Assembly: GCA_964415175.1 (NCBI GenBank) | Contig: CAYPYG010000007.1 | Location: 10,869 to 74,868 of the forward strand | Length of the DNA stretch: 64,000 nucleotides | From: an uncultured Elusimicrobiaceae bacterium | GTDB taxonomy: Bacteria; Elusimicrobiota; Elusimicrobia; Elusimicrobiales; UBA9959 | Reading direction: 5' to 3' | Shown: positions 1 through 64,000 of the stretch, piece after piece | Numbering within the stretch: the stretch's first letter is position 1 | Layout: each line of letters begins with the position of its first letter | Position numbers and translations under genes: made by a program | Notes under the pieces: generated by a model | Seen by the model: only the letters and a program-made list of their open reading frames with translations | The model's database searches: none | What the model was told of the DNA's origin: nothing

Positions 1-43
1 GATGTTCAAATACGCGGCGAAGGCGCCCGGGGAGGCCGCATGA
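1..43 (+). CDS. 3' end of an upstream CDS, probably cytochrome bd oxidase subunit I (cut by window edge)
   Basis: An open frame runs off the 5' edge and stops at TGA 41-43, overlapping the cydB ATG (ATGA junction) as is usual for cydA-cydB. Only 13 codons are visible, so the call rests on synteny. Confidence 0.35.
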   Translation, partial: MFKYAAKAPGEAA

Positions 44-1068
44 ACGGACTCAACGCCTTCTGGTTCCTGGCCTGGGGTCTGCTCTGGGCGGTATACCTTG
101 CGCTCGACGGCTTCGACTTCGGCGCCTGCATGGCCCACAACTTCCTGGCGCGCACGCCCGACGAAAAGCGCGTGGTCATAAACACGATAGGCCCCGTCTG
201 GGACGGCAACGAGGTCTGGCTGGTCACCGCCGGCGGCGTCACCTTCGCCGCCTTCCCGCCCGTCTACGCCGCGCTTTTCAGCGGCCTCTATGTCGCTATG
301 TTCCTGCTCCTGCTGTCTCTGATATTCAGGGGAGTGGCGTTCGAGTTCCGCGGCAAGGTGGAGGGGGCGGGCTGGACCCGTTTCTGGGACCTGGCCATAG
401 CCGCGGGCGGCTTCCTCCCCGCGCTGCTGCTGGGCGTCTTCTTCGGCAACCTCTTCCGCGGCTTCCCGCTGGAAGCGGGCATGATAAAGTCCTCGTTCTG
501 GGACCTGCTCAACCCCTACGCGCTGCTGACGGCGGTATTCTTCATGGTGGCCTTCCTGCATCACGGCCTGCTCTGGCTGGCGCTGCGCGCCGGCGGGCCG
601 CTGGCCGACAGGGCCGCCGCGGCCGCGGGCCGGGCCTGGTACCTGGTCGCGCTCCTGCTGCTGGCCTTCGTCGCGGCCTCGCGCTACGGCACGCCGCTCT
701 TCGAAAATTACGCAGTCAGACCGCTGCTCTACCTGCTGCCGCTGGCCGCCGCCGCGGGCCTGATCAGGGCCAAGCCCGGTTTTTCCGGTTCGCCCAGGGG
801 CGCTTTCGTCGGCTCCCTCGTCTTCATACTGGCGCTGGTCTTCACCGGCCTGGCCGGCATGTTCCCGGACCTGGTGCCGGCGCTGGGACAGCGCGGAGCG
901 GGACTTACCGCCTACAACTCCGCCTCGGGCCCTTACACGCTTAAAGTAATGACCGTCGTGGTCGGCGTATTCCTGCCGGCCGTCATCGCCTACCAGCTCT
1001 GGGTGTACAAGGTCTTCAGCCCGAAGATCACGACGGAGAACCTGAAAGACCTGGGGCATTATTACTGA
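40..1068 (+). CDS. cydB: cytochrome bd ubiquinol oxidase subunit II
   Basis: 342-aa polytopic membrane ORF. The N-terminus MNGLNAFWFLAWGLLWAVYLALDGFDFG and the overall pattern are typical of the CydB family. Confidence 0.9.
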   Translation: MNGLNAFWFLAWGLLWAVYLALDGFDFGACMAHNFLARTPDEKRVVINTIGPVWDGNEVWLVTAGGVTFAAFPPVYAALFSGLYVAMFLLLLSLIFRGVAFEFRGKVEGAGWTRFWDLAIAAGGFLPALLLGVFFGNLFRGFPLEAGMIKSSFWDLLNPYALLTAVFFMVAFLHHGLLWLALRAGGPLADRAAAAAGRAWYLVALLLLAFVAASRYGTPLFENYAVRPLLYLLPLAAAAGLIRAKPGFSGSPRGAFVGSLVFILALVFTGLAGMFPDLVPALGQRGAGLTAYNSASGPYTLKVMTVVVGVFLPAVIAYQLWVYKVFSPKITTENLKDLGHYY

Positions 1069-1069
1069 T

Positions 1070-2440
1070 ATGTTCAGGCCGTCAGACTTCAAAGGCAAAA
1101 GAGCCCTCGTCATAGGGGCGGGCCGGTCCGGCCTGGCGGCCGCGCGGCTGCTGGCGGGGAAAGGTTTCCGCGTGCTGCTCAGCGACTCGGCGCCGATGAA
1201 GGACCTGAAGCCGAAACTCAAGGACCTGCCCGGGTCCGTACAGATCGAGGCGGGGGGGCACAGCGACAGGATATTATCCTGCGGCTTCGCCGTCAAAAGC
1301 CCAGGCTTGCCTTCGCACGCGCCGGTATTCAAAAAGCTCCGGGCGGCGGGAGTACCCGTTTTCAGCGAAATAGAGACAGCTCTGGCTTTCTCCAAAGCGG
1401 GCAAGGTGCTGGCGGTCACCGGCACCAACGGCAAGACCACCACGACGGAACTGCTGGGCCTGCTGATGCAGTCGGCGGCGAAGCGGCGGGGGGCGCGCGC
1501 TTTCGTCTGCGGGAATCTCGGAATACCCGCCTCCGCCACGGCGCCCAAGGCCGGGCCGAAGGACGCGCTGGTCATGGAATTGTCCAGCTACCAGCTCGAG
1601 GACAGCTCCGCCCTCTCCCCTGACGCGGCCTGCGTGCTCAACATAACGCCCGACCACCTCGACCATCACGGCGGCCTGGCCGCCTATGCCGCGGCCAAGG
1701 CGAAGGTCTTCGCCGGCCAGCGCAAGTCCGCCGCCTGCGTTTTCAACTACGAGGACGCGGCCTGCCGCCGCCTCGCGCACCGCTGCCCTTCGAGAGCCCT
1801 GTTCTTCTCCTCCAACAGGTGCGGGGGAAAACTGAGCGCCTGGACCGGGGACGGCCGGCTGGCCTTCAGGACCGGCACCTTGTCCTTTACCGTCGAGCCG
1901 CCGCGCCTGCCCGGGCGGCACAACCTGGAGAACGCGATGTGCGCCGGGCTTATGGCGCTGTCCTGCGGCGCTGGCCCGGCGGACCTGCGGAAGGTCTTCG
2001 CCGCCTTCAGGGGCGTCGAGCACCGCATCGAGACCGCCCGTGTCCTGCGCGGCGTGACCTACATAAACGATTCCAAGGCGACCAACGTCGATTCGACGGC
2101 GACGGCGCTGCGCGCGCTGGCCGGGAAAAAGAACATCTGGCTCATACTCGGCGGCCTCGACAAGGGCGTGCCCTACGCCCCGCTGAAGCCGCTCATCAGG
2201 GCGTCGGTCAAAAAGGTCCTGACCATCGGCAAGGCGGCCCCGCTGATAGAGAAGCAGCTGCGCGGTACGGCGCCGATGGAGAGGACGGTCACGCTTGAAG
2301 CGGCCCTTGAAAAAGCGGCGGCGGCGGCGCGGACGGGGGACATAGTGCTTCTCTCGCCCGCCTGCGCCTCATTCGACCAGTTCCGGGATTTCGAGCACCG
2401 CGGGGCGGAATTCAAACGCCTGGCCGGGAGGCTGAAATGA
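1070..2440 (+). CDS. murD: UDP-N-acetylmuramoylalanine--D-glutamate ligase
   Basis: 456 aa with an N-terminal Rossmann motif GAGRSGLAAARLL, the Mur ligase P-loop VTGTNGKTTT, and C-terminal SPACASFDQFRDFEHRG. Starts 1 nt after the cydB stop. Confidence 0.92.
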   Translation: MFRPSDFKGKRALVIGAGRSGLAAARLLAGKGFRVLLSDSAPMKDLKPKLKDLPGSVQIEAGGHSDRILSCGFAVKSPGLPSHAPVFKKLRAAGVPVFSEIETALAFSKAGKVLAVTGTNGKTTTTELLGLLMQSAAKRRGARAFVCGNLGIPASATAPKAGPKDALVMELSSYQLEDSSALSPDAACVLNITPDHLDHHGGLAAYAAAKAKVFAGQRKSAACVFNYEDAACRRLAHRCPSRALFFSSNRCGGKLSAWTGDGRLAFRTGTLSFTVEPPRLPGRHNLENAMCAGLMALSCGAGPADLRKVFAAFRGVEHRIETARVLRGVTYINDSKATNVDSTATALRALAGKKNIWLILGGLDKGVPYAPLKPLIRASVKKVLTIGKAAPLIEKQLRGTAPMERTVTLEAALEKAAAAARTGDIVLLSPACASFDQFRDFEHRGAEFKRLAGRLK

Positions 2441-3600
2441 GACGGCGCTATTCGGCCGGGCGCGGGGGGAGAGGCGGCCCCGGTCCCTTCGCCGGACTTT
2501 TCACCTCGCGCAGCCTGCGCTACGCGGACTATCACTTCATGATCGCGGTGGCCGCGCTGCTCCTTATCGGCCTGGTCTCGCTCTATTCCGCCAGCGCCAT
2601 CTACGCCGAGAACAAGGGCCTCTCGTCCTTCTTCTTCGTGAAGCGCCAGCTCGTCTGGACCTTCGCCGGGCTGGCGGGCATGTGGGCGGTCATGAACCTG
2701 GAACTGGAGAAGTTCCGCAAGTTCATAAAGCCGCTCATGCTGGCCACGCTGGCCCTGCTGCTGGCCACGCTTTTCATGCCGCCGGTGGCCCATGTGCGCC
2801 GCTGGATACCGCTGGGCTTCATGAACCTGCAGGTCAGCGAATTCGCCAAGCTGGCCGTCGTGCTCTACCTGGCCGACCATTTCGACAAGAACATCAGCCG
2901 CATACTCAAGGACTGGCGGCAGCTGCTCCGGCCCCTGATCGTGACGCTGCTGGCCCTGGCGCTGATCGCCATGCAGCCCGACCTGGGCACGCCCGCGCTC
3001 ATCTTCGCCGTGGCGCTGACGATGCTGTTCTGCTCGGGCGTGAAACTGCGCTACATACTGGCGCCGCTGGGCTTCGGCCTGCTCGTCTTCATCGAGGAGC
3101 TCATACGCAAGCCCTACCGCATAGCCAGGTTCAGGAACTTCCTTTCGCCCTGGGACGACGCCTCGGGCACGGGCTACCAGCTGGTGCAGTCGCTGCTGGC
3201 CATAGGCTCGGGCGGCTGGTTCGGCGTAGGGCTCGGGGCCTCCAAGCTCAAGCTGATGTACCTGCCGGAGCCCCACACCGACTTCATCTTCCCCGTCGTC
3301 GCCGAGGAGCTCGGGCTGTTCGGGTCGCTGCTGATAGCGGGGCTCTTCGGCTACCTCCTGCTGCGCGGCCTCAGGCTGGCCCGCAACGCCACCACTTTCT
3401 TCTCGGCCATAGCCGCTTCGGGCATGGTGCTGGTCATCTGCCTGCAGGCCTTCTTCAACATGGCCATGACGCTGGGCCTGACGCCGACCAAGGGCATACC
3501 CCTGCCTTTCTTCTCCTACGGAGGCTCGTCGATGATCACCATGCTGCTGGCGGCGGGCTTCGTGCTCAACGTTTCGGCGCACAGGAAGGCCGTACTATGA
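2437..3600 (+). CDS. ftsW: SEDS-family cell division protein FtsW (peptidoglycan glycosyltransferase)
   Basis: 387-aa 10-TM-like protein with the motifs QPDLGT, SEFAKL and PTKGIPLPFFSYGGSS. ATGA overlap with murD, and lies between murD and murG. Confidence 0.88.
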   Translation: MRRRYSAGRGGRGGPGPFAGLFTSRSLRYADYHFMIAVAALLLIGLVSLYSASAIYAENKGLSSFFFVKRQLVWTFAGLAGMWAVMNLELEKFRKFIKPLMLATLALLLATLFMPPVAHVRRWIPLGFMNLQVSEFAKLAVVLYLADHFDKNISRILKDWRQLLRPLIVTLLALALIAMQPDLGTPALIFAVALTMLFCSGVKLRYILAPLGFGLLVFIEELIRKPYRIARFRNFLSPWDDASGTGYQLVQSLLAIGSGGWFGVGLGASKLKLMYLPEPHTDFIFPVVAEELGLFGSLLIAGLFGYLLLRGLRLARNATTFFSAIAASGMVLVICLQAFFNMAMTLGLTPTKGIPLPFFSYGGSSMITMLLAAGFVLNVSAHRKAVL

Positions 3601-4730
3601 ACATCGTGAAAAGGCGGCGCGCCCTGATAGCGGCCGGCGGGACCGGGGGCCATTTCTACCCCGGGCTGGCGCTGGGCCGGGAGCTGGCGCGGCGCGGCTG
3701 GCAGGTCCTTTTCCTCGTCAAGGAGGGGGACATCTCCGCCCCCGCCCTGGACGCGGAGGGCCTGCCTTACGCCGAAATACCGGCCGCGGCCCTGCCGCGC
3801 TCGCTCAACCCGCTGCGCCACCTGCGCTTCCTGGCCAAATTCTCCGCCGGGCTGCGCGGCGCCTGGCGGGTACTGGCCGACTATTCGCCCGACGCCGTCT
3901 TCGGCGCCGGCAGCTATGTCTCTTTCCCGGCGGTGCTGCTGGCCTGGCTGCGCGGCGTACCGCGGCTCATACACGAATCCAACGCCGTCTTCGGCCTGGG
4001 CAACCGCATAGCCGGCGCGGTCTGCCCCGCGGTGGCGCTGGGGCTGCCCGTAGAACGGGACCCTTTCGCCGGCAGGACGGTGCTGACCGGCACCCCGGTG
4101 CGCGGATTCATCCCGCCCAAGGTCTCCCGCGAAGAAGCGCGGGAGCGGCTGGGCCTGAAGCTCTCCGCGCCGGTGATAGCGGCCTTCGGCGGCAGCCAGG
4201 GCGCCGCGGCGCTCAATTCCGCGCTGGCGGCCGCCGCCGGAGAACTGAAAGCCGGCGGGCTCTCTTTCCAGGTGCTCCATGTCGCCGGCAAAGGCAACGC
4301 GGAAAAGACGCGGCTGGCCTATGCGGAGGCCGGACTCGCCGCCGACCCGGACTTAAAACTGCTCGATTACTGCGCGGAGATGGACCTGCTGTACGCCGCG
4401 GCCGACATAATAGTCTCGCGCTCCGGGGCCAGCACCGTCGCCGAACTGGCCGCCGTGCGCAAGCCCGCCGTCCTGGTGCCGCTGCCGACCTCGGCGGGTG
4501 GACATCAGGCCGCCAACGCCGCCGTTCTCTCCCGCGCCGGAGCCGCCGTCGGCCTGTCCCAGGGGCCGGACCTGCCGGCAGCGCTGGCCCGCGAACTGCG
4601 CCGCCTCCTCTCCGACGGGGGAGCCGCGGCCGCCATGTCGGCGGCCTATGGCGGGACCGGCGTGCCGGACCCGGCCGGGGCCGCGGCGGCGCTGGCCGAC
4701 CTCATCGAAGGCCGTAAATTTAGCGACTAA
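3597..4730 (+). CDS. murG: undecaprenyldiphospho-muramoylpentapeptide beta-N-acetylglucosaminyltransferase
   Basis: The ATG at 3597 overlaps the ftsW stop. N-terminus ALIAAGGTGGHFYPGLAL, and C-terminal SRSGASTVAELAAVRKPAVLVPLP and GHQAANA motifs. The long upstream part of ORF 2682-4730 is frame run-through. Confidence 0.9.
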   Translation: MNIVKRRRALIAAGGTGGHFYPGLALGRELARRGWQVLFLVKEGDISAPALDAEGLPYAEIPAAALPRSLNPLRHLRFLAKFSAGLRGAWRVLADYSPDAVFGAGSYVSFPAVLLAWLRGVPRLIHESNAVFGLGNRIAGAVCPAVALGLPVERDPFAGRTVLTGTPVRGFIPPKVSREEARERLGLKLSAPVIAAFGGSQGAAALNSALAAAAGELKAGGLSFQVLHVAGKGNAEKTRLAYAEAGLAADPDLKLLDYCAEMDLLYAAADIIVSRSGASTVAELAAVRKPAVLVPLPTSAGGHQAANAAVLSRAGAAVGLSQGPDLPAALARELRRLLSDGGAAAAMSAAYGGTGVPDPAGAAAALADLIEGRKFSD

Positions 4731-4745
4731 CTCCACGGAGGTGAC

Positions 4746-5861
4746 ATGGAAATAGAGAAAGGTGCCAAGTGGGTGAAATTCGACCTGATGGAGCGCTTCA
4801 TGCGCGACGTTTTCAAGGGCATAGGGGTCCCGGCGGCCGACGCGGCCGTCTGCGCCGAAGTCCTGATAACCGCCGACAAGCTGGGCATAGACTCGCACGG
4901 CGTTTCCCGCCTCAAGCCGATCTACTACGACCGGATAAAGCAGGGCATACAACTGGCGAAGACGAAGTTCGAGATAGTCAAGGACACGCCGACCACCGCC
5001 GTCATCGACGGCCACAACGGCATGGGCCACGTCATAGCCAAGCGCGCCATGGAGATAGCGATAAAGAAAGCGAAGCGGTACGGCCTCGGCATGACGGCCG
5101 TGCGCAACTCGACCCATTACGGCATCGCGGGCTATCACACTCTGCTGGCCGCGAAGGCCGGCATGATAGGGATAACCGGCACCAACGCCCGCCCGTCGGT
5201 CGCGCCGACCTTCGGCGTCGAGAACATGATGGGGACCAACCCGCTGACCTTCGCCCTGCCGACGGACGAGAAGTTCCCGTTCATGCTCGACTGCGCCACT
5301 TCCATAACGCAGCGCGGCAAGATCGAGGTCTACGCCAAGTTGGGCAAGCGGATGCCCAAGGGCTGGGTCATAGACGAGAAGGGGGGCAGCAAGACCGATT
5401 CGCGCGCCGTGCTGACCGACCTGATAAAGGGCACGGCGGCCCTCGCGCCGCTGGGCGGCGTCGGCGAGGACCTGGGCGGCTACAAGGGCTACGGCTACTG
5501 CGCCGTCGTAGAGATACTCTCGGCCGCGCTGCAGGACGGGGCCTACATGAAGCAGCTGCTGGGCTACGATAAAAAGGGCAACAAGGTCCCTTACCCGCTC
5601 GGCCATTTCTTCCTCGCCATCGACATCGGGCATTTCGTGCCGCTGGCCTCGTTCAAGCGCACGGCGGGGAACATCCTGCGCGAACTGCGCGCGTCGAAGA
5701 AGATGCCCGGGGCGAAGCGCATCTATACCGCCGGCGAGAAGGAATACCTCGCCTGGCAGTACCGGAAGAACAAGGGCGTTCCCGTCAATAAGGAGACCCA
5801 GCGGGAAGTCCTGGCGATGCGCGAGGAACTGGGGCTTGAACGCTACAAGTTCCCGTTCTGA
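4746..5861 (+). CDS. Ldh2-family malate/L-lactate/sulfolactate-type dehydrogenase
   Basis: 371 aa. GIDSHGVSRL, NSTHYGIAGYH and TNPLTFALP are motifs characteristic of the Ldh_2 family. SD GGAGGTG lies upstream. Confidence 0.8.
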   Translation: MEIEKGAKWVKFDLMERFMRDVFKGIGVPAADAAVCAEVLITADKLGIDSHGVSRLKPIYYDRIKQGIQLAKTKFEIVKDTPTTAVIDGHNGMGHVIAKRAMEIAIKKAKRYGLGMTAVRNSTHYGIAGYHTLLAAKAGMIGITGTNARPSVAPTFGVENMMGTNPLTFALPTDEKFPFMLDCATSITQRGKIEVYAKLGKRMPKGWVIDEKGGSKTDSRAVLTDLIKGTAALAPLGGVGEDLGGYKGYGYCAVVEILSAALQDGAYMKQLLGYDKKGNKVPYPLGHFFLAIDIGHFVPLASFKRTAGNILRELRASKKMPGAKRIYTAGEKEYLAWQYRKNKGVPVNKETQREVLAMREELGLERYKFPF

Positions 5862-5960
5862 CCGTTTCCGCGGGATTTTGTACAATTTGGTCCGGGACGT
5901 TCGTTCGGATCTTTCGCCGTCGTCCGCGCCGAAGCGGACCGATAAGACCTGTATCTGATC

Positions 5961-6836
5961 ATGGGCTATTCGAAAGCCGCTCTTCAACTGCTGGTAAGGG
6001 CATTCAAGGACAAGGAATGCTCGGGGAAGGTGCTTACATTCGGCAGGAACGGCGTGGACGCCGATCATGACGGTCTTCTCAGGATATTCCGGCGGGAGGG
6101 CCGCCCGCCCAGGGTACTGCCCGAATCCGAAGTGAAATACGATCCGCTCACCCAGTTCGGCAAGTCCATACATCAGGACGTTTTCTTCAAAATGCTGGGG
6201 TTCGACGAGATTCACAGCGTCGATTACTTCGATAACGAGAAGCCGACTTTCACTCTGGACCTGAACAAAAGGATACCGCGGGAACTGGAAGGGCAGTACG
6301 ACCTGGTCTCGGACGCGGGGACGCTGGAGCATTGCTTCGACGTCAAGGAGGTGCTGTTCAATACCGTAAGGTTATTGAAGCCCGGAGGCCATGTAGCCTT
6401 TTTCTCACCGATGTCCGGAATGGTCGACCACGGTTTCTACAGTTTTTCTCCGACGCTTTTCCGGGATTTTTTCAAGATCAACGGCTTTGACGGTATGCAT
6501 ATGAGCATACTGCGGGCTCGCGGGGGTTGTTTCAGGACCGCTAGACGCCGGTACGATTACACCCCCGGTACCGCGGAGGTCATAAGCGATCTGTTCGGGA
6601 AGAGCGACATATTCTTCACGGCCAGGAAAGCTGCGGCCGGCCCGGAACTATTAGTGCCGATACAGGGCTACTATATGACGCAGTTCGGCGATGAAAAGAG
6701 CAAAGCGGGGAAAACCCCCTGGAAAGAAGCGGTCAAACGCCTGCTGGGCCTGAAGCTGGCGTACTTCCTCTACAGGCTGTCGCTCTCGGTCAGACGCTTC
6801 GTCATACTGAATTTCCGTTTCGAGAGAATGCTCTAA
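5961..6836 (+). CDS. class I SAM-dependent methyltransferase-like protein (low-GC islet)
   Basis: 291 aa. DLVSDAGTLEHCFDVKEVLFNTVRLLKPGGHVAFFSP matches the post-I/II region of Methyltransf_11/23-type enzymes. Motif I is atypical (VLTFGRNG). Confidence 0.55.
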   Translation: MGYSKAALQLLVRAFKDKECSGKVLTFGRNGVDADHDGLLRIFRREGRPPRVLPESEVKYDPLTQFGKSIHQDVFFKMLGFDEIHSVDYFDNEKPTFTLDLNKRIPRELEGQYDLVSDAGTLEHCFDVKEVLFNTVRLLKPGGHVAFFSPMSGMVDHGFYSFSPTLFRDFFKINGFDGMHMSILRARGGCFRTARRRYDYTPGTAEVISDLFGKSDIFFTARKAAAGPELLVPIQGYYMTQFGDEKSKAGKTPWKEAVKRLLGLKLAYFLYRLSLSVRRFVILNFRFERML

Positions 6837-6878
6837 CGCCCGGACTCTCCGTTTTTTCAAGGGGGGGGGTGGACACAA

Positions 6879-7844
6879 ATGCAGGACATCAAGCCAAGCG
6901 TCGTACTCTACTCCGGCTTCCTGCTGGCCTTCACGGGCCTGGCGGGGATGTACAGCGGTTTCCAGCCGCTCGCGGTTTTTTCGGCCCCGCTGCTCTGGTG
7001 GGCTTACGTCGCGCTTTCCGACAGCCTTATTTTCTCGCTGAAAGGCGAATCCCTCATCATCACCCGTACCGACGATTTCATCTGGATGGCTTTCTGTTCC
7101 TGCGCCGTCTGGCTCGTCTTCGAGGCGGCGAATATCAGGCTGGGGCTCTGGAAGTATTCCGGGCTGCCTTATTCCCGGTCCTACAGGTGGGCCTGGTACT
7201 TTCTTTACGGCTCGGCCCTCCTGCCCGCCCTGCACCAGTCCGCGGCCTTTCTTCTGCCGGGAAAGGCGCGTTCCCCGCGCCCGGAGAAGCTCTGCCGCCC
7301 CTCCGGCGGGGCTTCCAGGGCGGCGCTCGCGGCGGGAACGGCTGCGATCCTGTTATCTTCGGCTTTCCCGTCCTTACTCTTCCCTCTGGCCGCGCCCGGA
7401 CTGCTGATAACGGCCGAATGGCTGGCCCTGAGAACGGGACTCCCTTCTCTCTGGAGAAGCCGGCTCTCCGGCGGGAGGAAAGGCGCCGCGGCTATCGCCG
7501 CCGCCGGACTGTTCTGCGGCATCGTGGGAGAGATCTGGAACCTGGCGGGCGGTCCTTCGCGGATATACGCGTTCCCTTTCGCCGACGGACCGGACCTGCT
7601 GGGAATGCCCCTTGCCGGTTACGCGTTCTTTCCTTTGCTGGCCCTGGCCGCCTTCCCGCTGCATTCGCTCTCCCTGGCGGCAAGGGGGGAGGGGCGGGAC
7701 CTGCTCGGGAACGAGAACAACCTCTCTTTAAATACGCCGTCCTGGCTCCCGCCCGCCGCATACCCGGCGCTTTTCCTCCTCTACTACGCCGCCTTCAGAC
7801 TGCTGGACGCCTTTTCCGTGGAAATGTTCCTGGGCTGGCTTTAA
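6879..7844 (+). CDS. polytopic integral membrane protein, function unknown
   Basis: 321 aa with several hydrophobic spans. Chosen over the overlapping Arg/Pro-rich frame 6869-7924. No family recognised. Confidence 0.5.
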   Translation: MQDIKPSVVLYSGFLLAFTGLAGMYSGFQPLAVFSAPLLWWAYVALSDSLIFSLKGESLIITRTDDFIWMAFCSCAVWLVFEAANIRLGLWKYSGLPYSRSYRWAWYFLYGSALLPALHQSAAFLLPGKARSPRPEKLCRPSGGASRAALAAGTAAILLSSAFPSLLFPLAAPGLLITAEWLALRTGLPSLWRSRLSGGRKGAAAIAAAGLFCGIVGEIWNLAGGPSRIYAFPFADGPDLLGMPLAGYAFFPLLALAAFPLHSLSLAARGEGRDLLGNENNLSLNTPSWLPPAAYPALFLLYYAAFRLLDAFSVEMFLGWL

Positions 7845-7923
7845 GACCGCCGGCCGCTCCGCCTCCAACGCCTCTCACGCTCGCCGGGATACTCCGGATG
7901 CTTGTATTACATTTTCTAATATA

Positions 7924-7971
7924 GGCCTTTGGACCTATTAAAAACCGGGACCTTTGGCCTTTGATTATAAT
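7924..7971 (+). promoter_or_regulatory. candidate promoter region: paired GGNCC-TTT-GGNCC motifs followed by a TATAAT -10
   Basis: GGCCTTTGGACC (7924-7935), GGACCTTTGGCC (7948-7959) and TATAAT (7966-7971), about 46 nt upstream of the SD-preceded ATG at 8017. Confidence 0.35.
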
Positions 7972-8016
7972 CAAGGGGAAGGGTACAAAGTATATGCAAC
8001 ACGATCCGGAGGCTTA

Positions 8017-9027
8017 ATGAACAACATCGCGCTGACAACACTGTTCCTCGCCGTATCCGTTCTTCCCTCTCCGCTGAAAGCCGAAAACAAGGTCATCTAC
8101 GGTAATGATGACCGCCTCGAATATTTCCAGGCGCCGGCCGACCAGAGAAAGCTGGCCGACTCGGTCGTCTCCCTGTGGCAAACCTGGGACCTGAAGAAGG
8201 AGGGAGATAATTACTCCCTGCGCACCGCCAGGTTCGCCGACGCCGTGGGCGTCTGCGCCTCCGAACCCTTCTCCCAGCAGCCCCTGGGCGCTTTCTGCTC
8301 GGGCACGCTGGTGGGGGAGGACCTGATAATGACCGCCGGCCACTGCGTGAGGACGCAGGAGGACTGCGACAACACCATGTTCGTTTTCGGCTTCAGGAAC
8401 GACGGGTCCGGGACCGCCCCGTCCGTCGTGCCGGCCTCGCAGGTCTATTCCTGCAGGAGCATAGAGAAATGGGCGCTTCAGATGGGCGGACCGGCTCCCG
8501 AGGAACCCGGCGCGGCCGGGCTCGGGGCGGACTACGCGCTGCTGCGCATAGACCGCGCGGCGGAGGGCAGGCAACCTCTGGCCGTCAACCGCGGAGGCTC
8601 TCCCGCCAAAGGAACGCCGCTCTTCGTGATCGGCCACCCGGTAGGGCTGCCCCTGAAGGTGGCGGGAGGCGCCGCGGTGCGCGATCCCGGCCAGCCCGGC
8701 TATTTCGTGGCCAACCTCGACACCTACGGCGGTAATTCCGGTTCCCCGGTCTTCAACCTCGGGACGAACCTTATCGAAGGCATCCTGGTGCGCGGCGAGA
8801 CCGATTTCGTCTACGAGGGCGATTGCCGCGTCTCTTACCGCGTGGGGGACGAAGGCGGGCGCGGCGAGGACGTGACCAAGATCTCGGAGCTCGCCGCGTT
8901 CATCCCCGTTTCCAAGGGAGAGACCGCCTACCTCGGCCTGACGGCCTCGCTGCCGGCCGCGCGCGAACCGGACCTGGCCGGTCTCGAGTCCGTAAGAACG
9001 GCTTTCCCCCGCGGCCTCCCGCAGTGA
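8017..9027 (+). CDS. secreted trypsin-like (S1 family, V8/Glu-endopeptidase-like) serine protease
   Basis: ATG 8017 is preceded by GGAGG. Signal peptide MNNIALTTLFLAVSVLPSPLKA. Catalytic motifs TAGHC (His), DYALLRI (Asp) and GGNSGSPV (Ser). Confidence 0.8.
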   Translation: MNNIALTTLFLAVSVLPSPLKAENKVIYGNDDRLEYFQAPADQRKLADSVVSLWQTWDLKKEGDNYSLRTARFADAVGVCASEPFSQQPLGAFCSGTLVGEDLIMTAGHCVRTQEDCDNTMFVFGFRNDGSGTAPSVVPASQVYSCRSIEKWALQMGGPAPEEPGAAGLGADYALLRIDRAAEGRQPLAVNRGGSPAKGTPLFVIGHPVGLPLKVAGGAAVRDPGQPGYFVANLDTYGGNSGSPVFNLGTNLIEGILVRGETDFVYEGDCRVSYRVGDEGGRGEDVTKISELAAFIPVSKGETAYLGLTASLPAAREPDLAGLESVRTAFPRGLPQ

Positions 9028-9041
9028 ACAGGTGCCCCCGG

Positions 9042-9081
9042 ACAGCCCTCCCTTAAAAAAAAGGGGGGCTGTTCTTATTTT
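9042..9081 (+). terminator. candidate intrinsic terminator
   Basis: ACAGCCCTCCC / GGGGGGCTGT stem around an A-rich loop, followed by TCTTATTTT, just after the protease stop. Confidence 0.5.
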
Positions 9082-9085
9082 ACAC

Positions 9086-9114
9086 TTGAAAAAAACGCCG
9101 CAGCCATATACAAT
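9086..9114 (+). promoter_or_regulatory. sigma70-like promoter TTGAAA-17 nt-TACAAT
   Basis: TTGAAA (9086-9091), a 17-nt spacer, then TACAAT (9109-9114). The -10 ends 6 nt before ATG 9121 and there is no SD. Confidence 0.55.
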
Positions 9115-9120
9115 TGACGG

Positions 9121-9792
9121 ATGACGTCATCCGGGCCGGTCGGGGGTCCCCCGGCGTTTTACGCCAGAACGGCGGCGATAGCGGCCGCGCTGTTCCTGGC
9201 CGCCTGTTCGCTCCCCGACGGCCGGCAGTCGCTGCTCGAAGCGATACGGCGCGGCGACCGGGAGGAAGTGGTGCGCCTGCTCGACGCCGGCGTGCCCGTG
9301 AACCCCGAAAAACCCAGGGCCTTCACCCCGTTGATGATGGCCGTGATGCGCGATAACGCCGAAATAGCCGCTCTTTTGCTGGACAGGGGGGCGGACATAA
9401 GCGCCAGAGAGACCAGGGCGCAGACGCCGCTGCACCTTGCGGCCCGCTGGAACAAACCCGCCGCGCTGAAGCTGCTGCTGGCCCGCGGCGCGCCGATCGA
9501 GGACAGGGACAGGATAACCTGGACGCCCCTCATGTGGGCCGCGCTGCGCGGTCATACGGAGGTCTGCGAAGCGCTGGTGAAGGCCGGCGCCGACGTGAAC
9601 GCGAGGGATTATGACAACAATACCCCTCTCATCCTGGCGGCCTGGCGGGGAAAAACGGGAACGGCCCTGAAACTGGTCTCGCTCGGCGCCGGGACGCAGG
9701 CCCGCAACAAGGACGGGCTCGACGCCGCGGGCGTGGCCCGCAGGAACGAATTTCACGCCACGGCGGCCGCATTATCCGATGACCTCCGGTGA
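9121..9792 (+). CDS. ankyrin-repeat lipoprotein
   Basis: 223 aa. Lipobox LAAC after a hydrophobic segment, and at least 5 ankyrin repeats (TPLMMAV..NAEIAALLLDRGADI, TPLHLAARWN, TPLMWAALRGH, TPLILAAWRG). Confidence 0.85.
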   Translation: MTSSGPVGGPPAFYARTAAIAAALFLAACSLPDGRQSLLEAIRRGDREEVVRLLDAGVPVNPEKPRAFTPLMMAVMRDNAEIAALLLDRGADISARETRAQTPLHLAARWNKPAALKLLLARGAPIEDRDRITWTPLMWAALRGHTEVCEALVKAGADVNARDYDNNTPLILAAWRGKTGTALKLVSLGAGTQARNKDGLDAAGVARRNEFHATAAALSDDLR

Positions 9793-10555
9793 ACGCATGG
9801 GAAAAAGGCTGCTTTCGCTTACAGCCGCCGGCGCGGCGGCCATACTTCTGGCGGCGGTCATGCAGGCCCGTCCCTGGTCGAATACCGACTGGCGCACGGC
9901 CGACAGGGGCAGCGCGGGCGTCTCGCCGCTGCCGGCGGAGCACCCGGAAGCCGTCGTGCAGGGTTTCGCGGCAAGGGCCGTGCGCTGGCGCGGAGTTTTC
10001 GCGGTCCACTGCTGGATCTCGGTCAAGGAAAAGGGCTCGCCGGATTACCGGGTCTATCATTTGGTGGGCTGGCGTCTCCGCCGCTCCACCAGCGCCGTGG
10101 TCGTCGAGACGGACATACCGGACCGGAAGTGGTACGGCAGGAGCCCGAAACTCCTTTTCGATATACGGGGAGAGCCGGCGGAAAGGATCATACCGAAGAT
10201 CGACGAAGCGGCGCGGACCTATCCTTACGCCTCCGTTTACAGGGCCTGGCCCGGTCCCAACAGCAACACCTTCGTCTCGCATATACTGCGCAATGTCCCT
10301 GAAATAGGGGTGGAACTGCCTTCGAACGCCGTGGGCAGGGACTGGCTGGGCGGAACGCGGGTGGCCTCGGTCTCCGAAAGCGGCACCGGGTTGCAGCTGT
10401 CCATCTACGGCCTGGCCGGCGTCACGGCCGGGTTGTCGGACGGCGTGGAGATCAACCTGCTCGGTCTCAGCTTAGGCGTTGACCTGTTGCGCCCCGCGAT
10501 AAAACTGCCTCTTCTCGGACGCATCGGCCTGCGGGACAAGGGACCGGCGAAATAA
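9779..10555 (+). CDS. exported protein, DUF3750-like
   Basis: 258 aa with an N-terminal hydrophobic signal/anchor. The HCWISVKEKG..YRVYHLVGW and YRAWPGPNSNTF motifs recall DUF3750. Family assigned from memory only. An alternative start is ATG 9797. Confidence 0.5.
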   Translation: MTSGERMGKRLLSLTAAGAAAILLAAVMQARPWSNTDWRTADRGSAGVSPLPAEHPEAVVQGFAARAVRWRGVFAVHCWISVKEKGSPDYRVYHLVGWRLRRSTSAVVVETDIPDRKWYGRSPKLLFDIRGEPAERIIPKIDEAARTYPYASVYRAWPGPNSNTFVSHILRNVPEIGVELPSNAVGRDWLGGTRVASVSESGTGLQLSIYGLAGVTAGLSDGVEINLLGLSLGVDLLRPAIKLPLLGRIGLRDKGPAK

Positions 10556-10577
10556 CGCCGCGGCGGGCGCAAAAAAG

Positions 10578-10610
10578 AAAAGCCCCGGCCTGCCGGGGCT
10601 TTCACTTTTG
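10578..10610. terminator. bidirectional intrinsic terminator between convergent genes
   Basis: AGCCCCGG-CCTG-CCGGGGCT hairpin flanked by an A-run on the left and TTCACTTTT on the right. Confidence 0.6.
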
Positions 10611-10622
10611 GAAGGAGCGGCC

Positions 10623-11561
10623 TCAGTCGTCGGTGGTGCGGCCGTCGAAAAAAAGCTTATCCAGTACGGTCTCCTGCGCCGCGGCCGGCCCCGGCGAGGG
10701 GAGGACCCCGGTCCAGCGCTCCGGCATGAGCATCGTGCCGGTATTGAGGTATTCCTGGCGCTGCGAATAGATGACGTTGCAGTCGCGCTTGTAAGGCATC
10801 TCCGGGCAGCCGAACTGGCTGAAAACGGCGTAGCGGTAATCGAAACCGCCGGCGCCCGCCTCGCGCCCGCCCTGCGAGGAGAAATACTTGAAGCCCACCA
10901 CCGAGTCGTTGTACTCCGCCTGCGCGCGGCCCTGTCCGTCGATATAGTTGATGAAGACCACCGCGTGGCCGGTCCTGGTGGTGCGGTTGATATTCACGAA
11001 ATCGCCGGGCCTGAGCCGCTCGAAAAGGCGGCGCTCGCCCATACCGAAGTTTATCAGCGCGTCCGCCGTGCCGTAGGCCTTGAAATCGTGATTGACCCAG
11101 ATATGACCCTTCAGGTCGGTTATCGCCAGGCCCTCGTAGCTGCGCCGGGGAAGATAGGTGAACACGGAATAGTCCCCGGTCTCGGCGGCGTAGATATCGT
11201 AGGCCGTCAGCAGCACTTCCATCATGGCCGCCACGCACATCGTCAGCGGGGGCCGGCGCGCTTTTATCACGCCGTAGGTGTGGTAGGGGATGTCGTGGGT
11301 CAGTATCGAATTGATGTCGTAGCCCAGCAGTCCGTACTCGGCGTAGAGGCGGTCGACGGCCTTGAGGATATAGCGGTTGAAGTAGCCGTCGTCGGCGGCT
11401 TCCGGGGCCCTGAGGGGGGAGAGGAAATGCGCCGGGGCGGGCAGCGCCGTCCCGACGGCCGCCACGTCGGCGGCCGAAAGGCGGTCGAGCGCGAATTCCG
11501 AGGCGGAGGAAGGGGACGGGACGAATAAAGCCAGCGCCAGGAAAAGCGATGTTCTTTCCAT
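10623..11561 (-). CDS. secreted hypothetical protein, possible papain-fold (NlpC/P60-like) Cys/His hydrolase
   Basis: Start taken at MERTSLFLALALFVPSPSSASE (signal peptide). A candidate nucleophile context LTMCVAAMMEV and an RPGDFVNINRTTRTGHAVVF segment resemble the PGD..GH motif of NlpC/P60. The function call is weak. Confidence 0.5.
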   Translation of the reverse strand: MERTSLFLALALFVPSPSSASEFALDRLSAADVAAVGTALPAPAHFLSPLRAPEAADDGYFNRYILKAVDRLYAEYGLLGYDINSILTHDIPYHTYGVIKARRPPLTMCVAAMMEVLLTAYDIYAAETGDYSVFTYLPRRSYEGLAITDLKGHIWVNHDFKAYGTADALINFGMGERRLFERLRPGDFVNINRTTRTGHAVVFINYIDGQGRAQAEYNDSVVGFKYFSSQGGREAGAGGFDYRYAVFSQFGCPEMPYKRDCNVIYSQRQEYLNTGTMLMPERWTGVLPSPGPAAAQETVLDKLFFDGRTTDD

Positions 11562-11628
11562 ACGATTGATATTAGTCAATCATGAAGCCCGAGTCAACCC
11601 TTTTGAAAAAATAGTATCCTGTCGGGGT

Positions 11629-12348
11629 ATGGACGCGCTCAAAATATCCGGGCTTGTGAAGAAATACGGGGATTTCGAGGCCGTGGCCGGCCTGGACTTC
11701 TCCGTCCGCGAGGGGGAGATCTTCGCCCTCGTCGGCCCCAACGGCGTCGGGAAATCCACCACGCTCAAGATGATCTCGACCATCCTGACCCCGACCGCCG
11801 GGGCCATCTCGGTGTTCGGCCTCGACACCGTACGGGACGCCCACGCCGTGCGCGGGAGGATAAGCTACCTCCCCGAGGAGGCCGGGGCTTACAAGAACCT
11901 TTCCGGCCACGAGTACCTCGATTTCATGGCCATGGTCTTCCTGCGCGACTCGCGCAAGGCCGCCGAGGCGGCGGCTTACGGCGCGCGGCTCTCGGGCCTC
12001 GGCCCCAGGCTCGGCGATAAGATAAAGACCTACAGCAAAGGCATGGCGCGCAAGCTGCTGCTGGCCCGCGCGGTCATGATACGCCCGCGGCTGGCCATAC
12101 TGGACGAACCCACCAGCGGCCTGGACATAGTCAACGGCTACGAGATCCGCAAGACGATAAAGGAACTGGCCGCCGGCGGAATGACGTTCCTCATTTCCAG
12201 CCACAATATGACCGAGATAGAGTTCCTCTCCGGCCGCATCGGGGTGATAAACAGGGGGAAACTGCTGGCCTGCGACGCTCCGGCGGCGCTCAAAAGCCAG
12301 TTCTCGACGGAAGACCTCGAAGAGGTCTTCGTGAGGCTGACGCAATGA
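11629..12348 (+). CDS. ABC transporter ATP-binding protein (ABC-2/NatA-like)
   Basis: Walker A GPNGVGKST, signature YSKGMARKL, Walker B LAILDEPTSGLD. Confidence 0.88.
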   Translation: MDALKISGLVKKYGDFEAVAGLDFSVREGEIFALVGPNGVGKSTTLKMISTILTPTAGAISVFGLDTVRDAHAVRGRISYLPEEAGAYKNLSGHEYLDFMAMVFLRDSRKAAEAAAYGARLSGLGPRLGDKIKTYSKGMARKLLLARAVMIRPRLAILDEPTSGLDIVNGYEIRKTIKELAAGGMTFLISSHNMTEIEFLSGRIGVINRGKLLACDAPAALKSQFSTEDLEEVFVRLTQ

Positions 12349-13655
12349 ACATCTTCACCGTCCTGCTCAGGAAAGAGATCAAGGAGCTGCTGACCCGGCA
12401 GCTGGTCATCTCCATAGCGGCGATGATCTTCGTCTTCTACGTCATCGGCAAGTCCGTCGGCAGCCACAGCAGGGCCTCGGGCGCGTCCAACTCGATAGTG
12501 GTGATGGACCTGGACCGTTCGGAGCTCTCGGCCCGCCTGCTCAAGGCCATGGGCGGGGGCAAGACCCCGATAAAGCCCTCGGCCTTCACCGGCATAGCGT
12601 CCGCCATGGCCGCGCCGGAGCACGCCGCCGAGAACTCCTTCCTGGTCATCCCGGACGGGCTGGCCCGGTCGGTGGAGGAAGGCCGTCCGTCCCGGCTCGA
12701 GTTCTATTCCCGCTTCCGCAAGGACGCCTCGGGCATGGGCCCGGCCATGGCGGCCTCGCGCATACGCAAGGTATCGGCGCTCGCGGCCGCCGAGGCCAGC
12801 GCCTACGCCCTGGAGCGCAAGGCCCCCGGCCTGCCGCCCGCCTTCCTGCGCGATCCGGCCCCTGCCGAGGAATACGTGGTCATAGACGGCAGGACCGAGA
12901 AAGTGCCGCTGGGCCAGGTGGTCGGTTTCATACAGTCGCAGTCCTATTTCTTCCCGATAGCCGTGTTCTTCATAGTCATACTGTCGGCGCAGATGATAAT
13001 GACGGCCGTCGCCACGGAGAAGGAGAACAAGACGCTCGAGACCCTGCTCAGTTCCCCGGTGGACCGCAGGCTCCTGGTCCTTTCCAAGCTGACGGCCTCG
13101 TCGATAATAGCCGCCGCGCTGTCGGTGGCCTATATGCTGGGCATGCGTTCTTTCATGGGCGGGATAACCGGCGCGGCCGAAAGCGCCTCCGCGTCCGCGG
13201 CGGCCGCCGGCCCGGCGCTGATCAAGCTGGGCCTGATCATAACGACCCAGGGCTACCTGCTGATAGGGCTTTCGGTGCTCTTCTGCATACTCTGCGCGCT
13301 GTCGATGGCCTTCATCCTCGGCATACTCTCCGAGGACGTGAAAAGCATACAGGCGATGCTGATGCCGCTGATGATGCCGCTGATGATCTCGTACCTGATG
13401 CCGATCTTCATCGACCTCAGCACGGCGGGATGGGGGATAAAAGCGCTGCTCTACGCCATACCGTTCACGCACGCCTTCATGGCGCCGCAGAACGTGATGA
13501 TGGGTAATTTCGCCCGGGCGGGGTGGGGGATAGCCTACCAGGCGGCGGTCTTCGCCGTGTTCGTGACGCTGGCGGCGCGGCTGTTCTCCGGCGACGCGCT
13601 GCTGACGCTGCGCCTGAGGCTGCCGGGAGCCCGGAAGAAGGCGGCGGCTCAGTAA
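12345..13655 (+). CDS. ABC-2 type transporter permease (NatB-like, large external loop)
   Basis: 436 aa. ATGA-coupled to the ATPase. One N-terminal TM, a long soluble loop, then 5 C-terminal TM spans. Confidence 0.75.
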   Translation: MNIFTVLLRKEIKELLTRQLVISIAAMIFVFYVIGKSVGSHSRASGASNSIVVMDLDRSELSARLLKAMGGGKTPIKPSAFTGIASAMAAPEHAAENSFLVIPDGLARSVEEGRPSRLEFYSRFRKDASGMGPAMAASRIRKVSALAAAEASAYALERKAPGLPPAFLRDPAPAEEYVVIDGRTEKVPLGQVVGFIQSQSYFFPIAVFFIVILSAQMIMTAVATEKENKTLETLLSSPVDRRLLVLSKLTASSIIAAALSVAYMLGMRSFMGGITGAAESASASAAAAGPALIKLGLIITTQGYLLIGLSVLFCILCALSMAFILGILSEDVKSIQAMLMPLMMPLMISYLMPIFIDLSTAGWGIKALLYAIPFTHAFMAPQNVMMGNFARAGWGIAYQAAVFAVFVTLAARLFSGDALLTLRLRLPGARKKAAAQ

Positions 13656-14029
13656 GGCTTTTCGGTCTCGCCTTCGCGGTGGACCGTCTCGAAAGAGAAG
13701 GCCGGCAGGCAGATGGCGATGTATTCCGCGCCTTCCGGCTCCGGCGTCGAATAGCGGACCCGCTCTTCCGGCTGCATGATTATCGCCTGGCCGCCGCGCA
13801 CGTCGAAAGTCCCGTCCTTCGTCTCCACGCGCAGCAGTCCTTTGAGCACCAGCGTATACTCGGTGAAGAGCGGGTGCTGCTCCGGCTCCTCCCAGCCGCC
13901 GGGGCTGACCATGCGGGCCACGCTTATCGTGCTGGTGCCGGAATTGGCGCGGCCGATGAATTCCTCTATGACCTTGGGTTTGTTGCCGGCGGCTTTGACC
14001 AGCTTGGGTTTTTCGATGAACTGGGGCAT
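13649..14029 (-). CDS. cupin domain protein
   Basis: 126 aa. The H..FTEYTLVLKG..V......F.V..G pattern indicates a small single-domain cupin. The 3' end overlaps the permease stop by 7 nt (convergent). Confidence 0.7.
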   Translation of the reverse strand: MPQFIEKPKLVKAAGNKPKVIEEFIGRANSGTSTISVARMVSPGGWEEPEQHPLFTEYTLVLKGLLRVETKDGTFDVRGGQAIIMQPEERVRYSTPEPEGAEYIAICLPAFSFETVHREGETEKPY

Positions 14030-14085
14030 GGGGACCTCCGAAAAATCGTATACTGGGATTCTATAAAATAGCCGCGGGAGGGAGT

Positions 14086-14364
14086 TTGACCAAAAGCATG
14101 GAACACGAGCTCGAAGGCGTCTGCGCCAAGTCGGTATCTTTCCGCGTCGTCGGGGGGAAGCTCAAAGGCGTGAAGTTCTACAAGGGCTGCCCCGGCAATC
14201 TCCGGGCCATGGCCCTGCTGCTCGAAGGCATGCCGGTCAGGGAAGCGGTACGCAAGCTCAAGGGGATAAAGTGCGGCTCCAAGAAGACCTCCTGCTCGGA
14301 CCAGCTGGCCCGCGTCCTGGAGAAACTCGCCCGGGCCGATAAGGCGGCGGCCGTCAGGCCCTAG
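14086..14364 (+). CDS. TIGR03905-type TSCPD domain protein
   Basis: 92 aa with GVCAKSVSFRV, FYKGCPGNLRAM, GIKCGSKKTSCSDQLA (4-Cys TSCPD signature). The start may be TTG 14086 or ATG 14098. Confidence 0.8.
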   Translation: MTKSMEHELEGVCAKSVSFRVVGGKLKGVKFYKGCPGNLRAMALLLEGMPVREAVRKLKGIKCGSKKTSCSDQLARVLEKLARADKAAAVRP

Positions 14365-15038
14365 TGCGTCCTCCCGTCGCGTATCTCCAGCACCCGGTCG
14401 GCGGCTCTGGCGAGTTCCGGGTTGTGGGTCACCATCAGCACCGCGACGCCCCTTGAGGCCAGCCCTTTCAGTATCTCCTTTATCTCTTCGGAACGGCGGC
14501 TGTCCAGGTTGCCCGTCGGCTCGTCGGCCAGCAGCACCCTGGGGCCGTTGATGAGCGCGCGGGCTATGGCCACGCGCTGCATCTCGCCGCCGGAAAGCTC
14601 GCCCGGGAGATGGTCCTCCCGGCGGTCTATGCCGAGCAGTTTCATGACCTCGCGCGGGTTCCAGCCGCCCTCGCCCCGGTAGAAAGCGCCCGGCAGCATG
14701 ATGTTCTCCAGCACCGTCAGCGTGGGCACCAGGTAGAATTTCTGGAAAACATAGCCGTAGAAGCGCCGGCGCACCAGCGTCAGTTCGCCTTCGGGCAGTT
14801 CGCGGTGGCCGCCGAAGACCAGCTCGCCTCCGACGCGCAGCGTGCCCGAGGTTGGATTGTCCAGGCATCCCAGCATATTGAGCAGCGTCGTCTTGCCCGA
14901 ACCCGACGGACCGATGATGGCCGTCATCTCGCCGGACCTGATGTCCATGGAAACGCCGTCGACGGCGCGCACTTCTTCCGCGCCGCGGCGGTACGATTTC
15001 CGCAGGTCCTTGGCTGATATCAGTATATCGTTGGTCAT
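14361..15038 (-). CDS. ABC transporter ATP-binding protein (MacB/LolD-type)
   Basis: Walker A GPSGSGKTT, signature LSGGEMQRVAIARAL, Walker B LLADEPTGNLD. Confidence 0.9.
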   Translation of the reverse strand: MTNDILISAKDLRKSYRRGAEEVRAVDGVSMDIRSGEMTAIIGPSGSGKTTLLNMLGCLDNPTSGTLRVGGELVFGGHRELPEGELTLVRRRFYGYVFQKFYLVPTLTVLENIMLPGAFYRGEGGWNPREVMKLLGIDRREDHLPGELSGGEMQRVAIARALINGPRVLLADEPTGNLDSRRSEEIKEILKGLASRGVAVLMVTHNPELARAADRVLEIRDGRTH

Positions 15039-15039
15039 A

Positions 15040-16230
15040 TCACTGCTCCCCTTCGATGCGTATGGCTTCCAGCGGCCGCACGCGCGCGGCGCGCCAGGCC
15101 GGGTAAAGACCGCTGAGCAGGCCCCCGGCCGTTATGAGGACGAAGGCGAAGCCCGTGATGGCCGGGTCCAGGGCGATGAGGGCGCCGTTGGGCGCGTAGG
15201 GCAGGAAGTAGCGCACGGCCGCCTCGCTCAGGCCGGCCGTTACGAAGGCCAGGCCTATGCCCGCCGCGCCGCCCAGGCCGCAGAGTATCGCGGTCTCCGT
15301 CCAGATCAGGCGGAAGACGTCGAAGGGCATCGCGCCCATGCTCTTTATGATGCCTATCTCCGCGTAGCGCTCCATCACCGACATCAGCACGGTGTTGATC
15401 ACGCCGGCCATCGCGATTATCAGCGCTATGCCGGCGATGCCCATCGCTATCACGCGCGCGCTGTTGACCAGGTTCATGATCGTGGACTTTACCTGCGCCA
15501 TGGAGACCACCTGCACGTCGGGCAGGTCGTAGAGCTTGTTCTCGAAGGCCGGGATATCGGCCTCCTTCTTCACCTTTATGCCGAGGCCCGTCAGCTTGCC
15601 CTTGCGGTCGAACATCCCGCGCACCGCGCCGAGCGGCATGAATATAGTCCCGTCGTCCTGCGTGCCGGAGCGCTTGAGCACGCCGACCACCTTGACCGGC
15701 TTCTCGACCCCGACTACAAGCATCAGGTCGCCGGCCTCGCGCGTCTCGAGCTCGGCCGCCTCGTAGCCCAGCACGGCCTCGTAGGCCTTGTCGTCGGTGA
15801 ACCAGCCGCCCTGCTTGAACTCCAGGTAAGGCTTCATCGACGGGAAGGTAGCCGGGTCCACGCCCAGGTAGGCGGCTATAGCGCCGTTCTCGCCCTTATC
15901 CGGGTCGAAGACGCCGTGCATCAGCATCGGGGTGACCTTCTCCACTTCGGGGTGCTTGAAAACGTCCTTCACGATGGACTCGTCCATGTAGCGCAGGCCG
16001 GTGCCGCCCTTGAGCATCAGCGTGGCGGCCTCGTAGGGGCAGCCCTTGGCCGTCAGCAGCACCTGGAAGCCCATATTGTCGATGTCGCGGTTGAGGCCCT
16101 GCTGGTAGCCCCTGTTGAAGCCCAGCAGCGTGGCCAGCACCCAGGCCGACAGCATGATGCCGCCGGCGGTGAGCGCGGTGCGCGTCTTCTTGCGCAGCAG
16201 GTTCTTATAGGCTATGGAATATACGGTCAT
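15040..16230 (-). CDS. ABC transporter permease, FtsX/MacB-type with periplasmic domain
   Basis: 396 aa. One N-terminal TM, a ~220-aa external domain and 3 C-terminal TM spans with the FtsX-type ERYAEIGIIKSMGA motif. Confidence 0.85.
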   Translation of the reverse strand: MTVYSIAYKNLLRKKTRTALTAGGIMLSAWVLATLLGFNRGYQQGLNRDIDNMGFQVLLTAKGCPYEAATLMLKGGTGLRYMDESIVKDVFKHPEVEKVTPMLMHGVFDPDKGENGAIAAYLGVDPATFPSMKPYLEFKQGGWFTDDKAYEAVLGYEAAELETREAGDLMLVVGVEKPVKVVGVLKRSGTQDDGTIFMPLGAVRGMFDRKGKLTGLGIKVKKEADIPAFENKLYDLPDVQVVSMAQVKSTIMNLVNSARVIAMGIAGIALIIAMAGVINTVLMSVMERYAEIGIIKSMGAMPFDVFRLIWTETAILCGLGGAAGIGLAFVTAGLSEAAVRYFLPYAPNGALIALDPAITGFAFVLITAGGLLSGLYPAWRAARVRPLEAIRIEGEQ

Positions 16231-16844
16231 TTTTTCTTCTCCGTGAACACCAGCTCGTCCATGAGTATGAGGTTCTTCTTGACGGCGCGCATGACGTTGG
16301 GGAAGTCCGCGGCGGCTCTCTCCGGCGCTTTGAGGGAGGCGGCGGGAGTGCCGGGCTTCGCGGACGCCCTGACCGGGTCGTAGCCGGAGAAGTCAGGCAG
16401 CGCGAGACCCTCGAACTGGGCGCCGAATTCTTTCGAGCGCAGGTCCTTCGCCGCGCGCGAGGTGAGCTTCTGTATATAGAAAGACCTTATCGTCCCGGAC
16501 TTGTCCAGGGCGAGGAAGACCTGTATGCCGCCGAACTGTCCTTTCTGGTTCACGCCGTGGATGTGCCCGAGCGGCTCGGTGCCGCGGTAGATATCGTAGA
16601 CCGTATACGGCACGTCGATCGTCTCGTAGAGACCCTTGAACCTGTCGCCCAGCCGCTTCTCGATGCGGGCCAGCAGCGCCTCGCCGCCGGCGGCCTTGAC
16701 CGTCAGGTAGCGGACCTTGTAGCCGGTGGAGGAGGGGAAAAGCCGCTCCACGTCGCGGTCCGGGTCGTTGAGGTCGCAGCCGACGGCCGCGAAGGCCGGC
16801 GCGGCCCAGGCGGAGAAAAAGAGGGACAAAAATACCTTTTTCAT
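16227..16844 (-). CDS. periplasmic protein, FMN_bind-like domain (tentative)
   Basis: 205 aa. Signal peptide MKKVFLSLFFSAWAAPAFA. GVNQKGQFGGIQVFLALDKSGTIRSFYIQ..FGAQFEG resembles FMN_bind domains but lacks the usual Thr/Ser flavinylation context. Confidence 0.4.
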   Translation of the reverse strand: MKKVFLSLFFSAWAAPAFAAVGCDLNDPDRDVERLFPSSTGYKVRYLTVKAAGGEALLARIEKRLGDRFKGLYETIDVPYTVYDIYRGTEPLGHIHGVNQKGQFGGIQVFLALDKSGTIRSFYIQKLTSRAAKDLRSKEFGAQFEGLALPDFSGYDPVRASAKPGTPAASLKAPERAAADFPNVMRAVKKNLILMDELVFTEKKK

Positions 16845-16852
16845 GGAACCCC

Positions 16853-17821
16853 TTATATCGGTATATAGTAATAGACCTGCGCGACGGCGCGCCGGTCCAT
16901 GGCCGTCTCGTCGTACTCGAACATGGCGCGCAGCGTCAGGTAAGGAGTGGCGGCGCAGGAGGCGCCGGCCGCCAGCGCCCAGCCCTCCATTCCTTCCATC
17001 CCCTCGTAAACCGCCTGGCCCTCCAGTTTCAGCCGGCTCTCCTCCAGGAGGTTGAGCCCCAGCCGCGCCAGGCCGGCGGCGTAATCCATACCGGACTTTT
17101 TACCCGCGCGCAGGTCGGCGCGCAGTTCCCAGCGGTCCCAGAGCAGGGCGTAGTCGGCGCCGAAGGCGGAATAGCTCTTCTCGGCGCCGTTCATAAGCTC
17201 GTAGCCCATCACGGACGGGGTCTCGCCCAGGGAAGCGTAGAGCCCGAGCGTCCCGTTGTCGCGGTTAAGGACGCCCAGCCCGGTGCGGGCCGAGGCCAGC
17301 CAGCCGCCGGCGCCGCGCAGGCGCATGCCCGAGCCGGTGGTCAGCGAGACGGCGGCGTCGCCCCAGTCGTAGTCGCGCGAGCCGCCCAGGCCCCAGTCCC
17401 GGTCGAAACCGTAGCCGTACATGGGCAGCGTCTGCATCAGCGCGTTGTGCGTGTCGAAGTAGGATTCCAGCCCCGCCGCCGTCCTGTTATGCCCCGCCCA
17501 GGCGTAGCCGCCCCAGGGCGCGCGCGCGCGGTAATAAGCGTTATAGACCTGGGGGCGGGTGCGCTCCGGCGCGTCGGGATCGTGCGCCAGCCGCGCCTGC
17601 AGGGCCAGCGTCGAGCCGCCGCCGGGGCGGTGAACCAGGTCGAAACCGGCGGAGGTTCTCTGCATCGGCTCCATGGCGTGCATGGAATGCCAGATCTCCG
17701 ACCTTTCGGCCGAGGAATACCCTCCGACACCCTGCAGCTCCAGGAAAAGGAGCGAGCTGCCGGCCGCGGCCGGCAGGGGGGAGAACAGCAGGCTAGATAG
17801 TAAGAAGCTTGCGGCCTTCAT
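16853..17821 (-). CDS. predicted outer-membrane beta-barrel protein
   Basis: 322 aa with a signal peptide. Gly/Tyr/Ala-rich alternating amphipathic segments throughout. No family recognised. Confidence 0.45.
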   Translation of the reverse strand: MKAASFLLSSLLFSPLPAAAGSSLLFLELQGVGGYSSAERSEIWHSMHAMEPMQRTSAGFDLVHRPGGGSTLALQARLAHDPDAPERTRPQVYNAYYRARAPWGGYAWAGHNRTAAGLESYFDTHNALMQTLPMYGYGFDRDWGLGGSRDYDWGDAAVSLTTGSGMRLRGAGGWLASARTGLGVLNRDNGTLGLYASLGETPSVMGYELMNGAEKSYSAFGADYALLWDRWELRADLRAGKKSGMDYAAGLARLGLNLLEESRLKLEGQAVYEGMEGMEGWALAAGASCAATPYLTLRAMFEYDETAMDRRAVAQVYYYIPI

Positions 17822-18230
17822 AGAGCGGCTTCCCTTCGCGAGATACGCGCACGACTATCTCCCACTCGCCGGCCATGCTGAACTCCACCGGGAAGAGGTA
17901 ATGCCCTTTCTTGTTGAGGATGAAAGGCTTGGGCCCGGAATCGTGATAACGCATCGAGGGCATGCCGTATTCCCCCTGCAGGGTATAGCCGGTATCGGGC
18001 TTGCCGTCCGGGCCGAAGGCCTGCAGGTTCACGATGATGACGCCCAGCTTGGGCTTCTCGCTGAACTTCCAGGAGAAGCGTCCTCCGTCGGAGAGGGGGA
18101 TATCGGCCCCCTCTCGAAGTTCCTGGGCCCCCGCCGTAACGCCCGCCTTTCCGGAGGCTCCCGCTTCCGGCCCTTTGGAACAAGCCGAGAACGAAACTAA
18201 AAACACCGCGGCCGTCAGTATCGCTTTCAT
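17793..18230 (-). CDS. YtkA/FixH-like lipoprotein (Ig-like periplasmic domain)
   Basis: Start taken at MKAILTAAVFLVSFSAC (lipobox). The GEWEIVVRVSREGKPLYEG tail is typical of YtkA-like domains. ATGA overlap with the fur stop. Confidence 0.5.
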   Translation of the reverse strand: MKAILTAAVFLVSFSACSKGPEAGASGKAGVTAGAQELREGADIPLSDGGRFSWKFSEKPKLGVIIVNLQAFGPDGKPDTGYTLQGEYGMPSMRYHDSGPKPFILNKKGHYLFPVEFSMAGEWEIVVRVSREGKPLYEGRKLLTI

Positions 18231-18673
18231 AAGGTTCCTTCCTTCAGGCACCTCTTACAGGTACCATATATCTCCACCTTGCTTCCAGCGGGGGAAAAAC
18301 CCGTTCCGGCCGACAGGCGGCGGAATATTTTTTCCGGACCCCGCAGGGGGACCTCCGTTACCGAACCGCATTCCCGGCAGACCAGGTGGGCGTGCTCCGT
18401 CCTCGCCCCGGCCAGCTCATAGACCGAAGGCTTCTTCCCTCTCTTGAACTCTACTACCTTGCCGCAGCCGCAAAGGCACTTGAGAGAGCGGTATACCGTC
18501 GCTATGCCGATACCGGGCAGGGAGCGCTCGGCGAGGCGCCGTATCTCCTCCGCGGTACGGTGCCCGGAGACCGACGCCACCGCCTTGAGCACCGCTTCTC
18601 TGCGGCGGCTGCGCCGGGGCTCCGGTTTCGGGCAATCGCAGATCCCTCCGCAGGGGCATCTTTCAGGTTTCAT
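18227..18673 (-). CDS. Fur-family metalloregulator with an N-terminal Cys-rich extension
   Basis: 148 aa. Winged-helix part RREAVLKAV..HRTAEEIRRL..IATVYRSL, and structural CxxC pairs CRECG and CKRC. An extra N-terminus, MKPERCPCGGICDCP, is present. Confidence 0.85.
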   Translation of the reverse strand: MKPERCPCGGICDCPKPEPRRSRRREAVLKAVASVSGHRTAEEIRRLAERSLPGIGIATVYRSLKCLCGCGKVVEFKRGKKPSVYELAGARTEHAHLVCRECGSVTEVPLRGPEKIFRRLSAGTGFSPAGSKVEIYGTCKRCLKEGTL

Positions 18674-18677
18674 ATTT

Positions 18678-18696
18678 GATAATGATTATCATTATT
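18678..18696 (-). promoter_or_regulatory. Fur box
   Basis: The minus-strand 19-mer AATAATGATAATCATTATC matches the classical consensus GATAATGATAATCATTATC (from memory) at 18/19 positions. It overlaps the -10 of the fur promoter. Confidence 0.75.
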
Positions 18697-18719
18697 CCAC
18701 ATACAGTGCGGTCTGTCAA
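18691..18719 (-). promoter_or_regulatory. sigma70-like promoter of the fur operon (TTGACA-17 nt-AATAAT)
   Basis: On the minus strand, TTGACA (18719-18714), a 17-nt spacer, then AATAAT (18696-18691). ATG 18673 lies 17 nt past the -10, with no SD. Confidence 0.6.
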
Positions 18720-18835
18720 CCGGCGTGAGGCGGGGAAGTTCCGGGCGGCATATATTCTTTTTAAAAATTTATATAATAATCGTGCGGCCGCGGCCGCATC
18801 GATCATTTGACCAGGGAAACAAAGGGAGAACACAA

Positions 18836-19420
18836 ATGAAGAAAGATCTGCTCGCCGGTGTGATATTTTTCGCGGTGACGATGGCCGCCTACGCCCATTG
18901 CGGCAAATGCCCGGGCGACAAGAAAGCGGAAGGCGTCAAGGACGGCCCCAAGGTGGAGTGCCCCATGGCCGAACAGGCCGCCGGGGGCGCCAAACACGAC
19001 TGCCCGATGAACGCGAAGGGCGCGGACGAGAAAAAGCACGATTGCCCCGGGATGAAGGGCGAAAAAGGCCACGACTGCGGCAAGCACAAGGACGGCAAGT
19101 CCGCCGCCTGCCCCAAGCAGATGGAAGGCGTCGAGAAGACCGTCAAGAACACCAAGGACGGCGTCGAGCTGACGCTGGCCGCCAAGGGCGAGGAAGCCAT
19201 AGCCAAGCTCCAGGAACTGACCGCCGTCCATTACGCCGGCGGGAACTGCTCCTGCCTGCCCAAGGACGCGACGGCCAAATACGAGAACACCGCGGCCGGC
19301 GTTAAGATATACCTGGCCTCGAAGAACCCCGCGACCGTGAAAACCATGCAGGCCCAGTACGCGTCCGGCGGCCACAAGTGCGGCGCGGAGCACGCCGGGG
19401 AAGAGAAGGCGAAAAAATGA
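18836..19420 (+). CDS. secreted Cys/His/Met-rich protein with HDC repeats (putative periplasmic metal-binding protein)
   Basis: ATG 18836 is preceded by AAAGGGAGA. Signal peptide MKKDLLAGVIFFAVTMAAYA. The mature part has HCGKC, KHDCPM, KHDCPGM, GHDCGKH, GNCSC and GGHKCGAEH (10 Cys, about 8 His). Confidence 0.7.
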   Translation: MKKDLLAGVIFFAVTMAAYAHCGKCPGDKKAEGVKDGPKVECPMAEQAAGGAKHDCPMNAKGADEKKHDCPGMKGEKGHDCGKHKDGKSAACPKQMEGVEKTVKNTKDGVELTLAAKGEEAIAKLQELTAVHYAGGNCSCLPKDATAKYENTAAGVKIYLASKNPATVKTMQAQYASGGHKCGAEHAGEEKAKK

Positions 19421-20094
19421 CCCTGCACAAGGCGCTCGAGAAAGTAACCTTCCTCAAAGGGCTGGGCAAAGCCGACCTTAACCATATCGTGAAGATCGCC
19501 TCCGTTCGCCACTACAAGGCGGGGGACATGGTCTTCAACAAGGAAGAGGTGGGGAAGAACTTTTTCATCGTCAACGCCGGGAAGATAAAGATCTTCACCT
19601 CGCTCGGCGGCGGCAAGCGCAAGACCTTCGCCTTCCTGGGCAAAGGGGACTTTTTCGGCGAGATGTCGCTGCTCGGCGGCAAGATACGCTCCGCCTCGGC
19701 CCAGGCCGCGGAGGACACCGAACTGCTGGTCATCTCCAAGCTGAACTTCGGCAGACTGGTGATGCGCCACGCCGATTTCAGCATGAAGATCATCCGCACC
19801 CTGGTGGAACGCCTGAACAAGGCCGACAAGGAGATCGAGTCCATGCTGTTCCACAATATACTGGGACGGCTGGCCTCGGCCATACTCGACCTCGAGGCGA
19901 AGTCGAAGACCGGTCCGCTCACCGTGGAGATAGGCCAGGGCGAACTGGCCGAGTACCTGGGCACCACGCGCGTCCCCGTCTGCCGGGCGGTCAACTCGCT
20001 CAAGCGCAGCGGGATAATCGACTATAAGCGCGGACGCATACTCGTCAAGAGCAAGGCCAGGCTGCAGTCGATGGCCGCCAGGGCGCGCGGATGA
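19417..20094 (+). CDS. Crp/Fnr-family transcriptional regulator
   Basis: cNMP-binding domain (FFIVNAGKIKIF..GDFFGEMSLL) and a C-terminal HTH (ELAEYLGTTRVPVCRAVNSLKRSG). ATGA overlap with the upstream gene. Confidence 0.85.
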   Translation: MTLHKALEKVTFLKGLGKADLNHIVKIASVRHYKAGDMVFNKEEVGKNFFIVNAGKIKIFTSLGGGKRKTFAFLGKGDFFGEMSLLGGKIRSASAQAAEDTELLVISKLNFGRLVMRHADFSMKIIRTLVERLNKADKEIESMLFHNILGRLASAILDLEAKSKTGPLTVEIGQGELAEYLGTTRVPVCRAVNSLKRSGIIDYKRGRILVKSKARLQSMAARARG

Positions 20095-21341
20095 GCCGCA
20101 CGCTGCGCGGCTTCCGGGACATACTGCCGCCCGACTCCGAGCTCTTCGCCGCGATAGAGGCGGCGGCGCGGGAAGTTTTCCGCCTGCACGGCTACCGGGA
20201 GATACGCATCCCCACGCTGGAGACCCGGGAGCTCTTCGTAAAGTCCACCGGCGACACCACCGACATCGTCGAGAAGGAGATGTACGCCTTCACCGACGGC
20301 GGCGGGCGCGAAGTGGCGATGCGCCCGGAGGGCACGCCCGGCGTGGCGCGGGCCTATATCGACCAGAACCTCTCGCAGGGCGGCCGCAACGCGAAGCTTT
20401 TCTACATAGGCCCCATGTTCCGCGCCGAGCGGCCGCAGGCCGGCCGCTTCCGCGAGTTCACGCAGATAGGCGTGGAATGCATCGGCAACCCTTCGCCTTC
20501 GGCCGACGCGGAATCCATCTCGCTGCTGGTGAAGGTGCTGGAGAAGGCCGGCGCCCCGGGCTGCACCGTGGAACTCAACACCCTCGGCTGCGCGGAGTGC
20601 CGCAAAGCCTACCGCGCGCAGCTCCTCTCCTATCTCAAGCTCAACACCGAGGCGCTCTGCGAGGCCTGCCGGCGCCGCGTCGACCGCAACCCGCTGCGCG
20701 CGCTGGACTGCAAGGTGGACGGCCCCTGGCTGGCCGACAAGGCGCCGCACATAGAGCTCTGTCCCGGCTGCGTCGAGCACTTCGACCGGGTACAGGCCCT
20801 GCTCAAGGCCGCGGGCGTGGACTACAAGGTCGACCGGACGATGGTCCGCGGTCTGGACTACTACACCCGCACCGTTTTCGAGGTTAAGGCCGGGGCGCTG
20901 GGCGCCCAGGACGCGGTGGCCGGCGGCGGCCGCTACGACGACCTGATCAAATCGATGGGAGGCCCCGCCTCACCGTCGGTGGGCTGGGCCATGGGCCTGG
21001 ACCGCGCCGCGCTGGTCATAAAGGCGGCGGGGACCGCGCCCGAGGAAAAAGGTCCGGCGGCCTTCCTCATCGCGGCCGGCAAAGAAGCCGCCCTTGAAGC
21101 CTTCCGCCTGATGTCGGACCTGCGCGCGGTCGGCATAGCCGCCGATTACTCCAATTTCGACCTCAGCCTCAAGTCCCAGATGCGCTCCGCCGACAGGAGC
21201 GGGGCCGATTACGCCGTCATCATAGGAGAGGACGAACTCAAGTCCGGGACCTGCTCCCTGAAACCTCTCAAAGGCCGGGCGGGACAGGAGAGCGTCCCCT
21301 TAGCGGACCTTCCCTCGCGGCTGACCGTCAGACCCGTCTGA
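20091..21341 (+). CDS. hisS: histidine--tRNA ligase
   Basis: 416 aa with [35 protein letters not shown] and GGGRYDDL class II motifs. Confidence 0.95.
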
Positions 21342-21372
21342 GACCGGCGCAGCGCCGCTCCCCAGGAAAAAT

Positions 21373-23154
21373 ATGACCAGCGCACCCGACAACAACAAGA
21401 CCGAATTCCGCACTCACGACTGCGGCGCCCTGCGCGGCGCCGACGCCGGCAGGACCGCTACCCTTTGCGGCTGGATGGACTCCAAGCGCAACCACGGCGG
21501 CGTACTTTTCATAAGCCTGCGCGACCTCTACGGCGTGACCCAGGTCGTAGCCAATCCCGGCACCGCGGCCTTCCAGGCGGCCGAGGAGTCCAAGGCGGAG
21601 TATGTCCTGCGCGTGACCGGCAAAGTTACGCCGCGCCCGCAGGGCATGGTCAATCCGAAAATGCCGACGGGCGAGATAGAGCTCGTCGCCGAGAAGATAG
21701 AGACGCTCAACGTTTCCCAGCCGCTGCCTTTCGACCTCGGCGAGCACGCCGGGGTGCTGGAGGACACGCGCCTCAAGTACCGCTACCTCGACCTGCGCCG
21801 GCCGAAGGTCGCCAGGAACCTCGTCCTGCGCAGCAAGGTGGCCGGCCTGGTCCGCGCCAACCTCCTCGCGAAAGGGTTCAACGAGATAGAGACCCCGATG
21901 CTGACCCGGTCCACGCCCGAGGGCGCCCGCGATTACGTGGTCCCGTCCCGCATGAGCCCCGGCCATTTCTACGCGCTGCCGCAGTCGCCGCAGGTGTTCA
22001 AGCAGCTGCTGATGGTCGCCGGCATGGACCGGTACTTCCAGCTCGCCCGCGCGCTGCGCGACGAGGACCTGCGCGCCGACCGCCAGCCGGAGCATACCCA
22101 GATAGACGTGGAGATGTCCTTCGTGACCGAGCGCGACGTGGCCGCCGTAGTGGAGGACATGCTGCGCTCCGTCTTCGAAGGCGTGGGTGAGAGAATAGAG
22201 ACCCCTTTCATGGAAATGGAGTTCGCCGACGCGATGCTGCGCTACGGCTCGGACAAGCCGGACCTGCGCTACGCGCTCGAAATACGGGACTGCTCGCATC
22301 TCTTTAAGGCCTCCGGCTTCAAGGTCTTCGCCGAAGCGCTGGCCTCCGGCGGCGTCGTGCGCGGCATAAAGGGCGAAGGCGGCGCGGCCGCCTATTCCCG
22401 CGGCGAGATAGACAAGCTCACCGAGACCGTGAAAAAAGCCGGGGCGAAGGGCCTGCTCTGGTTCAAGCTCAAGGACGGCAAGATGGAGTCGCCTGCCCTC
22501 AAGTTCCTTTCCGAGGCCGAGACTTCGTCGGTGAAGGACTTCTTCGCGATGAAGGAGGGGGACATCGTCTTCATGGTGACCGGCCCCGCGGCCCAGGCCG
22601 CGCCGCAGCTGGGCATGGTGCGCGGCGAGCTCATAAAGAAGCTCAAGCCCGCGCAGACGAAGAAATGGGCCTTCCTCTGGGTGCGCCATTTCCCGCTGCT
22701 GGAGAAGGACGCCGAGACCGGCCACTGGACCTTTACCCATAATCCGTTCACCGCGCCGCTGCCGGAAGAGCTCCCGATGCTCGACACCGACCCCGGCGGC
22801 ATGCGCTCCTGCCAGTACGACCTGGTGCTCAACGGCGTGGAACTGGGCTCCGGCTCCGTGCGCAACCACAGCCGGGCCGTGCAGGAGAAGATCTTCGGCC
22901 TGATGGGCTATTCCAAGGACGAGGTTCAGCGCCGCTTCGGCATGATAGTCAACGCCCTGGACTTCGGCGCGCCGCCGCACGGCGGCATCGGCATCGGCTT
23001 CGACCGGCTCATCGGCATACTCTGCGGCACGGATTCGATACGCGACGTGATCGCCTTCCCCAAGACGACCAGCGGCTCGTGCCTGATGAGCGACGCGCCC
23101 TCGACGATAGACGAGCGGCAGCTTAAAGAGCTGCACCTCAAGATAACGGAATAA
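21373..23154 (+). CDS. aspS: aspartate--tRNA ligase (bacterial type)
   Basis: 593 aa with an OB-fold N-terminus, [25 protein letters not shown], a GAD insertion, and [20 protein letters not shown]. Confidence 0.95.
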
Positions 23155-23155
23155 G

Positions 23156-24031
23156 ATGGGCGTCTATCCCGACTGGATCGTCGCGGAAGTCCGGAAGAAC
23201 AAGGCCGGGCTCCGCGGCGCGCCGGCCCGCGACACCGCCGGCGACCTGGCCGGCGCGCGGCTCCACACCGTCTGCGACGAGGCGCTGTGCCCCAACAAAG
23301 GGAAGTGTTTCGCCGAGGGCGAGGCCACCTTCCTGATACTGGGCGATATCTGCACGCGCGCCTGCTCTTTCTGCGCGGTCTCCAAGAAAAAACCGCTGCC
23401 GCCGGACCCCGGCGAGCCGGCCCGGGTGGGGGGACTCTCCCGCCGCTGGGGCCTCAAATACGTGGTCTTCACTTCCCCTACGCGCGACGATCTGCCCGAC
23501 GGAGGGGCCTCTCATTTCGCGGCCACCCTCCGCGCCCTGCGGCAGTCCTGCCCCGGGATAAAGACCGAGCCGCTGATCCCGGACTTCGGCGGCGACGGGG
23601 CGGCGCTGCGCGCCGTCATGGACGCGGAGCCCGACGTGCTGGGCCACAACCTGGAGACCGTGCCTTCGCTCTACGCTGTGCGAAAAGGCGCGGATCACCG
23701 CCGTTCGCTGAAAGTCCTGGAGAACGCGAAAAAATACAGGCCGGCCTCGCTGATCAAGACGGGCTTCATGCTGGGGCTGGGAGAGACGGAGGCGGAGCTG
23801 GAGACGGCTCTCAGGGACGCGGTCTCCGCCGGCTGCGACCTGGTGACGCTGGGCCAGTACCTGGCCCCGTCGAAGGGACATTTCGAGGTCAAGCGGTACT
23901 ACACGCCCAAAGAGTTCGAGGCCTGGGAACACCGGGCCCTGGAGCTCGGCTTCAAGGCCGCCCTGGCCGGTCCGCTGGTGCGCAGTTCCTTCCGCGCCGG
24001 CCGCCTCTACTCCCAGGCCCTCACGAAATAG
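23156..24031 (+). CDS. lipA: lipoyl synthase
   Basis: 291 aa. The CPNKGKC auxiliary cluster motif and the radical SAM motif CTRACSFCAV. Confidence 0.93.
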   Translation: MGVYPDWIVAEVRKNKAGLRGAPARDTAGDLAGARLHTVCDEALCPNKGKCFAEGEATFLILGDICTRACSFCAVSKKKPLPPDPGEPARVGGLSRRWGLKYVVFTSPTRDDLPDGGASHFAATLRALRQSCPGIKTEPLIPDFGGDGAALRAVMDAEPDVLGHNLETVPSLYAVRKGADHRRSLKVLENAKKYRPASLIKTGFMLGLGETEAELETALRDAVSAGCDLVTLGQYLAPSKGHFEVKRYYTPKEFEAWEHRALELGFKAALAGPLVRSSFRAGRLYSQALTK

Positions 24032-24084
24032 ACTTCCCGGAAGCCGACCTTTCCAGAACTCCATGAGGGAACAACCGGGGATGG

Positions 24085-24250
24085 CGGGGCATCACTTAAG
24101 CAAAGCCGTCCGAAGGCCCGAGCTTACGGAGTATGCGCCGCAGCTTACGGTGCTTTGCTTCTCGCGGAGGCGGAGGCGCATACGAGCGCGAGGGCCGAGG
24201 TCGGAGCGCGAGTACGGTGTACGAGCGCGTCTTTGCGGAGTGATGCCCCG
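24085..24250. repeat. ~166-nt nested imperfect inverted repeat (candidate structured RNA or MITE-like element)
   Basis: The 12-bp perfect arms CGGGGCATCACT (24085-24096) and AGTGATGCCCCG (24239-24250) are extended by GCAAAG/CTTTGC. Internal complementary pairs and short direct repeats are present. The element lies between convergent gene ends. Confidence 0.4.
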
Positions 24251-24272
24251 GCAGCACCGGAATGATCGCTCC

Positions 24273-25013
24273 TTATTTCTCGATGAGGGGGAAGTAGAAG
24301 TCGCGGATGCGGGCCTTGGCGGTCTCGGGCATGCCCTCGAAATAGGTCATGTAATAGCCGCGCGGACCCTCACCCGGCTGGAACTTCCTGGTGTCCAGCG
24401 GGCGTGAATGTATGGCGGCGCTGAGCCGCTCGCCGTCGAAGACGAGTATCATCCTGGGCCCCGGCGCCGGCCTCCCCATCCAGTGGTCCTTGAGCATCCA
24501 GCTGCGCAGCGGCCCCCGGCCCGCCCAGGCCTCGTAAGGGAACTCCTCGAAATGGCGCCGGAAATCCCCCTGCGTGAGCCCGCGCCGCGCGCCTTCGGCC
24601 AGTTTCGACAGCGCGTACTCGACCCGGGAATCCCGGCGGATCTCGCCCTCCTTCAGGAAGCCCGTGAAACTCATCCTGGCCCGGCCGCTCCTCTCTTCTA
24701 TCAGCCAGGCCCTGATATCGGATAACACCTCGCCGATCTTCGCCCCGGCTTCGTCATAGAGGGGGCTCTTCGCGCGTATCATCCCGGTGAAAGAATTGTA
24801 ATCGCCTTTGTCTATCAGCGAGATCAGTCCGGCGAGGTGCCAGCCGCCGGAAGCCGGGGCGCACTCGACGAAGGTCTTCTTCCCGATCCTGACGATGACC
24901 TTGCCGCCGGGCTCGTCGCGGAGCTTCACCCCGCCGGAAGTCATCTCGGCCGCCGCGGGCGCGGCGGCGGAAAGCAGCGTCGCGGAAACGAGGACGATCG
25001 TCATTGTTCTCAT
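24273..25013 (-). CDS. secreted hypothetical protein (N-terminal SH3b-like segment)
   Basis: 246 aa. Signal peptide MRTMTIVLVSATLLSAAAPAAA. GVKLRDEPGGKVIVRIGKKTFVE resembles bacterial SH3. The rest is unassigned. Confidence 0.55.
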   Translation of the reverse strand: MRTMTIVLVSATLLSAAAPAAAEMTSGGVKLRDEPGGKVIVRIGKKTFVECAPASGGWHLAGLISLIDKGDYNSFTGMIRAKSPLYDEAGAKIGEVLSDIRAWLIEERSGRARMSFTGFLKEGEIRRDSRVEYALSKLAEGARRGLTQGDFRRHFEEFPYEAWAGRGPLRSWMLKDHWMGRPAPGPRMILVFDGERLSAAIHSRPLDTRKFQPGEGPRGYYMTYFEGMPETAKARIRDFYFPLIEK

Positions 25014-25080
25014 GCCTCCATTCTATTTATTCCTGCGCCTGCTGTCACGGCCGTTCCGTATTTATTAGAATCTATCCCGC

Positions 25081-25848
25081 ATGGAAAGGAACGGAAACCT
25101 CCCGGCGGAGCGCGGCCGCGGCAACAGCGGGCTGGCCTGGCTGGCCGACGGCTGGGACTTCTACACGGTAATGCTGCCGCGGTTGCTGCCGGCCATACTG
25201 GCCGTGCCACTGCTCTCCGTACCGGTCTATTTCCTAGCCGACAGGTACGGCAGCGTCTGGCCGGGTTACGCGTGGATGACGGCGGTCATCATCCCCCTGG
25301 AGGCCGGCGTCACCCTTTTCTACATAAGGACCGCCAGGGGCCGGGGGTCGCTGCGCGACCTCTTCTACGGCTTCTCCATCTATTTCAGGGCCGTCGCCCT
25401 GACCCTCATATTCTCGATTATGCTGCTGGGCGGCTTCATGCTCCTGATAGTGCCCGGCATACTGATCATGCTCGCCTACTCTTTCGGCGAATACGCGCTG
25501 GTGGACGAGGACCTGCCGGTCAGGGACTGTTTCCTGCGCAGCGCCGAGATAACGCAGGGACACCGGACGGACCTCTTCCCCGTGCTCGGGCTGATGGTGC
25601 TCATAGAGGTGTTCGTCCCGTCCATGATAGACATCGGCTCCGTCAAGGCCCCGTCGGTGACGCTCAAGACCGGTTTCTGGGACGTGGCGGGGCACGCGCT
25701 CAAGAATTTCGTCTTCATCCCCTGGCTCAACTGCTCCGCGGCCATCGCCTATTGCAGGCTCAAGGACAGGGCGGACCGCCGCCTCCGGACGGCGCACGAC
25801 GGGACCGGGGACGAGCCCGCGGACCGGGAACCGCCGGCGGAAGAATGA
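25081..25848 (+). CDS. integral membrane protein (DUF975/YciC-like topology), function unknown
   Basis: 255 aa with about 5 hydrophobic spans. ATGA-coupled to the downstream radical SAM gene. Confidence 0.55.
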   Translation: MERNGNLPAERGRGNSGLAWLADGWDFYTVMLPRLLPAILAVPLLSVPVYFLADRYGSVWPGYAWMTAVIIPLEAGVTLFYIRTARGRGSLRDLFYGFSIYFRAVALTLIFSIMLLGGFMLLIVPGILIMLAYSFGEYALVDEDLPVRDCFLRSAEITQGHRTDLFPVLGLMVLIEVFVPSMIDIGSVKAPSVTLKTGFWDVAGHALKNFVFIPWLNCSAAIAYCRLKDRADRRLRTAHDGTGDEPADREPPAEE

Positions 25849-27050
25849 ACCCGGTCACGCTCGTCTTCCTTTCGACCAGGGAGAATATCTACAGCCTGGC
25901 GGCGCTCGCGGGCGCCCTCGAGGGGCTGCCGGACGGGAACTTCGGCCTGCGCTTCGCCGAAGACGTGCCCTCGCTGCTCTTCGAGACCGCCGCCGCGCTG
26001 GCGGCCGGCGAGACCGCCGTCGCCGCCCTTTCCTTTTCCAGCATGTCCGCCCCCGCGGCGGCCGCGGCGGCCGCGGCGATGAGCGGGACCTTCGGCAGAA
26101 AGGCCCTGCTGATCGCCGGAGGCCCTCACCCTTCGGGCGACCCTTCCGGCACTCTCGGGATGGGCTTCGACTTCGTCTTCAGGGGGGAAGCGGAGGACAC
26201 TCTGCCCGCTTTCATCCTCTCGCTGTCGCGGGGGGATATCCCCGACGGCAGGGTGATCTCGCCGGCCGCGCCGGCCGACCTGGACGCCTTTCCGCCCGGC
26301 TCGCTGCGCCGGAACCGTTTCGCCCCGGTGGAGATAACGCGCGGCTGCCCCTACGCCTGCGCGTATTGCCAGACCTCCTTCCTCTTCGGGGCCAGGCAGC
26401 GCCACCGCTCGGTCGGCAAGGTCCGCGACTGGCTGGGAAAGATGAGCGCTCTCGGGATGCGCGACCACCGTTTTATAAGCCCCGACGCCTTCTCGTACGG
26501 GTCTCCCGACGGCAGGAAGCCCGACCTGACGGCCCTGGAGGACCTGCTCAGGGCGGCGCGCGAAGCGGCGGGCCCGGGCGGCAGGGTATTCCTGGGCTCT
26601 TTCCCGTCCGAGGTGCGCCCCGACCATGTCACGCGGGAGACCGTCGGCCTGCTCAAGGCCTACGCCGACAACCGCGCGCTTATCATAGGGGCCCAGACGG
26701 GCAGCGACCGCCTGCTGGAGGAACTCGGGCGCGGCCATGACGCCGCCGCCGTACTGCGGGCCGCCCGCCTCTGCGCCTCCAGCGGCATAAAGCCCGTGGT
26801 GGATTTCATTTTCGGCCTGCCGGGAGAGGTCCCGGCCGACGAAGAAGCGACCATGGCTCTCATCGGCGACCTCCTGCCGCTGGGAGCCAGGATCCACGCC
26901 CATTCGTTCATGCCGCTGCCCGGGACGCCGCTGGCCGGCGCCGAACCGCCGGTCATCACCCCGCGCGTCAGGAAGTTCATAAGTTCCCTCTCTTCGACCG
27001 GGCGGGCGTTCGGCCCCTGGGAGAACCAGGAGCGGACCGCCAGGGACTGA
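25845..27050 (+). CDS. B12-binding-domain / radical SAM protein (TIGR04013, MJ_1487-like)
   Basis: ATG 25845 overlaps the upstream stop. An N-terminal Rossmann-like B12-type domain, then EITRGCPYACAYCQ (CxxxCxxC). The long upstream part of ORF 24837-27050 is run-through. Confidence 0.78.
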   Translation: MNPVTLVFLSTRENIYSLAALAGALEGLPDGNFGLRFAEDVPSLLFETAAALAAGETAVAALSFSSMSAPAAAAAAAAMSGTFGRKALLIAGGPHPSGDPSGTLGMGFDFVFRGEAEDTLPAFILSLSRGDIPDGRVISPAAPADLDAFPPGSLRRNRFAPVEITRGCPYACAYCQTSFLFGARQRHRSVGKVRDWLGKMSALGMRDHRFISPDAFSYGSPDGRKPDLTALEDLLRAAREAAGPGGRVFLGSFPSEVRPDHVTRETVGLLKAYADNRALIIGAQTGSDRLLEELGRGHDAAAVLRAARLCASSGIKPVVDFIFGLPGEVPADEEATMALIGDLLPLGARIHAHSFMPLPGTPLAGAEPPVITPRVRKFISSLSSTGRAFGPWENQERTARD

Positions 27051-27161
27051 GGTCCCTTATGGGCCTTTAGGCCCGCCCGGAGCCTGGGCCCTAAAGCCCT
27101 TAACCGGCCGCCGCTTTTAATGTAAAATATACCCGTAAGCCAAAGTCACGGAGGGGAATAA

Positions 27162-28016
27162 ATGTTCAAACTAGCAGCCGCTATAGCACTGTTTTCCGCG
27201 CCGCTTCAGGCCGCCAACTTCCAGCTCGACGCCGTCACCGCGAATGACGTGACCGCCGCCGAGGTTTCGCTGCCGCAGGCGCAGGAGCCGGAGGCCGCCC
27301 TGGACAAGGCCGGCGTCCTCACCAGCCTTCACCTCATGCCCCAGGCCGTCAGGAGCCGCCTGCTCTCCTTCGGGACCCCGGCCCAGTTCGCCGAGTTCAC
27401 CGCCGTGTGGAACCCGATACTGCAGGAAGCGGGCATGGTCATCGGCGAGGTCACCTACGAGGCCGACATACAGCTGGGCATCGTCAACTACTCCTCCGCC
27501 GATGGACTGGTGCTGCGCCGCCTCATAGCCGACAGGCTCAACTACGACGCGCTCAACCCCACCGAGATGCACAACCTCAAAACGGAGATGGAAGCCGCCC
27601 TCGCGAAGAACGGCCTGCCCGTGAAGGCCTCCTTCTACGTGAAGTCCGACGCGCTGCGCCCGACCTTCGCGCTCTACTACGTGACCAGGGGCGACGAGAA
27701 CGACGACCACGAGAAACAGATGCGCATACTCAAGAAGGGCGAGGATATAGACTACGACCTGCTCGAGAGCGCCGGCGTCAACATAATCCGCAGGGACAAT
27801 TCCTTCACGATGCTCTACATCGGCAAGGAGCTGGGCTTCAAGTCCAAGGTCGCGACCGACGAAGCCTCCGCCGCGCAGAAGCTCGAGGACTACAAGAAGT
27901 TCCTCGCCGAGAACAAGAAGGAGTTCCTGGGGTCCAGGACGCACAAACTGACCGAGCCCTTCACCGTCGGGGAGACGACCTACAACTACCTCCTCAACAT
28001 GTACTTCTACCAGTAG
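27162..28016 (+). CDS. secreted hypothetical protein
   Basis: 284 aa. SD GGAGGGG. Signal peptide MFKLAAAIALFSAPLQA. No family recognised. Confidence 0.6.
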   Translation: MFKLAAAIALFSAPLQAANFQLDAVTANDVTAAEVSLPQAQEPEAALDKAGVLTSLHLMPQAVRSRLLSFGTPAQFAEFTAVWNPILQEAGMVIGEVTYEADIQLGIVNYSSADGLVLRRLIADRLNYDALNPTEMHNLKTEMEAALAKNGLPVKASFYVKSDALRPTFALYYVTRGDENDDHEKQMRILKKGEDIDYDLLESAGVNIIRRDNSFTMLYIGKELGFKSKVATDEASAAQKLEDYKKFLAENKKEFLGSRTHKLTEPFTVGETTYNYLLNMYFYQ

Positions 28017-28034
28017 GACGGGCGTCCGTCCGGG

Positions 28035-28069
28035 AAAAAGGCCCGCCGGGCGACCGGCGGGCCTTTTCA
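28035..28069. terminator. bidirectional intrinsic terminator
   Basis: AAAAAGGCCCGCCGG-GCGA-CCGGCGGGCCTTTTC, a perfect GC stem flanked by A and T runs, between convergent genes. Confidence 0.65.
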
Positions 28070-28089
28070 TTTGCCCGGGCGCTCAGGCG

Positions 28090-29640
28090 CTATTTCAGGC
28101 GCCGTATCCTGCCGCCGGCCGGGGCTTTCAGCGGGCCGGCCGCCAGCGCGTCCTCTATGACGCCGCGCACGGTTCTCATCGTGTCCCGGACGTCGCGTCC
28201 GGCGGAGAACCCGGCGGCGTGATCCCCGCCGCCGGCGAGGTAGCTGTTGGTGGCGACAAGGAAGTCGTCGCCGTCGTTGATCTCTCGGCCGCCGCGCAGC
28301 AGGCGCAGCGACGCGGGGCGCGGCCCGTCGCCCGGGAGGAACTCGACCTCGAAACCGGAGACCTGCATGAAACTGCGGCCGTGTATGATATTGTCGGCCA
28401 TGATGCGTTCGAGGTCCGAGCCGTAAAGGCGCATCGTGACTATCGTGTTCTCGAACGGAAGCGACTGGTAGAGGTCGCGCAGGCGGACTTCCCCTTTGCG
28501 GAGGGGGGCCCTTATCCCCTTGGTATTATGCAGCGCGATATCGGCGCCCGCGGCCTCGCGCGTCAGGTCGCACAGGACATTGCCGAGCGGGGAATCCAGC
28601 CAGCCGGGGTCCTGCGGCAGGTCCTCCGCCGCGCGGCCCAGCACGCGGCTCATCCCGCGTTCCACCTCCGCCCTGAAACCGGCTAGCAGCTTCAGGACGG
28701 CCGGGTCCTCGCCGGTCTCGTCCGTCCAGAGCGGCACCAGTTCAGCCGTCACGTCCTTCAATTCGCCGGTGGTCCCGTCGAAATCAAGCTCGACCCTGGT
28801 CGTATAGGAAAGGCCGTAGCCGCTCTCGCCGAACACCGCGCCGGAGACGGGGTCCCGGTATCCCCGCAGGAGGGCCGTATGATTATGGCCGCCCAGGACC
28901 AGGTCGAAACCGGGCGCATCGCGCGCCACGCGCAGCGTGCCGGGAGGCGCTTCGGCGAAGGTCCAGGTGGAGATGTCCAGCCGCCCGAGGCTGAGCCGTT
29001 CGTCGAGCCCGAGATGCGTCAGCAGGACGACGGCGGAGGGACTGCTGCGGCGTATCTCCGCCAGCCAGCGGGCGGCCTCGGCCGCCTCGTCGCGGAAATC
29101 GAGGGCCGCGACGTTCTGCGGCAGCGTCGAAGTGGCGGTATGACGGCCGGCCAGCCCGAGCACCGCTATCCTTTTGCCGCCGCGCTCCGCCACCGTATAC
29201 GGTTTCAGGTAAGGGGGGGTCGTTCCCGTTCCCTTGATAAAGACATTGGCGCCGAGCACGGGGAAGGCCGCGCTGGAGGCGATGACCTTGAGGGTCCCTT
29301 CGCCGTAATCGTACTCGTGGTTCCCGGGAACGGTCGCGGCGTAGCCCAGCGCGTTCATCAGCTCGACGCTGGCCAGGCCGCGCGTGAGTATTCCCTCGGG
29401 CGTGCCCTGGAACATGTCGCCCGAATCCAGGAGCAGCACGGGGTCCTTTTCTTTCCTGATCCGCGCCGACAGGGCGGCGAAACCGCCGATGAGGCGCGAG
29501 GGCTGGTCGTTGTCCCATTCGGCCGGCCGGGCGGAATACCAGCCGTGCACGTCGCTGGTATGGTAAACGACCACCTTCTCCGCGGCCGCGTACGACGGCA
29601 GCAGGAAGAGGAGCGGCAGGAAGAGGCGCTGTCCTTTCAT
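28090..29640 (-). CDS. bifunctional metallophosphatase / 5'-nucleotidase (UshA-like), secreted
   Basis: 516 aa with a signal peptide. Calcineurin-like motifs TSDVHG, DSGDMFQG, GNHEYD and GGHNH, plus a C-terminal 5'-nucleotidase domain. Confidence 0.88.
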   Translation of the reverse strand: MKGQRLFLPLLFLLPSYAAAEKVVVYHTSDVHGWYSARPAEWDNDQPSRLIGGFAALSARIRKEKDPVLLLDSGDMFQGTPEGILTRGLASVELMNALGYAATVPGNHEYDYGEGTLKVIASSAAFPVLGANVFIKGTGTTPPYLKPYTVAERGGKRIAVLGLAGRHTATSTLPQNVAALDFRDEAAEAARWLAEIRRSSPSAVVLLTHLGLDERLSLGRLDISTWTFAEAPPGTLRVARDAPGFDLVLGGHNHTALLRGYRDPVSGAVFGESGYGLSYTTRVELDFDGTTGELKDVTAELVPLWTDETGEDPAVLKLLAGFRAEVERGMSRVLGRAAEDLPQDPGWLDSPLGNVLCDLTREAAGADIALHNTKGIRAPLRKGEVRLRDLYQSLPFENTIVTMRLYGSDLERIMADNIIHGRSFMQVSGFEVEFLPGDGPRPASLRLLRGGREINDGDDFLVATNSYLAGGGDHAAGFSAGRDVRDTMRTVRGVIEDALAAGPLKAPAGGRIRRLK

Positions 29641-29647
29641 GCGGCGC

Positions 29648-30205
29648 TCACAGCCCCAGCTCGGCCGAGACGCCTTTCATGGCCTCCAGGGCGAGCTCCA
29701 CGAACTGCTCGAGCGTGAGCCCCAGCTTTTCGCATTCCCGTATGGTGTCGCGGTTGACGGAGGCGGCGAAGCGCTTGTCCTTCATCCTCTTTATGACGGA
29801 GGACGGCTTCACCGAAGCCACCTTCTTATCGGGGTAGACCATCGCCGTGGCCATTATCAGGCCGGTCACCGTCTCGCCGGCGGCCAGCGCGGTATGGAAA
29901 GCGTCGGTGCGCGACCGGCCGGGATGGGCGGCCTCGTTGTGCAGCAGCACGGCCTCCACCAGGTCCTCGGGCAGGCCCTTCTCCCGGAGCAGGCGCGCGG
30001 CCTCGTGCGTGTGGCGCAGCATGTCGCCGGCGGTCAGCTCCGCGTCTATATCGTGCAGCAGGCCCGCCAGGGCCCATTTTTCGGGGTCCCGGCCGAGCCG
30101 CGCGGCCAGGGCGCGCAGCACGGCCTCCGAGGCCAGGCAATGCTTTATCATGTTCTCGTTCTTCACGTGCTCGCGGAGGAGCGCGAGGGCTTCGTCCCTG
30201 TTCAT
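29648..30205 (-). CDS. HD/HDIG domain phosphohydrolase
   Basis: 185 aa. H..(30)..LLHDID metal-binding motif. 7 nt upstream of the 5'-nucleotidase gene. Confidence 0.75.
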   Translation of the reverse strand: MNRDEALALLREHVKNENMIKHCLASEAVLRALAARLGRDPEKWALAGLLHDIDAELTAGDMLRHTHEAARLLREKGLPEDLVEAVLLHNEAAHPGRSRTDAFHTALAAGETVTGLIMATAMVYPDKKVASVKPSSVIKRMKDKRFAASVNRDTIRECEKLGLTLEQFVELALEAMKGVSAELGL

Positions 30206-30246
30206 GGTCTCTCCTTGTACCGACGATAAATTATAAAATATATGCG

Positions 30247-31632
30247 ATGAGCGGTCACAGCCCCGACGCGCGGCGGGGAGTCCTCGCGATGACGATGATG
30301 GCGTCCTTCGCCACGCCCTTCACGCTGGGCGCCATCAACATAGCCCTGCCCGCCATGGCGGCCGACCTCGGCCTGACCCCGGCGCAGATGGGCTGGGTCT
30401 CCCTGTCCTTCCTGCTGGCCGCCTGCGCCCTGCTGATCCCGGCGGGCCGCGCCGCGGACATCTACGGCCGCCGCCGCGTCTTCATCATCGGGTATTACGT
30501 CTTCACCGTCGCCTCCGTCCTGTGCGCCCTCTCGGCGACGGGGCCGCTGCTGCTGGCCGCGCGCGTGCTGCAGGGCCTGGGCAGCGCGCTCTTCTTCGGC
30601 ACCAGCGTCGCCATACTGACGGCGGTGACGCCCAAAGAGAGCCGCGGGCGGGCCCTGGGCTGGGTGGCGGCCTCCGTCTACACCGGCCTGACGGCCGGGC
30701 CTTTCCTCGGCGGGCTGCTTTCGGCCGCGCTCGGCTGGCGCGCCGTGTTCTGGGCCAATGTCCCGCTGGGCCTCGTCGTGCTCTTCCTGGCGGCGCGGCT
30801 CCGCGCGGAGTGGAAAGGGCCCGAGGGGGAAAAGCTCGATCTGCCGTCGTCCGCCCTTTACGCCGTCTCGATAGTACTGCTGATGCTGGGCTTCTCGGGG
30901 GCCCTCAAGGCCCTGTCGGCGCCGCTGGCGGCGGCCGGCGCCGCCGGATTGTGGTATTTCATGAAGCGCGAGGCACGGGCCGCCCACCCCGTCTTCCACT
31001 CGGAGCTCCTGTTCGACAACCCCGTCTACGCCTGGTCCTCGTTCACGGCCCTGCTCAATTACTCCGCCAGTTTCGCCGTCGGCTTCATACTGAGCCTCTA
31101 CCTCCAGTACGCCCGGGGCCTGGGCCCGGTGCAGGCGGGACTGCTGCTGGCCGTGCAGCCGGTCTTCATGGCCGTCTTCTCGCCGCTGGCGGGCCGGCTC
31201 TCCGACCGGCGCGACCCGGGAGAACTGGCCTCGGCCGGCATGGGAGTCACCGCCGCCGGCATACTGATGTTCGCGATCGCCGGGCCGTCCACGCCGGTGC
31301 CCTACCTGGCGCTGGCCCTGGCCGTGCTGGGTTTCGGCCTGGCGCTCTTTTCCTCGCCCAATACCAACGCGGCGATGAGCGCGGTGGAGCCGCGGCGCTA
31401 CTCCGTGGCCTACGCCGCGCTGTCCACCATGCGCCTCGCCGGCCAGATGTTCAGCATGGCGCTGGTACTGCTCATTTTCTCGATGGTGCTGGGCAAGACG
31501 CGCCTGGGACCCGGCGACGCGGCGGGACTGCTGACCTCCATGCGCCTGGCCGTCGTACTTTTCTCCGCAATGGCCGCGGCCGGGATCTTCACCTCCCTGC
31601 GCCGGAAGCGCGCGGCGCCGGCCCGGGCCTGA
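30247..31632 (+). CDS. MFS transporter (DHA2/EmrB-like, about 14 TM)
   Basis: 461 aa. The GRAADIYGRRRVF motif A and many TM spans. Confidence 0.85.
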   Translation: MSGHSPDARRGVLAMTMMASFATPFTLGAINIALPAMAADLGLTPAQMGWVSLSFLLAACALLIPAGRAADIYGRRRVFIIGYYVFTVASVLCALSATGPLLLAARVLQGLGSALFFGTSVAILTAVTPKESRGRALGWVAASVYTGLTAGPFLGGLLSAALGWRAVFWANVPLGLVVLFLAARLRAEWKGPEGEKLDLPSSALYAVSIVLLMLGFSGALKALSAPLAAAGAAGLWYFMKREARAAHPVFHSELLFDNPVYAWSSFTALLNYSASFAVGFILSLYLQYARGLGPVQAGLLLAVQPVFMAVFSPLAGRLSDRRDPGELASAGMGVTAAGILMFAIAGPSTPVPYLALALAVLGFGLALFSSPNTNAAMSAVEPRRYSVAYAALSTMRLAGQMFSMALVLLIFSMVLGKTRLGPGDAAGLLTSMRLAVVLFSAMAAAGIFTSLRRKRAAPARA

Positions 31633-31671
31633 ACCCGGACCCGAGGGGAAGACGAACGGGGGGAGGCGCCG

Positions 31672-33072
31672 CTAGAATTCGGCGTAGCCGGGAACGCGCG
31701 GGTAGGCGGTCACGTCGCGGATATTGGCTATGCCGGTGACCAGCATCATCATCCGCTCGAAACCCAGACCGAAGCCGGAGTGCGGCACGCTGCCGAAGCG
31801 GCGCAGGTCCAGGTACCACCAGTAATCCTCTTTCCTTATACCGGCGTCGGACATCTTGCGCTCCAGCACGTCCAGCCGGTTCTCGCGCTCGCTGCCGCCG
31901 ATGAGCTCGCCTATGCGCGGGACCAGGAGGTCCATGCCGCGCACGGTCTTTTCGTCGTCGTTGAGCTTCATGTAGAAGGCGGCGACGGTCTTCGGTTTGT
32001 TGTAGAGGATGACGGGCTTCTTGAAATGTTTTTCGACCAGGAAGCGCTCGTGCTCGGAGGCCAGGTCGACGCCCCAGCCGACCTTGTTCTCGAAGCGGGC
32101 GTTCTCGGGCTCGAGTATCTTCACCGCGTCGGTGTAGGCCAGGCGCTCGTAGGAGTTCTCCGTCACGCTGCGCAGGTTGTCCATCAGCGCCGGCTCGACG
32201 AACCTGGCGAACAGCTCCAGGTCGGCGGCGCAATGCTCCAGCACGTGGCGCGTGATGCTCTTCACGAAGTCCTCGGCCAGGTCCATGTCGTCGTGCAGGT
32301 CGTAGAAGGCCATCTCAGGTTCGACCATCCAGAATTCCGCGGCGTGACGGTAGGTGTTCGAGTTCTCCGCCCGGAAAGTGGGGCCGAAGGTGTAGATCTT
32401 GCCCAGAGCGGTCGCGAGCGTCTCGCCCTCCATCTGGCCGGAAACGGTAAGCGCGGTCTTGCGGCCGAAGAGGTCCCTGGAAAAATCTATCTCGCCCTGC
32501 GGCGTGCGGGGAAGCTCCGCGGCCTTCGTCAGGTCCAGGCTCGTCACCGAGAACATCTGGCCCGCGCCCTCGCAGTCGGAAGCGGTTATGATCGGGGTGT
32601 GCACGTAGAAGAAGCCGTTGCGGCGGAAATAGTCGTGTATGGCGAAGGAGAGTTCGGCGCGGACGCGCAGCATGGCCGCGTACTTGTTGGTGCGCGGGCG
32701 CAGATGCGCGACGGTGCGCAGGAACTCGTCGGAGGTCTTCTTCTTCTGTATCGGGTATTTCTCGGCGTCGCAGTCGCCGTAGATCTCGAGCTTCGAGACC
32801 TTGAGCTCGTACTTCTGGCCGGCGCCGGGGGAAGCGACCAGGTCTCCCTCGGCCCGCACGGCGGCGCCCACGGTCAGGCGGGGCAGCAGCTCCGCCAGGC
32901 CCGGCGCCGACGGCTCGATCAGCAGCTGCAGGCTGGCGCGGCAGGAGCCGTCGTTGAGTTCGGCGAAGGAGAGCGCCTTGGAATCGCGGCGGGTCTTTAT
33001 CCAGCCCTGGGCGGCCGCGCCCGGGCGGGGGGAATCGGAGGAGAGCAGTTCTTTTACGGTGGGGGTCTTCAT
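31672..33072 (-). CDS. asnS: asparagine--tRNA ligase
   Basis: Start at MKTPTVKELL (ATG 33072). GWIKTRRDSKALSFAELNDGS, FRAENSNT.RH..EFWM.E.E and GGSERE motifs. 467 aa. The upstream part of ORF 31672-33405 is run-through. Confidence 0.93.
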   Translation of the reverse strand: MKTPTVKELLSSDSPRPGAAAQGWIKTRRDSKALSFAELNDGSCRASLQLLIEPSAPGLAELLPRLTVGAAVRAEGDLVASPGAGQKYELKVSKLEIYGDCDAEKYPIQKKKTSDEFLRTVAHLRPRTNKYAAMLRVRAELSFAIHDYFRRNGFFYVHTPIITASDCEGAGQMFSVTSLDLTKAAELPRTPQGEIDFSRDLFGRKTALTVSGQMEGETLATALGKIYTFGPTFRAENSNTYRHAAEFWMVEPEMAFYDLHDDMDLAEDFVKSITRHVLEHCAADLELFARFVEPALMDNLRSVTENSYERLAYTDAVKILEPENARFENKVGWGVDLASEHERFLVEKHFKKPVILYNKPKTVAAFYMKLNDDEKTVRGMDLLVPRIGELIGGSERENRLDVLERKMSDAGIRKEDYWWYLDLRRFGSVPHSGFGLGFERMMMLVTGIANIRDVTAYPRVPGYAEF

Positions 33073-33077
33073 CCCGG

Positions 33078-33605
33078 TCACTTCTTCTTCTTTTGCGGCG
33101 GCGGCGGGACCTTGCCCACCGAGACCAGCTCCAGTTCGCAGGTCTTGTCCTCGGCGGAATACTCCTCCAGGATATACCCGGTGCCGGGGGCGTAGTAACG
33201 CACGGCCTTGCCCGAATCGCCGCCCGAGAGCTGCGAGACCACCTTCATGCACTTTTCGAACTTGCCGGCCTTTATCGAGACCTTGTCGGAAAGCGAGACT
33301 ATCTCGTTGGCGTCCGGATGCTCGTCCCACTTGACGCCCTCTCTGGGCGGCAGGGGGAACTCGCGGCGGCCGCCGATTATGACGCCGTCGGCCGTGGTCA
33401 GCCACTTGGCGTCGCGGGTGATATTGTACTCGGTGACGTGGGTGTCGCGCAGTTCGAAGGTCATGCGTGCCTGGGCGACGGTCTTGCCGGCTTTTTTGGC
33501 CACCTTGAGTATGTCTATGAAGACTTTGGCCACGCCTTCGAACTCGGTGCTCTTATAGCGGTACTCGTAGCGGACGTTCTCTTTGAGGGGGAAATAATCG
33601 GCCAT
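33078..33605 (-). CDS. hypothetical protein (C-terminal PPPPQKKKK tail)
   Basis: 175-aa ORF with plausible composition, 5 nt upstream of asnS. No family recognised. Confidence 0.55.
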   Translation of the reverse strand: MADYFPLKENVRYEYRYKSTEFEGVAKVFIDILKVAKKAGKTVAQARMTFELRDTHVTEYNITRDAKWLTTADGVIIGGRREFPLPPREGVKWDEHPDANEIVSLSDKVSIKAGKFEKCMKVVSQLSGGDSGKAVRYYAPGTGYILEEYSAEDKTCELELVSVGKVPPPPQKKKK

Positions 33606-33696
33606 AAGGTCTCCTGTGCGCGGCTTTTTTTATCCGCGTATAATTTTACAAATTATGAGGGGAGAAATTACCTGAAAACCGCGGCGCGGCCCGCTT

Positions 33697-33743
33697 CACG
33701 TCCAAAAAAATAGCCCCTTTCGGGGCTAAATTTTTTGGACGTG
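33697..33743 (-). terminator. intrinsic terminator with an extended stem
   Basis: The core hairpin TAGCCCC-GAAA-GGGGCTA (33711-33728) is followed by a T-run on the minus strand. The flanking CACGTCCAAAAAA / TTTTTTGGACGTG arms extend the inverted repeat to about 20 bp. Confidence 0.6.
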
Positions 33744-33816
33744 ACAGGGATCGAACCTGCGACCTCTTCCTTGCTCACTCGCGTCCGGCGGCCTGCTGGC
33801 CGCCGGCGCCTCGTCC
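33736..33816 (-). ncRNA. tRNA-Ala-derived tRNA-like element (acceptor + T-arm + one long GC hairpin; not a canonical cloverleaf)
   Basis: 81 nt, GGACGAG..GCAGGTTCGATCCCTGTCACGTCCA. The 3' 39 nt are 32/39 identical to the adjacent tRNA-Ala, with compensatory T-stem changes. The D and anticodon arms are replaced by a CCGGCGGCC-AGCA-GGCCGCCGG hairpin. No CCA is encoded. Confidence 0.5.
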
Positions 33817-33831
33817 GAGGCTCTTGAAATC

Positions 33832-33907
<76 letters not shown>

Positions 33908-33918
33908 GTAATCGGGTA

Positions 33919-34869
33919 CTACCAGTCTATACCGGCCTCTTTGGCCGCGGCCTCCACGCGCTTCTTGGCCTTGAGATGCTCTTTGAAACTGACATTGAAC
34001 ACGTGCTTGCCCTGCCTGTCGGCCACGAAATAGAGCGCGTCTATATTGGCCGGCTTGAGCACGGCTTCCACCGAGGCCTTGCCCGGGCTGCATATCGGTC
34101 CCGGCGGAAGGCCCCTGGCGTAATACGTATTGTACGGCGAAGGGGTACGGAGGTCCTTGTAGGAGAGCCTCTTCTTCCAGTAGCCCAGCGCGTACTGCGT
34201 GGTCGGGTCGGCTTCCAGCGGCATCCTCCTCTTTATGCGGTTCAGGTACACCGCGGCTATCAGGGGACGTTCGCTGGTCACCACCGCCTCGCGCTCCACG
34301 ATGGAGGCGATGATCAGGACTTTCTTTTCGTCCAGACCCGGCGGGAACCCTTCAGAGAACAAAGGCCTTATCTGCCTGTCGAATTCAGATTTTAGCAAAT
34401 TTAGCACGTCCTGCGCAGGCTGCCCCTTCTTGAAACTGTAGGTCGAAGGGAAAAGATAGCCCTCCAGTTCCCGGGCTTTGGCCAGTTTTACGAACTCTTC
34501 CCCGGAGGTGACGCCGTTGGCCTCCAGGCGCTCGGCGACCTGCTCCAGGCGCCAGCCTTCGGGGATCACTATCTTCACGTCGGAGATATAGGGCGTGTTG
34601 ATCAGCCGCCAGAGCACCTCTTCCGACGAGGCGCCGCGGCGGAACGAGTATTCGCCCGGCATTATGCGCTTGTCGGTGCCGGTAAGGCGGACCAGGACCT
34701 TGAACCAGGTCGAACTGCGGATGGCGCCCGAGGACTTGAGCTGTTCCGCTATCTGCGAGGCGCCGGAGCCCTCTTTGATGACCACCTCGACCTGGTCTCC
34801 CGGCCAGAAAAAGTAAAGGGCCAGGAGCAGCAGGAACGCGGCCGCGGCGGTGAATATTCTCTTTGCCAT
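33919..34869 (-). CDS. mltG: endolytic murein transglycosylase MltG (YceG-like)
   Basis: 316 aa. An N-terminal TM, with the YceG motifs [22 protein letters not shown] and SPYNTY..GLPPGPI. Confidence 0.88.
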
Positions 34870-34877
34870 GTCGTTCT

Positions 34878-35432
34878 TCAGAGCTCCGCTCTTTTAAGTT
34901 CCGAGTACCTGGGACCGGCGGACGAAAGCTCGCTCGAAAAAAGGACCGCCCCGGTCACCGGAAAACTCTTCCCGCGCCACAGGGCTTCGGCGGCCTCCGC
35001 GGCCCTCCGGGCGGCCTCGGGAGGGACCGGTCCCCTGAGGCGGGCCAGCGTTAGATGCGGGACGAAAGGCCGGTCCTCGAGGACGAACCCTTCGCGGCGC
35101 AGCGCGGCCGAAAATCCCGCGGAGAGCTCCGCCAGGCGCCCGCCGCCGGCGCCGAATCCCATCCAGAATATCCTCGGCCTGTCCGTGGAGGGGAAAAAAC
35201 CCGCCTCGCCCGGGACCGCCGCGAAAGGCCCGGAGCCGGAAAGCGTTCCCAGGCATCGCCCGGCCGCCTCCGCCCGCTCGGGCGGCACCTCGCCCAGGAA
35301 AGCCAGGGTCAGGTGCATCGCGTCCGGGTCCACGGGGCGGGCCGCCGCCCCGAGTTCCGCGCGCGCCGACCGCGCCAGCGCTTCCGGCAGGCCGCGGGGC
35401 AGGGCCATCGCCGCGGCCGCGAAAAGCCTCAT
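34878..35432 (-). CDS. thpR: RNA 2',3'-cyclic phosphodiesterase (2H family, ThpR/LigT)
   Basis: 184 aa with two HxT/S motifs (HLTLAFLG and HLTLARL). Confidence 0.8.
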   Translation of the reverse strand: MRLFAAAAMALPRGLPEALARSARAELGAAARPVDPDAMHLTLAFLGEVPPERAEAAGRCLGTLSGSGPFAAVPGEAGFFPSTDRPRIFWMGFGAGGGRLAELSAGFSAALRREGFVLEDRPFVPHLTLARLRGPVPPEAARRAAEAAEALWRGKSFPVTGAVLFSSELSSAGPRYSELKRAEL

Positions 35433-35436
35433 CGGC

Positions 35437-36303
35437 TCAGGGGCCCTTCCGCGCGGGCTTCCGCCGCAGCCTGGACGGGCGCTTCTTTTTCTTAGGCGGC
35501 CCCTCCAGCTCCGTCCGCTTGATCTCCCCGCGCAGCGCGGCGCGCCGTACGGCGTCGCGCCGCTCCATGGAAAGAGGCTTCCAGCTCTTGCGCAGGGCGC
35601 GCACGCGCTCCCTGTTCTTCGCCATCTGGCCGCGGTGCTTCAGCATGCGCGCGAGGCGCACGGCCTTGTGTCGCTTTATCTGGGCCGAGGCGAATATCTC
35701 GGTGTCCGGCTCGAGGATATACTCGCCCAGTTCCTTGCCGTCCTTGTCCAGCGGCATGAAAGAGACGCTGCCCTCCTCGAAAACGGCCGCGGCGGTCTCG
35801 TTGTTGAAACGGGAGTGCTCCACCGCGAACTCGGTGCCCCTCACGGCGCAGACCGCCGACGGGGTGCGCACCGAGAACTTGCGCTTCTTCATCGCGAACT
35901 TCTCGAGTTTGGCGATGATGGTGCCCAGGAGCAGCTTCAGCTCGGAATCCTCTTTCTCCAGGGTCCCGACCTCGAGTTCGGTGTTGCGGGAGACCGCTAT
36001 CACCCCCTGGTTCTCCAGGTAAACCTCGGCGGAACCGGAGGACCCGGTCTTTATCGAGTCGTCGGGGTCCAGCGGGACCTCGGCCGCGCCCACGGAGGTC
36101 CACTCGGCCGCCTCCGAGGACTTGAGGAGTACCTCTCCGGATATCTTTTTCAGGCGGGCGTCCCACTGCGGCGGCTGGCCGGCGGACGCGCCTCCCGACT
36201 TCATCATCTCGTCGAGCATCTTCCGGTACTCCTCCGCGTCCTGCGCCCCGCACGGGGCCGCGGCGGCGATGAAAGCGATGAGACAGACCTGGACCAGACG
36301 CAT
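35437..36303 (-). CDS. FecR-domain secreted protein
   Basis: 288 aa with a signal peptide. The FecR-type beta segment VRTPSAVCAVRGTEFAVEH, and a basic C-terminal tail. Confidence 0.65.
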   Translation of the reverse strand: MRLVQVCLIAFIAAAAPCGAQDAEEYRKMLDEMMKSGGASAGQPPQWDARLKKISGEVLLKSSEAAEWTSVGAAEVPLDPDDSIKTGSSGSAEVYLENQGVIAVSRNTELEVGTLEKEDSELKLLLGTIIAKLEKFAMKKRKFSVRTPSAVCAVRGTEFAVEHSRFNNETAAAVFEEGSVSFMPLDKDGKELGEYILEPDTEIFASAQIKRHKAVRLARMLKHRGQMAKNRERVRALRKSWKPLSMERRDAVRRAALRGEIKRTELEGPPKKKKRPSRLRRKPARKGP

Positions 36304-36313
36304 TATGCCCCCT

Positions 36314-37486
36314 TCAGACGACGAGTTTCCTGAATTGGCGCCTGCCCACCTGCAGCACGCATTCCCTGGGGTCGAAAACGATGTCGTCCTTAACGGTCTC
36401 GCCGTCGAGGCGGACCGCGCCCTGGGCCAGCATGCGCCGGGCTTCGTTGGTCCCCTTGCAGAGCCCGGAGGCGACGAGCAGGTAGGAGAGGCGCCCGGCC
36501 TTTTCCACTTTGTGGGTCTCCATTTCCGACGGCATTTCTTTTTTGGAGAAGACCGTCTCGAAATGCTGGCGCGCGAGGCTGGCCTCGTCCTCGCTGTGGA
36601 ACCTGGAGACGATGAGCCCGGCCAGGCGCTTCTTGGCCTCCATCGGATGCTGCGCGCGGACCTCCGCCACGCTCTCTTCGGTAAGGAGGCCGTAATAGTC
36701 GTACATCAGCTCGTCCGGCACCGACATCATCTTGCCGAACATGTCGTTGGGATGGTCGTTGAAAGCGACGTAGTTGCCGTAGGACTTGGACATCTTCTTC
36801 TCGCCGTCGGTGCCGACCAGGAGCGGCACGGTCATGACGACCTGCGGCTCCTGGCCGCAGTTTTTCTGCAGGTCGCGGCCCATCAGGAGGTTGAAGATCT
36901 GGTCCTGGCCGCCGATCTCGATGTCGGCCTTCACGGCCACGGAATCGTAGCCCTGGAACACGGGGTAGAGGAGTTCCAGCAGGCTGACCGGGCTGCCGGC
37001 CTTCATCCGGGACTTGAAATCCTCGCGCTCCAGCAGGCGGGAGACCGTCACGCTCTTGGCCGTGGTTATCAGCTCGGCCACGCCGTCGGCGGGCGCCGCG
37101 GTGAAAGGCTTAAGCCACTCGCTGTTGAAGCGGACCTCGGTCCTGGCCCTGTCGAGGACCTTGAAGGCCTGCGTCGTATAGGTCTCGGCGTTCTTTTTGA
37201 CCGTATCGTGGTCTATGACGGGGCGGGTGGCGTCGCGGCCGGAGGGATCTCCGACCTGGGCGGTGAAATCGCCGATGATGAGGACGGCCGTGTGCCCCAG
37301 GTCCTGGAAACGGCGCAGGAGGCCCAGCACCACGCTGTGGCCCAGGTGCAGGTCGCGGCTGGTGGGGTCCACGCCGAGTTTGACCCTCAGTTTTTTTCCC
37401 GAGGAGATCTTCCTGATCAGTTCCTCGTCGCTGACGAGGTCCACGACGCCGCGCTTCAGGACCTGTAGTATGGTGTTGGTGTTCAT
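36314..37486 (-). CDS. tyrS: tyrosine--tRNA ligase
   Basis: Start at MNTNTILQ (ATG 37486). HIGH-type HLGH, KMSKS, and a C-terminal S4 domain. 391 aa. The upstream part of ORF 36314-38434 is run-through. Confidence 0.93.
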   Translation of the reverse strand: MNTNTILQVLKRGVVDLVSDEELIRKISSGKKLRVKLGVDPTSRDLHLGHSVVLGLLRRFQDLGHTAVLIIGDFTAQVGDPSGRDATRPVIDHDTVKKNAETYTTQAFKVLDRARTEVRFNSEWLKPFTAAPADGVAELITTAKSVTVSRLLEREDFKSRMKAGSPVSLLELLYPVFQGYDSVAVKADIEIGGQDQIFNLLMGRDLQKNCGQEPQVVMTVPLLVGTDGEKKMSKSYGNYVAFNDHPNDMFGKMMSVPDELMYDYYGLLTEESVAEVRAQHPMEAKKRLAGLIVSRFHSEDEASLARQHFETVFSKKEMPSEMETHKVEKAGRLSYLLVASGLCKGTNEARRMLAQGAVRLDGETVKDDIVFDPRECVLQVGRRQFRKLVV

Positions 37487-37551
37487 AGTTCCGCCTTCGG
37501 GAACGGTAATTCTATTAATTTTAGCCAGGCTGTTAAAGCGGAAAAACGGGC

Positions 37552-39519
37552 TCAGCGGAAAGTGTAGGGATCGGCCTCCAGCTCCGCTTCCACGCCCGCC
37601 GGCAGGCGCAGGGCCCTGATCCTGTCCCCGGCGGGACCGGGCAAGGCGTCCGGCGGCATCTTCACGACGAAATAAGCCGAGAGTCTCTTCCTGCCCGCGG
37701 CCGGCGGGCGCTCGACGGGGCCGAGCGCCTGCGAGCCGGGCCCGCAGGCCTCCTCCAGCCGCGCGTCCATGTCGGCGAGGGCGGCGTCGAGCGCGCGGCG
37801 GTCGAAAGAGGAGAAATTGACGCGCAACAGGTAGACGAAGGGGGGATAGGCGAAAGTGCGGCGCGAGACCTCCTCGTCGGCGGCGAAGGCCGCCGGGTCC
37901 CACTGGCGCGCTCGCTCGAAGGCGTGGTGACCGGGCTGGCGCGTCTGTATGACCAGCCGGCGCGGCCCCGCCGGGTCCAGGCAGTCGGCCGCGGACACGA
38001 ACATGCGGAACACCTCTTCCGACGAGCGGAAATCCCCGGGCGAGAGGTCGTAATCCGCGTCGGCGAAGCCCGCCAGCGCCAGCGCCGGGAAATCGTGGCC
38101 GCGCAGCGCCAGGCGGGTGCTGACCAGTATGGCGGGGCCGGGACGGGCGAATTCCTCCAGCGCGTCCATGGTCCTGTTGAGCGACGAGCGCACCAGGTCG
38201 CCGTCGAAGACGTGCACCGGCACCGAAGGCAGTTCCCTGCGGGCGGCGGCGGCCAGTTTCTGCGTGCCGACGCCCTTGTCCCGGAAGAGGCGTCCGCCGC
38301 AGGCGGGGCATACCCCGTCGAAAGGCTCCTTGAGGCCGCAGCCCTTGCAGAGGAAGCGAAGCCCCTCGCCGCCGGGCCCGGGGACCGTCGCCATCGGGAT
38401 CTCGCAGCGGCGGCAGCGCTTGGTCCAGCCGCACCTGGCGCAGATCTCGCGCAGCGAGACGCCGCGTCGGTTGACCACCAGGAGGGCCTTGCCGCCGGCC
38501 GCCACGGCCCCGCGCAGGCCGGCCAGCATGGGCTCGGAGATGACGCCGGGCGTGGCGTTGAGGTCCACCAGCTCCACGCGGGGCGGCGGAGGGTCGGAAA
38601 GAAGGGCCGGGCGCTCCAGGAGGCGGAGGGCGCCGGCGGAAGCCCGGGCCCGGCTCTCTACGGAAGGCATGAGGCCGGCGAGAACGGCGCGCGCGCCGCG
38701 CAGCTCCGCCAGTTTCAGCAGGACCTCGCGCGCGTGGAAGCGCGGCTCCTGTTCCTCCTGTTTGTAGAGGCCGTCCTCCTCGGAATCCATAAGGGCGAAG
38801 GAAAGTTCCCTGAAGGGAAGGAACAAGGCCGAGCGCGTGCCGGCGACGATCCGGAGGGAACCCGAAAAAGCCCCGGTCCAGACCTCGCGCCGCTGTTTCG
38901 GCGTCAGCCGGCTGTGCCAGAGCGCGATGGAATCGGGCGGAAGCAGACCGCGCAGTTTCTTTATCAGCGAAGCCGCCAGCGCCAGGTCGGGAAGCAGCAG
39001 CAGGGCCTGTCCCCCGGCCGAGGCGCGCGCCAGCACGTGCGCGTAGAAAGACGGCCTCTCCCTCGAGGACAGGCCGGAGAGGAGCGCCGGACCGGGAGGG
39101 ACGGAAGGGTCCAGGAGCGAATCCGCCAGCGCGTCCAGTCCTTCCGGCGGCGGAGGCGGCAGCGGAGGCGCCGGCGGCGCGGCCGGAGACGGGAGCGGGA
39201 AATCCTTGCCGGGCACGGTGAACAGACCGAGGGCCGCTCCCAGCGGGGCGTCCCAGCGGGCGGCCATCCAGCGGCAGAAGGACATCAGGGCGGGGTCCAG
39301 CAGGGGAAAAGGGTCCAGGGCCGTCTCGACGGTCTTGAGGCGCGCGAACCCCGAGAGATCGGCGTCCTTCTCCTCCAGGCGGCCGACGACCACGCCCACC
39401 CGCCTGCCGGCGCCGAAAGGGGCGAGCACGCGGGTTCCCGGCTCTATGGCCGGGCCGGAAGGTTCCGCGTAGTAGAAAGTACGGCGGAGGGGTACCGGGA
39501 AGGCGACGTCGAGTATCAT
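37552..39519 (-). CDS. priA: primosomal protein N' (PriA) homologue with degenerate helicase motifs
   Basis: 655 aa. The PriA N-terminal DNA-binding region, the Cys-rich zinc region (CARCGW..CRRC..CKGCG..CPACGG) and the GTRSALFLPF motif are present. The Walker A and DEEH positions are not conserved. Confidence 0.8.
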   Translation of the reverse strand: MILDVAFPVPLRRTFYYAEPSGPAIEPGTRVLAPFGAGRRVGVVVGRLEEKDADLSGFARLKTVETALDPFPLLDPALMSFCRWMAARWDAPLGAALGLFTVPGKDFPLPSPAAPPAPPLPPPPPEGLDALADSLLDPSVPPGPALLSGLSSRERPSFYAHVLARASAGGQALLLLPDLALAASLIKKLRGLLPPDSIALWHSRLTPKQRREVWTGAFSGSLRIVAGTRSALFLPFRELSFALMDSEEDGLYKQEEQEPRFHAREVLLKLAELRGARAVLAGLMPSVESRARASAGALRLLERPALLSDPPPPRVELVDLNATPGVISEPMLAGLRGAVAAGGKALLVVNRRGVSLREICARCGWTKRCRRCEIPMATVPGPGGEGLRFLCKGCGLKEPFDGVCPACGGRLFRDKGVGTQKLAAAARRELPSVPVHVFDGDLVRSSLNRTMDALEEFARPGPAILVSTRLALRGHDFPALALAGFADADYDLSPGDFRSSEEVFRMFVSAADCLDPAGPRRLVIQTRQPGHHAFERARQWDPAAFAADEEVSRRTFAYPPFVYLLRVNFSSFDRRALDAALADMDARLEEACGPGSQALGPVERPPAAGRKRLSAYFVVKMPPDALPGPAGDRIRALRLPAGVEAELEADPYTFR

Positions 39520-39547
39520 GGGCGGCCCGCCGTGGAGGTCCCGCCGC

Positions 39548-40444
39548 TCAGGAGGCTTTGCCTTCGAGGAAAGCCTTGAGCATCTTCATGTCGTTCCAGG
39601 TATCCAGCTTGAGTTTCGGGTTCCTGAGGAGGGCGGCGGGATGATAGGTCGGCAGGAGCCGTATGTCGGCGTCGCCGCCGAAAAGGGTCCTGGGATAGAC
39701 GTACCATTTGCCGCGCACTTTGGAGATCCCTTCCTCGATGCCGAGCAGGACCTTGGTGGCGACAGAGCCGAGGGTAACTATGCAGCGCGGCTTTATCAGG
39801 GCTATCTGCCGCTCGAGGTAGGGCCGGCAGACGGCTATCTCCTCGGGCGACGGCGGCCTGTCGTTGCCGCGCGACTCCGGGTTGTCCGGGTTGACCATCG
39901 GATGGCACTTGACGATGTTGGCGATGTAGACTTCGGAGCGCTTCAGGGCGAGGACGGTGTCGAGTATCTTGTCGAGCAACTGGCCGGAGCGGCCGACGAA
40001 AGGCTCGCCCTGGTGGTCCTCCTGGAAGCCGGGACCCTCGCCCACGAACATGACTTCCGCCGAGGGGGAGCCCACGCCGAAAACGGCGTTGATACGATGG
40101 CTGCCCAGCGGACAGCGGCGGCAGCTCTTCACCAGGCTCTCCAGCCCGGCCAGGCCCGCGGCGGGACCGTCGTCCTGCGGGGCCGGGCCGGGGACCGGGG
40201 CGGAGGAAGAGCGGCCGGGCGCGGGGCGGAACGGGGCGGCGGGAGGAACGGCGGCGCGCGGCGCCCGGACGACCGGCGCCGGAACGGCCGCCGGGCGGGC
40301 GGGACCGCCGGGCAGTTCGTGCGGCGAGATATGCAGGTCCTCGTCGAGCCGCCTGATATGGGCGGCGAGGTCCCGGATCAGGGCGGCTTTGTCCGCGGTC
40401 GGTGCCGGACGCTCTGCGTCCGGCCGGGCCAGGGCGCGCTTCAT
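39548..40444 (-). CDS. uracil-DNA glycosylase, family 4, with a Pro/Ala-rich N-terminal extension
   Basis: CRRCPLGSHR..VFGVGSPSAEVMFVGEGPGFQEDHQGEPFVGRSGQLL and the C-terminal HPAALLRNP motif. Confidence 0.85.
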   Translation of the reverse strand: MKRALARPDAERPAPTADKAALIRDLAAHIRRLDEDLHISPHELPGGPARPAAVPAPVVRAPRAAVPPAAPFRPAPGRSSSAPVPGPAPQDDGPAAGLAGLESLVKSCRRCPLGSHRINAVFGVGSPSAEVMFVGEGPGFQEDHQGEPFVGRSGQLLDKILDTVLALKRSEVYIANIVKCHPMVNPDNPESRGNDRPPSPEEIAVCRPYLERQIALIKPRCIVTLGSVATKVLLGIEEGISKVRGKWYVYPRTLFGGDADIRLLPTYHPAALLRNPKLKLDTWNDMKMLKAFLEGKAS

Positions 40445-40450
40445 CGGGGA

Positions 40451-40744
40451 CTATTCCGCCGCGGGGGCGGTGCGGGGGCGCCTGGGGGCGGCTTCGCGCG
40501 CGGCGGCCTCGGCGGCCAGCTTGGCGGCGGCCTCTTCGACCTGCTCGCGGGCGACGCGGCCGTCGACGATGTCGAGCAGGGCCTTATCGATGAGCTGGGC
40601 CATAGGGAGGGAGCGGTTCTCTTCCTGGCGCTTTACGACGCGCGCCCATTTCATGGCCACCACCAGGTCCTTGTACTTGGAAGCCCCGTAATCGCAGATC
40701 TTCTTCTCCAGGAGCTCGGTCTCGGCGTTCTTTTCAGCGGTCAT
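40451..40744 (-). CDS. rpoZ: DNA-directed RNA polymerase subunit omega (divergent)
   Basis: 97 aa. SKYKDLVVAMKWARVV aligns with the NRYxLVxxAxKRARQL omega motif. It follows gmk with an ATGA-type overlap (conserved gmk-rpoZ synteny). Confidence 0.55.
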   Translation of the reverse strand: MTAEKNAETELLEKKICDYGASKYKDLVVAMKWARVVKRQEENRSLPMAQLIDKALLDIVDGRVAREQVEEAAAKLAAEAAAREAAPRRPRTAPAAE

Positions 40745-41439
40745 TTTTTCCTCCGTCGCGGGGAATTAAGTCTCTTCAGGTCTTTTTCGAATCTTTTCAC
40801 GGCGTCGAGGTTGAGGCGGGCCCGGCGGCATTCGGCGTCGGTTATCCCTATCACGTCCTCCACGGCCCTCTCCAGCGTGTCGTTGTAGACGATGTAGCCG
40901 AAGCTGTCGGCTTCCCTGAGCTCCGCCGCGGCCGTGCGCATACGCACGCTGATGCTCTCCGGGGCCTCGCCGCGGCCCGCCAGGCGGCGGCGCAGGGTAT
41001 CAAGCGAAGGCGGCAGCAGGAACACGGTCACGGCCTCTGGGAAAAGCCTGCGCACGGAACGCGCGCCCTTGACGTCTATGGTCATGACCGGTATGCGGCC
41101 GGCGTCCAGCACGTCGCGCACCGACTTGACCGGGGTGCCGTAGAGGTTGCCGTGCACGTTGGCCCACTCCAGCAGCTTCCCGTCCCGCCTGAGGTTGTCG
41201 AACTCGCGGGGGGTTACGAAATAGTAATCCTTCCCGTGCTTCTCTCCCGGGCGCGCGGCGCGGGTGGTGCAGGTGATGCTGAAGCCGAAGCGGGGATCGC
41301 GCTTGAGCAGCTCGGCCCTGACCGTGGACTTGCCGCCGCCCGAAGGGGAGGAGACCACGAGGGGGAAATAGCGCTGCGTCTTTTTTTTCACCAGGTATTC
41401 CCGGTACGGCCGGTATTTAAGGGGCCGGCCGCCATTCAA
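40741..41439 (-). CDS. gmk: guanylate kinase
   Basis: P-loop SSPSGGGKST and TTRAARPGEKHGKDYYFV. The true start may be the internal GTG near 41391, because the N-terminus is about 16 aa longer than usual. Confidence 0.9.
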   Translation of the reverse strand: MNGGRPLKYRPYREYLVKKKTQRYFPLVVSSPSGGGKSTVRAELLKRDPRFGFSITCTTRAARPGEKHGKDYYFVTPREFDNLRRDGKLLEWANVHGNLYGTPVKSVRDVLDAGRIPVMTIDVKGARSVRRLFPEAVTVFLLPPSLDTLRRRLAGRGEAPESISVRMRTAAAELREADSFGYIVYNDTLERAVEDVIGITDAECRRARLNLDAVKRFEKDLKRLNSPRRRKK

Positions 41440-41472
41440 GGCCGGCCGGCCCCGCTCTTTAGCGCCCGGAGC

Positions 41473-44259
41473 CTACTTGTTCTTCCGGGGAGCCTTCAGC
41501 TGCGCCTGCGCCGCCGACAGTATGGCTATCGGCACGCGGAACGGGGAGCAGCTGACGTAGTTGAGGCCGGACTTGTGGCAGAACTCCACCGAGGCCGGTT
41601 CGCCGCCCTGCTCGCCGCAGATGCCGATCTTGAGGTCCTTGCGGGTCCTGCGGCCGCGCTCGACGGTGATCTTGATCAGCTCGCCCACGCCGTCCTGGTC
41701 TATCGTCTGGAACGGGTCGACCGGGATTATCTTGTGCTCGACGTACTCCTTGAGGAAGTACCCCGAGTCGTCGCGGGAGTAACCGAACGTCATCTGCGTC
41801 AGGTCGTTGGTGCCGAAGGAGAAGAACTCCATGGTCTCGGCCAGCTTGCCGGCCATCAGGCAGGCGCGCGGGATCTCTATCATCGTACCGACCATGTAGT
41901 TCACCTTCACGCCGTGCTTCTTGTAGACCTCGGCGTAGACGCGGTGGATGATGGCGGTCTGGTTCTTCACCTCGTTCTCGAGCGAGACGACGGGGATCAT
42001 GATGTCCGGGTACACCTTGACGCCTTCCTGGATCAGCTCGGCGGCGGCCTCGAGTATGGCGCGGGCCTGGGTCTCGGTGATCTCCGGGTAGGTGACGCCG
42101 AGGCGCACGCCGCGGTGGCCCATCATCGGGTTGCTCTCGTGCAGCGAGTTGGCGCGGGCCTGCAGTTCCTCCAGCGAGATGCCCAGCGACTTGCCGAGCT
42201 CCTCGAGCTTCTCCTTCTGGGTGGGGACGAACTCGTGGAGCGGCGGGTCCATCAGGCGGATCGTGACGTGCAGGCCTTCCATGACCTTCAGCGTCGCCTT
42301 GATGTCGTTCTTCATGAACGGGAAGAGGTCGTTGAGCGCGGCCTTGCGCTCCTCGGCCGTATCCGACATGATCATCTTGCGCAGCTGGAACAGCGCCTGG
42401 TCGGAGCCCTTGCCGTAGAACATGTGCTCGATGCGGAAAAGGCCGGTGCCCTCGGCGCCGAACTTGCGGGCGACCATGGAGTCGGCCGGGGTGTCGGCGT
42501 TGGTCCAGACCTTCAGGGCGCGGACCTGGTTGCAGAGCCTGAGGAACTCGCCCAGCATCGGCGACTCGCTGGCGTCGATCATCGCGAGCTTGCCCTTGTA
42601 GGCGAGGCCCTTGGAGCCGTTGAGGGAGATCCAGTCGCCCTCCTTTATGGTCTCTCCGCCGATGTGGAACTGCTTCGCGCCGTGCTCTATCTCGACGGCG
42701 GCGCAGCCGACGACGCAGCACTTGCCCCAGCCGCGGGCGACGAGCGCCGCGTGGGAGGTCATGCCGCCGCGGGCGGTCAGGATGGCCTCGGCGGCCCTCA
42801 TGCCCTCTACGTCCTCGGGGTTTGTCTCCTCGCGGACGAGGATGACCTTCTTGCCTTCCTTATTCCACTTCACGGCGTCGGCCGCGGTAAAGACCACCTG
42901 GCCCACGGCGCCGCCGGGACCGGCGGGAAGGCCCTTGCCGAGAACATGGGCTTTGGCTTCGGCCTTGGGATCGATGATGGGGTGCAGCAGCTCGTCGAGC
43001 TGGGCCGGGGTGACGCGGTTGACCGCCTCGTCGCGGCTGATCAGCTTCTCCCTGTACATGTCGAGCGCCATGCGGACGGCGGCCGGGCCGTTGCGCTTGC
43101 CCACGCGGCACTGCAGCATCCAGAGGCGGCCGTTCTCGACGGTGAACTCGATGTCGAGCATGTTGCGGTAATGCTTCTCGAGCTTGGCGCGTATCGCGGC
43201 CAGCTCCTTGTAGCAGGCGGGCGCGAGCTGCTCCATCGACTTGAGGTGCTTGGACTGCTCGGAGCGGCTGGCCTCGTTGATCGGGTGCGGGGTGCGGATG
43301 CCGGCCACGACGTCCTCGCCCTGGGCGTTCTCGAGGAACTCGCCGTAGAAGTAGTTCTCGCCGGTGCCGGGGTTGCGGGTGAAGGCCACGCCGGTGGAGG
43401 AGGAGTCTCCCATGTTGCCGAACACCATGCTCTGCACGTTGACGGCGGTGCCCCACTCGGCGGGGATCTTCTCGATCTCGCGGTACTTGACGGCCTTGTT
43501 GCCCATCCAGGAGGCGAACACGGCGCCGATGGAGCCCCAGAGCTGGTCCATGTGGTTGTCCGGGAACTCTTTGCCGAGCTGCTCCTTGATCTTGGCCTTG
43601 AAGAGCACGGAGAGCTCCTTCAGGTCGTCGGCGGACAGCTCGGTGTCGGACTTGGCGCCGCGCTTCTGCTTCATGTCCTCCATGATGTGCTCGAGCTGCT
43701 TGCGGATGCCCTTGTTGTCGGCCACTTCTATGCCGGCGGCCTTCTCCATGACGACGTCGGAGTACATCATGATGAGGCGGCGGTAGGAGTCGTAGACGAA
43801 GCGGGGATTATTGGTCAGCTTGACCAGGCCGGGGATCGTGGACTCGGTCAGACCGCAGTTGAGGATGGTCTCCATCATGCCGGGCATGGAACTGCGGGCG
43901 CCGGAGCGCACGGAGACGAGCAGCGGATTGGACGGGTCGCCGAACTTCTTGCCGGTCAGTTCCTCGACGCGGGCGAGGTTCTTCTCGACATCGAGCCTGA
44001 GCTGCTTGGGGTAGGTCCGCCTGTTGGCCCAGTAGTAGGTGCAGATCTCGGTGGTGATGGTGAAGCCGGGGGGGACGGGGAGCTTCAGGGCCGGGTGGCC
44101 GGCCATCTCGGCGAGGTTGGCGCCCTTGCCGCCGAGCAGGTTCTTCATGGATTCTTTTCCGTCGGCTTTGCCGCCGCCGAAAAAGTACACGAGTTTTTTG
44201 GAAAGTTTCGCGGGTTTCGCGGTCTTGCTGGGTTTCTTCATAACGGCCGTCTTAGGCAT
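41473..44259 (-). CDS. ppdK: pyruvate, phosphate dikinase
   Basis: 928 aa. LLGGKGANLAEM, the phosphohistidine region GGMTSHAALVARG, and a C-terminal PEP-utilising TIM barrel with FFSFGTNDLTQ and CGE. Confidence 0.95.
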   Translation of the reverse strand: MPKTAVMKKPSKTAKPAKLSKKLVYFFGGGKADGKESMKNLLGGKGANLAEMAGHPALKLPVPPGFTITTEICTYYWANRRTYPKQLRLDVEKNLARVEELTGKKFGDPSNPLLVSVRSGARSSMPGMMETILNCGLTESTIPGLVKLTNNPRFVYDSYRRLIMMYSDVVMEKAAGIEVADNKGIRKQLEHIMEDMKQKRGAKSDTELSADDLKELSVLFKAKIKEQLGKEFPDNHMDQLWGSIGAVFASWMGNKAVKYREIEKIPAEWGTAVNVQSMVFGNMGDSSSTGVAFTRNPGTGENYFYGEFLENAQGEDVVAGIRTPHPINEASRSEQSKHLKSMEQLAPACYKELAAIRAKLEKHYRNMLDIEFTVENGRLWMLQCRVGKRNGPAAVRMALDMYREKLISRDEAVNRVTPAQLDELLHPIIDPKAEAKAHVLGKGLPAGPGGAVGQVVFTAADAVKWNKEGKKVILVREETNPEDVEGMRAAEAILTARGGMTSHAALVARGWGKCCVVGCAAVEIEHGAKQFHIGGETIKEGDWISLNGSKGLAYKGKLAMIDASESPMLGEFLRLCNQVRALKVWTNADTPADSMVARKFGAEGTGLFRIEHMFYGKGSDQALFQLRKMIMSDTAEERKAALNDLFPFMKNDIKATLKVMEGLHVTIRLMDPPLHEFVPTQKEKLEELGKSLGISLEELQARANSLHESNPMMGHRGVRLGVTYPEITETQARAILEAAAELIQEGVKVYPDIMIPVVSLENEVKNQTAIIHRVYAEVYKKHGVKVNYMVGTMIEIPRACLMAGKLAETMEFFSFGTNDLTQMTFGYSRDDSGYFLKEYVEHKIIPVDPFQTIDQDGVGELIKITVERGRRTRKDLKIGICGEQGGEPASVEFCHKSGLNYVSCSPFRVPIAILSAAQAQLKAPRKNK

Positions 44260-44329
44260 GTTGAGTTTGCTCCTGGATACGCTGGATTGGCCGGTTTGGC
44301 CGGCCCGGCCCTTGGGGGACCGTGTCTAT

Positions 44330-44359
44330 ATGATACTAAATCCTTATAGCGATGGACAA
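44330..44359 (-). promoter_or_regulatory. candidate ppdK promoter (TTGTCC-18 nt-TATCAT)
   Basis: Read on the minus strand. It leaves a ~70-nt leader ending in the AGGAG SD. Its -35 overlaps the -35 of the divergent plus-strand promoter. Confidence 0.35.
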
Positions 44360-44382
44360 TCGCGGCGCGGGGGGGGTATAAT
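44353..44382 (+). promoter_or_regulatory. candidate promoter TGGACA-18 nt-TATAAT with a G8 tract in the spacer
   Basis: TGGACA (44353-44358), an 18-nt spacer ending in GGGGGGGG (44369-44376), then TATAAT (44377-44382). The SD GGGAGAGG and ATG 44400 follow. Confidence 0.5.
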
Positions 44383-44399
44383 CTGGTCGGGAGAGGAAA

Positions 44400-45152
44400 A
44401 TGCGCCTTAAATTCCTGACCATAAACCTGCACAAGGGCTTTTCGCCGCTCAACCGCCGTTTCTCGCTGCCGGCGCTGGGCGAACGCATACGCGCCACCGG
44501 CGCGGACGTTATCTTCCTGCAGGAGGCGGTGGGGGAGAACGTGCGGAAGGCGGCGAAATACGCGCACTGGCCCTCCCGTCCTCAGCACGAGTACCTGGCC
44601 GGGGCCTCCGGCTTCGACCATGTTTACGGCCGCAACGCCGTCTACGCGGCCGGACATCACGGCAACGCGATCGTCTCGAGGTTCCCGATACTGCTGACCG
44701 AAAGGACCGACATCTCCACCAACCGGGTGGAGAAGCGCGGGGCCCTGTACGCGGCGCTGGGATTGCCGGGCGGCCGGACGCTGCACGCGCTCTGCCTGCA
44801 CCTGGGACTGCTCTGCGTTTCCCGCCGCAAACAGCTCTCGATGATAGCGGACTACCTGGAGAGGCATGTCCCCGCCGGCGAGCCGCTGGTGGTCGCGGGC
44901 GACTTCAACGAATGGCGGCGGCGCGAACGGGACGAGCTGGAGGTCCGGCTGGGGATGCGGGACGCGGGCCACGAGCTGCACGGGCGGAAGCTGCGCACTT
45001 TTCCCTGCGCCTTCCCCTGCTTCCCGCTGGACAGGATATACCTGCGGGGTTTCCGGGTACTGCGGGCGAAGGTGCTGCACGCCGGGGCCTGGCGCAATCT
45101 CTCCGACCACGCCGCCTTCTACGCCGAGGCGGAGACAGTGGAAGCCCTCTGA
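44400..45152 (+). CDS. endonuclease/exonuclease/phosphatase (EEP) family protein
   Basis: 250 aa with ADVIFLQE, GNAIVSRFP, VVAGDFNEW and the C-terminal SDHAA motif. Confidence 0.8.
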   Translation: MRLKFLTINLHKGFSPLNRRFSLPALGERIRATGADVIFLQEAVGENVRKAAKYAHWPSRPQHEYLAGASGFDHVYGRNAVYAAGHHGNAIVSRFPILLTERTDISTNRVEKRGALYAALGLPGGRTLHALCLHLGLLCVSRRKQLSMIADYLERHVPAGEPLVVAGDFNEWRRRERDELEVRLGMRDAGHELHGRKLRTFPCAFPCFPLDRIYLRGFRVLRAKVLHAGAWRNLSDHAAFYAEAETVEAL

Positions 45153-45173
45153 AAACATCCGCGTAAAAGCGCA

Positions 45174-45205
45174 GGGGGGCGCGACATTACGTTGTCGCGC
45201 CCCCC
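45174..45205. terminator. hairpin between convergent genes (candidate terminator)
   Basis: GGGGGGCGCGACA-TTACGT-TGTCGCGCCCCCC, a perfect 13-bp stem with only weak flanking T/A runs. Confidence 0.5.
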
Positions 45206-45232
45206 TTCTACGCTTTATGTATGAACGCTCGT

Positions 45233-46216
45233 CTATTCGGCCGCGGCCATGCAGAGCATCGGCGCCGCCGCCCTGAATTCCTGCGTACCGGAGAGGTCGG
45301 TGCGGAATATTTCCGCGCCGGCCTCAAGCAGGCGGGAGACGGCCTCGGGATGCGGATGCCCGTAATTGTTAGAGCCGACCTCTATGTAGGCCCTCGCGGG
45401 ACGGACAGCCGCCAGGAAAGGCGAGGTGGAGGAGTACCTGCTGCCGTGATGGCCCACCTTGAGTATGTCGGAACGGAGACCGGCGCCGTACTCCTTCACC
45501 AGCCGGGCCTCGACGTCCTCTCCCGCGTCGCCGGTGAAAAGGAGGGAAGCGCCGCCGTATTCGAGCCGCACGACTATCGAGCAGTTGTTGAGGGTCTCGC
45601 TGTTCTTGCTCGCGAAAGGCTCGTGGCAGGAACTGAGCACTTTCACTTCCACTCCGGCGGACCAGTCGAGGACTTCGCCGGGAGCGGGATAAACGGTCGT
45701 CACGCCCAGTTCCTCCGCCTTCGCCCGGACCGCGTTGTCGCCCGTGGCGGAGGAATTGTCCACGCGGGTGTCGTAGAAGGCGCCCACCGTGTAATTGGCG
45801 AAGACGTGCTGCAGTCCCTTGTAATGGTCGGAATGGGGATGGGTCAGCACCACATGGTCTATGGAAGAGATCCCCCGTTCCCTGAGGAACAGCGCCAGCG
45901 GTCCGGAAGAGGAAGAGGAGGGGCCCCCGTCTATGAGAGCGTTCTTCCCGTCCGGGAACTCCACGTAGATCGCGTCGCCCTGGCCGACGCTGACGAAATA
46001 GACGCTGAGGCCGGGAGCGGGGCGCAGCAGCGTCGCCTCCGGCGGTTCGGCGGCAGGCAGGGGCGCCAGGAAGGCGGCGGCGCCCTCCGCCAGGGAGGCC
46101 AGGGAATCGAAGGCCTCCCCGGCGCGCGCCGGGGCGTAAAGAGAGACGGAAAGGAGGAACGCCGCGAATACGGACTTCAGGACGGCTGCGACTTCATTCG
46201 ACGCTGAACGGGCCAT
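45233..46216 (-). CDS. secreted MBL-fold metallo-hydrolase (ComEC C-terminal-domain-like)
   Basis: Start taken at ATG 46216 (SD GAGGTGG 6 nt upstream) rather than GTG 46225. A signal peptide is present, with the HxHxDH motif VLTHPHSDHYKG and a later GHHGS. Confidence 0.8.
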   Translation of the reverse strand: MARSASNEVAAVLKSVFAAFLLSVSLYAPARAGEAFDSLASLAEGAAAFLAPLPAAEPPEATLLRPAPGLSVYFVSVGQGDAIYVEFPDGKNALIDGGPSSSSSGPLALFLRERGISSIDHVVLTHPHSDHYKGLQHVFANYTVGAFYDTRVDNSSATGDNAVRAKAEELGVTTVYPAPGEVLDWSAGVEVKVLSSCHEPFASKNSETLNNCSIVVRLEYGGASLLFTGDAGEDVEARLVKEYGAGLRSDILKVGHHGSRYSSTSPFLAAVRPARAYIEVGSNNYGHPHPEAVSRLLEAGAEIFRTDLSGTQEFRAAAPMLCMAAAE

Positions 46217-46298
46217 AGTATCCACCTCAGCAAGACTTACAACGCCTGGTATTCCGCGCCGAGTGGTGAATCCGGATTAAGGTCCGGAGGTGGATACT
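46217..46298 (-). promoter_or_regulatory. 5' leader helix sequestering the SD of the MBL hydrolase gene
   Basis: In the minus-strand RNA, AGUAUCCACCUC (46298-46287) is perfectly complementary to GAGGUGGAUACU (46228-46217), which contains the SD and abuts the AUG. The two are about 58 nt apart, with a CCGGA hairpin between them. Confidence 0.4.
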
Positions 46299-46486
46299 CC
46301 CCGGCCTATCCCGGGGATTACACAGCGGCAGATATAACCTATGGACAAAAGACCCCCCGGGCAAGGACCAAAGGGCCTATATGTCCATAGGACCTTAGAC
46401 CTACTGTCAAGCGCCGGGGCGCCCGGCCGGACGCCGCCCGGGGAGCACGCGCCCGCCGGCGACGTTCCGTTTAGTAGAATATAAGC

Positions 46487-47206
46487 ATGGCCGAAGAAAT
46501 GACCCCGCCTTTAAGGATAGTCCTGGCCCGTCCGCGAAACCCCGTGAACATCGGGGCGGCGGCGAGAGCCATGGTCAACTTCGGCCTCTCGGACCTGGCG
46601 GCCGCCGACCCTCATCCTCCGGTCTGGAAAGAGGCGCTGACCGAGAACCGGGCGGCCGTGGGGGCCGGACACCTGCTGGACAGGGCGGCGGTATGCGGGT
46701 CCATCCCGTCCGCGGCGGAGGGCTGCTCCCTGGTCCTTGGCACTTCGGCGCTGAACAGGCGCAGCCCCGACAGGGAAGTAATACCCCTGCCGCTGGCCGC
46801 CGAATATATAAGGAAGAACTCCGGCGGCGGACGCACCGCGATAGTCTTCGGACCGGAAAAGCACGGCCTTACGGAGGAGGATCTCTCCCATTGCCGGGCC
46901 ATCATAGCGGTCCCGACCGCCGACGCGCAGCCCTCCATGAACCTGGGCCACGCCGTGGCCGTGGTCTGCTATGAACTGGCGGGCAGGGCCGGTCCCTCGG
47001 AGGGGGGAAGGGCCGCGCGGCCGCCCAGAGCGGAGGCTTCCCCGGGGGAACTGGATTCCACCGCGGCGGAGATCATCGGTTTTATCGAAAGGACCGGAGG
47101 CGGGAAGTCGCCGGCCCAGATACGGCGCGCCGTACAGGACCTGGCCGGGGAAAAAGAGGCCCTTTCGCTGCTGCGGCTGCTCGTCCGCAGGGCGTCAGAT
47201 ACTTAG
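46487..47206 (+). CDS. SpoU/TrmH-family RNA 2'-O-methyltransferase (TrmJ-like)
   Basis: 239 aa with RPRNPVNIGAAARAM, IVFGPEKHGLT and SMNLGHAVAVVCYE motifs. Confidence 0.8.
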   Translation: MAEEMTPPLRIVLARPRNPVNIGAAARAMVNFGLSDLAAADPHPPVWKEALTENRAAVGAGHLLDRAAVCGSIPSAAEGCSLVLGTSALNRRSPDREVIPLPLAAEYIRKNSGGGRTAIVFGPEKHGLTEEDLSHCRAIIAVPTADAQPSMNLGHAVAVVCYELAGRAGPSEGGRAARPPRAEASPGELDSTAAEIIGFIERTGGGKSPAQIRRAVQDLAGEKEALSLLRLLVRRASDT

Positions 47207-47247
47207 AACGGGGATCCCGGGCCGCGGGGATTACTCCCCGGTCCGGT

Positions 47248-49362
47248 TCATTTCCCTATTCCCTCCAGCTCCAGCATGAAAGCGTATTCCAGCGCGACCA
47301 GTTTGAGCGCCTCGAAGCGTCCCGACTTGCCGCCGTGGCCTACCTCCATGTCGGTCTTCAGCACCAGCGGCTCCGAGTCGTTCTTCAGGGCGCGGAGCTT
47401 CGCAGCCCATTTGGCCGGTTCCCAGTACTGTACCTGGGAGTCGTGCAGGCCGGCCGTTATGAACATCGCCGGGTAGGCCTTCTCGGAAACATTGTCGTAG
47501 GGGGAATACGAGAGCATGTACTCGTAGTCCTCTTTCACGTTCGGATCCCCCCATTCGTCGTATTCCCCGGTGGTCAGCGGGATGCTGTCGTCGAGCATGG
47601 TCGTCACCACGTCCACGAAAGGGACCTCGGCCAGGATGGAGCGGTAAAGGCCGTCCGGCGCCATGTTGGCGACGGCGCCCATCAGCAGGCCTCCGGCCGA
47701 GCCGCCCTCCGCGTGCACGCGGCCGCGGGCGGCGTAGCCTGCCTTCACCAGGTAGTCGGTGGCGTCGATGAAGTCGTTGAAGGTGTTGATCTTCCTGCGC
47801 TGCCGGCCCTCCTCGTACCAGGCCCGGCCCAGTTCGGAGCCGCCGCGGATATGCGGTATGGCGCAGACGAAGCCCCTGTCGAGCAGCGAAAGCCTGACGG
47901 AGCTGAAATACGGATCGGAATTGGAGCCGTAGGAACCGTAGGAATAAATGTGCAGCGGAGCCCCGGAGCCCCGGCGGAAATCCTTCCGGTAGACCAGCGA
48001 AACCGGGATCTTCGCCCCGTCCCGGGCGGGAGCCCAGACGCGCTCCGAGACATAATCCTCCGGCCGGAAACCGCCCAGCACCTCCTGGCGCTTGAGAAGT
48101 TTCTTTTCCCGCGAGGCCATATCGTAGTCGTAGACGGAATCCGGGGTGGTCAGCGATTCGTAGTTGAAGCGCAGGAGCCCGGAATCGTACTCCCTGTTGA
48201 CGCCGGCGGAGGCCAGGTAGGCGGGATCGTCGAATTCCAGGTAATGTTCCCCGCCGCCGGAACGGCTCATTACGCGCAGCAGCGGAAGCCCGCCCCGCCG
48301 CTCGGAGACCACCAGCCAGCCGCGGAAGGCGTCGATATCCTCGACGAGCGTGTCCTCGCGGTGGGGGAGGAAATCCTTCCACGGACCGGGGCCGCCCGGC
48401 AGGTCTTCGGCTTCCGAGACCATGAAATTCCTGGCGTTCCTGTTGTGCAGGACGTAGAACCTGTCGCCCGCGTGCTCCGGCGCGTATTCCAGGCCGCGTT
48501 CGCGCGGCAGGAACAGACGCCACTCTCCGGCCGGCGCGGAGGCGTCGAGGTAGCGGTACTCGGTGGTCAGCGTGGCCTGCGAACCGATGAACAGGTATTT
48601 GCGGCTGCGCGACTTGGCGACGAAAGCGGTGAAGGTCTCGTCGGGCTCGTTATAGACCTCGGTATCCGCGGCGGAGCCCAGCTCATGCCTGAAGATCCTG
48701 TCCCAGCGCAGGGTCTCCGGGTGCTGCTTGGCGTAGAAGAGCGTTTTGCCGTCCTCCGCCCAGACCAGGTTGGGGGTCACGTTCTCCAGGCGGTCCGGCA
48801 GGACCTCGCCGGTGCGCAGGTCCTTGAAGCGGACGGTATAGAAACGGCGGCCTTTGGTGTCCGCGGCCCAGGCCATTAGATTGTGGTCCGGGCTCATCAC
48901 CGGGAAGCGGGCGTCGAAGAAGGCGTGGCCCCGGGCCTCCTTGTTGACGTCGAGAAGTATCTCCTCTTTCCCCGACGGGGAGCCGGCCCGGCGGCAGTAG
49001 AGCGGGTATTCGCCGCCTTTTTTGTAGCGGGTGTAATAATAGTAAGGCCCGTCCTTGTACGGCGGGGTGGAATCGTCCTTCTTTATCCTGGACTTCATCT
49101 CCGCGAACAGCGAGGAGGAGAATTTCTTCACCGGGGCCAGGACGGCGTCGGCGTAGGCGTTCTCGGCTTTCAGGTATTCCAGCACCTCCGGGGTATCCCG
49201 TTCGCGCAGCCAGAAATAATCGTCCGTCCTGACATGGCCGTGCTTCTCGAGACGGTGGGGGACCTTGGCGGCCTTGGGAGGGACCGGCCGCTCTCCCCCG
49301 GCATGCGCGACGCCCGCCGCGAAAACTCCCGCGAAGACCAGCACCCAGTCAAGGTTGTTCAT
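47248..49362 (-). CDS. S9A-family serine peptidase (oligopeptidase B / prolyl oligopeptidase-like), exported
   Basis: 704 aa. A beta-propeller N-terminal domain and a catalytic domain with GGSAGGLLMG (Ser), a later Asp and GHGG (His). Confidence 0.88.
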   Translation of the reverse strand: MNNLDWVLVFAGVFAAGVAHAGGERPVPPKAAKVPHRLEKHGHVRTDDYFWLRERDTPEVLEYLKAENAYADAVLAPVKKFSSSLFAEMKSRIKKDDSTPPYKDGPYYYYTRYKKGGEYPLYCRRAGSPSGKEEILLDVNKEARGHAFFDARFPVMSPDHNLMAWAADTKGRRFYTVRFKDLRTGEVLPDRLENVTPNLVWAEDGKTLFYAKQHPETLRWDRIFRHELGSAADTEVYNEPDETFTAFVAKSRSRKYLFIGSQATLTTEYRYLDASAPAGEWRLFLPRERGLEYAPEHAGDRFYVLHNRNARNFMVSEAEDLPGGPGPWKDFLPHREDTLVEDIDAFRGWLVVSERRGGLPLLRVMSRSGGGEHYLEFDDPAYLASAGVNREYDSGLLRFNYESLTTPDSVYDYDMASREKKLLKRQEVLGGFRPEDYVSERVWAPARDGAKIPVSLVYRKDFRRGSGAPLHIYSYGSYGSNSDPYFSSVRLSLLDRGFVCAIPHIRGGSELGRAWYEEGRQRRKINTFNDFIDATDYLVKAGYAARGRVHAEGGSAGGLLMGAVANMAPDGLYRSILAEVPFVDVVTTMLDDSIPLTTGEYDEWGDPNVKEDYEYMLSYSPYDNVSEKAYPAMFITAGLHDSQVQYWEPAKWAAKLRALKNDSEPLVLKTDMEVGHGGKSGRFEALKLVALEYAFMLELEGIGK

Positions 49363-50572
49363 TGAAATCCCCCGATATTATTCTTTTGAGCCTGGCCTGC
49401 GCCGGCGTGTCCGGCTTCATGACGCCCCAGGCCAGTATCAGGGCGGTAGCGAGTATGAGCAGCACGAGCGCCGCCGCGGGGATCCCCGGCATGTGCAGGG
49501 CGGGCGGAATGCTGAGATAGAGCAGGACGGTTATCAGGCCGCGCGGGGCGATATAGGCCAGCGAATGCGCCGCCCCGCCCGCGGCGCGGCGGAGGGGCAG
49601 CCAGCGCCCCAGGTAGATGAACCCCAGCACCGGCAGGGCGACGCGGAAAGCGTCCGGGGCGAAGAGCTCGCGGAGGTCCGTGGAGTAGCCGAGCAGCAGG
49701 AAGAAGAAGGTCTTTATTACGAAAGTGGTCTCGCGCACTATCCCGCCGAACTGGTCCATCTCCTCGCGCAGCCGGTCCACGTCGAAGTAGAAGCGCAGGT
49801 TGCCGCGGACGAACTTGCCTATATTATTGGCGAAAAGCCCGAAGACCAGGACCAGCACGAGCGGGGAGAAGTGCATCATCTTGGCCAGCGCGTAGACCAG
49901 CAGCAGCACGGAAAAGACCGGCAGGTACTTTATCTTGTGGTCTATCCGCTCTATGAGGGCCGCCAGCGCCAGCGAAAAGACCAGCGACAGCAGGATGGTC
50001 GTGATTATCTCGAAACCGAAGGAGAAATACGCCCCGAAGCCGAAGGTCTCGTTGAGCACCAGGAAGTTGAAGACGAGTATGCCCAGGATGTCCGAGAAGG
50101 AGCTTTCGTAGACGATGAACTCCTTCCTGTCCGCCGGGAGATGGCTCACTCCCGGTATGGCTATGGCGCTGCTCATGACGGCCAGGGGCAGGGCGTTGAC
50201 CAGGCAGAGGCGCAGCCCGGCGGAAGGGAACAGCAGTTTATAGAAGGCCGCGATGAGCCCCAGCGTGGCCAGGAGGGAGAAAAAAGCGCTGAAGAGGCTG
50301 TTGCGTATCACCTCCACCTTGTCCCGCCCGAGCTCCAGGTCCAGCCCGGCCTCCAGGACTATGAGTATCAGGCCGAGCGTGCCCAGCGGGGGGAGTATGA
50401 CGCCGAGATAAGGGATATGCCAGCCGGCGCGGTCCATCAGGACCCGCACGACTATACCGGAGAGTATCAGGAAGACCAGCTGCGGCACGCGGGTCCTGGA
50501 CGAGAAAAAATCGAAAAGGTAGGAGACCAGGATCACGGAACTTATGGTTATCAGTATTATATCCGCCGACAT
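49349..50572 (-). CDS. cation:proton antiporter (CPA1/CPA2 Na+/H+ exchanger family)
   Basis: About 12 TM spans. Start taken at ATG 50572 (SD GAGGAG 6 nt upstream) rather than 50599. The 3' end overlaps the peptidase start by 14 nt. Confidence 0.78.
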   Translation of the reverse strand: MSADIILITISSVILVSYLFDFFSSRTRVPQLVFLILSGIVVRVLMDRAGWHIPYLGVILPPLGTLGLILIVLEAGLDLELGRDKVEVIRNSLFSAFFSLLATLGLIAAFYKLLFPSAGLRLCLVNALPLAVMSSAIAIPGVSHLPADRKEFIVYESSFSDILGILVFNFLVLNETFGFGAYFSFGFEIITTILLSLVFSLALAALIERIDHKIKYLPVFSVLLLVYALAKMMHFSPLVLVLVFGLFANNIGKFVRGNLRFYFDVDRLREEMDQFGGIVRETTFVIKTFFFLLLGYSTDLRELFAPDAFRVALPVLGFIYLGRWLPLRRAAGGAAHSLAYIAPRGLITVLLYLSIPPALHMPGIPAAALVLLILATALILAWGVMKPDTPAQARLKRIISGDFNEQP

Positions 50573-50621
50573 CGGGGGCTCCTCGCGCGTCCGTATCATT
50601 ATACAAGTATTGTGGTTTTCC

Positions 50622-50650
50622 TTGCGCCGGCCCGGCTAAGTATTTATAAT
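50622..50650 (+). promoter_or_regulatory. candidate otsA promoter TTGCGC-17 nt-TATAAT
   Basis: TTGCGC (50622-50627), a 17-nt spacer, TATAAT (50645-50650), then the SD GGAGGA and ATG 50694. Confidence 0.5.
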
Positions 50651-50693
50651 CTACCCGCGGGAGATCTATCCGCTGGAACGCCTGGAGGACGAT

Positions 50694-52172
<1,479 letters not shown>

Positions 52173-52206
52173 GGATGCACCTCGGAATGGCGGCCGGGAG
52201 GCCCCG

Positions 52207-52998
52207 ATGAAGCGCATAGTGCGCGAACTTTTCTCCCGCGCGGGCGCGGCCCGCGGCCCGGGGCGTCTCTGTCTGATGCTGGATTTCGACGGCACCCTCT
52301 CGGAGATGGCGCCGACGCCGGAGGCGGCGCGCTTCTACCCTCCCGCCAGGCGCGCCCTGCTGCGCCTCTCCCGCCTGCCCGGGGTCACCGTGGCCCTGGT
52401 CAGCGGCAGGGACGTCTCCGACCTGCGCCGCAAGGCCGGCCTGACCCGGGCGGTCTACTGCGGCAATCACGGCCTCGAACTGCCCGGCTTCCGCCTGCCG
52501 GCGCCGGTGGAGGCGTCCAAGCGCGCTTTCCGCCGCTCCTGCCGGCCGGCGCTGCGGCTGCTCCGCGGGATAAAGGACCGGTACCCCGGCGCCTGGATAC
52601 AGGCGAAGCGCTTCTCCGTGACCCTGCATTACAGGGCGCTCCCGGACCGGGCGGCGGCCGCCATGGCCGCGGAACTGCGGAAAGCGGCCCGCGCGTTCTC
52701 CCGCATGCCCGGCCTGCGCGCGGTGGAAGGGAAAAAGGTCCTGGAGCTCCGGCCGCGGGCCGCTTTCCACAAGGGAGCCGCCTGCCTGCTCCTGCTCGCC
52801 CGCAGAGGGGGCGCGGGATTCTACATGGGCGACGATGTCACGGACGAGGACGCTTTCAGGGCGCTGCGCGGCAGGGCCGTGACCGTTTTCGTCGGGCCGC
52901 GCGGCAGGCCTACCGCGGCGGCGGCGAGGGTCCCGGACCACCGCGCCGCCGCGGCGCTGCTGGAACGGATACTCGAGGCCGCAGGGGAGGAGGAATGA
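52207..52998 (+). CDS. otsB: trehalose-phosphatase (HAD family)
   Basis: 263 aa. LMLDFDGTL (DxDGT), VSGR, and a late GDDVTDEDAF motif. Confidence 0.85.
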   Translation: MKRIVRELFSRAGAARGPGRLCLMLDFDGTLSEMAPTPEAARFYPPARRALLRLSRLPGVTVALVSGRDVSDLRRKAGLTRAVYCGNHGLELPGFRLPAPVEASKRAFRRSCRPALRLLRGIKDRYPGAWIQAKRFSVTLHYRALPDRAAAAMAAELRKAARAFSRMPGLRAVEGKKVLELRPRAAFHKGAACLLLLARRGGAGFYMGDDVTDEDAFRALRGRAVTVFVGPRGRPTAAAARVPDHRAAAALLERILEAAGEEE

Positions 52999-53660
52999 AG
53001 GAAGCGCGCGGGGCGACGGCGCCTTTCAGGTTCTATACCCGCCTGCAGATGACCGAACTGACGGGCCGCAGGGCCTCCAACCTGCAGGAGCTGACCGACA
53101 CGATCCGCGGCGTCAGCGGTTCGTCCATATACCACCACACGCACCGGTTCCTGCAGCAGCACCAGTCCCTTTCGCCCGAACCGCCCAACGACTTCGCGTA
53201 CTGGATAGCGGGAGAACTGGGCGAGGAGACGCTGGCCGAACGGCTCTACAGCCTCGACATCATGCGTTTCGACTCGATACGGGCCCTGCGCGAGGCGATC
53301 GTGGCCACCATCGAGGGCTACGTGAGGACCAATCCGCTGGCCTCGCTGAAATTCGCCGCGGAAGGGGGGGAGTTCCATTTCCTCAAATCCGTAAGCTTCA
53401 TCATGCCGACCAGGTACGAGGCCAGCGACCTGCGGGAGTTCGCGGACATCCTCTCCAGGATCACGGTCGACTCGATCTATTACCACGTCTTCGAATCCCG
53501 CCTGCGCCTGGAGAAAGGCAAGAACGATTTCTCTAAATGGTTCGAAGATTGCCTCGGCGACCGCGAACTGGCCGCGCTGGTGGAAAGGCTGGACCCCTAC
53601 ACCCAGACCCTCGAGGACCTGCGCCGCAACCTGCTGCGCGGCATAGAAAGGAGCCTCTGA
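52995..53660 (+). CDS. DUF5752-like protein, function unknown
   Basis: 221 aa. FRFYT...L.EL...I..V...SIYHHTHRF and a second SIYYHVFESR half. Family assigned from memory. ATGA- and TGATG-coupled to both neighbours. Confidence 0.45.
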   Translation: MKEARGATAPFRFYTRLQMTELTGRRASNLQELTDTIRGVSGSSIYHHTHRFLQQHQSLSPEPPNDFAYWIAGELGEETLAERLYSLDIMRFDSIRALREAIVATIEGYVRTNPLASLKFAAEGGEFHFLKSVSFIMPTRYEASDLREFADILSRITVDSIYYHVFESRLRLEKGKNDFSKWFEDCLGDRELAALVERLDPYTQTLEDLRRNLLRGIERSL

Positions 53661-54871
53661 TGCCCCTCATCGAAGACTACGCGCCGATCGTCGGGCAGAA
53701 CGTCATAGACGACATCAGGCTGCTCTCGGAACGCCTCAGAGGCAGGACCGTGAAGAACGTCAATTCCACCGCCGTAGGGGGCGGGGTGGCCGAGATCCTC
53801 AACCGGATGGTGCCGCTGCTCAGGCAGATGGGGATAGAGGCCTCCTGGGACGTCATCAAGGGAGGCGACGCCTTCTTCGCCGTGACCAAGAAGATACACA
53901 ACGCCCTGCACGGCGGCGCGGAAACGCTGACCGCGCAGGACAAGGAGATCTTCATGGAGACCAGCCGCGCCAACATCGAGGCCGTGGACACCGGCGCGGA
54001 GATAATGTTCATACACGACCCCCAGCCGATGGGGCTGGTCGCGAAGAAGCGGGACAACAAATGGATCTGGCGCTGCCATGTCGACGTTTCCAGGCCCGAG
54101 CCCGGCACCTGGGACTTCCTGATGGGCTTCATCGGCGGCTACGACGCCTCGGTATTCTCGGCCCCGCAGTTCTCGCGCGAGCTGCCGCTGCGCCAGTTCC
54201 AGATAACGCCCTCCATAGACCCTCTCAGCGACAAGAACCGCGACCTGGAGCCGGAGCGCATAGCCTCCGTCATGGAGAAATACTCCATACCCCGCGATAA
54301 GCCGATAGTGACGCAGATCTCCCGTTTCGACCGTCTGAAGGACCCGCTCGGCGTGATAGAGGCCTGGCGCCTGGTGAAGAAGTACGTCGACTGCCGCCTG
54401 GTCCTGGCCGGCGGCGGGGCCGCCGACGACCCGGAGGGCATGCAGGTCTACGCCGAGGTCATGGAAAGGGCCAAAGGGGACCCCGATCTCCACGTGCTGC
54501 TGATGAAGCAGGACGATCTGGAGGTCAACGCGCTGCAGCGGGGCTCCGACATAATTATCCAGAAATCCCTGAAGGAAGGTTTCGGACTCACGGTCTCGGA
54601 GGCCCTCTGGAAAGGCAAGCCGGTGGTGGCTTCCGCCGTAGGGGGGATACCGCTCCAGGTCACCCACAAGCACTCCGGGCTCCTGTGCCGGTCGGTGGAA
54701 GGGGCGGCTTTCGCGCTGAAGCAGTTGCTCAACAGCCCCGACTACGCGCGGACGCTGGGCGCCAACGGCAGGGAACATGTCCGCCGCAATTTCCTGCTCA
54801 CCCGCCATCTGAAGGACTACATGCTGCTCTTCCTCGCCCTCTACCACGGCGAGGACCTGGTGAACATATGA
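53660..54871 (+). CDS. treT: trehalose glycosyltransferring synthase-like GT4 enzyme (TreT family)
   Basis: 403 aa. NSTAVGGGVAEIL, HDPQP, WRCHVD, PSIDPLSDKN, SRFDRLKDP and EGFGLTVSEALWKGKPVV closely parallel archaeal TreT as I recall it. SD AAAGGAG. Confidence 0.72.
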   Translation: MPLIEDYAPIVGQNVIDDIRLLSERLRGRTVKNVNSTAVGGGVAEILNRMVPLLRQMGIEASWDVIKGGDAFFAVTKKIHNALHGGAETLTAQDKEIFMETSRANIEAVDTGAEIMFIHDPQPMGLVAKKRDNKWIWRCHVDVSRPEPGTWDFLMGFIGGYDASVFSAPQFSRELPLRQFQITPSIDPLSDKNRDLEPERIASVMEKYSIPRDKPIVTQISRFDRLKDPLGVIEAWRLVKKYVDCRLVLAGGGAADDPEGMQVYAEVMERAKGDPDLHVLLMKQDDLEVNALQRGSDIIIQKSLKEGFGLTVSEALWKGKPVVASAVGGIPLQVTHKHSGLLCRSVEGAAFALKQLLNSPDYARTLGANGREHVRRNFLLTRHLKDYMLLFLALYHGEDLVNI

Positions 54872-56103
54872 GGGCGGAAGCGGAACTCCTCTGCACCGGG
54901 TCCGAACTCGTCTCGTCCAGGGTCAGCCTGTACTCCCCGCTGTTCGCGGCCAGGCTGCGCGGACTGGGCGTAAAACTGCGGGCCGAACGCTCCCTGCGCG
55001 ACGACAGGGGCCTCATCGCCCGTTCCATCCGCGAGGCGATGGCCTCCTGCCCGCTGGTGATAACCTGCGGAGGGCTGGGCCCCACTTTCGACGACCTTAC
55101 CAGGCAGGCCGCGGCCGCCGCGCTGGGACTGCGCCTGCGCGTTTCCGCCGATTGCGAGGCCGAACTGCGCCGCCGGTACTCGCTGGAGAAGCTGCCGCCC
55201 AACATGGCGGACCAGGCGCTCATACTGGAAGGGGCCCGCGTCCTGCCGAACCGCAACGGCACGGCCTTCGGACAGGTGATAAAGCGGGGAGGCCGCATGC
55301 TGGTACTGCTGCCGGGGCCGCTGCGGGAATGGGAGCCGATGTTCGGCGACGGCCTGGCGGAGGAGATCTCGTCCTTTTTCGGCGTAAAGCCCGGCACCGT
55401 GCTCTCCGCCCGCCTTAAAGCCGCGGGGCTGCGCGAGGTGCAGGCCGAAAAGCTGCTGAAGCCCGTGCTGCGGCGCTTCCGCGGCGCCGACTTCACGATA
55501 CTCGCCGGCGCCGACGAGATCGAGTTCGCGTTCACGGTGTCGGGCCGCACCCCGGCGCTGGCGGCCCGCAGGCTCGCCGCCGTGAAAAAAGCCGCGCGGC
55601 GGGCGCTGGGCGGCGCCGTCTACTCGGAGACCGGCGAGAGCAGGCAGCAGGCGCTGGGCCGTCTCCTGCGCGCCAGGGGAGCGACGCTCGCCCTCGCGGA
55701 GTCGTGCACGGGGGGACTGGCCTCCAAGCTGATGACCGACGAGGCGGGGAGTTCCGATATCTTCCTCGGCGGCGTGACCGCCTATTCGAACGCCTCCAAG
55801 ACGAGGCTGCTCGGGGTCGGCCCCGCGCTGCTCGGGCGCAGCGGGGCCGTTTCCGCGGAATGCGCGGCCGCGATGGCCAGGGGCGCGCGGCGGGTCTTCG
55901 GCTCCGATTACGCGGGGGCCGTTACGGGCATAGCGGGCCCCGCGGGGGGAACGCCGGAGAAGCCCGCCGGGACGGTCTTCTTCGGAATAGCCGGTCCGCG
56001 CGGGACCTCGTCCCACGGGGCGCTTTTCAGGGGGACCCGCGAACATATAAGGCTCTGTTCGGCCAACCGGCTTTTAGACCTGCTCTCAAAAATAATAGAA
56101 TAG
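54868..56103 (+). CDS. cinA: CinA-family protein (MoCF-like domain + nicotinamide-nucleotide amidohydrolase PncC domain)
   Basis: 411 aa. LLCTGSEL, ITCGGLGPTFDDLT, a C-terminal ESCTGG and GIAGP motifs. Confidence 0.88.
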   Translation: MRAEAELLCTGSELVSSRVSLYSPLFAARLRGLGVKLRAERSLRDDRGLIARSIREAMASCPLVITCGGLGPTFDDLTRQAAAAALGLRLRVSADCEAELRRRYSLEKLPPNMADQALILEGARVLPNRNGTAFGQVIKRGGRMLVLLPGPLREWEPMFGDGLAEEISSFFGVKPGTVLSARLKAAGLREVQAEKLLKPVLRRFRGADFTILAGADEIEFAFTVSGRTPALAARRLAAVKKAARRALGGAVYSETGESRQQALGRLLRARGATLALAESCTGGLASKLMTDEAGSSDIFLGGVTAYSNASKTRLLGVGPALLGRSGAVSAECAAAMARGARRVFGSDYAGAVTGIAGPAGGTPEKPAGTVFFGIAGPRGTSSHGALFRGTREHIRLCSANRLLDLLSKIIE

Positions 56104-56140
56104 GGCGCTTCCCGAAAAGACTTCGCCCAAGGAGACCCAG

Positions 56141-56698
56141 ATGAAATTCAGCCCCAGCGCCATCCTGCTTCCCGCCGCCTTCCTGGCGGCCGCCTGCGGC
56201 AACGCGCCGGAACCGGCGCAACCCCTTGAAAAAGTCGCCGAGACGAGCGTGGAAGCCTCCCCTGTTCCCGCCGGCTACGCCAAGGGCCCCACCTATTTCA
56301 ACCTCCCCGACCATAAGGGAGGGCGGCTCGACCTTGCGGCCTACGCCGGCAAGCCCGTAATGCTCATGTTCTTCACCGAAACCTGCCCCTACTGCCGCAA
56401 GGCCGCGCCCTTCGTCCAGAAGCTTCACCAGGAATACGCCGGGAAGGGACTCGCCGTAATGGCAGCGGCCCAGGAGCGCGAGGCCGCCCCGGCCGGGAGG
56501 TTCGTAAAGGATTTCGGCATCACCTTCCCGATAGCGTACGACGCGGCCCCCGTGGCGCGAGCTTATCAGACCCGCGGCGTCCCGTACCTCTTCCTGCTCG
56601 ACAGGGAACACAAGGTCCACAACCTCTGGGCGGGCTACGACCCGTCTTTCGACGCCGAGATACGCAAGTCGGTGGACGAAGTGCTGAACGCGAAGTAG
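56141..56698 (+). CDS. TlpA/redoxin-like thiol:disulfide oxidoreductase lipoprotein
   Basis: 185 aa. Lipobox LAAAC, and the thioredoxin-fold active site ETCPYC. Confidence 0.75.
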   Translation: MKFSPSAILLPAAFLAAACGNAPEPAQPLEKVAETSVEASPVPAGYAKGPTYFNLPDHKGGRLDLAAYAGKPVMLMFFTETCPYCRKAAPFVQKLHQEYAGKGLAVMAAAQEREAAPAGRFVKDFGITFPIAYDAAPVARAYQTRGVPYLFLLDREHKVHNLWAGYDPSFDAEIRKSVDEVLNAK

Positions 56699-56723
56699 CG
56701 CGGGACCCGGGAGCGACCCCCTG

Positions 56724-57830
56724 ATGTCAGTTACGATAAAAAAGGGCAGCATACTGGTCCACCGCGTCTACGACGTGGCCGGCGAGATAGACCTCGCGGC
56801 GGCCGAAAAGCTCCTCTCGGCCGGAACGACCAGCTCGAGATTCAGCCTGCGTACGGACACCAGGCGCGCCATCATAATCAAGGAGGCGCCTCTGCAGGTG
56901 CCGCTGGGCCGCGAGACCCTGCGCGTCAACGGAGGCCTGGAAGCCGAGATCAACGCCAAGCTCTGGAATTACGGCGTCATCTCCGTCACCCTCGAACTGC
57001 CCATGCCGGCCGGGATCCGCTGGGAGGAACTGGTCGCGCTGGCGGACGCGCTCGAGGAATCCGACGAACCGGACGCGCTGGCCCTGAAGCACAGGGACGC
57101 GCTCAAGTCCCGCGTAGGGACGGCCCTGAAACAGGCCTCGGACTGGGGGACCGCCGAGGATTACATCACCTACATAATAAACGAGGCCGACGGCGTCTCG
57201 GGCCCGCTGGACCTGCTGGAGAAAGCCGACGTCCCTTCGCTGCTGCTGGCCGAGAACAGGGAGCGGCTCTCGCGCAATTCCGAGAACTTCATAATGGAGA
57301 ACGTCCTGCAGTACGGGGAAGGGGACCTGGCGGTCATAGACTGGAACTCGGCCCTGCTCGTGGAACCCGGGGACCAGCGCGACGTGGCCGACGTCATCGA
57401 GTTCTCGCTCAGCCACCTGCTGGAGTTCCGCTACTACGACGACAAGCTCAGCGCCAAACTGGACCTGCTCTACGACGCCATAGAGGGCAAGCGGGAGAAC
57501 ACCTGGAACTTCTTCCGCAACTTCTACGCCGACATCGCCGAGGAGGCCAGCCGGCAGTACATGGAGTTCTCGGAGTTCCTCGAACGCATAGAGAACTCGC
57601 TCAAGACCGTCGGCGACCCCTACCTCGCGACGGTGTTCAGGGCTTCCGCCCACCAGTTCCGCTTCGACGACTGGCGCAAGAACATCTCCCGCAAGATGGA
57701 CAACCTGGCGCAGATAACCCAGATGCTGCAGATAGAAGTGAACTCCAGGCGGGGGCACCTGCTGGAGACCATCATAATCCTGCTGATAGCGCTGGAGATA
57801 ATCCCCGTCTTCTACGACGCCTTCAGGTAA
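56724..57830 (+). CDS. RMD1/DUF155-like protein with a C-terminal TM helix
   Basis: 368 aa, soluble, ending in HLLETIIILLIALEIIPVFY, which resembles the conserved RMD1-family C-terminal helix. The assignment is tentative. Confidence 0.45.
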   Translation: MSVTIKKGSILVHRVYDVAGEIDLAAAEKLLSAGTTSSRFSLRTDTRRAIIIKEAPLQVPLGRETLRVNGGLEAEINAKLWNYGVISVTLELPMPAGIRWEELVALADALEESDEPDALALKHRDALKSRVGTALKQASDWGTAEDYITYIINEADGVSGPLDLLEKADVPSLLLAENRERLSRNSENFIMENVLQYGEGDLAVIDWNSALLVEPGDQRDVADVIEFSLSHLLEFRYYDDKLSAKLDLLYDAIEGKRENTWNFFRNFYADIAEEASRQYMEFSEFLERIENSLKTVGDPYLATVFRASAHQFRFDDWRKNISRKMDNLAQITQMLQIEVNSRRGHLLETIIILLIALEIIPVFYDAFR

Positions 57831-57836
57831 AGCGCG

Positions 57837-59045
57837 TCAGTTCCCGAAAGCTTCCGGAAGCAGGCTCCTGGCCGCGGCCAGGAAGGCGCTCTTGTCGCGC
57901 ACCGGGGGACCGCCGCCGGAACGGTGCTTTATCGCCAGGAAATTGACGTACCGGCCGTTGGCGCGGACACGAAAATCCAGGTGGGGGCCGCTCGAAAGGC
58001 CGGAGGAACCGACGTAGGCTATGACATCGCCCTGCTTCACCCGTTTGCCGCGCTTCAGGCCCCGGGCGTAGCGGCTCAGGTGTCCGTAGGTCGTCACGTA
58101 GCCCAGAGCGTGGCGAACCTCGACGTAGCGCCCGTAGCCGCCCTTCCAGCCGACGAAGGCCACGACCCCGTCGGCCACCGAAGAGACCGGCGTACCCGCC
58201 GGGGCCGCGTAGTCGATACCGAGGTGCGGCCTGACTATCTTAAGTATCGGATGGCGGCGGGCCTTGCTGAAATACGAAGAGATCCGGCGGTATTGCAGCG
58301 GAGCGCGCAGGAAAAGGCTGCGCAGCGACTCTCCCTTCTCATCGTAGTAGCCGTCCCCGTGCCGGAAAGCGAACTTGCGCCCGGTCTCCTTCCCGTCGTA
58401 GACCCCCGCCAGGATCTTCCTGCCGGCGCTGCGCCCGTTCTCGGCCGTGCGCTGTTCGTAGACGAGCTCGTAGGAGTCTCCCTCCCGGACTTCGGTCAGG
58501 AAGTCCACGGACCAGGAGAAGATGTCGGCGAAATCCAGTATGGTCCCGTCCGGCACGCCCGAGGTGCTCATCGACTCCCAGAGCGAGGAGGAGATCGAGC
58601 CCTTCACGCGCAGCGTCTCCTCCGTTACGGAAAGGGACGAGACGGAAAGCTCGTACCCCTTTTCCGAGGGCCTGACCACGTAGCGGGAAAGCCCTTTCAG
58701 GACATAGGCGTTGACCAGGGCGCCGGAAGTGGAGAGGACCACCCCGTACTCGTCGGAGGGGGAAAGCCTGCGCAGGTTCAGCTTTTTCCGCAGGGCGGCC
58801 GAGATCCCGGCGGTCTCCGCCGGCGGCAGGCCGGCCGCCGACATGTGGGATGAAAGCATCCCGGTGACGGGGCCGCTGGAGATGACGAAGAGCGGAGGCG
58901 AAGGGCGGAAGATGGCCCCTCTCCCGGCGATGAAGAGCCCCGCCAGGACGACGGCGGCCGCGGCGATGGCGAAGACCGCCGCGGTCCTCTCCCCGCGCGC
59001 CGCCCGCGCGGCGGTCCGGCGCATGCGTTTCCAGATCCCTCTCAT
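57837..59045 (-). CDS. M23-family metallopeptidase (membrane anchored)
   Basis: Start at MRGIWKRM (ATG 59045). An N-terminal TM, then HLGIDYAAPAGTPV and GSSGLSSGPHLDFRV (HxxxD and HxH-type M23 motifs). The upstream part of ORF 57837-60200 is run-through. Confidence 0.85.
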   Translation of the reverse strand: MRGIWKRMRRTAARAARGERTAAVFAIAAAAVVLAGLFIAGRGAIFRPSPPLFVISSGPVTGMLSSHMSAAGLPPAETAGISAALRKKLNLRRLSPSDEYGVVLSTSGALVNAYVLKGLSRYVVRPSEKGYELSVSSLSVTEETLRVKGSISSSLWESMSTSGVPDGTILDFADIFSWSVDFLTEVREGDSYELVYEQRTAENGRSAGRKILAGVYDGKETGRKFAFRHGDGYYDEKGESLRSLFLRAPLQYRRISSYFSKARRHPILKIVRPHLGIDYAAPAGTPVSSVADGVVAFVGWKGGYGRYVEVRHALGYVTTYGHLSRYARGLKRGKRVKQGDVIAYVGSSGLSSGPHLDFRVRANGRYVNFLAIKHRSGGGPPVRDKSAFLAAARSLLPEAFGN

Positions 59046-60541
59046 CAGCAGTAGAGGTACTCGTCCACGAGCTTGCGGATCTCCTCTTCCTTGCCGAAGA
59101 GGCGCTCGCTGAGATTGCGGTCGTCGAAGGCCCGGAGGCGGGCGGCTATGCCGTCTATGGACTGCGCGGTGAAGATCCCGCGCTCCTCGAAAGCCGCCCG
59201 GGACTTCTCCAGGCATTCGGCCGACTCGCTGCAGGAGGCGGGGAGCTTGGGCAGCTTTTCCAGCAGCGAGGCGTGGGCCTTGTCGTGGATGTTCTTGTCC
59301 ACGAAGAACTTCTCGGCGTACTCCAGCGCGTCCTTCCGCTCGAAACCGCGGCGGGCCGCGACGCAGAGCCCGGCCATCAGGAAGTGAAGGCTGGCGGAGC
59401 CGTCGGCGGAACGAAACTCCACCGTCTGAGAGGGTTCCAGCCGGGGGGCTTCGCAGCCGGGGTTGGCGTCCCTGACCATCCCGGCCGCGTCGCTCCAGCC
59501 CAGCGGTATGCGGACCAGCGCCGAGCGGTTGCGGTAGGCCCAGCAGACGGTGGTGGGCGCCTCCTGGTGCGGCACCAGCCGGAGGTAGGAAGTGGGGACG
59601 GTGTTGCCGAAGGCGGTCATGGGGGCCGCCAGTTCCATTAAGCCGGCTATCAGCTTGCGGGCGGGGACCGAAAGCCCTCCTTTCTCCTGCATCGCGTTCT
59701 TCCCGTTCTTCAGCAGGCAGGTGTGCACGTGCATGCCGGAGCCGGCGTGGCCGATGGAGATCTTCGGGGCGAAGGAGATCGTGACGCCGTACTTGTGGCC
59801 GATGGCGGAGAGCATCCACTTCGACATGGCCAGCTGCTCGGCGGCTTCGGAGGCCGGCACCGGAAGGAACTCTATCTCCTGCTGCGCCATCTCGGAATCC
59901 GCGCCGCGTATCAGGCCCACTTCGGAATGCCCGTACTTGATGCGGCCGCCCGCCTCGGCGATCGCCGCCATGGCCTCGGTCCGCAGGCCCTCCCACTTGG
60001 CGAAGGGATGGGCCTCGTGATAGCCCCTCTGGGCGGCGGCGGGGTAGAGCATGTCCTTCTGGGCGATGACGTAGTATTCGAGTTCGCCCAGCGCGTGGAA
60101 CTCGTAGCCGGTGACCCTGGTGAATTCCGCCTCGGCCCGGCGCAGCACCTCGGCCGGAGAACCCGCGAAGGGACGGCCGTCGCCGGTATAGAAGGAGCAC
60201 ATGATGTCCAGCGCCGGGATAGCGGAGAAGGGGTTGACGAAGGCGGTGCGGTAACGCGGCACGACGTAGAGGTCGCTGGAGCCCGGGTCTATCATGCCCT
60301 TGAAAAGGCTGGAGCCGTCCACGCGCTCCCCGGCGGAGAGTATGCGGTCCAGGTAGGCCTCGTCGCTGACCATGAAGTTGAGCGTCTTGAGCCGGCCGTC
60401 GCCGGCGACATAGCGGAAATTGACCAGTTTCACCCCGTTCGCCTTGACGTAACGGATTATGTCCTTCCTGGTGAAATCCCTGGGTTCCTTGTCGAGGAAA
60501 GCCGCTATCCTGCTGGAGTATATTTTACGGGCGGGGGGCAT
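59045..60541 (-). CDS. glutamine synthetase family protein (about 500 aa)
   Basis: An N-terminal beta-grasp (VKLVNFRYVAGDGRLKTL) and a catalytic domain with GELEYY, GHSEVG, GSGMHVH and RIPLG. The stop shares one nt with the M23 start (TGATG). Confidence 0.8.
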   Translation of the reverse strand: MPPARKIYSSRIAAFLDKEPRDFTRKDIIRYVKANGVKLVNFRYVAGDGRLKTLNFMVSDEAYLDRILSAGERVDGSSLFKGMIDPGSSDLYVVPRYRTAFVNPFSAIPALDIMCSFYTGDGRPFAGSPAEVLRRAEAEFTRVTGYEFHALGELEYYVIAQKDMLYPAAAQRGYHEAHPFAKWEGLRTEAMAAIAEAGGRIKYGHSEVGLIRGADSEMAQQEIEFLPVPASEAAEQLAMSKWMLSAIGHKYGVTISFAPKISIGHAGSGMHVHTCLLKNGKNAMQEKGGLSVPARKLIAGLMELAAPMTAFGNTVPTSYLRLVPHQEAPTTVCWAYRNRSALVRIPLGWSDAAGMVRDANPGCEAPRLEPSQTVEFRSADGSASLHFLMAGLCVAARRGFERKDALEYAEKFFVDKNIHDKAHASLLEKLPKLPASCSESAECLEKSRAAFEERGIFTAQSIDGIAARLRAFDDRNLSERLFGKEEEIRKLVDEYLYC

Positions 60542-60616
60542 TTTCCGTCCTCCTTTAAAAATCGCCGGCTTTAAATCTTACAAACTTTTGGCGCGGGGTA
60601 GAACCCCGTCCTTATT

Positions 60617-62125
60617 TTGTATCATGGGCGGGACATGGCCCGCACCGATACGCTGGACGCTCTGGAAAGGACGATCGACGGTCTGATGAAGGCCGGCAGG
60701 CCGGGGGACGCGGTACGGCTGGCTTCCGCGGCCGCGCTGAAAGTTCCCTCCAGTCACCGCGCGGCGCAGATCCTGGAAAAAACGCTGAGCCGGGGCGGGG
60801 ACCGTAAGACCGCGGAAAGGGTCTACGCCGGCCTCCTCTCCGCCGGCGGGGCGGGCTCCGAGCATTACTACAATCTCGCCATGTTCCGTAAGCGGGACGG
60901 GGACCAGGATGGGATGCGCGCCGCTTTCGAGGACCTTTTAGCCGCCGCCGGGGGCGCTCCGACCGTGCACTCCTACATCGCCCTCTGCTCGCTCGACCGT
61001 TACGCCGAAGCCTTCGCCGCCGCGGAGCGGATAAGCGAGGCTCCGCCGTCCGGAGAGCCGCTGCTCTCCCGGCTCTGGAACCCGTGGGGGGACCGCTCCA
61101 CCATCCTCCCGGCGGACTTCATACCCGGGCGCCTGAGAGCCCTGCGCAGGGCGCCGCTCCCTCCGGAACTGGAGATCTACAGGTCCTTCCTGGCAGGAGC
61201 CATCCGCCTCTACGCCGGTAAGCCGGAGAAGGCCCTGCGGGAGTTCGGGAAGACGCGGCCGGCCCCGGCCGGCCGCCGGGGCTGGATGCGCTTCCCGGAA
61301 GGCTGGGCCGCGCTGCGCCTACGGCTTTTCGCCAGGGCCCGCGCGGCCTTCTCGGCGGCGGCCGCCTCGCCTCTCTCCAGGATACAGTCGCTGTGCAGGC
61401 TGGCCGAGGTCGAGCTCTGCTCCGGGCGGCGGGCCGCGGGTTTCGCTCTTTTCGACAGGGCGCTGCGCGAGGCTCATTTCAGCCACCTGCCGGGGCTGCG
61501 CGCCTGGAAAGGCCAGATGCTCCTTTTCACCGGCCGTTACGCGGAAGCGGAAAAGCTGCTCGCCGAAGCGGGACGCGCGAGCGACGACGCGGCCTGGTGC
61601 TGGCGCGGCGCGGCGCTGGCGCGCCTGGGCAGGCTGAGGGAAGCGCTCTCGGAGCTCGACAAGGCCGTCAGCCTTTTCCCGACGGACCTGGAGGCCCTGG
61701 TCTGGCGCGGGGAAGTGCTGCGCCTGCTGGGGCGTTACCGCGACTGCGCCGCGGACCAGTCGGCCGTGCTGCGGAAAAGGCCGGGCTACCCCTGGGCCCT
61801 GGTGAACAGGGGACTTTGCAGGCTCGCTCTGGGCGACGGCGCCGGGGCCGTGAAGGACTACTGCGCCCTCGACGCGGAAATGCGGGGCTTCCTGGAGCGG
61901 GTCGTGAAGAAAAAGGACGGGGAATGCGGCCCGGAACGCACCGGAAGGATGCTGGGTGAAGCCTGCCGCCTCGCCCTGGGCGACCGCCGCGACGACCTCT
62001 ATTTCCGCGGCGTCTGGATGCGCGCACCGGGAAAAGGGATTGGACCGGAATCTAAATTGTATAATCGTTGCGATGCCGGCACGGGCGTCAAAAAAGGTGG
62101 ACAAGGGCGGAAGAAGTCTTTATGA
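60617..62125 (+). CDS. TPR-repeat protein
   Basis: 502 aa, Ala/Leu/Arg-rich with repeated W..G.AL..LGR..EAL..LD.A..L.P TPR-like units. The start could be ATG 60635. Confidence 0.7.
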   Translation: MYHGRDMARTDTLDALERTIDGLMKAGRPGDAVRLASAAALKVPSSHRAAQILEKTLSRGGDRKTAERVYAGLLSAGGAGSEHYYNLAMFRKRDGDQDGMRAAFEDLLAAAGGAPTVHSYIALCSLDRYAEAFAAAERISEAPPSGEPLLSRLWNPWGDRSTILPADFIPGRLRALRRAPLPPELEIYRSFLAGAIRLYAGKPEKALREFGKTRPAPAGRRGWMRFPEGWAALRLRLFARARAAFSAAAASPLSRIQSLCRLAEVELCSGRRAAGFALFDRALREAHFSHLPGLRAWKGQMLLFTGRYAEAEKLLAEAGRASDDAAWCWRGAALARLGRLREALSELDKAVSLFPTDLEALVWRGEVLRLLGRYRDCAADQSAVLRKRPGYPWALVNRGLCRLALGDGAGAVKDYCALDAEMRGFLERVVKKKDGECGPERTGRMLGEACRLALGDRRDDLYFRGVWMRAPGKGIGPESKLYNRCDAGTGVKKGGQGRKKSL

Positions 62126-63702
62126 AAAGAACCATCATCGCGGGTGCGCTGGCCATGACGTTTTTTCCCGGCGTGGCGAAGGCTGAGAGCGAAATACATT
62201 TCTCCAATGAGTTGTCCGCGACCCACAACTCGATCAGCGGGCCGGGGAAGAAAAACTCCTCGCTGACCGGAGGCCTCAATTTCCTCGACACGCTCAGCGC
62301 CTACGGCAGCGGTTCAACGGAGAAAGGCTGGGAGTACAGCTACAACACGGGGATCAAGGCGACGGACGATCCGCGCATGGACGCAAAAAAAGTCTCGCTG
62401 ACCAGCCTCCAGGGCCGTCTTACCGACAAGACCCACACGCTCTCCGCGGGCGACGTATTCGAGTCATTTTCACAGTACTCGCTGGCCTCTTCGCTCAAGG
62501 GCGGCGCCTACAAGTTCCTGAAGGACGGCTCGGGACTGCCGGAACTGACGGCGGTCTTCGGCTGGGCCTACCCGCGCTGGGACAGTCTCTGGCGGGACCC
62601 GGACACCCGGACGGTCAAGCGTCAGGTCTGGGGCTCCAGGCTAAAGAAAGACCTCCTTACAGACCTCAGCGCCGGGATAAGCATGGTGGGGGTGAAGGAC
62701 ACCGACAGACAGTCGGCCGGCGACAGCAAATATGACGGCTCCAACCTGACGCTCGACCTCGCCTACGATCCGATACCGGGACTGACCATCACCGGCGAGC
62801 ATTCGCGCTCCGACTACGACGAAAGGACCGGCGGGACTTCGGACAAGGGCACGGCTACCCGGGTAGAGGCCGTCGGCGACACCGACCCCAGCCGGGTCTC
62901 GATGGAATACGAGCGCGTCGAGCCGGATTTCCTTTCGCCGATGGGCTCCTCCACTCCCGACCGCCTGAAATTCAAGACGAAGTGGCGCTACAAGGCCACG
63001 AAACGCGTGACCGTCAACTCCGGCCTGCTCTGGTACCGCAACAACCTCGACGGCCAACTGGCCGGCACTTCCCGGTTCTGGAAGCCGGAAGTCAGCGTCG
63101 CCGTGAAGCGCCCGCTGGCGGCCAGGCCCTATTCCTTCGCGGACCTCTCCTACAAGTTCGACCGGAAGTACGGCGCCTCGGGCAGCGCCTCGGACCATTA
63201 CCTGAACGCCAACTGGCGCGACCGCTACGGCGAACTGGACCACGACATGAACCTCGGCTATACGATGTACGACGCGAAGGGAGTGCGCGAGGCGGACGAG
63301 GTCAACTTCAACACCTCGCTCAACACCCGCCTGCAGAAGGGCGACTTCGCCTGGAAGCCGTCGCTGAACCTCGGCGCCTGGTACTCCAGCGACGAGCTGA
63401 CCGACTTCGTCGACAAGGTCTACGAGTACTCGCTGGGGCTGGGCTTCGAGGCGCCGGAGAAGAACCTCAACGCCGACCTGCGCTTCGGCAGGAACATGCT
63501 GGAGAAGGAAGACTCGGCCCAGGACGATTCCGGCAGGTTCTTCGCGAACCTCGCGGCCTACTGGCGGCCGGCGGCGCTAAAGGAGAAGATAGGCGACAGC
63601 ACGCTGTTCGTGCGCGCGGGCTTCAACGACTACTCTTTCTCCACCACCTCCCGCAGTTTCCGGGAGAAGATCGTCACTATGGGAATGAACACGGCTTTCT
63701 GA
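62122..63702 (+). CDS. outer-membrane beta-barrel protein
   Basis: ATG 62122 overlaps the TPR stop. Signal peptide MKRTIIAGALAMTFFPGVAKA. Alternating beta-strand pattern. The C-terminal GMNTAF, ending in Phe, is typical of OMPs. Confidence 0.65.
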   Translation: MKRTIIAGALAMTFFPGVAKAESEIHFSNELSATHNSISGPGKKNSSLTGGLNFLDTLSAYGSGSTEKGWEYSYNTGIKATDDPRMDAKKVSLTSLQGRLTDKTHTLSAGDVFESFSQYSLASSLKGGAYKFLKDGSGLPELTAVFGWAYPRWDSLWRDPDTRTVKRQVWGSRLKKDLLTDLSAGISMVGVKDTDRQSAGDSKYDGSNLTLDLAYDPIPGLTITGEHSRSDYDERTGGTSDKGTATRVEAVGDTDPSRVSMEYERVEPDFLSPMGSSTPDRLKFKTKWRYKATKRVTVNSGLLWYRNNLDGQLAGTSRFWKPEVSVAVKRPLAARPYSFADLSYKFDRKYGASGSASDHYLNANWRDRYGELDHDMNLGYTMYDAKGVREADEVNFNTSLNTRLQKGDFAWKPSLNLGAWYSSDELTDFVDKVYEYSLGLGFEAPEKNLNADLRFGRNMLEKEDSAQDDSGRFFANLAAYWRPAALKEKIGDSTLFVRAGFNDYSFSTTSRSFREKIVTMGMNTAF

Positions 63703-63725
63703 GGGGCGACCGGAGGGTAAAACTT

Positions 63726-64000
63726 ATGAAGAAAATAGCGATCTTGTTGGGCGCGGTCCTCCTGGCCGCGGGCACGGCACAGGCCAAGTGGTGGATATTC
63801 GGCAAGGGCGGTGGGGAAGTGGGGCTCAAGTACCTGCACGTCAACGGCCTCTCCGCCGACGAAACGGGCCGCAAGATGACCATTTACCGGGAAACGCTGG
63901 GCCCCGACGGCCTCGTGAAGATAAAGGGCCGCGCGCAGGCCGGCAGGAACAAGGTAGGCAGCGTGCGCGTCTCGATAGACGACAAGGCCACCTGGCAGGA
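63726..64000 (+). CDS. secreted hypothetical protein (5' part; runs off window)
   Basis: My own translation from ATG 63726: MKKIAILLGAVLLAAGTAQAKWWIFGKGG..., open to the window end, with a signal peptide. Not in the ORF track because no stop is present. Confidence 0.5.
   Translation, partial: MKKIAILLGAVLLAAGTAQAKWWIFGKGGGEVGLKYLHVNGLSADETGRKMTIYRETLGPDGLVKIKGRAQAGRNKVGSVRVSIDDKATWQ

Follow-up and report, generated by a model that had tools for sequence, protein, structure and literature searches.

The window, the whole 64-kb stretch of DNA that was analyzed, contains a gene for a 194-aa protein between two regulator genes. The features of the locus are listed below, with residue numbers counted from the first Met.

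18227..18673, minus strand: divergent Fur-family regulator gene (PF01475, E = 2e-21)
18677..18691, no strand assigned: perfect 7-1-7 Fur box TGATAATGATTATCA, the sole exact match in the 64-kb window
18766..18780, plus strand: conserved AATTTATATAATAAT element, identical in 6 close loci and probably the -10 region of a promoter belonging to this gene
18784..18797, plus strand: hairpin GCGGC-N4-GCCGC just downstream of the -10-like element, with a conserved stem and a varying loop
18822..18829, plus strand: Shine-Dalgarno-like AAGGGAGA, 6 nt before the ATG, with an AGGAG-like sequence at the equivalent place in orthologous loci
18836..19420 (stop included), plus strand: coding sequence of the 194-aa, putatively secreted Cys/His-rich protein, from the ORF and its translation, with ATG at 18836 and a TGA ending at 19420
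18836..18895, plus strand: putative Sec-type signal peptide MKKDLLAGVIFFAVTMAAYA, residues 1–20, an n/h/c-region pattern read from the sequence and kept across homologues
18896..19108, plus strand: disordered Lys/Gly/Ala-rich arm, residues 21–91 (AlphaFold2 pLDDT <50), with HCGKCP, ECPM, KHDCPM, KHDCPGM, and GHDCGKH
19109..19240, plus strand: beta-beta-alpha repeat 1, residues 92–135 (AlphaFold2), with a conserved C92-P before it and an invariant H132 at its end
19241..19369, plus strand: beta-beta-alpha repeat 2, residues 136–178 (AlphaFold2), with an invariant C138 before it (N-C-S-C-L-P)
19370..19417, plus strand: C-terminal tail GGHKCGAEHAGEEKAKK, residues 179–194, with His and Cys; orthologues often run on into an HMBD domain that is absent here
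19417..20094, plus strand: Crp/Fnr-family regulator gene (cNMP_binding and HTH_Crp_2), whose ATG overlaps the TGA of the preceding gene (ATGA)

Because of the ATG/TGA overlap, the gene is probably co-transcribed with the Crp-family gene, which is followed by hisS, again with a 4-nt overlap. The order X-crp-hisS, where X is the orthologue, is found in every Elusimicrobia locus with enough flanking sequence, and in roughly half of the Elusimicrobia loci fur runs divergently from X. Upstream of the gene, the -10-like TATATAAT lies at 18770–18777 and is placed 41–61 nt before the ATG in 14 of the 16 orthologous loci. The GCGGC-N4-GCCGC hairpin, probably at the 5′ end of the mRNA, is shared by the window and loci L001, L002, and L005, with folding energies of -8.8 to -12.9 kcal/mol, and is absent from more distant orthologous loci.

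The initial annotation had reported Fur hexamer-like NATWAT units at TTTATATAATAAT. This claim was dropped: the conserved -10-like element (TTTATATAAT / TTTATATAATAAT) is TATATAAT itself, and the NATWAT fit does not support Fur because TATAAT itself fits NATWAT. No Fur-box match within 3 mismatches occurs at the 18766..18780 element. Such matches were found only at 18677–18697, ~80 bp upstream of TATATAAT. The gene had also been described as facing a Fur-box promoter; the box is real and lies in the shared intergenic region, but it shares bases with the -10 of the divergently oriented fur promoter (TTGACA-17-AATAAT, minus strand), and loci with a divergent fur gene conserve it. Judged by its position, the box belongs to the fur promoter and not to that of the 194-aa protein, and no Fur box lies over the gene's own -35/-10 or start. 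The Fur link of the gene is weak.

The N-terminus has the layout of a Sec-type signal peptide, MKKD followed by a hydrophobic core and A-Y-A, with cleavage predicted by eye between AYA and HC. Inspection of the sequence revealed no lipobox or twin-arginine (RR) motif in this region. Homologues (n=15, 35–88% identity) all come from Elusimicrobia assemblies and share this N-terminus, in agreement with the initial annotation of a secreted protein, and signal-peptide-like N-termini were likewise read in the aligned relatives. The mature protein is 174 aa long and contains 10 Cys, 8 His, 5 Met, 29 Lys, 26 Ala, and 22 Gly, so the richness in Cys, His, and Met noted earlier was borne out by counting.

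All eight Cys/His motifs listed in the initial annotation were found, in the order given. Five are N-terminal, HCGKC (residues 21–25), VECPM (40–44), KHDCPM (53–58), KHDCPGM (67–73), and GHDCGKH (78–84), and are followed by AACP (90–93), GNCSC (136–140), and GGHKCGAEH (178–186). Shuffles of the mature sequence almost never reach the observed counts, which are therefore beyond chance: at least three HDC were obtained in 0 of 100,000 shuffles and at least five CP in 1 of 100,000. AlphaFold2 pLDDT is below 50 at residues 16–90 and about 90 at residues 99–176, and this split matches the disordered N-terminal half and structured C-terminal half proposed earlier. Seven conserved N-terminal Cys occur in H-D-C-P, C-P-M, and C-x-x-C-P contexts, six of them inside the predicted-disordered region. 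Across 14 full-length homologues, mean identity in the arm (residues 21–91) is 94% for Cys, 84% for Cys and His together, and 62% for other residues (Mann-Whitney p = 0.006). The best-conserved residues of the disordered arm are its Cys, and by this pattern of conservation the motifs are under selection. Relatives repeatedly show H-[DE]-C-P and D-C-x-D-C-P-M-H variants. A recent DNA-level tandem duplication was looked for as the origin of the HDC array and none was seen. Two other assignments were considered and rejected. The protein is not a c-type cytochrome, since it has no CxxCH haem-attachment motif; its single CxxC, in H-C-G-K-C-P, lacks the His that should follow. An Fe-S protein was set aside because the Cys are spread over a disordered region and the apparent export route is Sec, not Tat.

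Residues 92–178 form a confidently folded domain with the order bb-a-bb-a, and a domain-only AlphaFold2 model has a pLDDT of 81.6 and a pTM of 0.73. Repeats 1 and 2 align at the protein level with E = 3e-4, and the internal duplication is visible in the DNA as a 71% match over 41 nt at a spacing of 138 nt. The duplication of the two repeats is old. Each repeat spans ~40 aa and follows the consensus G-[VA]-E-x-x-V-x-N-x-x-[ND]-G-V-x-[IV]-T-x-T-[AS]-x-x-x-E-x-V-x-K-[IL]-Q. A Cys-Pro directly before strand 1 of each repeat, which marks a Cys-rich clade, is present in the window protein. Across 34 diverse relatives with identities as low as 27%, C138 is invariant and C92 almost so. In the tail, H180 and C182 are 93% conserved.

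Searches with the protein against Pfam, NCBIfam, and PDB sequences gave no meaningful match, and no Pfam or NCBIfam model matches the repeat pair. The protein is accordingly outside the CopZ, CusF, CopC, ZinT, and CsoR families, as had been proposed. Its earlier description as novel stands in the sense of these searches but not in the sense of an orphan, since a profile search places it in a large unnamed family. The full-length profile retrieved 922 proteins at E ≤ 1e-3. A profile of residues 90–185 scored 178.8 bits on the ORF, the sole copy in the 64-kb window, and found the repeat in 139 of 168 proteins retrieved. By these profile matches, the folded half is the two-repeat module of that family. 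At least four Cys are present in 93 of the 139 repeat-bearing proteins and none in 32, so the repeat as such is not a metal site. Ten diverse relatives are annotated only as "hypothetical protein" or "YHS domain-containing protein". No paper on the repeat family was found in the literature, and the only papers found to name PF19335 deal with a chloroplast chaperone and were set aside.

Foldseek searches of the PDB with the full and domain-only models returned nothing at E ≤ 0.001 (best E = 0.12, domain-only), and no known metallochaperone fold could be assigned from them. No TM reached 0.5 in the best matches, which were de novo designs and a viral phosphoprotein. Profile comparison with PDB sequences gave marginal matches to flagellin (E = 0.022–0.7) that were judged chance or convergent. 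They involve a segment resembling N-x-x-D-G-I-S-L-x-Q-T-A-E-G, which also accounts for sub-threshold Flagellin_N and Flg_hook Pfam matches, and the relation was rejected because such a segment is helical in flagellin. TusA and HMA matches in some relatives were weak, below the gathering score or summed from sub-threshold pieces, and were set aside.

Some relatives carry further domains or lie beside exporter genes. Among 34 aligned relatives, 17 contain Pfam HMBD (E ≤ 0.001) and 3 contain YHS. When relatives were scanned one by one, HMBD and YHS scores were above the Pfam gathering cut-off; for HMBD (PF19335, C-P-M ... C-P-x-C-G-M) the gathering score is 23.6 bits, and P0007 and P0015 score 32.4 and 24.9 bits. 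HMBD is found in P0002, P0003, P0007, P0013, P0014, P0015, and most syntenic orthologues. The window protein has no HMBD or YHS (no HMBD match at E ≤ 1). Relatives P0021 and P0023 directly follow genes for an OEP, an HMBD-CusB-like adaptor, and an RND pump, and a genome scan located a CusC-CusB-CusA-like operon immediately upstream of the syntenic orthologue in 3 Elusimicrobia species. The RND pump beside P0021/P0023 scores 1009 bits against CusA and 498 against ZneA, and contains YMP, SMMET, and RIDMLSTG, presumably at the CusA Met triad positions. Outside Elusimicrobia, a P1B ATPase gene lies just upstream of a single-repeat relative, on the same strand, in 13 of 14 loci; for the two ATPases tested, the CopA score is roughly double the ZntA score. 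L035, one of these loci, has the order csoR-like gene, copA, X, and the single-repeat relatives carry YHS and Met-rich CPMM linkers. P0041 is flanked by a PF13801 Metal_resist gene on one side and an ECF sigma gene on the other. A two-repeat sister clade (P0129-like) had no visible cus/copA linkage, in GC-rich contigs where ORF calling is crude. Some of its members lie near ECF sigma genes, with ORF calls that are unreliable in these contigs.

In the 64-kb window, tblastn detected no CusA, CusB, or OEP homologues, and no cus, copA, or YHS-HMBD gene was found. The neighbors of the gene are the Fur- and Crp-family regulators and tRNA synthetases with housekeeping roles; none of them hints at copper.

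The 194-aa protein is best read as buffering or chaperoning Cu(I)/Ag(I) in the periplasm, a role that we regard as probable. Its relatives are HMBD-fused and stand beside copper-export pumps, which makes a periplasmic Cu(I) binder of a new kind most likely. The initial annotation had proposed a periplasmic metal-binding protein. The HMBD/YHS fusions and the CusCBA-like and CopA-type neighbors of relatives strengthen that proposal, and the choice of likely metal comes down to Cu(I)/Ag(I), but metal binding itself stays an inference.

Several known systems are similar in part. Like CusF and SilF, the protein is small and, by prediction, secreted, its relatives take the place of an accessory gene in a CusC-CusB-CusA-like operon, and the task suggested for the family would be to pass periplasmic Cu(I) to the pump. 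However, it matches no CusF model in a full Pfam-A scan, and its predicted fold is alpha/beta (bb-a-bb-a), whereas CusF is an OB-type beta-barrel with Met2-His-Trp ligands in place of Cys/His. This copy is not beside a cus operon, an adjacency found only in relatives, and no CusF or SilF chain was among the best 50 Foldseek matches listed for either model. SilE and PcoE have Met/His motifs and become helical on binding. The window protein resembles them in predicted export, a long disordered region, and reiterated short metal-ligand motifs, and multi-ion periplasmic buffering would be the role favored for this copy. It differs in that its motifs are Cys-based (H-D-C-P, C-P-M) and joined to a folded repeat domain, and no homology to them was detected; at most the likeness would be one of function, not of family.

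HMBD (PF19335) and YHS (PF04945) are same-chain domains in orthologues and relatives, neighboring CusB-like adaptors start with HMBD, and the short C-P-M motif is common to these domains and the window protein. The window protein has neither domain, however, and its defining module is the beta-beta-alpha repeat pair. Comparison with HMA domains of the CopZ/Atx1 type (PF00403) is suggested by a small two-layer alpha/beta domain, and HMA domains use Cys ligands and transfer Cu(I) between like domains. The order bb-a-bb-a is that expected from circular permutation of b-a-b-b-a-b, a permuted ribosomal protein S6 is among the weak Foldseek matches, and P0041 has a summed sub-domain HMA match. Yet the window protein has no HMA match, its secondary-structure order differs, and no HMA structure is among the best 50 Foldseek matches listed for either model. 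Its Cys precede strands, whereas HMA has an M-x-C-x-x-C loop before helix 1, and HMA chaperones are cytoplasmic. Csp1 is an extracytoplasmic, Tat-exported four-helix bundle lined with Cys, and metallothioneins (SmtA/BmtA, MymT) are cytoplasmic. The likeness to these would be thiolate-based storage or buffering of many Cu(I); there is no shared sequence or predicted fold.

The proposed mechanism begins with a putatively Sec-exported protein that would bind thiophilic ions, with Cu(I) the likeliest and Ag(I) a possibility. In a reducing periplasm, thiolate, imidazole, and thioether groups of the arm may capture several Cu(I), like a metallothionein or a SilE/PcoE-like sponge, and the CP cysteines on the folded domain may provide a defined site or a docking/transfer site. 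Clade members mostly end in HMBD, the domain that starts the adjacent CusB-like adaptor, and its presence in both proteins suggests like-to-like hand-over of metal to a CusCBA-type pump. By comparison with orthologues, single-repeat relatives may play the same hand-over role downstream of CopA. In this copy HMBD appears to have been lost and the HDC(P) array expanded; with no cus or copA in the 64 kb, this would make a buffer likelier than a dedicated pump chaperone. The conserved promoter of its own and probable co-transcription with the Crp-family regulator, hisS, and aspS suggest standing, not Fur-gated, expression.

Copper is not the only metal to be considered: Zn(II), Ni(II), Co(II), and Fe(II) could also be bound by His-Asp-Cys. 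That the protein instead binds or buffers a divalent metal (Zn, Cd, Ni, Co) in the periplasm, with the His-Asp-Cys triads as tetrahedral or octahedral ligand sets, is unlikely. His, Asp, and Cys are classical Zn/Ni/Co ligands, H-D-C is unlike the Met-rich motifs of CusF or PcoE, the MFP neighbors of relatives also match CzcB_C-type Pfam models, and P0041 adjoins the PF13801 Metal_resist gene, a family we take to be CnrX/ZraP-like Ni/Co/Zn proteins. However, the RND pumps beside relatives are far nearer CusA than the Zn pump ZneA (1009 versus 498 bits), the two P1B ATPases tested are CopA-type and not ZntA- or CadA-type, one locus begins with a csoR-like gene, and the CPMM linkers of single-repeat relatives are typical of Cu(I). 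The cysteines may instead have a structural or redox role, and could be disulfide-bonded if the periplasm of the bacterium is oxidizing. We consider it rather improbable that the protein is not a metal protein at all, with Cys in disulfides or thiol redox and beta-beta-alpha repeats serving as a generic envelope-stress or structural periplasmic module. The 32 of 139 repeat-bearing proteins without Cys indicate that the fold needs neither metal nor Cys, and the sister clade is linked to ECF sigma genes and not to metal pumps. Yet six of the seven N-terminal Cys are in a predicted-disordered region, where structural disulfides are unlikely, they are accompanied by flanking His, Pro, and Met in repeated motifs, CxxCH is absent, and the HMBD/YHS fusion in half of the aligned relatives, together with Cu-exporter adjacency, is hard to explain on this reading.

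Membership of a Fur regulon with a function in iron handling, such as periplasmic Fe(II) binding, is very unlikely. The perfect Fur box lies in the intergenic region shared with fur, which is divergent from the orthologue in ~8 of the 16 Elusimicrobia genome-scan loci as well as in the window and close relatives, and the window's fur operon (lipoprotein, outer-membrane protein, and MacB/FtsX ABC transporter) could be an uptake system. Against this, the box overlaps the -10 of fur, ~80 bp from the -10-like element of the gene, and no second box within 3 mismatches is near its promoter. Several species have cusCBA in place of the upstream fur and retain X-crp-hisS, no relative was found beside iron-uptake genes, and a CopA-type ATPase gene occurs within the fur-side operon of related loci. 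It is highly improbable that the protein is a chaperone delivering copper to a periplasmic cuproenzyme, in the manner of PCuAC, Sco, or NosL, and not for detoxification. A periplasmic Cys/His/Met protein with constitutive-looking co-transcription with housekeeping genes would fit biogenesis, but no cuproenzyme genes were seen beside the gene or its relatives, where the neighbors seen are exporters, and Pfam models for PCuAC, Sco, or NosL do not match the protein.

A wider proposal can be made tentatively. The beta-beta-alpha repeat with a leading Cys-Pro may be a new, widespread periplasmic Cu(I)-handling module that anaerobic, little-studied phyla use instead of CusF, CopZ-like, or PcoE-like proteins to serve CusCBA/CopA. 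These would be Elusimicrobiota, Aminicenantes/Acidobacteriota, some Firmicutes, and Coriobacteriia. The window protein would then be a derived form in which a tandem H-D-C-P array has replaced the HMBD docking domain; it would amount to a thiolate-based "periplasmic metallothionein" exported by the Sec route.

The periplasmic copper proteins studied in most depth (CusF, CopC, PcoE/SilE, PCuAC) rely mainly on Met/His ligands, because cysteine thiols become oxidized when the periplasm is aerobic. Cu(I) is the more toxic form under anoxia. Since the family has no Pfam or NCBIfam model and no solved structure, a single structure together with a single binding study would suffice to define it as a new family. 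Should the copper prediction prove wrong, the family would remain a common accessory of copper-export operons that lacks an explanation. If it is true, HMBD and YHS, still mostly annotation labels, would gain a testable partner and transfer pathway, and a secreted Cys-based family with HMBD/YHS, beside CusCBA/CopA, would show how anaerobes buffer Cu(I).

The target gene encodes a secreted protein of 194 aa. The open reading frame is real and its sequence is exactly as given in the initial annotation, and every motif listed there was found in the translation (HCGKC, VECPM, KHDCPM, KHDCPGM, GHDCGKH, AACP, GNCSC and GGHKCGAEH). The gene and its surroundings include the following features.

14361–18251, − strand: genes downstream of fur
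18227–18673, − strand: divergent Fur-family regulator (fur)
18677–18691 and 18691–18719: Fur box and fur promoter region
18766–18780: conserved 15-nt element of the target, AATTTATATAATAAT
18836–19420, + strand: target ORF, ATG start, with AAGGGAGA 6 nt 5′ of the ATG
19417–19420: ATGA start/stop overlap of the target with the Crp-family regulator gene
20091–20094: ATGA start/stop overlap of the Crp-family regulator gene with hisS

The leader, as read from the sequence, is Sec-type, 20 residues long and ends in A-Y-A. The mature chain has 174 residues, including 10 Cys, 8 His, 5 Met and 29 Lys. Three HDC units were obtained in 0 of 100,000 shuffles of the mature sequence and five CP units in 1 of 100,000. 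AlphaFold2, run with 16 homologues, gave pLDDT <50 at residues 16–90 and ~90 at residues 99–176, so the earlier guess of a disordered N-terminal half and a structured C-terminal half was correct. The modeled order is strand-strand-helix-strand-strand-helix; the domain alone reached pLDDT 81.6 and pTM 0.73. No match was detected in Pfam-A and NCBIfam scans or in a PDB sequence search. Foldseek against the PDB returned nothing below E = 0.04 (full model) or E = 0.12 (domain model), and the top matches were mostly de novo designs. An HMA domain was rejected, although a circularly permuted ferredoxin-like fold would show the same bb-a-bb-a order; a weak Foldseek match to permuted ribosomal protein S6 is only a hint of such a permutation.

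A word-indexed protein search returned only 15 homologues, and those with a named source are all from Elusimicrobia/Elusimicrobiota assemblies. In the homologue alignment, conservation is highest for the cysteines of the disordered arm (94% vs 62% at non-Cys/His positions), and C81, C92, H132 and C138 are invariant. Six homologues extend beyond the target C-terminus into HMBD, a "heavy metal binding domain" in Pfam; those that were rescanned scored above the gathering cut-off. The target, unlike its orthologues, has no HMBD in Pfam scans.

The folded part is made up of a pair of ~40-aa beta-beta-alpha repeats (consensus G-V-E-x-x-V-x-N-x-x-N-G-V-x-I-T-x-T-A-x-x-P-E-x-V-x-K-I-Q-E), still visibly related in protein (E = 3e-4) and in DNA. 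When 1.84 billion representative proteins were searched with a profile, 922 matched at E ≤ 1e-3, 109 of them at E ≤ 1e-10. The number of repeats per member ranges from one to about eight, and an N-terminal signal peptide or lipobox is present in nearly all members. Their repeat is covered by no Pfam or NCBIfam model, and source names of relatives are solely "hypothetical protein" and "YHS domain-containing protein". Of 168 fetched proteins, 139 contain the repeat; 93 of these have at least 4 Cys but 32 have none, which argues that the repeat is a scaffold, with metal-type ligands lying ahead of the repeats and in the gaps that separate them. Each repeat in the target's clade is preceded by Cys-Pro. 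Across 34 aligned sequences with identity down to 27%, C92 is nearly invariant and C138 invariant; 17 of these relatives match HMBD and 3 match YHS/TRASH. A sister clade (metagenome loci L047–L098; proteins P0129, P0148, P0125, P0108, P0113 and P0083) has two repeats, CC/CPM motifs and Cys-rich tails. This P0129-like clade lacks HMBD, adjoins neither cus nor copA and shows no exporter linkage. Several members lie ~1.2 kb from an ECF sigma gene, like the relative P0041, whose neighborhood reads anti-sigma, PF13801 Metal_resist, P0041, ECF sigma.

In the window and close relatives the gene order is a divergent fur-family gene, then the target or its orthologue (X), a crp-family regulator, hisS, aspS and a radical-SAM gene. 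Scanning one genome for each species yielded 17 Elusimicrobia loci, nearly all with HMBD in X. The X-crp-hisS order holds in every locus with sufficient flank, though X is only 35–50% identical. The X-crp-hisS(-aspS) grouping is odd in that it puts housekeeping tRNA synthetase genes next to those for a metal-type protein and a regulator. Upstream of X the region varies, roughly half of the loci having a divergent fur gene. In three species X directly follows, on the same strand, an OEP, an HMBD-CusB-like adaptor and an RND pump, and in others YHS-HMBD genes lie near X. More distant relatives P0021 and P0023 directly follow such an OEP/adaptor/RND operon. CusB-like adaptors adjoining X orthologues begin with HMBD. 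The pump retains YMP, SMMET and RIDMLSTG, which we take to be the positions of the CusA methionine triad. Relatives outside Elusimicrobia (Aminicenantes, Acidobacteriota, Eubacteriales, Coriobacteriia) consist of a signal peptide, YHS, a CPMM linker rich in Met and one repeat, and at 13 of 14 loci the gene just upstream, in the same orientation, encodes a P1B ATPase; in locus L035 the order is csoR-like gene, copA, X. Copper-exporter linkage thus recurs in independent lineages with two different exporter types. At L035 7082–7600, tandemly repeated DNA runs from copA to the YHS-repeat gene, with near-identical overlapping ORF translations ("...PWKEGSEQGERWKETLGKGFLPRVS...").

In several Elusimicrobia loci (L002 2138–5365; L005 3422–5532; L010 9166–12948) the cus, copA and YHS-HMBD genes are clustered with genes for a cysteine-synthase-like protein (PALP), a PLP enzyme of Cys/Met metabolism and a ThiF-rhodanese protein, which hints that sulfur or thiol supply is tied to copper handling there. 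The 64-kb window is devoid of cus, copA and YHS-HMBD homologues, and the repeat occurs in it only in the target. With HMBD missing from the target and the sister clade unlinked, the copper reading would hold for the target's clade through homology and synteny, not through anything in the window.

A single perfect 7-1-7 Fur box, TGATAATGATTATCA, occurs in the window at 18677–18691, together with one overlapping 3-mismatch match (0.2 matches expected by chance). Only one sigma-70-like promoter was detected in that region, TTGACA-17-AATAAT on the minus strand; the box overlaps its -10 and is separated from the fur ATG by 3 nt. It is therefore the likely autoregulatory operator of the fur operon, which appears nearly leaderless. 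ORF calls in relatives extend across the box, which produces spurious "MIIIVIN" N-termini. A separate element belongs to the target; its TATATAAT core lies 41–61 nt 5′ of the ATG in 14/16 orthologous loci and is a putative -10-like box, some 80 bp away from the Fur box. The pattern AATTTATATAAT[TA]AT is upstream of the orthologue in 14/16 species with proteins only 35–50% identical (seen in the window, L001, L002, L005 and L016–L032). Conservation exceeds the needs of a -10 hexamer, so the element may double as an operator, e.g., for the probably co-transcribed Crp-family regulator. A GCGGC-N4-GCCGC hairpin follows it in the close clade only. The Fur-hexamer-like units proposed at this promoter are a trivial resemblance because TATAAT itself fits NATWAT. 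With the box on the fur promoter and a separate target element, the suggested Fur control of the target is not supported, and a Fur or iron role is improbable.

The Fur-family regulator was compared in 13 orthologues (window, L001, L002, L005, L006, L016, L017, L019, L020, L023, L026, L028, L029). Beside the usual HHDH/C-x-x-C sites, most or all retain extra Cys motifs, an N-terminal C-D-C ahead of an Arg-rich stretch (varied in L019, L020 and L028) and L-K-[CF]-L-C-[GA]-C-G-K in the winged-helix region; to our knowledge these are not associated with classical Fur. In L006 the regulator gene comes first in an operon whose last gene encodes a CopA-type ATPase, so iron may not be the regulator's effector. 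Downstream of fur in the window are a lipoprotein (weak YtkA/FixH-like match), a 322-aa probable outer-membrane barrel (weak FadL/Toluene_X match), a 205-aa secreted protein without family, and a MacB/FtsX permease with ABC ATPase. Related genomes instead have a 234–246-aa protein, a DUF4405/cytochrome-b561-like membrane protein and CopA.

The target probably binds metal with a role in copper handling: it carries an export signal, its flexible arm holds conserved Cys within H-D-C-P, C-P-M and C-x-x-C-P motifs, the CP cysteines and H132 of the folded repeat pair are conserved as well, and orthologues end in HMBD. Reduced thiolates with His and Met would bind periplasmic Cu(I) or Ag(I). HMBD-bearing forms would hand it on to the pump adaptor's HMBD, and single-repeat forms would act after Cu(I) expulsion by CopA. 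The form in the window, which adjoins no pump, would have lost HMBD and acquired three HDC(P) units, so it may be mainly a buffer or sponge. Divalent-metal binding is unlikely; the RND pump beside relatives scores 1009 bits against Escherichia coli CusA vs 498 against the zinc pump ZneA, and for the two P1B ATPases tested the score against CopA is about double that against ZntA or CadA. A redox or structural role that involves no metal is slightly less likely still, and delivery to a cuproenzyme is very improbable.

The target would work most like CusF/SilF, accessory periplasmic chaperones of Cus, and SilE/PcoE, disordered secreted sponges. It belongs to neither, having no profile match, a different predicted fold and Cys-based rather than Met/His ligands. 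From sequence, as for every function proposed here, we infer a periplasmic copper chaperone or buffer in an uncharacterised family. The repeat family is common, unnamed and directly testable.

Follow-up and report, generated by a model that had tools for sequence, protein, structure and literature searches.

The window considered here, a 64-kb stretch of DNA, carries a tRNA-Ala(CGC) gene at an mltG-tRNA-Ala(CGC)-orf175 locus of Elusimicrobiales. An 81-nt element follows the gene on the same strand, and a first reading of the letters alone (the sequence-only reading) had taken it for a new class of tRNA-like RNA. The coordinates (Table 1) and a terminator scan confirm the arrangement then described, in which the element precedes the only terminator; the scan finds none between tRNA and element in the window. 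The terminator stem-loop TAGCCCCGAAAGGGGCTA is listed by the scan as terminator-like on the plus strand too.

Table 1. Features at the tRNA-Ala(CGC) locus (positions of the window)
Feature	Coordinates	Strand	Remarks
tRNA-Ala(CGC), allele a2, encoded CCA	33832..33907	-	ARAGORN call; Rfam tRNA model, 66.9 bits
15-nt spacer GATTTCAAGAGCCTC	33831-33817	-	final bases CCTC already part of the inverted anticodon-arm copy
81-nt element	33816-33736	-	15 nt 3' of tRNA-Ala(CGC), ahead of the terminator
Inverted copy of tRNA nt 24-43, including GGACGAG	33806..33820	-	matches the tRNA reverse complement
GC hairpin, 9 bp, CCGGCGGCC-AGCA-GGCCGCCGG	33785..33806	-	at the inverted-to-direct switch of tRNA-derived sequence
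Linker ACGCGAGTGA	33775..33784	-	consensus of relatives GAGCCCGAGTGA, GAGTGA nearly invariant
Direct copy of tRNA-Ala nt 35-73, allele a1, GCAAGGAAGAGGTCGCAGGTTCGATCCCTGTCACGTCCA	33736..33774	-	32/39 identical to the window's tRNA
Intrinsic terminator, stem-loop TAGCCCCGAAAGGGGCTA + T7 run	33704..33728 (stem 33728-33711)	-	terminator scan
GGACGTGA, inverted copy of the tRNA 3' acceptor strand (TCACGTCC)	33696..33703	-	extends the terminator palindrome

Gene finders behave as had been predicted. ARAGORN calls only 33832-33907, with no tRNA or tmRNA at the element, and an Rfam scan of 33600-33960 at E<=10 places the tRNA model only on the real tRNA, all other matches being at chance level. At the gathering threshold, the window together with 14 related loci yields only tRNA and one riboswitch, and a known RNA family was rejected on this count. 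Having neither a D arm nor an anticodon arm, the element is not a canonical tRNA.

Anatomy of the element

Alignment with the neighboring gene shows a three-piece structure. Nt 24-43 of the tRNA come first, in inverted orientation; a GC hairpin and a short linker stand next, and nt 35-73 close the element in direct orientation. The derivation of the last 39 nt from tRNA-Ala was already recognized in the sequence-only reading and stands. The AGGTC variable loop, the TTCGATC T-loop and CACGTCCA are identical in element and tRNA, and a 22-nt string from the T-arm and acceptor is found only in these two places (0 expected, from 100 shuffles). Seven differences separate the direct copy from the tRNA; five are in the T-stem, where pairing is kept (G:U, C-G, A-U), and two are substitutions in the 3' strand of the anticodon stem (CGAGG>GGAAG). 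The CCA is also lost. Over its last 31 nt the element shows 100% identity with the genuine tRNA-Ala in most relatives.

The 5' part of the element has a different source. Where an intact inverted copy would read CCTCGTTGCGAACGAGGCGC, the window has CCTCG-----GACGAGGCGC, with 5 nt of the loop deleted and one A>G substitution, and the copy begins within the spacer, whose pattern GATTT....(G)CCTC is seen again in the short-form copies of relatives. The idea that a tandem duplication simply arose and its 5' half then diverged was rejected, since the 5' part of the element matches the reverse complement of the tRNA and not the tRNA 5' half. The GGACGAG that had been proposed as the 5' strand of an acceptor stem falls within the inverted copy of the anticodon arm.

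The perfect 9-bp hairpin with its AGCA loop is present as described earlier (33806-33785), and no second hairpin of this kind exists in the 64-kb window. GCT...GAGC flanks it in relatives, in the manner of a D-stem. The minimum-free-energy fold of the element (-42 kcal/mol, z = -3.5 versus shuffles) owes its stability to this hairpin, and the T-arm is not part of the fold. Sense and antisense hairpins are equally stable (-15.56 versus -15.50 kcal/mol), and a test for stability specific to the RNA strand was set aside as uninformative either way.

Taken in order, the segments are direct-inverted-direct: the tRNA, the reverse complement of nt 24-43, then nt 35-76. The first junction coincides with the terminator palindrome (CCA...TGG) and the second with the hairpin, whose GCT/GAGC flanks resemble the D-stem. 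Only these flanks fit a simple snap-back at the D-arm; the tRNA provides no source for the hairpin center or the linker. Behind the terminators, TGG or TGGTGGACGTGA mirrors the tRNA 3' end (TGGTGGACGTGA in L031 and L019, TGGACGTGA in L008).

In the window, the 5' GGACGAG pairs at 6/7 positions with CACGTCC, and the downstream GGACGTG (33703-33697) pairs better, at 7/7. Whichever of the two 5' strands is taken, the third pair of the acceptor is A:U, so that there is no G3:U70. Alanyl-tRNA synthetase (AlaRS) requires G:U at this pair. Weak Rfam matches raised the idea that the element is the acceptor piece of a permuted, two-piece tmRNA, in which the T-arm and CACGUCCA would pair with downstream GGACGUG after excision of a hairpin. 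The Rfam models tmRNA_permuted and beta_tmRNA do align the T-arm, CACGUCCA, the loop and GGACGUGAAGCGG, but at 23.3 and 20.0 bits against gathering thresholds of 47 and 84. ARAGORN reports no tmRNA, the third pair is again A:U rather than G:U, the "intervening segment" is the intrinsic terminator, and neither a tag reading frame nor pseudoknots were read downstream (inspection; ARAGORN). The weak matches arise because GGACGTGA mirrors the 3' acceptor strand of the tRNA. Moreover, in the related locus L008 the window's terminator plus GGACGTGAAGCG stands directly behind the genuine tRNA, as that gene's palindromic 3' flank. A permuted tmRNA here is exceedingly improbable.

Conservation, alleles and loss in related genomes

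Recurrence of the element at related loci, which supports the sequence-only reading, is seen in a comparison set of 19 distinct genome copies and 10 metagenome contigs. All of them lie at a tRNA-Ala(CGC) locus, with mltG and/or orf175 adjoining wherever flanks are visible, and in every case the cassette has the orientation of the tRNA and stands between tRNA-Ala and orf175. A terminator separates tRNA from element in some genomes and is absent there in others. Because the hairpin and its flank occur once in the 64-kb window and 10/10 metagenome matches are at this locus, a dispersed REP- or MITE-like repeat was rejected. Mimicry of a T-box or aminoacyl-tRNA synthetase leader seems unlikely too, as most copies have lost the codon-bearing loop and the terminator parts the element from orf175 in the window.

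The T-arm is invariant in 19/19 copies and identical to the local tRNA allele. This invariance says nothing about structure, and gene conversion would account for it. The 5' strand reads GAACGAG in 17/19 copies; in the 15 of these where the acceptor strand is still CACGTCC, only 5/7 positions pair, while pairing drops to 4/7 in L093 and reaches 6/7 in the window alone. RNAalifold does not predict the stem, and the acceptor stem is not supported as a conserved feature. The missing CCA is a true observation of the window and not a trait of the element: 15/19 copies end in ACCA, and the loss is window-specific. The direct repeat, nt 35-73 in the window, extends in relatives through nt 35-76 and the trailer. 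The sequence CGAACGAGGCGC is invariant in 16/19 copies. In four long forms (L014, L005, L090 and L010) CGTTGCGAACGAGGCGC agrees at 17/17 positions with tRNA nt 24-40 read as the reverse complement, and in L009, L010 and L021 the inverted copy reaches the T-arm (about nt 62) and matches the local tRNA allele.

Covariation is confined to the GC hairpin, where stem variants among relatives are compensated (GGCGGCC/GGCCGCC, GGCGCC/GGCGCC, GGAGCC/GGCTCC) and the AGCA loop is kept in 17/19 copies. Elsewhere the alignment of the 19 copies and RNAalifold give none, and the support for the other helices that had been hoped for did not materialize; for the T-arm and acceptor such a test is impossible, both being invariant. 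AACGAGGCGC, GAGTGA and the hairpin with its AGCA loop have no long tRNA donor and yet are nearly invariant, also across species whose adjacent spacers are unalignable (L029 versus L043). Almost all 19 copies share AACGAGGCGC, GAGTGA and nt 35-76 unchanged.

These conserved motifs, which count against neutral decay, leave some room for a functional, clade-specific RNA derived from tRNA-Ala, in which a module of T-arm, acceptor 3' strand and CCA stands behind the hairpin and a segment antisense to nt 24-36. Such an RNA might influence, in cis, how the tRNA-Ala precursor or the downstream orf175-asnS message is processed or how stable it is, or it might be a substrate of RNase P, RNase Z or the CCA-enzyme. 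The fixed strand between tRNA-Ala and orf175, the encoded CCA of most copies, the compensated hairpin and a fold stabler than shuffles would all suit it. The acceptor strands, however, are not complementary in relatives; T-arm and acceptor do not covary, the hairpin has no sense-strand bias in stability, and Rfam has no match. The context varies with respect to the terminator, and the window copy, besides having no CCA, carries two substitutions in an otherwise invariant block. The cassette also follows the allele of the adjacent tRNA, as gene conversion would have it do rather than independent constraint, and many lineages, the nearest relative included, have lost it or carry it truncated or interrupted (see below). 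We regard a functional RNA as an unlikely explanation.

The allele relationship bears directly on the T-stem. The window's tRNA is allele a2, with D-loop AGCTGGGA and T-stem AGGGG/CCCCT; the element carries the T-stem of allele a1, GCAGG/CCTGT, which is the genuine T-arm of tRNA-Ala(CGC) in most related Elusimicrobia. Five differences that keep pairing do exist, as had been pointed out, but the selection on structure deduced from them is not supported, the element having simply the unchanged T-arm of the orthologous tRNA in most relatives. Elsewhere a1 fragments stand beside a1 tRNAs and a2 fragments beside a2 tRNAs (L021, L034, L013). The window, with an a2 tRNA and an a1 element, is the sole discordant case, and its copy is also the most mutated. 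On the sequences compared, the T-stem difference is one between two alleles of one tRNA, and it arose via allele replacement of the tRNA and not inside the element. The two alleles also differ in the D-loop, outside any identity block that begins at the anticodon loop. Simple replacement of the tRNA 3' half by a phage of the L094 type was rejected as the source of the discordance, since the linked D-loop difference would be left unexplained.

Absence or divergence in close relatives, which the sequence-only reading had named as a sign against its claim, is found in part. The element is patchy within one clade, and sister genomes differ in its presence. It is deleted in the nearest relative (L004, 97% MltG identity, with 33797-33696 missing), truncated in the acceptor in L005, absent from L006 and L008, and reduced to a 5' remnant in L007, while an insertion of ~125 nt interrupts the acceptor strand in L032 and L084. 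L008 differs from the window in lacking a single 99-nt repeat unit, and what is the element's 3' half and flank in the window is there the 3' half of the single functional tRNA. Edges of such presence/absence pairs are bounded by the repeat (window versus L008, L092 versus L017 and L055, L024 versus L017). From these lineages the cassette is judged to be dispensable. Different cassette variants are found in L031 and L051, which have nearly identical MltG, so that exchange is required and vertical descent alone does not suffice.

Tandem arrays occur in L042 and L088. A sister clade (L033, L036, L042 and L048) has a cassette of the same architecture with other boundaries and with tandem arrays, in the order inverted T-arm copy, hairpin, direct T-arm-to-3'-end copy. 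This second cassette suggests that some agent acts systematically here, and speaks against a single accident.

Possible origins: template switching or integration

The reading we prefer, whose chances we put at about even, is that the element represents a pseudo-tRNA mosaic, a non-autonomous piece of the tRNA-Ala(CGC) gene undergoing decay, and not a dedicated tRNA-like RNA gene, and that it was formed by local rearrangement and is gained and lost via a direct repeat. In the ancestor of one Elusimicrobiales clade, a template switch during replication or repair at palindromes of the locus (the terminator hairpin and tRNA stems) would have duplicated part of the tRNA gene in direct-inverted-direct order, and small deletions would later have trimmed the perfect palindromes. 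A hairpin at the inverted-to-direct switch is as expected for snap-back junctions (PMC4689423). Compensation within the hairpin needs no selection on RNA, because template switching homogenizes the arms of inverted repeats (PMC7202029, PMC8604942).

Through the 40-50-bp direct repeat shared with the tRNA, the cassette can be lost, re-formed or exchanged by recombination, as is shown by the boundaries of the presence/absence pairs, which fall at the repeat. The same recombination may keep the tRNA-derived parts identical to the neighboring tRNA (gene conversion). In the window, the tRNA would later have been replaced by allele a2, as in the attP of L094, the fragment keeping a1 and beginning to decay. 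Transcription of the element is probably passive: reading on to the terminator would make it a 3' trailer on the tRNA precursor, to be discarded later.

Integrases are also at work at this site. The phage contig L094 encodes a PF00589 integrase, an S24 repressor, CII and an amidase, and its attP, a 52-nt block ~30 nt 3' of the integrase stop, is 100% identical to 33876-33825, i.e., tRNA nt 32-76 plus the 7 trailer bases GATTTCA. In L068 a PF00589 integrase lies 121 nt past the same tRNA. By this sequence identity and position, tRNA-Ala(CGC) is proven to be an integration target of integrase-bearing elements, the L094 phage and the L068 island.

This invites a reading of the element as an attR-type scar or a gene-less mini integrative cassette, similar to the CIMEs, with arms of ~57 nt remaining after decay. 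A tyrosine-integrase element whose attP block ran from the anticodon loop to the 3' end would have restored the tRNA from a copy of its own and displaced the original 3' half, and the arms may still move in trans via related integrases. Like att identity blocks, the direct repeat does extend from nt 35, in the anticodon loop, through the 3' end and trailer, and it bounds the presence/absence pairs (L092, L024, window versus L008); tRNA fragments are common at attR sites (PMC9897764), and the L031/L051 variants and L042/L088 arrays recall the accretion of decayed elements at tRNA 3' ends (PMC5704250). Against this, roughly 30 loci have neither an integrase nor any other gene between the repeats, and the 57 nt that do lie there are mostly an inverted, allele-matched copy of the host tRNA instead of foreign DNA. 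The junction 20-mer GAGTGAGCAACGAGGAGGTC and the a1 T-arm/acceptor 29-mer each have 0 matches in 2.9 million viral contigs, so that a phage origin of the arm was rejected, and the L094 arm beside the identity block is unrelated to the element. The D-loop difference between a1 and a2 also lies outside the identity block. An integration scar seems to us improbable, about on a par with a functional RNA.

Known counterparts and significance

Of known systems, attR/attL remnants and CIMEs (PMC9897764, PMC5704250) share with the element a partial 3' tRNA copy that begins at the anticodon loop and forms a direct repeat with the intact gene, a target tRNA used by phages or islands (L094, L068), repeat-bounded presence, and tandem arrays. 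They differ in what lies between the repeats, here ~57 nt with no genes and no integrase but with an inverted host-tRNA copy and a hairpin; in addition, the element's arm is absent from viral contigs and the cassette is conserved across a family-level clade. Inverted triplications, or tandem inversion duplications (PMC4689423), have the same direct-inverted-direct order and hairpin junctions, represented here by the terminator and the GC hairpin with its D-stem-like flanks. Quasipalindrome template-switch mutations (PMC7202029, PMC8604942) homogenize the arms of inverted repeats or invert the spacers, as seen in the inverted anticodon loop of the long forms and in arms complementary without strand bias. 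Unlike these rearrangements, the present one spans tens of bases rather than kilobases, has a hairpin center and linker that the tRNA does not supply, and has left a relic that persisted and was conserved far longer than such unstable intermediates normally are.

The cassette may also be set beside other tRNA-derived sequences. Integration sublocations within tRNA genes were reportedly the subject of work by Williams in 2002. The tyrT locus of E. coli has 178-bp tandem units distal to the tRNA, each with the last ~19 nt of tRNA-Tyr. As at the present locus, these 3'-end copies lie downstream on the same strand, are co-transcribed before the terminator and vary in number by unequal recombination; the tyrT repeats, however, contain a shorter tRNA segment, no inverted copy and no GC hairpin, and are known only from E. 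coli and its close relatives. Functional tRNA-like modules include the tRNA-like domain of tmRNA, YrlA, viral 3' tRNA-like structures and mascRNA-type minihelix substrates. The element resembles them in its T-arm with the canonical TTCGATC loop, its acceptor 3' strand, the ACCA of relatives and the missing anticodon arm, but differs in having no conserved complementary 5' acceptor strand, no G3:U70 and no Rfam match at threshold, and in being dispensable in close relatives. There is no need to invoke a new class of tRNA-like RNA to account for it: recombination is known to leave pieces of tRNA genes next to the genes themselves (PMC9897764).

The case shows how paired differences between a tRNA and its copy can mimic compensatory evolution; here they are two alleles of one tRNA, one of which is carried in a phage attP. 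Gene finders can mistake attR/attL remnants for odd tRNAs, and fragments such as this one are liable to such mis-annotation, or to being over-read as new RNA classes. In Elusimicrobiales, the mltG-tRNA-Ala(CGC)-orf175 locus is a hot spot for direct and inverted tRNA pieces, small structured modules and repeated allele switching. With a low but appreciable probability, the cassette is a conserved functional module of the clade, either an RNA acting on the maturation of the co-transcribed tRNA-Ala or on the orf175-asnS message, or a miniature integrative cassette without genes, which phage integrases directed at tRNA-Ala(CGC) would move in trans; the near-invariant motifs of non-tRNA origin and the second cassette type of the sister clade fit both. 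If the conserved cassette motifs are functional, they would constitute a new tRNA-derived regulatory or mobile module.

The tRNA-Ala(CGC) locus and its partial copy

The window comes from an uncultured Elusimicrobia bacterium. On the minus strand the gene order is tyrS, a FecR-like gene, ligT, mltG (YceG family), tRNA-Ala, the 81-nt element, orf175 and asnS. The final 39 nt of the element are identical to tRNA nt 35-73 at 32 of 39 positions; five of the seven mismatches lie in the T-stem, where pairing is preserved, and the two share a 22-mer, which is beyond chance expectation. Its GC hairpin has no counterpart elsewhere in the 64-kb window. Everything described in the sequence-only reading is present, and the gene-finder outcome it expected was obtained: the tRNA is called, and the element is called by neither ARAGORN nor Rfam. 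In the minimum-free-energy fold of the element (-42 kcal/mol, z = -3.5) the hairpin predominates and the T-arm does not form. Transcription of the fragment is probably passive, as a 3' trailer of the tRNA.

Features of the tRNA-Ala(CGC) region and of the wider window
Feature	Position	Strand	Remarks
tRNA-Ala(CGC), CCA encoded	33907-33832	minus	ARAGORN; Rfam tRNA 66.9 bits
Spacer, 15 nt, GATTTCAAGAGCCTC	between tRNA-Ala(CGC) and element	minus	
Element, 81 nt	33816-33736	minus	
GC hairpin of element, 9 bp	33806-33785	minus	
Strong intrinsic terminator	stem 33728-33711 + T7	minus	
GGACGTGA	33703-33696	minus	
AT-rich conserved motif ATAATTTGTAAAATTATAC	~33660-33640		upstream of orf175
orf175, 175-aa protein	33078-33605	minus	no Pfam match
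2'-dG-II purine riboswitch aptamer (RF03165)	46258-46328	minus	67.5 bits (gathering threshold 60), full model matched

In this clade orf175 always lies between tRNA-Ala and asnS. The ATAATTTGTAAAATTATAC motif also occurs in seven related loci (L004, L007, L008, L009, L014, L019 and L023), and is present wherever a terminator separates orf175 from the tRNA; it looks like orf175's own promoter, and was not flagged in a sigma-70 consensus scan. Elsewhere in the window, the 2'-dG-II aptamer belongs to a rare riboswitch class.

Two tRNA alleles and the tRNA-like fold

Two alleles of tRNA-Ala(CGC) are found at this locus. Allele a1 (D-loop AGTTGGGA, T16, T-stem GCAGG/CCTGT) is the genuine tRNA allele in most of the clade, and the final 31 nt of the element are 100% identical to the a1 tRNAs of relatives; the window's tRNA carries a2 (AGCTGGGA, C16, T-stem AGGGG/CCCCT). 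On a neighbour-joining tree of MltG, a2 is seen at about seven separate places, the two alleles alternating among the window tRNA and its orthologues in L004-L083, and D-loop and T-arm always switch together. Fragments are concordant with their neighbours, a1 beside a1 and a2 beside a2 (L021, L034, L013). The window holds the sole discordant pair, and no other copy has mutated as far: GGAAG stands in place of CGAGG, the CCA is gone, and one A>G change happens to lift acceptor pairing to 6/7. As these comparisons indicate, the five paired T-stem differences separate two functional tRNA alleles and did not arise as substitutions fixed within the element. The main argument of the sequence-only reading, that compensatory T-stem changes reveal selection on structure, falls for this reason.

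The rest of the proposed fold was considered in an alignment (A1) of the 19 distinct sequences that, like the window's, lie downstream of the tRNA (Form D). Essentially no variation occurs in the T-arm, the acceptor 3' strand or the 5' motif CGAACGAGGCGC, so that these parts carry no covariation signal either way. Seventeen of the 19 have GAACGAG as the putative 5' acceptor strand, and in the 15 of these that retain CACGTCC it pairs with that strand at 5/7 positions; RNAalifold predicts no acceptor stem from A1, so the acceptor helix once proposed is not borne out. Because ACCA is encoded in 15/19 copies, the missing CCA, correctly reported for the window, is a local loss and not a property of the element. 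Within A1 only the GC hairpin varies, with compensation (GGCGGCC/GGCCGCC, GGCGCC/GGCGCC, GGAGCC/GGCTCC), and its loop is AGCA in 17/19. Its sense and antisense strands have the same predicted stability (-15.56 vs -15.50 kcal/mol), which gives no ground for reading it as an RNA rather than a DNA palindrome.

By the tests applied, the element does not qualify as a tRNA, a tmRNA or a conserved acceptor/T minihelix, and they give no support to the reading of it as a new tRNA-like RNA class shaped by selection on structure. That it is a piece of permuted tmRNA is extremely improbable: the Rfam matches score 20-23 bits, where the thresholds are 47 and 84, and the same flank stands behind a genuine tRNA in L008.

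Occurrence, loss and exchange among relatives

Eighty syntenic mltG loci (45-97% identity) were compared, and a metagenome scan with the element's junction motif added 10 further contigs. Throughout this set every copy is housed at a tRNA-Ala(CGC) locus and, where its surroundings can be seen, has mltG, orf175 or both beside it. Besides Form D there is a Form U, a pseudo-tRNA between mltG and the tRNA (L016, L023, L031, L051, L088-L091), built from tRNA nt 1-28, CGCAG, the hairpin and linker also seen in Form D, and tRNA nt 35-60. It lacks the acceptor 3' strand, the 3' strand of its T-stem looks like that of the other allele, and in L088 at least two copies stand in tandem. On the MltG tree both forms are limited to one clade, in which the window's subclade is joined by a large group with 65-71% identity; their distribution there is patchy, and often one sister genome has them and the other does not.

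The best genome match, L004 (97% MltG identity), is without window 33797-33696, a deletion that takes in the hairpin 3' arm, all of the tRNA-like half and the terminator. L008 differs from the window by the absence of a single 99-nt repeat unit (33865-33767); it has one tRNA, whose 3' half and flank match those of the window's element. The acceptor strand is truncated in L005 and interrupted by a ~125-nt insertion in L032 and L084; orf175 directly follows the tRNA in L017, L018, L022, L026, L039 and L055; and L031 and L051, almost identical in MltG, carry different cassette variants. Loss and exchange of the cassette clearly run through the direct repeat. Loss of all or part of the element is seen in several close relatives, L004 among them; the sequence-only reading had named absence in close relatives as counting against it.

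Two independent Logan assemblies with identical MltG (L002, SRR8476370; L003, SRR8476420) both stop exactly at tRNA nt 29, which hints at an assembly-graph branch point and strain-level structural variation from the anticodon stem onward. A separate ~130-nt module of three hairpins, flanked by CGTGA/TCACG, lies beside or inside tRNA-Ala fragments in one orientation (L009, L010, L013, L021) or the opposite one (L015, L016, L032/L084), with a partial copy in L007 and a possible relic at window 33696-33665. In an alignment (A2) of only 7 sequences, 13/48 predicted pairs are changed on both sides and most pairs are intact; six carriers scanned gave no Rfam match at gathering threshold. The module may represent a structured RNA not described before or, alternatively, a miniature mobile element.

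A sister clade (L033, L036, L042, L048; 61-66% MltG identity) has a different cassette of the same architecture, comprising an inverted copy of the T-arm region of the tRNA, a middle of ~57 nt that forms a hairpin, and a direct copy running from T-arm to 3' end, in at least two tandem copies in L042. This suggests a recurrent mechanism at tRNA-Ala(CGC). It also speaks for the element being a functional tRNA-derived RNA, as do AACGAGGCGC, GAGTGA and the hairpin, near-invariant though the adjoining spacers are unalignable (L029 vs L043); we consider such a function unlikely.

Integration at the tRNA and a proposed mosaic origin

The tRNA is also a phage target. Viral contig L094 (IMGVR_UViG_3300005326_000425), a temperate-phage contig with a PF00589 tyrosine integrase, S24 repressor, CII and amidase, carries ~30 nt past the integrase stop a 52-nt block (6602-6653) 100% identical to window 33876-33825. 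The block, an attP, covers nt 32-76 of the a2 tRNA followed by GATTTCA. L094 (GC content 50% vs 65% in the window) is a candidate phage of the window's lineage or a relative. In L068 a PF00589 integrase follows the tRNA by 121 nt. Thus a copy from anticodon loop to 3' end is the natural unit of phage-borne duplication here. The element might be an attR-type scar or a gene-less mini-CIME, a decayed integrative element keeping only att sites (PMC9897764, PMC5704250). Two of three features sought in an att remnant were found; the third, DNA of a mobile element or else an arm with a match in a known attP, was not. The element's arm and junction are missing from 2.9 million viral contigs, L094's arm is unrelated, and the element's arm derives from host tRNA; genes lie between the repeats at no locus. 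The attP, spanning only nt 32-76, does not account for D-loop/T-arm linkage, since a1 and a2 differ in the D-loop too, outside the block. We likewise consider an att origin unlikely.

The 5' part of the element is itself an inverted piece of the tRNA. Long forms (L014, L005, L090, L010) carry CGTTGCGAACGAGGCGC, the reverse complement of tRNA nt 24-40 (17/17), and the window's CCTCGGACGAGGCGC is the same inverted anticodon arm minus 5 nt of loop. In L009, L010 and L021 the inverted copy is traceable back to the T-arm, with the local allele, and TGG or TGGTGGACGTGA after most terminators mirrors the tRNA 3' end. The ancestral layout would therefore have been a direct-inverted-direct zig-zag: the tRNA; a terminator as palindrome centre; an inverted tRNA copy that reaches back from nt ~76 to nt 24; the GC hairpin with D-stem-like flanks GCT...GAGC; a direct copy of nt 35 to 76; and a terminator. 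This segment order is that of a snap-back relic, and the hairpin flanks agree with snap-back at the D-arm, but the hairpin centre and linker do not.

Comparable processes are the inverted triplications to which short inverted repeats give rise (PMC4689423) and template switching at quasipalindromes, by which arms are homogenised and spacers inverted (PMC7202029, PMC8604942). In our best explanation, to which we give about an even chance, the element is a mosaic fragment of the tRNA gene, now decaying, that arose when template switching at palindromes rearranged the tRNA-Ala(CGC) locus. In its behaviour the element resembles the well-known tRNA-gene fragments beside tRNA genes used as recombination targets. 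Under this explanation, recombination with the tRNA would since have kept the fragment tRNA-like, and gained or removed it.
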